Shown: positions 1 to 10,299 of the stretch, one piece after another
Layout: each line of letters opens with the position of its first letter
Position numbering within the stretch: the stretch's first letter is position 1
NCBI GenBank assembly: GCA_003345595.1
Contig: PRDI01000094.1
Coordinates: 1 to 10,299, forward strand
Direction: 5' to 3'
Length of the DNA: 10,299 bases
Source: Candidatus Thorarchaeota archaeon
GTDB taxonomy: Archaea; Asgardarchaeota; Thorarchaeia; Thorarchaeales; Thorarchaeaceae
The notes under the pieces: model-generated
What the model was told of the DNA's origin: nothing
Seen by the model: the letters and a program-made list of their open reading frames with translations, nothing else
Databases searched by the model: none
Position numbers and translations under genes: made by a program

Positions 1-15
1 CATGGCATTCACCTC
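1..15 (-). promoter_or_regulatory. Archaeal Shine-Dalgarno (GAGGTGA) overlapping the nitroreductase stop, preceding the ATG of a downstream gene that runs off the left edge
   Basis: Minus strand reads AAGAGGTGA ATGCC ATG. The TGA at 11-9 is the stop and part of GAGGTGA. The ATG at 3-1 lies 5 nt after GGTGA; an alternative ATG is at 8-6. Confidence 0.6.
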
Positions 16-752
16 TTCTTGGAGAATGGCTGCCCCCATCGGTTCAGGAACGCAATCTCTTCAGGAGTCTGCCTCGGTGGCCCTTGTGTCCTTTCGAACT
101 TTGGGTAACCCAAGGTCAGACATAGAATCGGAACCCAGTGAGGGTCGGGGATGCCTAGTTTCTCGCACACTGCTCTGACATCATCGAAGTGGTCTAGCTG
201 CACCGATGAAACGCAACTTCCGAGTCCAAGTGATGTGGCCGCCAGAGCCATATTCTGCATCATCATTCCTCCGGCAACTACCGCGTGTCTAGGTGATGAC
301 CACCCAAAGACACCTCCTGTTCCTCTGAGTGTGGCCTGAGAGTTGCCTACGTGAGTCTGGTCGACAGCAAGGACCAGAAGGACAGGCGCACCATTGGTTT
401 CGGGTCTCCCCTTGATGTATTCGAATCTCTGACCTGTCACAAGTATGTCTATTGTTCTCTCAAGGCTGACCTTCGATTCGATGTAGCTGAGACGACGCTC
501 CAGTTCTTGACGAGGAGTTGCTCGGCCAAAGAGCTGAACGGTCCTGTCCACTGCGATCTGACCAATGAATTCTTGAATCTTCTTGTCCCGGACCACGATG
601 ACTCTCCAGGGCTGTTGATTCTCAGCACTCGGGGCATAGCCGCCCGCCTCGATCACTCTGTAGATGAGTTCGTCGGACACATCCTTCGAAGTATCATAAT
701 CCCTGATGGCACGTCGAGATTTGATGATGGTGATAGTTTCGTTGTCTTCCAA
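9..752 (-). CDS. Nitroreductase-family FMN-dependent oxidoreductase with a long internal insertion
   Basis: FMN-binding motifs IKSRRAIRDY, APSAENQQPWRVIVV, QNMALAATSLGLGSC and LTLGYP. TTG start with TGGAG about 10 nt upstream and no in-frame ATG just upstream. Confidence 0.9.
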   Translation of the reverse strand: MEDNETITIIKSRRAIRDYDTSKDVSDELIYRVIEAGGYAPSAENQQPWRVIVVRDKKIQEFIGQIAVDRTVQLFGRATPRQELERRLSYIESKVSLERTIDILVTGQRFEYIKGRPETNGAPVLLVLAVDQTHVGNSQATLRGTGGVFGWSSPRHAVVAGGMMMQNMALAATSLGLGSCVSSVQLDHFDDVRAVCEKLGIPDPHWVPILCLTLGYPKFERTQGPPRQTPEEIAFLNRWGQPFSKKR

Positions 753-875
753 GAAGGTCTTGCTCCATGGACTCGTGCACGTCTGGCGGGCGAACTCCTT
801 TCTTAAGTAAGTACCTTCTGGAATGATCCGTGCAATCCACTCGCAGACTCTACCAGTCCTTGGTGCTGATGCGTC

Positions 876-1424
876 CTATTCGAATTCGTAGCGACCTGTC
901 TTGGGCAGGCCGGCGATACTCCGCTCGAGTTCATCTCTCTGTTTGTAGTACTCGGCTATCGAGATAGTTCCCTTGTCGCGGTCCTGCTTCGCTTTGTTCA
1001 GCTTGTACTCAAGTTCCGTCTTCTCCATGGAAGCTAAGCTCAGCGACGTCACTATTCTGACCCTGGCGCCTGCTCTCTCACTAACTCCTCTGAGCAACGG
1101 GGTCCAGCAGACCTCTTGAACGTGAGCCGCAAATTCGAAACCCCTTTCGAGGACCCTTTCCCATGTTGGACTTGACTTGATTACAATTTCCTTGCCGCTC
1201 TGTTCAACCTCGAAACCCATGGCTCTCAAGGTTTCAGCGGAAGTGTGAGCTGCAGCCTCGGCACCCTTGGCCTCAGCCCTTACCGCAGCCCCCTGTCCAA
1301 TCTGCCGGAAGATGCTAGAATGGCGGTCAGACCATGACCGGTCGCCAAGAGATCCGCTCGCCGATGACAAGAGCCGCTCTATGAAGGTGGTGAAGGTCTT
1401 TCTCACGGTTCCGGGTTCGCTCAT
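876..1424 (-). CDS. Hypothetical protein, probable V4R/H-NOX/Bet3(TRAPP)-like fold with a SHOCT-like helical hairpin insertion
   Basis: ORF 876..1436. The second ATG (1424) is preceded by GGTGA with a 5-nt spacer, so it is the preferred start. Segments IFRQIGQGAA, LRAMGFEVEQSGKEIVIKSSPTWE, VCWTPLLRGVSE and GRYEFE resemble V4R-like proteins. LNKAKQDRDKGTISIAEYYKQRDEL resembles SHOCT. The CDS is likely real; the fold call is tentative. Confidence 0.55.
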   Translation of the reverse strand: MSEPGTVRKTFTTFIERLLSSASGSLGDRSWSDRHSSIFRQIGQGAAVRAEAKGAEAAAHTSAETLRAMGFEVEQSGKEIVIKSSPTWERVLERGFEFAAHVQEVCWTPLLRGVSERAGARVRIVTSLSLASMEKTELEYKLNKAKQDRDKGTISIAEYYKQRDELERSIAGLPKTGRYEFE

Positions 1425-1476
1425 CCAGCTCACCATCTTGCTTCGGGTAGCTGGGTATGGTCTATGAACAGCTGTC

Positions 1477-2085
1477 TTAAGGCCTTGTCAGTAGCTTCGT
1501 TATCTCCGCAATCCTTCTTCCGAAGTCCCTAGCTATCTTGCGCTCTACTTGGTCAACGGGACGCATACTTTCGGCTCCCGCCACAGCAGTGGGACCATAT
1601 GGGGTTCCGCCTGATTGGGTCGTGTCGACTTCTGGCGAAACATACCCTGCCGGCACAATGATCATTCCATGGTGCATCAGTGGAATCATCATAGTAATGA
1701 GAGTTGTTTCCTGGCCTCCGTGCATCGAGCTTGAGCCCGAGAACACTCCACCGACCTTATTGACCAGCTTGCCTTTAGCCCAGAGTGGACCAGTCTGATC
1801 GATGAAGTTCTTCATCTGGGCTGCCATGTTGCCGTATCTTGTCGGACTGCCAAATACAATGGCGTCATAGTCCGCAAGTTCAGCCACCTCGGCGACAGGT
1901 ACGTCCTTCTGAAGTTCCACGCCGGCTTTCAGTCTTGGCCTTGATTCTACTATAGAGGTTGGCACTAGTTCGGGAACCCGCTTTATCTTGACATCCGCCC
2001 CAACTTCCTTCGCACCTGCGGCTATCTCCTTTGCTAACTCGTACATGTGACCGAAGGTGCTGTAGTACACGATTAGCATTCTCAT
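1477..2085 (-). CDS. wrbA: NAD(P)H:quinone oxidoreductase, WrbA-type flavodoxin-like protein
   Basis: Signature motifs IVYYSTFGHM, KRVPELVP, ADYDAIVFGSPTRYGNMAAQMKNFIDQTG, HGGQETTL and GGTPYGPT; 202 aa. Confidence 0.95.
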   Translation of the reverse strand: MRMLIVYYSTFGHMYELAKEIAAGAKEVGADVKIKRVPELVPTSIVESRPRLKAGVELQKDVPVAEVAELADYDAIVFGSPTRYGNMAAQMKNFIDQTGPLWAKGKLVNKVGGVFSGSSSMHGGQETTLITMMIPLMHHGMIIVPAGYVSPEVDTTQSGGTPYGPTAVAGAESMRPVDQVERKIARDFGRRIAEITKLLTRP

Positions 2086-2108
2086 GACTTTAACGATTGT
2101 GAACCAAC

Positions 2109-2118
2109 CGTATAAGCA
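2109..2118 (-). promoter_or_regulatory. Putative TATA box of a leaderless wrbA transcript
   Basis: Minus-strand GCTTATAC is centred about 28 nt upstream of the ATG at 2085 and no SD precedes the ATG. This spacing fits archaeal leaderless mRNAs. Confidence 0.45.
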
Positions 2119-2157
2119 TTACGATTCTGACCTGAACGCTTGTGTTCTGAAGGCATC

Positions 2158-2973
2158 TCATAGTGCACTTGAGTTCGCCGGCGCACGAACTGAACGGTCG
2201 GTTGCCCTTCTCACCATCTTGATTGCCTGATTCTCACACACCGAGACGCACAGGCCACATCCAACGCATCTCTCGGGTTCATGCTTCATTGCTCCGTTCA
2301 AGACCGTTCTGGCCTTGAAGTGACATCGAGGGACGCATCTGCCGCAATCATTGCACTTCTCCCGATCGTGCTCCACTGTGAAGTTGCTTGCAAGGGCAGT
2401 ATTGCCCAGTCCATACTGTATCGCACTTCTAAGCATGACGCAGCAGCACGGGCAGCAGTTGCAGATCACATAGAAGTAGTCAGATGATGGAGCGGTTATT
2501 AGCTGATGAACGAGGCCAGCTCTGTCAGCACGAAGCACCAAATCCTCGATGTCATTAACTGTGGCTGATTTGACAGGCATTCTGGTTGAAAGCTCGGCGA
2601 GACTCTGGGCAGTCCCAGTGTGGATGCAGGTCCACACATCATTGTCACAGTTCTTGTGGGCACTTCTACAATAACAATACCCAATGGCTAGGGCGGGCAC
2701 TCTCCTTATGATGCTGAGAATCTCCTCAGTGGGCGACACAGTCGGGACTGCAGTGAGGCTCACGTTAAGTGGTATGACTCGACTCCCATAGACCCGAGTG
2801 ACTAGGCTCATCATATCCTCGAAGTAGTTGAGTCGGGTGTGGCGGTCAAGAAAACGGATCGTATCGAGGATTGGCACTTCAAGAAGGCCAAAAAGCGACG
2901 AGAACACCTTGCCTATGGGAGGGTAACGAAGGAGGAATCGGATGCGCATAGTGACGATGCGTGGAAGTGCCAT
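2158..2973 (-). CDS. Cys-rich iron-sulfur protein with a C-terminal 2x[4Fe-4S] ferredoxin domain
   Basis: Two CxxCxxCxxxC motifs (CNDCGRCVPRC, CVGCGLCVSVC), plus CYCR-x5-C-x6-C and GLVHQ...ICNCCPCCC; 18 Cys in total. Confidence 0.88.
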   Translation of the reverse strand: MALPRIVTMRIRFLLRYPPIGKVFSSLFGLLEVPILDTIRFLDRHTRLNYFEDMMSLVTRVYGSRVIPLNVSLTAVPTVSPTEEILSIIRRVPALAIGYCYCRSAHKNCDNDVWTCIHTGTAQSLAELSTRMPVKSATVNDIEDLVLRADRAGLVHQLITAPSSDYFYVICNCCPCCCVMLRSAIQYGLGNTALASNFTVEHDREKCNDCGRCVPRCHFKARTVLNGAMKHEPERCVGCGLCVSVCENQAIKMVRRATDRSVRAPANSSAL

Positions 2974-3039
2974 CAGTTCTCACATCATATCTAACGAAGC
3001 ATCTTAGCTGCCAGATAGGGAACAACTGCTTCATCACTG

Positions 3040-3094
3040 GGAAGCAGAAAAAGGAAGTGTGCCGCGCCAAGCACGACGTTCGGCGTGGCATATT
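3040..3094 (-). terminator. Stem-loop followed by a pyrimidine/T-tract downstream of the acyl-CoA dehydrogenase gene (putative terminator)
   Basis: Inverted repeat 3056-3072/3078-3094 lies just after the TAG at 3103-3101. On the minus strand it is followed by TCCTTTTTCTGCTTC. Confidence 0.5.
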
Positions 3095-3100
3095 GACTGT

Positions 3101-4303
3101 CTAGATGATCGGAGCATCTCTGCCCTCGTATTTCACGCGGAATCCCGTGTCTAGACTCTTGCTTTCTTTCAAGATTGCACTACTGGCAACCACGCGTTGC
3201 ACTTGGTTGGTGCCCTCGTAGATCTGTAGGAGCTTTGCATCCCGCAGGAGCTTCTCTGCAGGCCACTCATTGAGGTAGCCGTAGCCGCCCATGATCTGTA
3301 CCGCATCGGTAGCATTCTGCATGGCCGCATCTGATGCAAAGAACTTGGCAAACGCGGAATCCTTTGAGTTGTCTTTTCCTTGGTCAGCAAGCCAAGCGGC
3401 ATAGCGTGTTAGTTGTCTGGCCGCGGCTACCCTTGCGCCCATATCTGCGAGAGTGAAGCCGATTCCCTGGAACTCTCCAATTGGATGTCCAAACTGGTGA
3501 CGTACACTAGCAAACCTGGCGGCTTCGTCAAGTGCTCTCTGGGCAACGCCCGTCGCAATGGCCGCAATCCCAGCTCGCGTCTTGTCGAGAGTCTTCATCG
3601 CTATCTTGAATCCGTCACCTTCCTTTCCCACGAGGCAGTCAGCTGGGACTCTCACATCCTGAAAGATGACTTCACTCTGAACCGAGTTGCGCTGTCCCAC
3701 CTTGTTTTCTATGTGACCCATGGAAACCCCTTTGCTCTTCGGCACCATGAAGACAGAGATGCCCTTGTGCTTGAGCTCAGGCTGAGTTGTAGCGAACACT
3801 GTGAATAGAGATGCCACTGGCGCACTTGTGATGAAACACTTCACACCGTTGATGATGTACTCGTCTCGGTCTCGCACTGCCTTAGTGGCAACTGATGCAG
3901 CATCTGACCCTGCTGTCCTCTCTGTAAGACAGAAAGCACCGAGCTTCCCCTCTTTCCCTGTTATGAGAGGCTTGACATAGGTCTTGAGCTGGTCAATCGT
4001 AGCCCCAATCACCAGAGGCGCAAAGGCTAGGTTGTTACACATGATAGATGTGGCCATTCCTGCGCAACCGTACCCTGTAGCTTCGGACACGAAGGTTTCT
4101 GCCAAGAGCGACATGCCCGGCCCGCCAGCCTCTACTGGAATGTGTAGATTCATGAGACCCGCTTCGTAAGCCTTCTGCACTATGTCCTTCGGAAACTCGT
4201 CATGCTTCTCGAGCTCCTGTGCGCGCGGAGTAATGTACTGCCGCGTGAACTCTCTGGCTCGTTCTGCAAGCTTCTGTTCTTTTTCAGTCAGCGAGAAGTC
4301 CAT
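3101..4303 (-). CDS. Acyl-CoA dehydrogenase (short/medium-chain, butyryl-CoA dehydrogenase-like)
   Basis: Motifs MDFSLTE, GAFCLTERTAGSDAAS, YIINGVKCFITSA, GFKIAMKTLDKTR, RHQFGHPIGEFQGI, AVQIMGGYGY, and the catalytic Glu in QIYEGTNQVQR. Confidence 0.95.
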   Translation of the reverse strand: MDFSLTEKEQKLAERAREFTRQYITPRAQELEKHDEFPKDIVQKAYEAGLMNLHIPVEAGGPGMSLLAETFVSEATGYGCAGMATSIMCNNLAFAPLVIGATIDQLKTYVKPLITGKEGKLGAFCLTERTAGSDAASVATKAVRDRDEYIINGVKCFITSAPVASLFTVFATTQPELKHKGISVFMVPKSKGVSMGHIENKVGQRNSVQSEVIFQDVRVPADCLVGKEGDGFKIAMKTLDKTRAGIAAIATGVAQRALDEAARFASVRHQFGHPIGEFQGIGFTLADMGARVAAARQLTRYAAWLADQGKDNSKDSAFAKFFASDAAMQNATDAVQIMGGYGYLNEWPAEKLLRDAKLLQIYEGTNQVQRVVASSAILKESKSLDTGFRVKYEGRDAPII

Positions 4304-4419
4304 TGTTTGTCGACCTGTTGCTGGCGGTTTCGAAGTCCCCTTTTAAAGTATAAGACCAGCTCCCTTAAATCCTCCAAAACTCTGGCGGGCATTAGCGTAT
4401 CAATTGTGGAGCTGCCGAG
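4304..4419. promoter_or_regulatory. Divergent promoter region between the acyl-CoA dehydrogenase and thiolase genes
   Basis: AT-rich core TTTTAAAGTATAAG (4341-4354) and CTTAAAT (4364-4370) in otherwise mixed-composition DNA; TGGAG lies 8 nt before the thiolase ATG. Confidence 0.55.
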
Positions 4420-5592
4420 ATGCCGCTGAAAAAGACGTTCATAGTGAGCGGTGCTCAGACAAAGTTCGGAGCACTTGAAGGAGTCACTTTCCGGGAGATG
4501 CTTGCTGAGGCTGTTGACAAGGCCACGATTCAAGCAGGCGTACCCAAGAAGGAGATCCAAGCCGTTTTCTTGGGGACGTTCAATCCGGAAATGCTGATAC
4601 ATCAAGGGCATACAGCACCGTTGCTCCTTGACTATGCAGGTTTGAGAGGACTGCCCGCGACGCGACATGAAGCTGCGTGTGCGTCTGGTGCCGTGGCTCT
4701 GCGTGCAGGAATAATGGCCATTGAGTCCGGGCTTTATGATACTGTTCTGGTTGGAGGAGTCGAGAAGATGACTTCTGTATCGACGAACAAAGTCACCGAA
4801 GCTCTCGCTGCAGCGGCAGACGACGAGTTCGAGTCCGGTGTGGGTCTGACATTTCCCGGTGTTTTTGCATTGGCTGCAGTAGCTCACATGAACAGATATG
4901 GAACAACCCAAGAGGACATGGCTCTTGTTGCTGTAAAGGCACACAAGAACGCCGCGTCTAATCCGTTGGCACAGTTCCAAAAGGAGATTACTCTCGAGAA
5001 AGCGATGACCCCCAAGTTCGTTGCTTGGCCCCTGAAGCTATTCGACTGTTCTCCCATTTCTGATGGCGCCGCTGCGCTCGTACTCTCATCCGACAAGAAG
5101 GCGAAGCAGTACACTGACACGCCTGTGAAGATAGTTGGGTCCGGTCAGGCCTCAGCATCGATGAACCTCTCCGGTCGTTCGGACCTGACGTCGTTCGAGG
5201 CTTCCGTCGCAGCAAGCAGGTCTGCTTACAAGATGGCCAATCTCACGCCCAAGGACATTGATTTCGCTGTTGTGCATGACTGTTTCACCATCGCAGAAAT
5301 AATCGCAACAGAGGACATTGGGTTCTTCAAGCCAGGGGAGGGCGCAAAGGCAGTCCGGGAGGGAATAACCGCGAAAGACGGCGCCAAGCCCATCAATCCT
5401 ACTGGAGGTCTGAAGGCTGTGGGTCACCCTGTCGGAGCCACAGGAGTAAAGCAGGCTGTCGAGGTCTACAAGGAGCTGATAGGGGCTGCCGGCGCGAACC
5501 AGGTGCCAAAACACAATATCGGTCTGATGCACAACTTTGGTGGGACTGGAGCCACCTGTGTTGTCAATATCATGAGGAGGGCTGATGCATGA
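4420..5592 (+). CDS. Acetyl-CoA C-acyltransferase (archaeal/SCP2-type thiolase)
   Basis: Nucleophile motif EAACASG, plus GGVEKMT, DCSPISDGAAA, VHDCFT (SCP2-type), GHPVGATG and C-terminal HNFGG. Confidence 0.95.
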   Translation: MPLKKTFIVSGAQTKFGALEGVTFREMLAEAVDKATIQAGVPKKEIQAVFLGTFNPEMLIHQGHTAPLLLDYAGLRGLPATRHEAACASGAVALRAGIMAIESGLYDTVLVGGVEKMTSVSTNKVTEALAAAADDEFESGVGLTFPGVFALAAVAHMNRYGTTQEDMALVAVKAHKNAASNPLAQFQKEITLEKAMTPKFVAWPLKLFDCSPISDGAAALVLSSDKKAKQYTDTPVKIVGSGQASASMNLSGRSDLTSFEASVAASRSAYKMANLTPKDIDFAVVHDCFTIAEIIATEDIGFFKPGEGAKAVREGITAKDGAKPINPTGGLKAVGHPVGATGVKQAVEVYKELIGAAGANQVPKHNIGLMHNFGGTGATCVVNIMRRADA

Positions 5593-5978
5593 GCGAGCGA
5601 CCTACAGTTGAGGCCTACAAGAAGAACATTCAGGAGGGAAAGTTCAGAGCCCTCAAGTGTAGCAGCTGCGGGGCGGTAATAACCCCTCCATTGGGTACAT
5701 GCTACAATTGTGGTGGCAACAAGATGGAATGGACTAACGTCAGCGGAAAGGGAAAGCTCGTGTCGTTCACGGTGATCCACGTTGCTCCAGATGAGTTTGC
5801 CCCTGAGGTTCCCTACATCGTTGCCATAGTGGAGCTCGCTGAGAAGAGTCGGGTCACAGCTAGACTCGCCGGTTTCGATCCATTGAAGCCGGAAGCCATC
5901 AAGATCGGCATTCCGCTGGTGCTTGGCTACGAGAAAGGCAAGTCTGGGAAGAACTACCTATCTTTCAGACCCGCCTAA
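5589..5978 (+). CDS. DUF35-family Zn-ribbon/OB-fold protein (thiolase partner)
   Basis: CSSC-x10-CYNC rubredoxin-like ribbon followed by SGKGKLVSFTVIH...PYIVAIVELAE OB-fold. ATGA overlap (5589-5592) with the thiolase stop suggests translational coupling. Confidence 0.93.
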   Translation: MSERPTVEAYKKNIQEGKFRALKCSSCGAVITPPLGTCYNCGGNKMEWTNVSGKGKLVSFTVIHVAPDEFAPEVPYIVAIVELAEKSRVTARLAGFDPLKPEAIKIGIPLVLGYEKGKSGKNYLSFRPA

Positions 5979-6114
5979 ACGACTGCTAGAACGGTATGTC
6001 CCCTGAGGAGTCCTAGTGTTCAGTCATGTTCTGCCGCTGTAGACGAGGGTTGCCTCCATTAGATTGCGAAGACAACACATGAGAAACCGAAGGCGTTGGT
6101 GGATGCACCACACA

Positions 6115-6858
6115 TCAAGGGGGCGAAATCTCCTGGGGCGGTCTGTTGGCCTTGAGATTCGACCAGTCAACCCTGACCATCAGATACAGGATAACCACAA
6201 CGGCGAGGACAGTCAATACCTCGGCTGACTTGGAGACCCAGCTCGTTGGATTGATAGCATCTATCAGTTGCTGAATGAAGCCGAGGCCCGTCCTTCCAGC
6301 CCATGCAACCCCTGTGAGAAACATGCTTTTTCCAAGGAGCTGAAGGAGGAACACTTTCCACCATGGGTATCTAACAACCCCAAGTGGGACTATGAGCTCA
6401 TCGTCAGGCAGAGGGGTCACAGCAAGAAACCACAAGACCAACGGTGTCAGGCGTGGATGTTTCTCGATGAGTGACAGGAACCCACCTCTCCGACTCTCAT
6501 CGATAAAATGGCCTCCAGCCCGGCCAATTGCATACCCGGTCATCTCTCCAAGGGTCGCTCCTATTCCCGAGGCGATACCTACAACGAACGGATTGAACAT
6601 GAACTCATGAGTGATAGTGTCGGTCAAGCCTCCTAGCATGAATGGGACGGCAATGTACGGAAAGGGGATCAGAATCGTGGCATTGCCAATGAAGGAGATA
6701 AGGAACGAACCGGGGTAGCCCATGACTACCGACACCTGTTCCAACCATGCGTAGAGAAAGGTGATCGGACCTGAGAGTCCTGTGTAAAGGCTGACAACCA
6801 CCCAGTACGTGAGGAGAAGAGCTACCGAGATGACGAACAGCATATCCAATCTGCGCAT
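6115..6858 (-). CDS. DedA/VTT (SNARE-associated Golgi protein-like) membrane protein
   Basis: Several hydrophobic segments, DedA-type GATLGEMTGYAIGRAGG and TPLPDDELIVPLGVVRYPWWKVF...GK. Start uncertain: TTG 6882, ATG 6858 or ATG 6843. Confidence 0.85.
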   Translation of the reverse strand: MRRLDMLFVISVALLLTYWVVVSLYTGLSGPITFLYAWLEQVSVVMGYPGSFLISFIGNATILIPFPYIAVPFMLGGLTDTITHEFMFNPFVVGIASGIGATLGEMTGYAIGRAGGHFIDESRRGGFLSLIEKHPRLTPLVLWFLAVTPLPDDELIVPLGVVRYPWWKVFLLQLLGKSMFLTGVAWAGRTGLGFIQQLIDAINPTSWVSKSAEVLTVLAVVVILYLMVRVDWSNLKANRPPQEISPP

Positions 6859-6982
6859 TATGCTCTGGCCCGCAGAGCGCAATCTCTTTCAGTCATGATA
6901 TGAACGTTCCCGCTGCAGCTAGGGACAATCACTTCGCGTGACCGTGACTCGGAATGCAGTCGCTTGTGAGAGGCATAGAGAA

Positions 6983-8242
6983 ATGAGATACTCCTTCCGT
7001 TATGGAGCAGGTCGTATTGATATCGACGCAGATGCTTTCAATAGTGTGTTTGAGATATTGCCGAGGTCTGCGGCTGACCAATCTGACGTCTGGGGTACTA
7101 TCCTGAATGCGCTTGAGCATCCTATTGGGACGGATCCTCTTGCCAATTCCGTTTCTGACTCTTCGACAATCACGGTCGTCGTTGACAGGCCCACAGCAGC
7201 ATTCCCTGCGCGTGATGTCCTCGCCCCCGTCCTCTCAAGCCTGCAAGCACAAGCTCTAGATCCGGGCAATATCACAGTGCTGCTCACATCTCAGTATGAT
7301 TTGACCTGCACAAAGGATGAAGTCAACAGGCTTCTGGACGATCCGGTTTCGCAAGGATATCACTTATTGTTGCATGACCCGGCTGATGCGAGTAGGCTGC
7401 GGGAGGTTGGCAAGACACCGACGTCTCGAACGCCGCTGGAAGTGAACAAGAGCTTTCTAGACGCCGACTTCAAGATGGCCCTGAGCAGCATTAGGCCTGA
7501 TCCATTCGCTAGTGCAACTGGTGGCGGGATGTCAATACTGCCTGGATTATGCAGTCTAAGAGGTATGGTTCATCATATGCGAATGCGGGCTATGACCAAG
7601 AACCCTCCTCTCGCGGTGGACAGCCCTGCAAGTGTCGACATGAGCGAAGCGGCGCTTCTTGCCGGTCTCGACTTCGTCTTGAACACTGTCCCGGACTGGA
7701 GGGGTTCCCTTGCCGATGTTGTTGGTGGTAATCCAAAAGCGGCTTGGTCACGAGGTGTTGAGTCTTCAATGGCCTTGTCCTCCGCCACCATTCCAGGCAA
7801 GTTCGATCTGGTTGTCGTGAGTGCAGGTGGGTTTCCGTCCGACCTGACGCTGTATGGTGCTATTGACAGTCTCTATGCGGCACGAATAGCTTGTAGAAGA
7901 AACGGGGCAATACTTCTGGTTGCTGAGTGTAGTCAAGGTCTTGGTCCCAGCGGTTTTGCAGATTGTGTCACCAGCGCAAAATCCGAGAAAGAGGTGGCAT
8001 CTCTGATAGAGGACAGTTTCAGAACCGGCATGGAGAAAGCAAGACTCTTCTGGAGCGTCAATGAGTCAACGAATCTCATCCTGTGGTCGGAACTGCCGAA
8101 TTCTCTCGTGGCCAACAAGCTTCATTGCACTGGTGTGCAGGACTCTCAAGAGGCCACTGATGCGGCGCGAGCCATCCTGGGGACCGGTCCAAAGGCGGCA
8201 CTCGTTCCAGACGGCCGGGCGATAGTCTTGTCAGACGTCTAG
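6983..8242 (+). CDS. LarA (nickel-pincer lactate racemase, DUF2088) homologue with degenerate catalytic residues
   Basis: LarA scaffold motifs FRYG, ALEHPIGT, HDP, VGKT...TPLEVN, GG.xSILPG, LDFVLN, DLVVVSAGGFPSDLTLY and GAILLVAECSQGLG. ATG 6983 preceded by GAGG is preferred over GTG 6938. No gene symbol is given because the catalytic His/Lys positions are substituted. Confidence 0.85.
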   Translation: MRYSFRYGAGRIDIDADAFNSVFEILPRSAADQSDVWGTILNALEHPIGTDPLANSVSDSSTITVVVDRPTAAFPARDVLAPVLSSLQAQALDPGNITVLLTSQYDLTCTKDEVNRLLDDPVSQGYHLLLHDPADASRLREVGKTPTSRTPLEVNKSFLDADFKMALSSIRPDPFASATGGGMSILPGLCSLRGMVHHMRMRAMTKNPPLAVDSPASVDMSEAALLAGLDFVLNTVPDWRGSLADVVGGNPKAAWSRGVESSMALSSATIPGKFDLVVVSAGGFPSDLTLYGAIDSLYAARIACRRNGAILLVAECSQGLGPSGFADCVTSAKSEKEVASLIEDSFRTGMEKARLFWSVNESTNLILWSELPNSLVANKLHCTGVQDSQEATDAARAILGTGPKAALVPDGRAIVLSDV

Positions 8243-8517
8243 TGCTTTGCTGCGGTCTGCTTCTTCTTCGGTGCAGCGGCCTTTGCTGGCTTCTCGTCGA
8301 ACAGTGCGTCTACGGCCGATAGTGCGCCACTCTTTTCCTTCTCGGTGAACTGCTCTAGTTTGCCCGCTTTAGCTATCTTGACGGTCACGAGGGCATCGTC
8401 ATCCCTTGGCTCCATCACCCAAGAGATCTCGAGACCAGGTTTCTCGGACACAAACTGCTTCAACAGCTCAAGCCATGCCTTCTTGACATCGTCAATCTTG
8501 ACGTACAGAAACTCCAT
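8239..8517 (-). CDS. Small hypothetical protein (about 92 aa) with an alpha/beta core and a Lys/Ala-rich C-terminal tail
   Basis: ORF 8239..8589. The natural-looking part begins at ATG 8517 (MEFLYVKIDDVKKAWLELL...). Its TAG overlaps the LarA-like TAG in the tetranucleotide CTAG (8239-8242). Confidence 0.65.
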   Translation of the reverse strand: MEFLYVKIDDVKKAWLELLKQFVSEKPGLEISWVMEPRDDDALVTVKIAKAGKLEQFTEKEKSGALSAVDALFDEKPAKAAAPKKKQTAAKH

Positions 8518-8672
8518 GAGTGGAATGCTGACTTCTACGCAAAGGACCCCTGCGGACTTTATGTAGTAGTTCTCCACGTTCCAGTGCAATTCTGAGGACT
8601 CCTGATGGCCTGTGCCCGGCCGTACGTATGACTGATAAGTCTTGTTCAGTTTGCAAAAGACTACAGAGCCGG

Positions 8673-10299
8673 CTAGTCCTTGTCTCTCTCCTTTTCGTCT
8701 TTCGACAGGAGGTGCTCCACATCCTCTATGAACTTGTCAGCATCGTCAGCCGCAGGCTTCTTTTTTCCACGAGCCCGCTTCGCCTTGGGTTCGGCTTCTG
8801 TTGACAGCAGACGTTCGATGTCTGCGACGAACTGTTCCTCGGGCTTGGGCTTCTCAGCAGCTGCCGCAATCTCGGCCTCGGGTTGTTTTGGTTGCTCAAC
8901 AGAAGCAGGCTCCTCACTCGGAGTGATGCCTTCCACATATCGACTCAAGTCCGCCTCTGGATGAGGCGCCTCACGAATCTCTTCTTCGACTCTTTCCGGA
9001 GCATGCCCTTCGATGACAGACTCGTCCTCTGTGGTTGCCGGCTCGTACTCTTCTTCTGTGAAGGCCTCGATTTCTGGAGCTTTCTCTCCGGAGATGACCG
9101 ACTCTTCCCACTGCAGTGGCTCAGGCGTTGGCTTCTCGCCTTCTCTACCCTTCTCAGAAACCGATTCCTTGATTTCCTCGCTTGGGGCCGCTTCGTGACC
9201 CATTATGGGCTCAGGGGGGACTTCCTCCGTTTCAGTTTCGTTTCCAGGAAGGGCCATTCCTTGTCTCTGAAGTATGGTCTGGATGTTGATCGGAACAATG
9301 TAGCCCTTCTCCGCCATCATCAGAAGGCGATCCAATGCCTCGGCATCGGTCTTGCCAAACTGCTTGGCGACTTCATCGATAACGTCGCGTATGAAGAACT
9401 CGCCCTTTTCGTTGAGCTTCGTGCTGAGAAGGTTGAGTATCTTCTTTGAAGTACCATCCATTCTCTTCATGGTAGAAATCCTATGAGGTAGGACCCATCT
9501 GTAGTTGAACGCTGCGTTGAGATTGGACACGATCCACTCTGGGTCGAAGCAGTCGGTTTCGCCCTTCCAGTTCTTGAGGTGATCTTCGTACTTGCTCTCG
9601 AACACCTCAATGAAGTATTGCAGCCTCTCTTTGAGTAGCTGAGTCAGTTCGCCCTCTAGGATGAGGATACCGATTACATACTTGCCGCTGTAGCTGTTCA
9701 GTTTCAGTCCGTGGTAGTGGATTTCCTCGAGGGTCCCTTGGACTCCGTCACCCTTTAGCTCTCCGTATACGCTAGTGATTGCAGCGATGAAGCCACTGAT
9801 CAGGTCGGCCTGAATCCTTGCTTCTGCGAACGGATGATAGAAGACGCAGGTTCCACGACCGACATATACTGCGATGAAGTGCTTCAATGAGCCGAGGTCC
9901 TTGAAGGCCTGAAGCTGCTGCTCCATCGATAGTTTCGCTGCTCTTACCTTTGGCTTGTGGCTCTTGTTGTAGGCGGTTGTGGCCACGGCCGCGACTATTA
10001 CGGTGCCTAGCATCATGAGGCCCGGGGTGCTTGTCAGGAACAACAATAACTGAGCGAACAACGTGGGCGTGACTTCGAACCGTCTTGTTGAACTGGTGCT
10101 CCACCTGTTCAATGCTCCGGCATAGTTCGCCTCCACGTCAAGGTAGTCCACGCCAAGGGGAATTGGAAAGGCCCAGCTGGCCTCTCCTTCAGCGTTTGTA
10201 GGATACGAGTCTTCCGATAGCATCCTCGTTCCGTTCTCATACTCGATTGTCACTCTGAAGATGATATACGCTCCCGGAACTGGTGTGTCGGTGTCGTTC
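8673..10299 (-). CDS. Large single-pass membrane protein (5'-truncated by the window): Ig-like ectodomain, TM helix, longin-like domain, winged-helix-like domain, acidic disordered tail
   Basis: The frame stays open past GTG 10253 to the edge (NDTDTPVPGAYIIFRV-TIEYENG...). Beta-rich TNAEGEASWAF...VEANYAG segment; TM GLMMLGTVIVAAVATTAY followed by basic NKSHKPKVRAAK; longin-like HFIAVYVGRGTCVF...ADLISGFIAAITSV...LKERLQYFIEVFESKY; E/P-rich tail. Confidence 0.8.
   Translation of the reverse strand, partial: NDTDTPVPGAYIIFRVTIEYENGTRMLSEDSYPTNAEGEASWAFPIPLGVDYLDVEANYAGALNRWSTSSTRRFEVTPTLFAQLLLFLTSTPGLMMLGTVIVAAVATTAYNKSHKPKVRAAKLSMEQQLQAFKDLGSLKHFIAVYVGRGTCVFYHPFAEARIQADLISGFIAAITSVYGELKGDGVQGTLEEIHYHGLKLNSYSGKYVIGILILEGELTQLLKERLQYFIEVFESKYEDHLKNWKGETDCFDPEWIVSNLNAAFNYRWVLPHRISTMKRMDGTSKKILNLLSTKLNEKGEFFIRDVIDEVAKQFGKTDAEALDRLLMMAEKGYIVPINIQTILQRQGMALPGNETETEEVPPEPIMGHEAAPSEEIKESVSEKGREGEKPTPEPLQWEESVISGEKAPEIEAFTEEEYEPATTEDESVIEGHAPERVEEEIREAPHPEADLSRYVEGITPSEEPASVEQPKQPEAEIAAAAEKPKPEEQFVADIERLLSTEAEPKAKRARGKKKPAADDADKFIEDVEHLLSKDEKERDKD
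8703..8837 (-). repeat. Duplicated 12-aa amphipathic motif (EQFVADIERLLS / DKFIEDVEHLLS) in the C-terminal tail
   Basis: Copies at 8837-8802 and 8738-8703 share F-[VI]-x-D-[IV]-E-x-L-L-S and are separated by a basic linker (PKAKRARGKKKP). Confidence 0.75.

Follow-up and report, generated by a model that had tools for sequence, protein, structure and literature searches.

The window, that is the whole stretch of 10,299 nucleotides that we analysed, has a GC content of about 53% and derives from a 2.73-Mb MAG that is 83% complete. It contains a gene of the LarA fold that forms a transcription unit of its own, divergent from a DedA gene on one side and convergent with a small gene on the other, and that has no fused or operonic partner. 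The genes of the locus and the segments of the LarA-fold gene that correspond to the active site of canonical homologues are the following (changes are given from Lactiplantibacillus plantarum LarA to the protein of the window):

6115 to 6882, reverse strand: DedA/VTT-domain membrane protein, divergent neighbour and one conserved flank of the slot
6983 to 8242, forward strand: LarA-fold gene of 419 aa in which the NPN-binding and catalytic residues are replaced (seven of the eight in every alignment), as judged from Pfam, alignments and model
7184 to 7201, forward strand: DRPTAA, equivalent of SDxTRP (D72 to R69, R75 to A72), a loop unconstrained in the clade
7289 to 7306, forward strand: SQYDLT, equivalent of the H108 loop (H108 to D106), the most relaxed segment relative to canonical homologues
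7493 to 7546, forward strand: RPDPFASATGGGMSILPG, the former cofactor-tether loop (H174 to D173, K184 to M183), which houses the most conserved 9-mer of the clade (consensus GATGGRMSV, 0.92)
7565 to 7585, forward strand: MVHHMRM, which spans the site where the Ni ligand H200 formerly stood (M199, H198 or R200, depending on the alignment), with no clade-conserved His
7841 to 7873, forward strand: DLTLYGAIDSL, the former carboxylate-binding helix (Q295 to G292, which is Asp in most relatives; K298 to D295, a position that is Asp in 96% of the core clade)
8027 to 8050, forward strand: GMEKARLF, a motif peculiar to the clade in the segment that once formed the substrate lid (LarA_Lp 356-362), which reads GGHKA in canonical relatives
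8239 to 8589, reverse strand: small conserved protein of about 92-116 aa with a Lys-rich tail, convergent neighbour and the other conserved flank of the slot

The frame of the LarA-fold gene opens with an ATG at 6983, which is preceded by GAGAGG 9-14 nt to its 5′ side, and ends at 8242; a longer form starting from a GTG at 6938 is also possible. A first, sequence-only reading of this DNA had described a 419-aa frame free of interruptions, and indeed no stop codon occurs between 6983 and 8242. The same reading placed the protein at 7184-7867, a span that covers the first to the last of the motifs, whereas the gene itself runs from 6983 to 8242. Both Pfam domains of the family are found in the 419-aa protein above their gathering thresholds, namely Lar_N (PF09861; 93.1 bits, E 1.7e-26, cut-off 23.3) and LarA_C (PF21113; 56.4 bits, E 4.4e-15, cut-off 25). 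The protein is thus a member of the LarA superfamily, with the two-domain fold at full length. The whole gene is also present in an independent wetland assembly from 2022, from which it differs by three synonymous changes (at T147, C304 and R354) and by no non-synonymous one. The sequencing runs listed as containing the gene include none of RNA.

The residues of LarA on which NPN chemistry depends have the following roles: K184 tethers NPN, R75 binds the phosphate, H200 is the fourth Ni ligand, and H108 and H174 form the acid/base pair (PMC11770544). We called the equivalent residues from HMMER pairwise alignments to Mar2 (6D6Z) and LarA_Tt (2YJG) and from MAFFT alignments of 14, 163 and 204 sequences. 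Seven replacements agree between the two approaches, namely D72 to R69, R75 to A72, H108 to D106, H174 to D173, K184 to M183, Q295 to G292 and K298 to D295, and these are the same seven substitutions that had been read by eye from the sequence. The tether lysine is Met183 in every alignment, and Met occupies this position in 93% of the core clade. The residues that would contact the phosphate and ribose of the cofactor, Arg75 and Asp72, are represented by A72 and R69, in columns where the most frequent residue reaches only 0.36-0.39 in the clade, compared with 1.00 in canonical sequences. Both catalytic histidines, His108 and His174, have given way to aspartates (D106 and D173), and the pair that binds the substrate carboxylate, Gln295 and Lys298, to G292 and D295, the latter position being Asp in 96% of the core clade. 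Meanwhile, the equivalent of H200 shifts by one residue with the alignment, being M199 by MAFFT, H198 by HMMER against Mar2 and R200 by HMMER against 2YJG. The earlier reading of this site as HHM, with Met as the equivalent, therefore agrees with MAFFT but is ambiguous by one residue. Besides the protein of the window, only its 80% relative has the pair of histidines, and a 73% relative has a single one of them. The remaining members of the clade have R-S/N/T instead and columns 198 and 199 hold no conserved His, indicating that no conserved Ni ligand is left.

Despite these replacements, an AlphaFold2 model of the 419-aa protein, built from a 106-row alignment, reached a pLDDT of 96.4 and a pTM of 0.93. 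Foldseek superposed it on L. plantarum LarA (5HUQ_A) with a TM-score of 0.90 and an rmsd of 2.7 Å over about 428 columns, and on 2YJG with a TM-score of 0.89. The LarA scaffold of the Thorarchaeia protein is thus predicted to be intact, which is in line with the scaffold motifs that had been recognised from the sequence. As for the geometry and electrostatics of the cleft, we infer them from homology.

The loss of the canonical residues extends far beyond this one protein. We scored 204 homologues, drawn from a search of 5.8 billion proteins, a search of 1.84 billion representatives and species genomes, at the eight canonical positions. All eight residues were present in 123 of them, and none or one in 63, a distribution so sharply divided that the dead-site pattern is not due to chance. 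About 60 sequence clusters with 0-3 of the eight residues (mostly 0-1) make up a single clade. A FastTree phylogeny of 193 rows placed 60 of the 61 degenerate rows on one side of a branch, and IQ-TREE (LG+C20, 60 rows) recovered all 25 degenerate rows as one clade with an SH-aLRT of 100. The substitutions noted in the window are therefore the property of a monophyletic group. Those members of the clade that carry names are all from Thorarchaeota, Promethearchaeota or Hodarchaeota, mostly the first, and in databases they are labelled "lactate racemase domain-containing protein", "nickel-dependent lactate racemase" or "DUF2088". In whole-genome searches, with degenerate orthologues defined as matches of at least 230 bits against the clade profile, such genes were confined to the GTDB family of the window, in about 50 of its 79 other sampled genomes, and the hits fetched from eleven other Asgard families were all canonical. 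A search of the ESM Atlas matched generic bacterial LarA clusters only.

The arrangement of the locus provided insights into the origin of the dead-site gene. Eighteen Thorarchaeota loci share the order DedA (reverse), LarA-like gene (forward), small protein (reverse) and a protein of about 1500 aa (reverse), with a thiolase and DUF35, and an acyl-CoA dehydrogenase, farther upstream. Even the most divergent degenerate forms, at 25-30% identity to the protein of the window, all lie between DedA and the small gene. The arrangement recurs in G025, which is the single genome sampled from the sister family within the same taxonomic order and in which a canonical LarAH on the forward strand is flanked by DedA and the small gene, both on the reverse strand. 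This LarAH keeps all eight residues, as seen in its motifs DDNTRG, GDHR, TIHYYAGFGGGRKS, NH, YQAYKAL and GGHKA. Against the NCBIfam model of malate racemases of the LarAH6 family (NF052593, cut-off 500), it scores 488.2 bits and the protein of the window 250.7 bits. Since a canonical gene fills the same slot in the sister family, the degenerate form arose in place, and the dead-site gene is the positional descendant of a gene for a malate-racemase-type (LarAH6-like) NPN enzyme. A free IQ-TREE search set the degenerate clade apart from all canonical sequences on a long branch, which could be read as a sign of an ancient origin. We rejected this possibility because a tree in which the clade was constrained to group with 16 canonical Asgard rows, including the G025 orthologue, was not rejected (p-AU 0.73) and surpassed the result of the quick unconstrained search by 11 lnL units, and because synteny identifies the orthologue.

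We also considered the neighbouring genes as clues to function. No significant Pfam family was detected in the small flanking protein, in the surface-like protein of about 1500 aa or in an ORF of 186 aa. The order of the block goes back to the canonical ancestor and is still seen in genomes from which the LarA-like gene has been deleted, and the gene makes up a transcription unit by itself, so that its neighbours are uninformative about a new role and were set aside.

The same applies to the pathway of NPN synthesis. The Pfam scan detected no larB, larC or larE within the window, as the sequence-only reading had stated. Elsewhere in the same genome, we found two further LarA homologues (contigs C95 and C92), both of which keep H108, H174, K184 and H200, as well as LarC. 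A check of the genome for larBCE and a canonical larA, which that reading had proposed, was thus answered in part: the canonical homologues and LarC are there, while searches for LarE and for any gene with an AIRC domain (LarB or PurE) gave no hit in this 83% complete genome, nor in two other genomes of the same genus (85% and 93% complete) or in G005. Across the GTDB family of the window, however, LarC is present in 23 of 25 genomes, LarE in 21 of 25 and AIRC genes in 22 of 25. The absence of the NPN pathway was hence rejected as an argument, since LarC, LarE and LarB-like AIRC genes occur in most genomes of the family and those of the genus and G005, in which LarE and AIRC were not found, are MAGs of 83-93% completeness. 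This pathway serves the canonical paralogues and has no bearing on the dead-site protein.

The dN/dS ratio (NG86) between the gene of the window and that of its 80% relative (L008; dS 0.47) is 0.23, and four other unsaturated pairs gave 0.10-0.19, for an overall range of 0.10-0.24. Ratios for the neighbours were 0.05 for the thiolase and DUF35, 0.04-0.10 for the small flanking gene and 0.05-0.17 for DedA. Across Thorarchaeota, identity of the LarA-like protein is 35-48%, as opposed to 78-92% for the thiolase, the acyl-CoA dehydrogenase and the nitroreductase. The gene is, jointly with one unknown ORF, the fastest-evolving of the syntenic block, at 2-5 times the rate of the neighbouring enzymes. 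Selection on it is purifying but relaxed. Frames of 405-440 aa remain open in dozens of genomes, with sequence identity down to 25-40%. On the other hand, the gene has been cleanly deleted in at least four relatives (G006, G007, G018 and G022), where little or nothing separates the two flanking genes and no remnants were found by tblastn (E up to 10). It is also broken in two others, by an in-frame TGA in G003/L009 (333 + 140 aa) and by truncation to 349 aa in G010. Because of these deletions and breaks it must be regarded as dispensable: the gene is functional but weakly constrained. The view that it is a pseudogene was rejected given the open 419-aa frame, the same protein in an independent assembly and the ratio of 0.23 against L008. 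The first reading, too, had judged that this is no decaying pseudogene, and dN/dS values of 0.10-0.24 are not those of neutral decay.

Conservation within the clade is distributed unevenly over the old active site. Through a collinear canonical sequence, offset by four residues from L. plantarum, we transferred the active-site signature of Desguin et al. 2020 to the protein of the window, and 19 of its 20 positions map. In the core clade of 28 sequences, conservation averages 0.73 at these 19 positions and 0.61 over the protein as a whole, a difference with a permutation P of 0.018. Four of them, positions 69, 72, 106 and 199, which correspond to D72, R75, H108 and H200, are unconstrained (0.29-0.39), and by comparison with canonical homologues, constraint has slackened most in the H108 loop and the D72/R75 loop. 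Other positions are fixed in the core clade: D173 (0.75, otherwise Asn), F175, M183 (0.93), Y291, D292 (0.75), D295 (0.96), E347, G349, E351, K352 and A353. The three most conserved 9-mers are GATGGRMSV (177-185) in the tether loop, GMEKARFFW (349-357) in the substrate lid and TLYDAIDSL (289-297) in the carboxylate-binding helix. Since the positions of D72, R75, H108 and H200 vary while the other loops are fixed, the nucleotide-binding half of the old site has dissolved, and acidic and Met residues have become fixed in the other half. In the wide family none of the new residues is invariant (D173 54%, M183 56%, D295 70%, E351 79%). The protein of the window itself departs from the core clade at G292 (Asp in the core) and R347 (Glu in the core), and with these replacements the acidic site is eroded in its lineage. 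These patterns also refine the earlier remark that three His/Lys to Asp changes stand out: D173 (75%, otherwise Asn) and D295 (96%) are kept in the clade, while the column of D106 is unconstrained.

These findings show that in the ancestor of one Thorarchaeia GTDB family a malate-racemase-type gene lost the tether K184, the phosphate and ribose contacts D72 and R75, a conserved Ni ligand at H200, the catalytic H108 and H174 and the carboxylate-binding Q295 and K298, and that it kept its fold. The gene has stayed under purifying but relaxed selection, has changed several times faster than its flanks, and was later deleted or broken in some lineages. Its protein would have ceased to bind NPN and to racemise 2-hydroxy acids. 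The part of the inter-domain cleft in which conservation is still strong consists of the F-x-G-x-T-G-G-x-M-S tether loop, the T-L-Y-D-A-x-D-x-L helix and the G-M-E-K-x-R lid, with Asp, Glu and Met in the place of Lys, His and Gln. This re-fixed cleft is a putative site for a different, non-anionic ligand, such as a cation, a metal or an amine-bearing metabolite, and the protein may act as a binding or regulatory pseudoenzyme rather than as a precise new catalyst. Taken as a whole, this account, a positional descendant with an intact fold that is now independent of NPN and is a putative non-anionic ligand-binding or regulatory pseudoenzyme, is in our judgement probable. Stated in its broadest form, the protein is most likely an NPN-independent ligand-binding protein or pseudoenzyme. 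The sequence-only reading had suggested a pseudo-enzyme, a binding or regulatory subunit or an NPN-independent enzyme, and the existence of the clade, the dN/dS of 0.10-0.24 and the intact fold lend support to these three options taken together. In a more specific version, conserved carboxylates and methionines (D173, M183, D292, D295, M350 and E351) now line the old cleft, which would bind a metal ion or cationic metabolite and confer a defined new catalytic or regulatory function; this is a tentative proposal that we consider rather unlikely.

Several other explanations deserve consideration. The protein could be a new NPN-independent enzyme, whose old cleft would catalyse a different reaction at a divalent-metal or acid/base site built from an acidic cluster of the clade consensus (D173, D292, D295, E347 and E351) plus K352 and R354. 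Such an enzyme would be expected to show purifying selection, as is the case, and the loops of the old active site are indeed the most conserved parts of the protein, with D295, E351, K352 and G349 conserved at 93-100% in the core clade. However, no new constellation is invariant across the wide family, the lineage of the window lacks two of the acidic residues (G292 and R347), no pathway partners share an operon with it, and the gene changes 2-5 times faster than the neighbouring enzymes and has been lost repeatedly. We consider this explanation rather unlikely. We lean towards a non-catalytic or loosely constrained role, because the gene evolves fast, has been lost repeatedly and shows no new constellation that is invariant. 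Points that weigh against the main reading itself are that the conserved Gly-rich loops may be kept for folding only, that the gene is dispensable, that no new residue set is invariant in the wide family and that the acidic site is eroded in the lineage of the window.

Alternatively, the pseudoenzyme could lack a small-molecule ligand and owe its retention to a protein partner, such as a canonical LarA homologue or a component of the envelope. Oligomers are formed by some LarA homologues (PMC12611868), the genome does encode LarC as well as two canonical LarA homologues, and both the complete loss of catalytic and cofactor residues and the relaxed constraint on a dispensable gene fit a structural role. 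Nevertheless, conservation is strongest on the loops of the cleft instead of being spread over the surface, no pattern of co-occurrence links the protein to any type of paralogue, and there is no fused or operonic partner, all of which make this explanation improbable. A slowly decaying relic with no present function would account for a gene that is the fastest of its syntenic block (with one unknown ORF), is deleted in G006, G007, G018 and G022, is broken in G003 (in-frame TGA) and G010 (truncated), and shows, in the protein of the window, changes specific to its lineage at clade-conserved pocket positions. Yet this is very hard to reconcile with frames of 405-440 aa that stay open in dozens of genomes at 25-40% identity, with dN/dS of 0.10-0.24 in five independent pairs and three synonymous against no non-synonymous differences between samples, or with the pLDDT of 96 and the conservation of the loops. 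Finally, although H198 takes the Ni-ligand position in one alignment and the genome holds LarC and canonical LarA homologues, we give hardly any credence to a still NPN-dependent isomerase that retains its cofactor non-covalently through other residues, e.g., H197/H198, given that of the eight defining residues seven have been replaced and the last varies even between close relatives, that the phosphate-binding loop drifts freely, that the carboxylate-binding residues are charge-reversed, and that LarE and LarB-type genes were not found in three genomes of the genus (83-93% complete).

The preferred reading, a ligand-binding or regulatory pseudoenzyme descended in place from a racemase, has implications for the annotation of Asgard genomes. 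Asgard archaea are the archaeal group in which larA homologues have been reported most often, in 87.5% of species (PMC11770544). The label "nickel-dependent lactate racemase" is wrong for the clade described here, and its use swells the counts of NPN enzymes in these archaea. The slot between DedA and the small gene also constitutes an unusually clean natural experiment: one family has the canonical enzyme there, and its sister family either has cofactor-less descendants, of which there are dozens at 25-80% identity to the protein of the window, or has nothing in the slot. The order in which residues were lost, the change in constraint and the fate of a dead enzyme can all be read from it. Binding of a ligand in the conserved acidic cleft, if it occurs, would provide a first function among the cofactor-less LarA groups that were set aside in 2020. 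Should the re-lined cleft have acquired a new function, the locus would document how a malate racemase gave rise in place to a new function, in the archaeal lineage that is closest to eukaryotes, and the LarA fold would have been re-used in Thorarchaeia for chemistry or sensing that is independent of the nickel pincer.

Among characterised proteins, the closest match in sequence with a solved structure is the malate racemase Mar2 of the LarAH6 type (6D6Z and 7S91; NF052593; PMC7583248), at E 5.5e-43 for 6D6Z, and NF052593 is also the best NCBIfam model. Mar2 shares the two-domain fold with our protein over the full length, and the positional orthologue in G025 is of the Mar2/LarAH6 type. Unlike Mar2, the protein of the window has none of the catalytic His pair, the tether Lys, the phosphate Arg and Asp or the carboxylate Gln and Lys, nor a conserved His as Ni ligand, and GMEKAR has taken the place of the GGHKA lid. 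The LarA apoprotein 2YJG (LarA_Tt) is matched by HMMER at E 7.9e-37. L. plantarum LarA (5HUQ and 6C1W) has the same fold at 22% identity (5HUQ E 1.5e-26), but in the MAFFT alignments our protein keeps none of the residues that define its NPN mechanism (roles as in PMC11770544). Meanwhile, the single-histidine LarA-like enzymes (9Q2U, 9Q3J and 9Q3K; PMC12611868) resemble part of the Thorarchaeia clade in having Asn at the position of H174. In contrast to our protein, they bind NPN, keep K184, H200 and H108, and are octameric with chains of about 500 aa, and their match to it is weak (E 7.5e-5 to 3.2e-4, TM 0.74-0.78).

Cofactor-less members of the superfamily have been noted before. In their survey, Desguin et al. 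2020 (PMC7583248) set aside three LarAH groups that do not conserve the catalytic and NPN-binding residues, namely 12 (Nitrososphaeria), 13 (Planctomycetes) and 16 (Frankia and other Actinobacteria), and found LarAH12 inactive on every substrate tested. Later papers on the superfamily treat NPN-binding members only (PMC11770544, PMC12611868), and our full-text literature search found no paper on a cofactor-less LarA in Asgard archaea or Thorarchaeota. The kind is thus already known as an observation, and the Asgard lineage and its in-place origin have, as far as we could find, not been described. Like groups 12, 13 and 16, the Asgard clade has no conserved catalytic and NPN residues, with 0-1 of eight in 63 sequences, and entries of groups 12 and 13 share with the protein of the window an Asp at the position of H174 (PMC7583248). 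The Asgard clade nonetheless keeps the GG, P-x-D and AEC scaffold motifs, which group 12 has largely lost (judged by eye in the supplement of that study), and the three groups come from other taxa, whereas the clade described here is Asgard-only. Since it is restricted to Asgard archaea and arose in place from an Asgard gene of the malate-racemase type, this clade most likely represents an independent loss, and both its taxonomy and its origin within an inherited slot favour a lineage separate from groups 12, 13 and 16.

The LarA slot, which lies between the DedA gene and a small gene, is bounded on its downstream side by two genes of constant placement.

Window 8239-8589, reverse strand: small protein, probable start at the ATG at 8517
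Window 8673-10299, reverse strand: protein of about 1500 residues, extending past the window end
L008 (locus of the closest relative) 4515-8999: the same large protein at full length, 1494 aa

Counted from that ATG, the small protein has about 92 residues and ends in a tail rich in Lys and Ala; it matches no Pfam family. Its identity is 55-67% across the window's GTDB family and 91% to the closest relative, and dN/dS of the gene is low (0.04-0.10). Its position is invariant, with the LarA slot on one side and the large surface-like protein on the other, and its stop-codon end overlaps that of the convergent LarA-like gene by 4 bases. The large protein is likewise conserved in position, adjoining the LarA locus in all Thorarchaeota loci, and in some genomes it occurs as two tandem copies. 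It displays faint matches to Ig-like and CarboxypepD_reg domains and nothing else, and evolves fast (49-63% identity, the closest relative excepted). It is probably a cell-surface protein.

At locus L009, from a long-contig MAG (G003), the degenerate LarA-like gene is itself split.

L009 8001-9261 (G003:C4:133471-134725): degenerate LarA-like gene with an in-frame TGA

The TGA divides the gene into parts of 333 and 140 aa. It is either genuine, the result of a nonsense mutation, or an artefact of sequencing.

Elsewhere in the window, two further gene pairs were compared among the Thorarchaeota loci.

Window 4420-5978, forward strand: thiolase (390 aa), then an OB-fold zinc-ribbon protein of the DUF35/ChsH2 type (129 aa)
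Window 1477-2973, reverse strand: flavodoxin-like FMN reductase (202 aa); ferredoxin-domain protein (271 aa)

The thiolase stop codon overlaps the DUF35 start codon, and no HMG-CoA synthase is adjacent to this pair. In most relatives, DUF35 is followed by an ORF of 320-360 aa without a Pfam family, which is absent from the window, L008 and L009. The second pair is inserted between a 186-aa ORF, which adjoins the nitroreductase, and the acyl-CoA dehydrogenase. Among the other loci compared, the FMN reductase gene has a counterpart only in L009, and the ferredoxin-domain gene, whose product carries a 2x[4Fe-4S] domain at its C-terminal end, has none.

Most of the family encodes both an AIRC-domain protein (PurE or LarB type) and LarE. 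Neither an AIRC-domain gene nor LarE above the cut-off was found in the three MAGs of the window's genus (G000, G001 and G002; 83, 85 and 93% complete) or in G005 (92%). Either these MAGs share an assembly gap, or the genus lacks the usual route for making NPN (or purines). LarC is retained in G000 and G001, and canonical LarA homologues are retained in G000, the window's own genome.

L002 1480-2772 (G000:C92): canonical LarA homologue

In L. plantarum numbering, this homologue keeps H108, H174, K184 and H200, and displays His at the Q295 position and Arg at the K298 position (LYHAQRAI), a variant signature that marks a paralogue type conserved throughout the family.

Follow-up and report, generated by a model that had tools for sequence, protein, structure and literature searches.

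RESULTS

Gene layout at the contig end

The window analysed here, a stretch of 10,299 nucleotides, is an entire contig (C94) of a Thorarchaeota genome, and at one of its ends an open reading frame on the reverse strand has lost its 5′ end (Table 1). The window holds the 3′ part of a gene of about 1,500 codons for a type I surface glycoprotein, namely its last 541 residues. Residues are numbered here from the first residue of this reading frame; a preliminary description made from the window had counted from an internal GTG at 10253, which places its residue numbers 15 lower, and its nucleotide coordinates agree with those re-derived here, where its observation was confirmed. The missing N-terminal residues (approximately 1,100) were searched for across the rest of the genome, which is 83% complete, and were not found assembled, the closest find being a paralogue on contig C30 with 24% identity. 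Full-length orthologues are about 1,500 aa long (range, 1,460 to 2,170 aa), and the closest of them, P0051 (1,634 aa), is 92% identical over residues 85 to 345. At least four receptor-type paralogues are encoded in the source genome. Neither the protein nor its family profile had a significant match in Pfam, NCBIfam or the sequences of solved structures, and no published description of an architecture combining a surface ectodomain, a transmembrane helix, a longin domain and a winged helix was found in the searchable literature. This layout is real and conserved.

Table 1 Positions of the features described in the window
Feature	Positions (nt)	Strand	Residues	Basis or remarks
Truncated surface glycoprotein gene	8673..10298	(-)	1-541	541 codons + stop; ORF open at the 5′ end
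Membrane-proximal beta-sandwich	10059..10298	(-)	last ~80 of the ectodomain	Pfam matches in orthologues, sequons
Single transmembrane segment	9969..10049	(-)	84-110	Kyte-Doolittle peak 1.95
Basic stop-transfer cluster and juxtamembrane helix	9891..9968	(-)	111-136	model helix 2-32
Predicted longin-fold domain (beta-beta-alpha-beta-beta-beta-alpha-alpha)	9489..9890	(-)	137-270	AF2 model
Winged helix-turn-helix unit	9264..9485	(-)	272-345	model and sequence; ends KGYIVP
Acidic C-terminal tail	8676..9263	(-)	346-541 (196 aa)	composition and variability
Tail motif copy 1, FVADIERLL	8805..8831	(-)		match to conserved motif
Tail motif copy 2, FIEDVEHLL	8706..8732	(-)		10 residues before the C-terminus
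Small downstream gene P0268	8239..8589	(-)	116 aa	TTG start; GGAG 12-15 nt upstream; conserved

The small gene P0268 has relatives in 40 clusters, labelled Thorarchaeota wherever a label is given, and is present as a single copy in 35 of 43 genomes of its own family. Of the 33 genomes in which both it and an orthologue-level match to the cytoplasmic module described below were located, 31 have it as the next gene downstream of that match, on the same strand, and this conserved locus with a small partner gene is new in this work. P0268 has no Pfam match and belongs to no known family. Its moderately confident AlphaFold (AF2) model (pLDDT 67.5; beta-beta-alpha-beta-beta-alpha) retrieved only generic alpha/beta sandwiches in fold searches (best Foldseek E, 8.5e-3; best VIA Z, 6.8), and a feature search of the ESM Atlas returned no usable match. 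In relatives, a second giant type I surface protein gene lies directly upstream on the same strand. Its product was examined as a carrier of the same longin module and rejected, as it ends in a transmembrane helix and a winged helix only, the latter classical and more basic. Neither in the window nor at five syntenic loci of relatives does a GTPase gene adjoin the truncated gene.

The conserved module faces the cytoplasm

The first 80 residues are beta-rich and carry the two sequons that had been pointed out, NDT (residues 1 to 3) and NGT (22 to 24), the latter being near-invariant among 60 orthologues. Taken by itself, a pair of sequons in 80 aa is uninformative, and the cytoplasmic part has NKS and NET too. 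Across 95 full-length orthologues, sequon density reached 3.5 per 100 aa in the ectodomain versus 0.28 in the cytoplasmic part, and the ectodomain enrichment had a median z of 6.7 against shuffles. In Pfam searches with the last 380 ectodomain residues, 35 of 60 orthologues matched CarboxypepD_reg (best E, 6e-12), 19 matched Big_1 and 6 matched MG4; the 80 residues within the window gave no Pfam match on their own. The term "Ig-like", applied to this ectodomain in the preliminary description, therefore holds in the broad sense of a beta-sandwich.

Directly after the hydrophobic stretch 84 to 110 comes NKSHKPKVRAAK, with a net charge of +4, and the juxtamembrane cluster retains this charge and a pI of about 10 in orthologues and paralogues alike, in line with the single transmembrane helix and positive-inside cluster that had been reported. 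Orthologues possess an N-terminal signal peptide, known from full-length sequences only as the window is without the 5′ end, and one transmembrane helix at about residue 1,140 to 1,170, the same place as here. The family thus shows the features of a type I single-pass surface glycoprotein, with a signal peptide, a large ectodomain, one transmembrane helix, a positive-inside flank and sequons outside. The signal peptide of full-length orthologues and their CarboxypepD_reg/Big_1 ectodomain, rich in sequons, place the longin domain inside the cell, as had been claimed.

The membrane-proximal cytoplasmic domain is predicted to be a longin

The motif series GTCVF...DLISGFIAAI...FESKY...WKG, on which the domain had originally been recognized, falls entirely within the segment listed in Table 1. 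We modelled the cytoplasmic module with alignment-based AF2 from 142 sequences (pLDDT 80.6, pTM 0.72) and obtained the order beta-beta-alpha-beta-beta-beta-alpha-alpha followed by a winged helix. DSSP assigned the longin part strands at model residues 34-41 and 46-52, a helix at 60-78, strands at 89-91, 94-100 and 104-111, and helices at 116-137 and 149-165. All 27 Foldseek matches at E<=1e-3 were longin-domain proteins, including GATOR1 chain 8fw5_D (E 9.2e-4). VIA alignments with longins reached Z 10-13.4 over 105-136 residues and spanned model residues 33 to 162/166. The best PDB matches were almost all longin domains, led by Fuzzy (7q3d_C; Z 13.4, rmsd 2.8 over 125 residues), VAMP7 (4afi_B; Z 12.4) and Sec22 (3egd_C; Z 12.1), followed by a Lokiarchaeota longin (8yqg_B) at Z 11.9 and, after it, by TRAPP, AP sigma/mu, SRX and Mon1-Ccz1. 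Roadblock matches were shorter and weaker (Z about 8.9-10), ending at about model residue 135-139, and the model has the longin topology without an N-terminal roadblock helix packed on the sheet. Residues 137 to 270 are thus a longin fold in the model, in agreement with the fold originally proposed. Of the two outcomes named beforehand as refuting the preliminary description, a fold other than longin and a topology with the domain outside the cell or lacking a transmembrane helix, neither occurred.

Homology to eukaryotic longins rests on predicted structure, since the sequence searches reported above yielded nothing significant. The protein has no match at the gathering thresholds of Longin (PF13774), Fuz_longin_1 (PF19036) or Intu_longin_1 (PF19031), and none of the 142 family members matches a Pfam longin model at E<=0.05. 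Paralogues come near the threshold for Fuz_longin_1 (25.8 bits versus a cut-off of 26.1) and match Longin, Robl_LC7, HTH_NPRL3 and DUF742 weakly. The cytoplasmic module, of about 240 aa, contains dozens of invariant residues, and its median identity among full-length orthologues is 61%, compared with 37% for the ectodomain.

A GP motif in the loop just before beta2 is reported to be specific to GAP-type longins such as FLCN, NPRL2, SMCR8 and C9orf72 (PMC12290439), and it is absent here. The equivalent loop reads R-G-T-C without exception in 61 orthologues, and 81 distant members have [TS]-G-T-C, the residues commonest after its conserved G being T, L, V and I; proline is not among them. With regard to the catalytic arginine finger that lies beside the GP motif in GAP-type longins, two arginines, R148 of the beta1-beta2 loop and R161, never vary among the orthologues, although they do in paralogues.

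The winged helix does not look like a DNA reader

The three helices followed by KGYIVP, previously read as a winged helix, were recovered as such. Helices at model residues 178-188, 199-209 and 214-226, with strands near 196 and at 230-232, give the H1-S1-H2-H3-S2(-S3) order of a winged helix-turn-helix, and the unit aligns with 6ec8_A at Z 9.7 (rmsd 2.5 over 78 residues). Its sequence is Lrp/AsnC-like: NirdL-like_HTH, of the Lrp/AsnC type, matches 34 of the 142 family members (best E, 1.2e-5), HTH_24 matches 3, and an ESM Atlas cluster carrying HTH_47 matches as well. The Lrp/AsnC family is mostly DNA-binding, and several orthologues are automatically annotated as "DNA-binding Lrp family transcriptional regulator". 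Together with the more basic winged helix of the upstream giant protein in relatives, these matches would fit a membrane-tethered transcription regulator, whose winged helix binds DNA at the membrane or after proteolytic release and so reports the state of the ectodomain. We consider this very improbable. Judged from its sequence, the surface of the unit does not look DNA-reading, with an acidic third ("recognition") helix (net charge, -3) and a neutral overall composition (median pI 6.9 in orthologues). Moreover, the unit follows a transmembrane helix and a longin domain and precedes a long, strongly acidic tail, unlike soluble Lrp/AsnC-type regulators with their RAM/ACT-like effector domain; the RAM domain is absent, and the protein does not qualify as an Lrp/AsnC regulator. 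We know of no Lrp-family regulator with a longin before and a long acidic tail after its winged helix, and the winged helices adjoining longins in NPRL2/3 are protein-binding.

A conserved amphipathic motif recurs in the variable tail

The C-terminal tail, anticipated as acidic and about 190 aa long, is composed of 29% D/E and 12% K/R. Among about 155 orthologues its length ranges from 57 to 207 aa and its sequence is variable, and it is probably disordered. Within it we found a conserved amphipathic motif, new in this work, of the form F-[VIL]-x-[DE]-[VI]-E-x-L-L, or with [LMI] at the last place, and with hydrophobic positions i, i+1, i+4, i+7 and i+8; most orthologues carry one or two copies. 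The motif is confined to this orthologue group and does not occur in paralogues. Within the source genome it is found in this protein only, besides two chance-like matches in 1.69 million residues, and a general sorting signal of the genome was accordingly rejected as its explanation.

The retention of one or two copies inside an otherwise variable acidic tail, in this orthologue group only, could reflect a self-regulated switch resembling that of longin SNAREs, in which the motif would dock into the longin groove of its own or an adjacent molecule and, through closed and open states or clustering, gate access of other partners. VAMP7 and Sec22, two of the closest structural counterparts of the model, have longins to which helical peptides bind; the motif could equally bind an unrelated partner, and we regard such a switch, which is argued by analogy, as improbable.

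A related longin is fused to an Arf-like GTPase in the same genome

Ras-superfamily matches number 25 in the source genome. On contig C102, a 653-aa protein combines an Arf/Roc-like GTPase domain (Pfam Arf, E 2.6e-18) with a longin of the same superfamily as the module (hmmsearch E 2.6e-11; hhalign probability 90.6%, E 1.3e-6), and this fusion to an Arf-like GTPase elsewhere in the genome is new in this work. The 573-aa neighbour of the fusion was considered as a further longin and winged-helix relative on the strength of weak Pfam matches and was not counted, as profile comparison with the module gave an hhalign probability of 15.6%. A Ras-family GTPase gene on C68 has a weak longin-like ORF two genes upstream. 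Furthermore, LokiRagM (9m28_A), a Rag-like GTPase from Asgard archaea, has a C-terminal domain that aligns with the model at Z 8.7.

The small-GTPase or trafficking-platform reading of the preliminary description draws on the longin fold family and on the paralogous longin of the C102 fusion, from which we infer by analogy that the module may bind a GTPase. Against this reading stand the RGTC sequence in place of the GP motif, the lack of a neighbouring GTPase gene and the other roles of longins, since longin folds are also used without GTPases, for example in SNARE regulation and coat-subunit packing. The lack of a significant sequence match and the Lrp/AsnC likeness of the winged helix weigh against it as well.

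DISCUSSION

The likeness of the modelled domain to Fuzzy/Inturned (CPLANE), Mon1-Ccz1, TRAPP Bet5/Trs23/sedlin/synbindin, the AP sigma/mu N-domains, zeta-COP and the SRX domain of SR-alpha is one of fold and includes helices alpha2 and alpha3 over the alignment lengths given above; sequences agree at only 5-15% of positions, and every Pfam longin model stays below its threshold. These eukaryotic platform longins are soluble complex subunits, whereas the longin described here forms the cytoplasmic end of a type I giant glycoprotein. NPRL2 and NPRL3 of GATOR1 likewise have a longin followed by a C-terminal part with a winged helix, and a paralogue here weakly matches HTH_NPRL3, but the GAP-type longin of NPRL2 carries the GP motif where the orthologues here have R-G-T-C. 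According to the accessible text of a preprint, an NPRL2-like longin family with a winged-helix C-terminal part occurs in most Thor genomes and NPRL2-like longins are fused to signalling domains in Asgard archaea (Liu et al., 10.1101/2020.10.19.343400); in the family described here a giant ectodomain is joined through a transmembrane helix, a fusion not described in that text.

Longin SNAREs (VAMP7, Sec22b and Ykt6) are likewise membrane proteins with a cytosolic longin and a helical motif in the same chain. They are anchored through the tail, carry the longin at the N-terminus together with a SNARE motif, and lack an ectodomain, while the order here is ectodomain, transmembrane helix and longin, without a SNARE heptad region. 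Solved Asgard structures of the same fold family, namely, the Roadblock-Longin protein 8yqg, MK-D1 Roadblock3 (9jue; Z 10.0) and LokiRagM, come from the same phylum but are soluble proteins without a transmembrane helix or ectodomain. GTPase-longin and GTPase-roadblock fusions have been described in Asgard archaea (PMC10933270), and one is present in the source genome. Ragulator/LAMTOR and the bacterial MglB are membrane-associated platforms that hold a small GTPase, yet they are built on roadblock rather than longin domains, and roadblock platforms match the model less well. In the bacterial conservon arrangement CvnB (roadblock)-CvnC (DUF742 winged helix)-CvnD (GTPase), a roadblock platform with a winged-helix partner holds a small GTPase; DUF742 is matched weakly by one paralogue here. 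Ragulator, MglB and the conservon reach the membrane through lipidation or a separate sensor protein and not as part of a surface glycoprotein. The architecture had been called eukaryote-like in the preliminary description. This applies to its parts; the combination of a longin and a winged helix with a type I giant ectodomain was matched only in Asgard proteins in our searches.

On the architecture, fold, topology, conservation pattern and synteny established here, we build a proposal for the binding partner, for GTPase regulation and for signalling. The protein would be a type I, N-glycosylated giant surface protein with a cytoplasmic longin/winged-helix docking platform and a probable Arf/Rag-like GTPase partner, a reading to which we give an even chance. 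A signal peptide would be followed by beta-sandwich repeats of the CarboxypepD_reg/Big_1 type over about 1,100 aa and then by one transmembrane helix, and the docking platform would comprise the longin, the winged helix and a flexible acidic tail presenting one or two amphipathic helical motifs. The fast-evolving ectodomain would engage the outside, be it the envelope, a partner cell or a substrate, and the slowly evolving module would fix a cytosolic partner at that spot of the membrane. The likeliest partner would be an Arf/Rag-like small GTPase, or a longin or roadblock domain fused to one, by analogy with Ragulator roadblock dimers and Rag C-terminal domains, the SR-alpha longin (SRX) and SR-beta, and the longins of TRAPP and Mon1-Ccz1 and their Rabs. 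The tail motif may provide a second docking site or fold back to regulate the longin groove, as in longin SNAREs.

A possible, though not a likely, alternative is that the protein is a structural envelope component of an Asgard coat devoid of an S-layer, its module clustering, sorting or anchoring it through self-association, the cytoskeleton or ESCRT and with no GTPase involved. The upstream gene for a second giant type I surface protein in relatives and the receptor-type paralogues in the genome suit such a role, longin and roadblock domains are typically dimerisation modules (PMC10933270), and cultured Lokiarchaeia display numerous complex surface proteins rather than an ordered S-layer (PMC9834061). 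A plain anchor, however, would have no need for the roughly 61% identity of the module and its many invariant surface-type residues (R148, H140, H155 and E/D positions), and the genome also has this longin type joined to a GTPase, on C102. Extending the docking-platform proposal, these proteins could be kinase-free transmembrane receptors in which contact by the ectodomain alters the hold of the platform on, or its regulation of, an Arf/Rag-like (for example, longin-fused) GTPase, the longin-GTPase machinery of eukaryotic internal membranes having first worked at the Asgard cell surface; we think this rather unlikely.

Asgard archaea encode dozens of small GTPases and longin or roadblock proteins in cells mostly without internal membranes. 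In the conserved family described here, a longin platform is fixed to the cytoplasmic side of the plasma membrane beneath a giant surface glycoprotein, which gives such parts a defined place, and the soluble 240-aa module and the 9-residue tail motif offer ready-made baits. Should the partner not be a GTPase, the family would still account for part of the unusual Asgard cell envelope. If the partner is a GTPase, the family would favour an origin of proto-trafficking regulators in machinery of the cell surface or of cell contact, and it would bear on protrusion-based models of eukaryogenesis.

The receptor gene and its family

Contig C94 (10,299 bp), which the window spans entirely, belongs to a 2.73-Mb genome that is 83% complete. 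The receptor gene (ORF 8673-10298, minus strand) runs past the contig end with 541 residues encoded, and its absent 5' part was sought in the rest of the genome assembly but not found. Translation of this ORF recovered all the elements listed in the preliminary description at the same nucleotide coordinates; the residue numbers used there are 15 lower than ours because they were counted from an internal GTG. The protein had no significant match in Pfam, NCBIfam or the sequences of solved structures. Database searches returned more than 150 close relatives; those with a label are assigned to Thorarchaeota or another Asgard lineage. Full-length relatives mostly run to about 1,500 aa (range 1,460-2,170), and the closest relative, P0051, shares 92% identity with the receptor over residues 85-345. 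Many entries of the family are "partial", as in the window, probably because assemblies break in the long repetitive ectodomain.

Complete orthologues carry an N-terminal signal peptide, an ectodomain of about 1,100 aa and a single TM near residue 1,140-1,170. Within the last 380 ectodomain residues, the Pfam models CarboxypepD_reg (35/60 orthologues, best E 6e-12), Big_1 (19/60) and MG4 (6/60) were matched, and the ectodomain was therefore correctly called "Ig-like" in a broad beta-sandwich sense. Across 95 orthologues, the ectodomain has a sequon density of 3.5 per 100 aa versus 0.28 for the cytoplasmic part, an enrichment also seen against shuffled ectodomains (median z 6.7). This asymmetry, the near invariance of the window's NGT sequon among orthologues and a charge of +4 on the inner TM flank fix the predicted topology as type I, with the C-terminal 430 residues cytoplasmic. 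Together with the signal peptide and single TM, they place the longin facing the cytoplasm, as had been proposed. Under a rival explanation, such a protein would be a purely structural envelope anchor. Median identity among ten full-length orthologues was 61% in the module versus 37% in the ectodomain, and dozens of positions are invariant in the orthologue alignment, among them R-G-T-C of the beta1-beta2 loop.

Features of the receptor, its locus and related genes
Feature	Position	Strand	Details
Beta-rich ectodomain piece		minus	NDT and NGT sequons
Hydrophobic segment	residues 84-110		followed by NKSHKPKVRAAK
Module domain	receptor ORF	minus	GTCVF, DLISGFIAAI, FESKY, WKG
Helical unit	receptor ORF		KGYIVP at its end
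Acidic tail	receptor C-terminus		196 aa
Tail motif copies	8805-8831; 8706-8732	minus	FVADIERLL; FIEDVEHLL
Model part 1			long juxtamembrane helix (AlphaFold2)
Model part 2	model 33-165 (protein 137-270)		beta-beta-alpha-beta-beta-beta-alpha-alpha (AlphaFold2)
Model part 3	model 168-241		helix-strand-helix-helix-strand (AlphaFold2)
Small downstream gene	8239-8589	minus	116 aa, TTG start, no known family
Rest of window	1-8242		nitroreductase, 186-aa ORF of no family, flavodoxin/FMN reductase, 4Fe-4S protein, acyl-CoA dehydrogenase, thiolase with ChsH2-type OB/zinc-ribbon partner, VTT/DedA membrane protein, LarA-like protein
Receptor-type paralogues	G000:C127:586-12292; G000:C30:3170-7921	plus	1,918, 1,822, 1,584 aa
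GTPase-longin fusion	G000:C102:19273-21234 (L023:274-2235)	minus	653 aa

The cytoplasmic module and tail

The alignment of residues 105-345 with 141 relatives comprised 61 close and 81 distant sequences, and the AlphaFold2 model built from this alignment reached a pLDDT of 80.6 and a pTM of 0.72. Foldseek returned 27 PDB matches at E<=1e-3, every one a longin-domain protein, including AP sigma, Fuzzy, zeta-COP, TRAPP Bet5/Trs23, Sec22b, VAMP7, Mon1-Ccz1 and one GATOR1 chain. An independent all-against-representatives structure alignment, reported as Z, gave Fuzzy (Z 13.4, rmsd 2.8 over 125 residues), VAMP7 (Z 12.4), Sec22 (Z 12.1) and a Lokiarchaeota longin (8yqg_B, Z 11.9), followed by synbindin, sedlin, AP mu/sigma, SRX and Mon1-Ccz1. 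For roadblock proteins Z was 9-10, and the alignments ended at about model residue 135-139, indicating that the two C-terminal helices, the defining feature of longins, are missing from them. The model and these longin-first matches support the fold assigned earlier; a self-binding longin switch is a rival explanation for a receptor with this domain. The nearest ESM Atlas clusters were unannotated Asgard proteins (TM 0.78-0.81), with remoter matches to one cluster with HTH_47 and another with V4R. In its longin plus winged-helix layout the module resembles NPRL2/3. A GP motif is, according to published work, restricted to GAP-type longins (PMC12290439); the receptor module lacks it and was therefore not placed in the NPRL2/FLCN/SMCR8 group.

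The second unit of the model aligned with a segment of 6ec8_A that is of winged-helix type (78 residues, Z 9.7, rmsd 2.5), and 34 of 142 family members matched the NirdL-like_HTH (Lrp/AsnC-type) model (best E 1.2e-5). The acidic third helix carries a net charge of -3, and the unit as a whole is neutral in orthologues; on this basis a protein-binding role appears to fit better than DNA reading. For a protein carrying such a unit, a membrane-tethered regulator also has to be weighed as a rival.

The acidic tail varies among orthologues in sequence and length (57-207 aa), yet the conserved motif F-[VIL]-x-[DE]-[VI]-E-x-L-[LMI] is present near the C-terminus in one or two copies in most of about 155 orthologues. 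The spacing of its hydrophobic positions indicates a putative amphipathic helix; the motif also matches the eukaryotic acidic dileucine pattern [DE]xxxL[LI], which we provisionally treat as coincidence. It was absent from the paralogous families, which have other C-terminal extensions, and was not found elsewhere in this genome apart from two chance-like matches.

Spread of the longin family

Searching all proteins of a representative library (1.8 billion) gave 606 representatives at E<=1e-3, in which the module is mostly terminal in long proteins. Matches at E<=1e-5 occurred in 192 of 201 sampled genomes of the phylum, including each of the 85 with completeness of 90% or more and contamination of 5% or less; orthologue-level matches (E<1e-60) were present in several families of the same sample. 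This genome encodes 15 proteins with the receptor's longin type: four receptor-type giants (the window's, one on contig C30 and a tandem pair on C127), one four-TM protein, one GTPase fusion and several soluble proteins with a longin or a longin plus winged helix. The three C127 and C30 paralogues begin with a signal-peptide-like N-terminus, contain Ig-type repeats and a TM helix, and end in a longin. In a large, distant paralogous clade (P0165-P0223), the module is followed by a C-terminal extension of about 197 aa terminating in a conserved ASEIFKLG...EVKRL..K.KEYEKL motif. With this extension replacing the acidic tail, the longin family seems to carry different "output" ends.

The locus and candidate partners

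Five relatives' loci share a gene order consisting of a same-strand gene of 2,000-3,400 aa, the receptor gene, a gene of about 100 aa, and LarA-like, VTT/DedA, ChsH2-type OB, thiolase and acyl-CoA dehydrogenase genes. This shared order marks the receptor locus as vertically inherited chromosome rather than a mobile element. The upstream giant gene, which in the window genome lies beyond the contig end, encodes another type I protein. In the relatives' syntenic loci (L015:1-4269, L018:1-5792, L019:1-5854), its cytoplasmic end lacks a longin and consists of no more than a TM helix, an RRRRG cluster and a classical basic winged helix; these loci thus hold a pair of giant surface proteins that differ in their inner tails. 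The rest of the window contains ordinary metabolism genes, ordered as in relatives.

The small downstream gene (40 clusters, 48-87% identity) is single-copy and present in 35/43 genomes of the window's own taxonomic family; among the other families searched it turned up in a single genome, belonging to a second family of the same taxonomic order. In 31 of the 33 genomes in which both genes were located, it is the next gene 3' of the receptor gene and shares its strand. Its product is predicted, with moderate confidence, to form a beta-beta-alpha-beta-beta-alpha sandwich, and fold searches gave no clear relative.

No GTPase gene flanks the receptor locus, and the genome contains 25 Ras-superfamily matches. 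In the C102 fusion, an Arf/Roc-like GTPase domain (residues 121-253, Arf E 2.6e-18) is linked to a longin (residues 381-500) of the same superfamily as the receptor module (hmmsearch E 2.6e-11, hhalign probability 90.6%), with the FE..Y...W.G signature within the alignment. On C68, a weak longin-like ORF is found near a Ras-family GTPase, two genes upstream. These pairings offer a Rosetta-stone type argument for the longin superfamily, not evidence for the receptor itself. The gene immediately upstream of the C102 fusion encodes a 573-aa soluble protein with weak longin and HTH_47 matches only.

Asgard longin and roadblock expansions and GTPase-longin fusions are already published (PMC10933270), and a further report describes families of "NPRL2-like longins" from Thor and Loki genomes, some fused to two-component domains (10.1101/2020.10.19.343400). 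Full-text searches of the literature turned up no account of a protein in which a TM helix connects a giant type I ectodomain to a longin plus winged helix. The receptor's arrangement of giant ectodomain, TM, longin and winged helix is a new architecture for a known kind of domain. A GTPase or trafficking function for it is an inference. Our best reading, to which we give about an even chance, is a surface glycoprotein whose cytoplasmic longin/winged-helix platform and tail motif would bring in a partner from the cytosol, with an Arf/Rag-like GTPase or the longin fused to it as the likeliest candidate.
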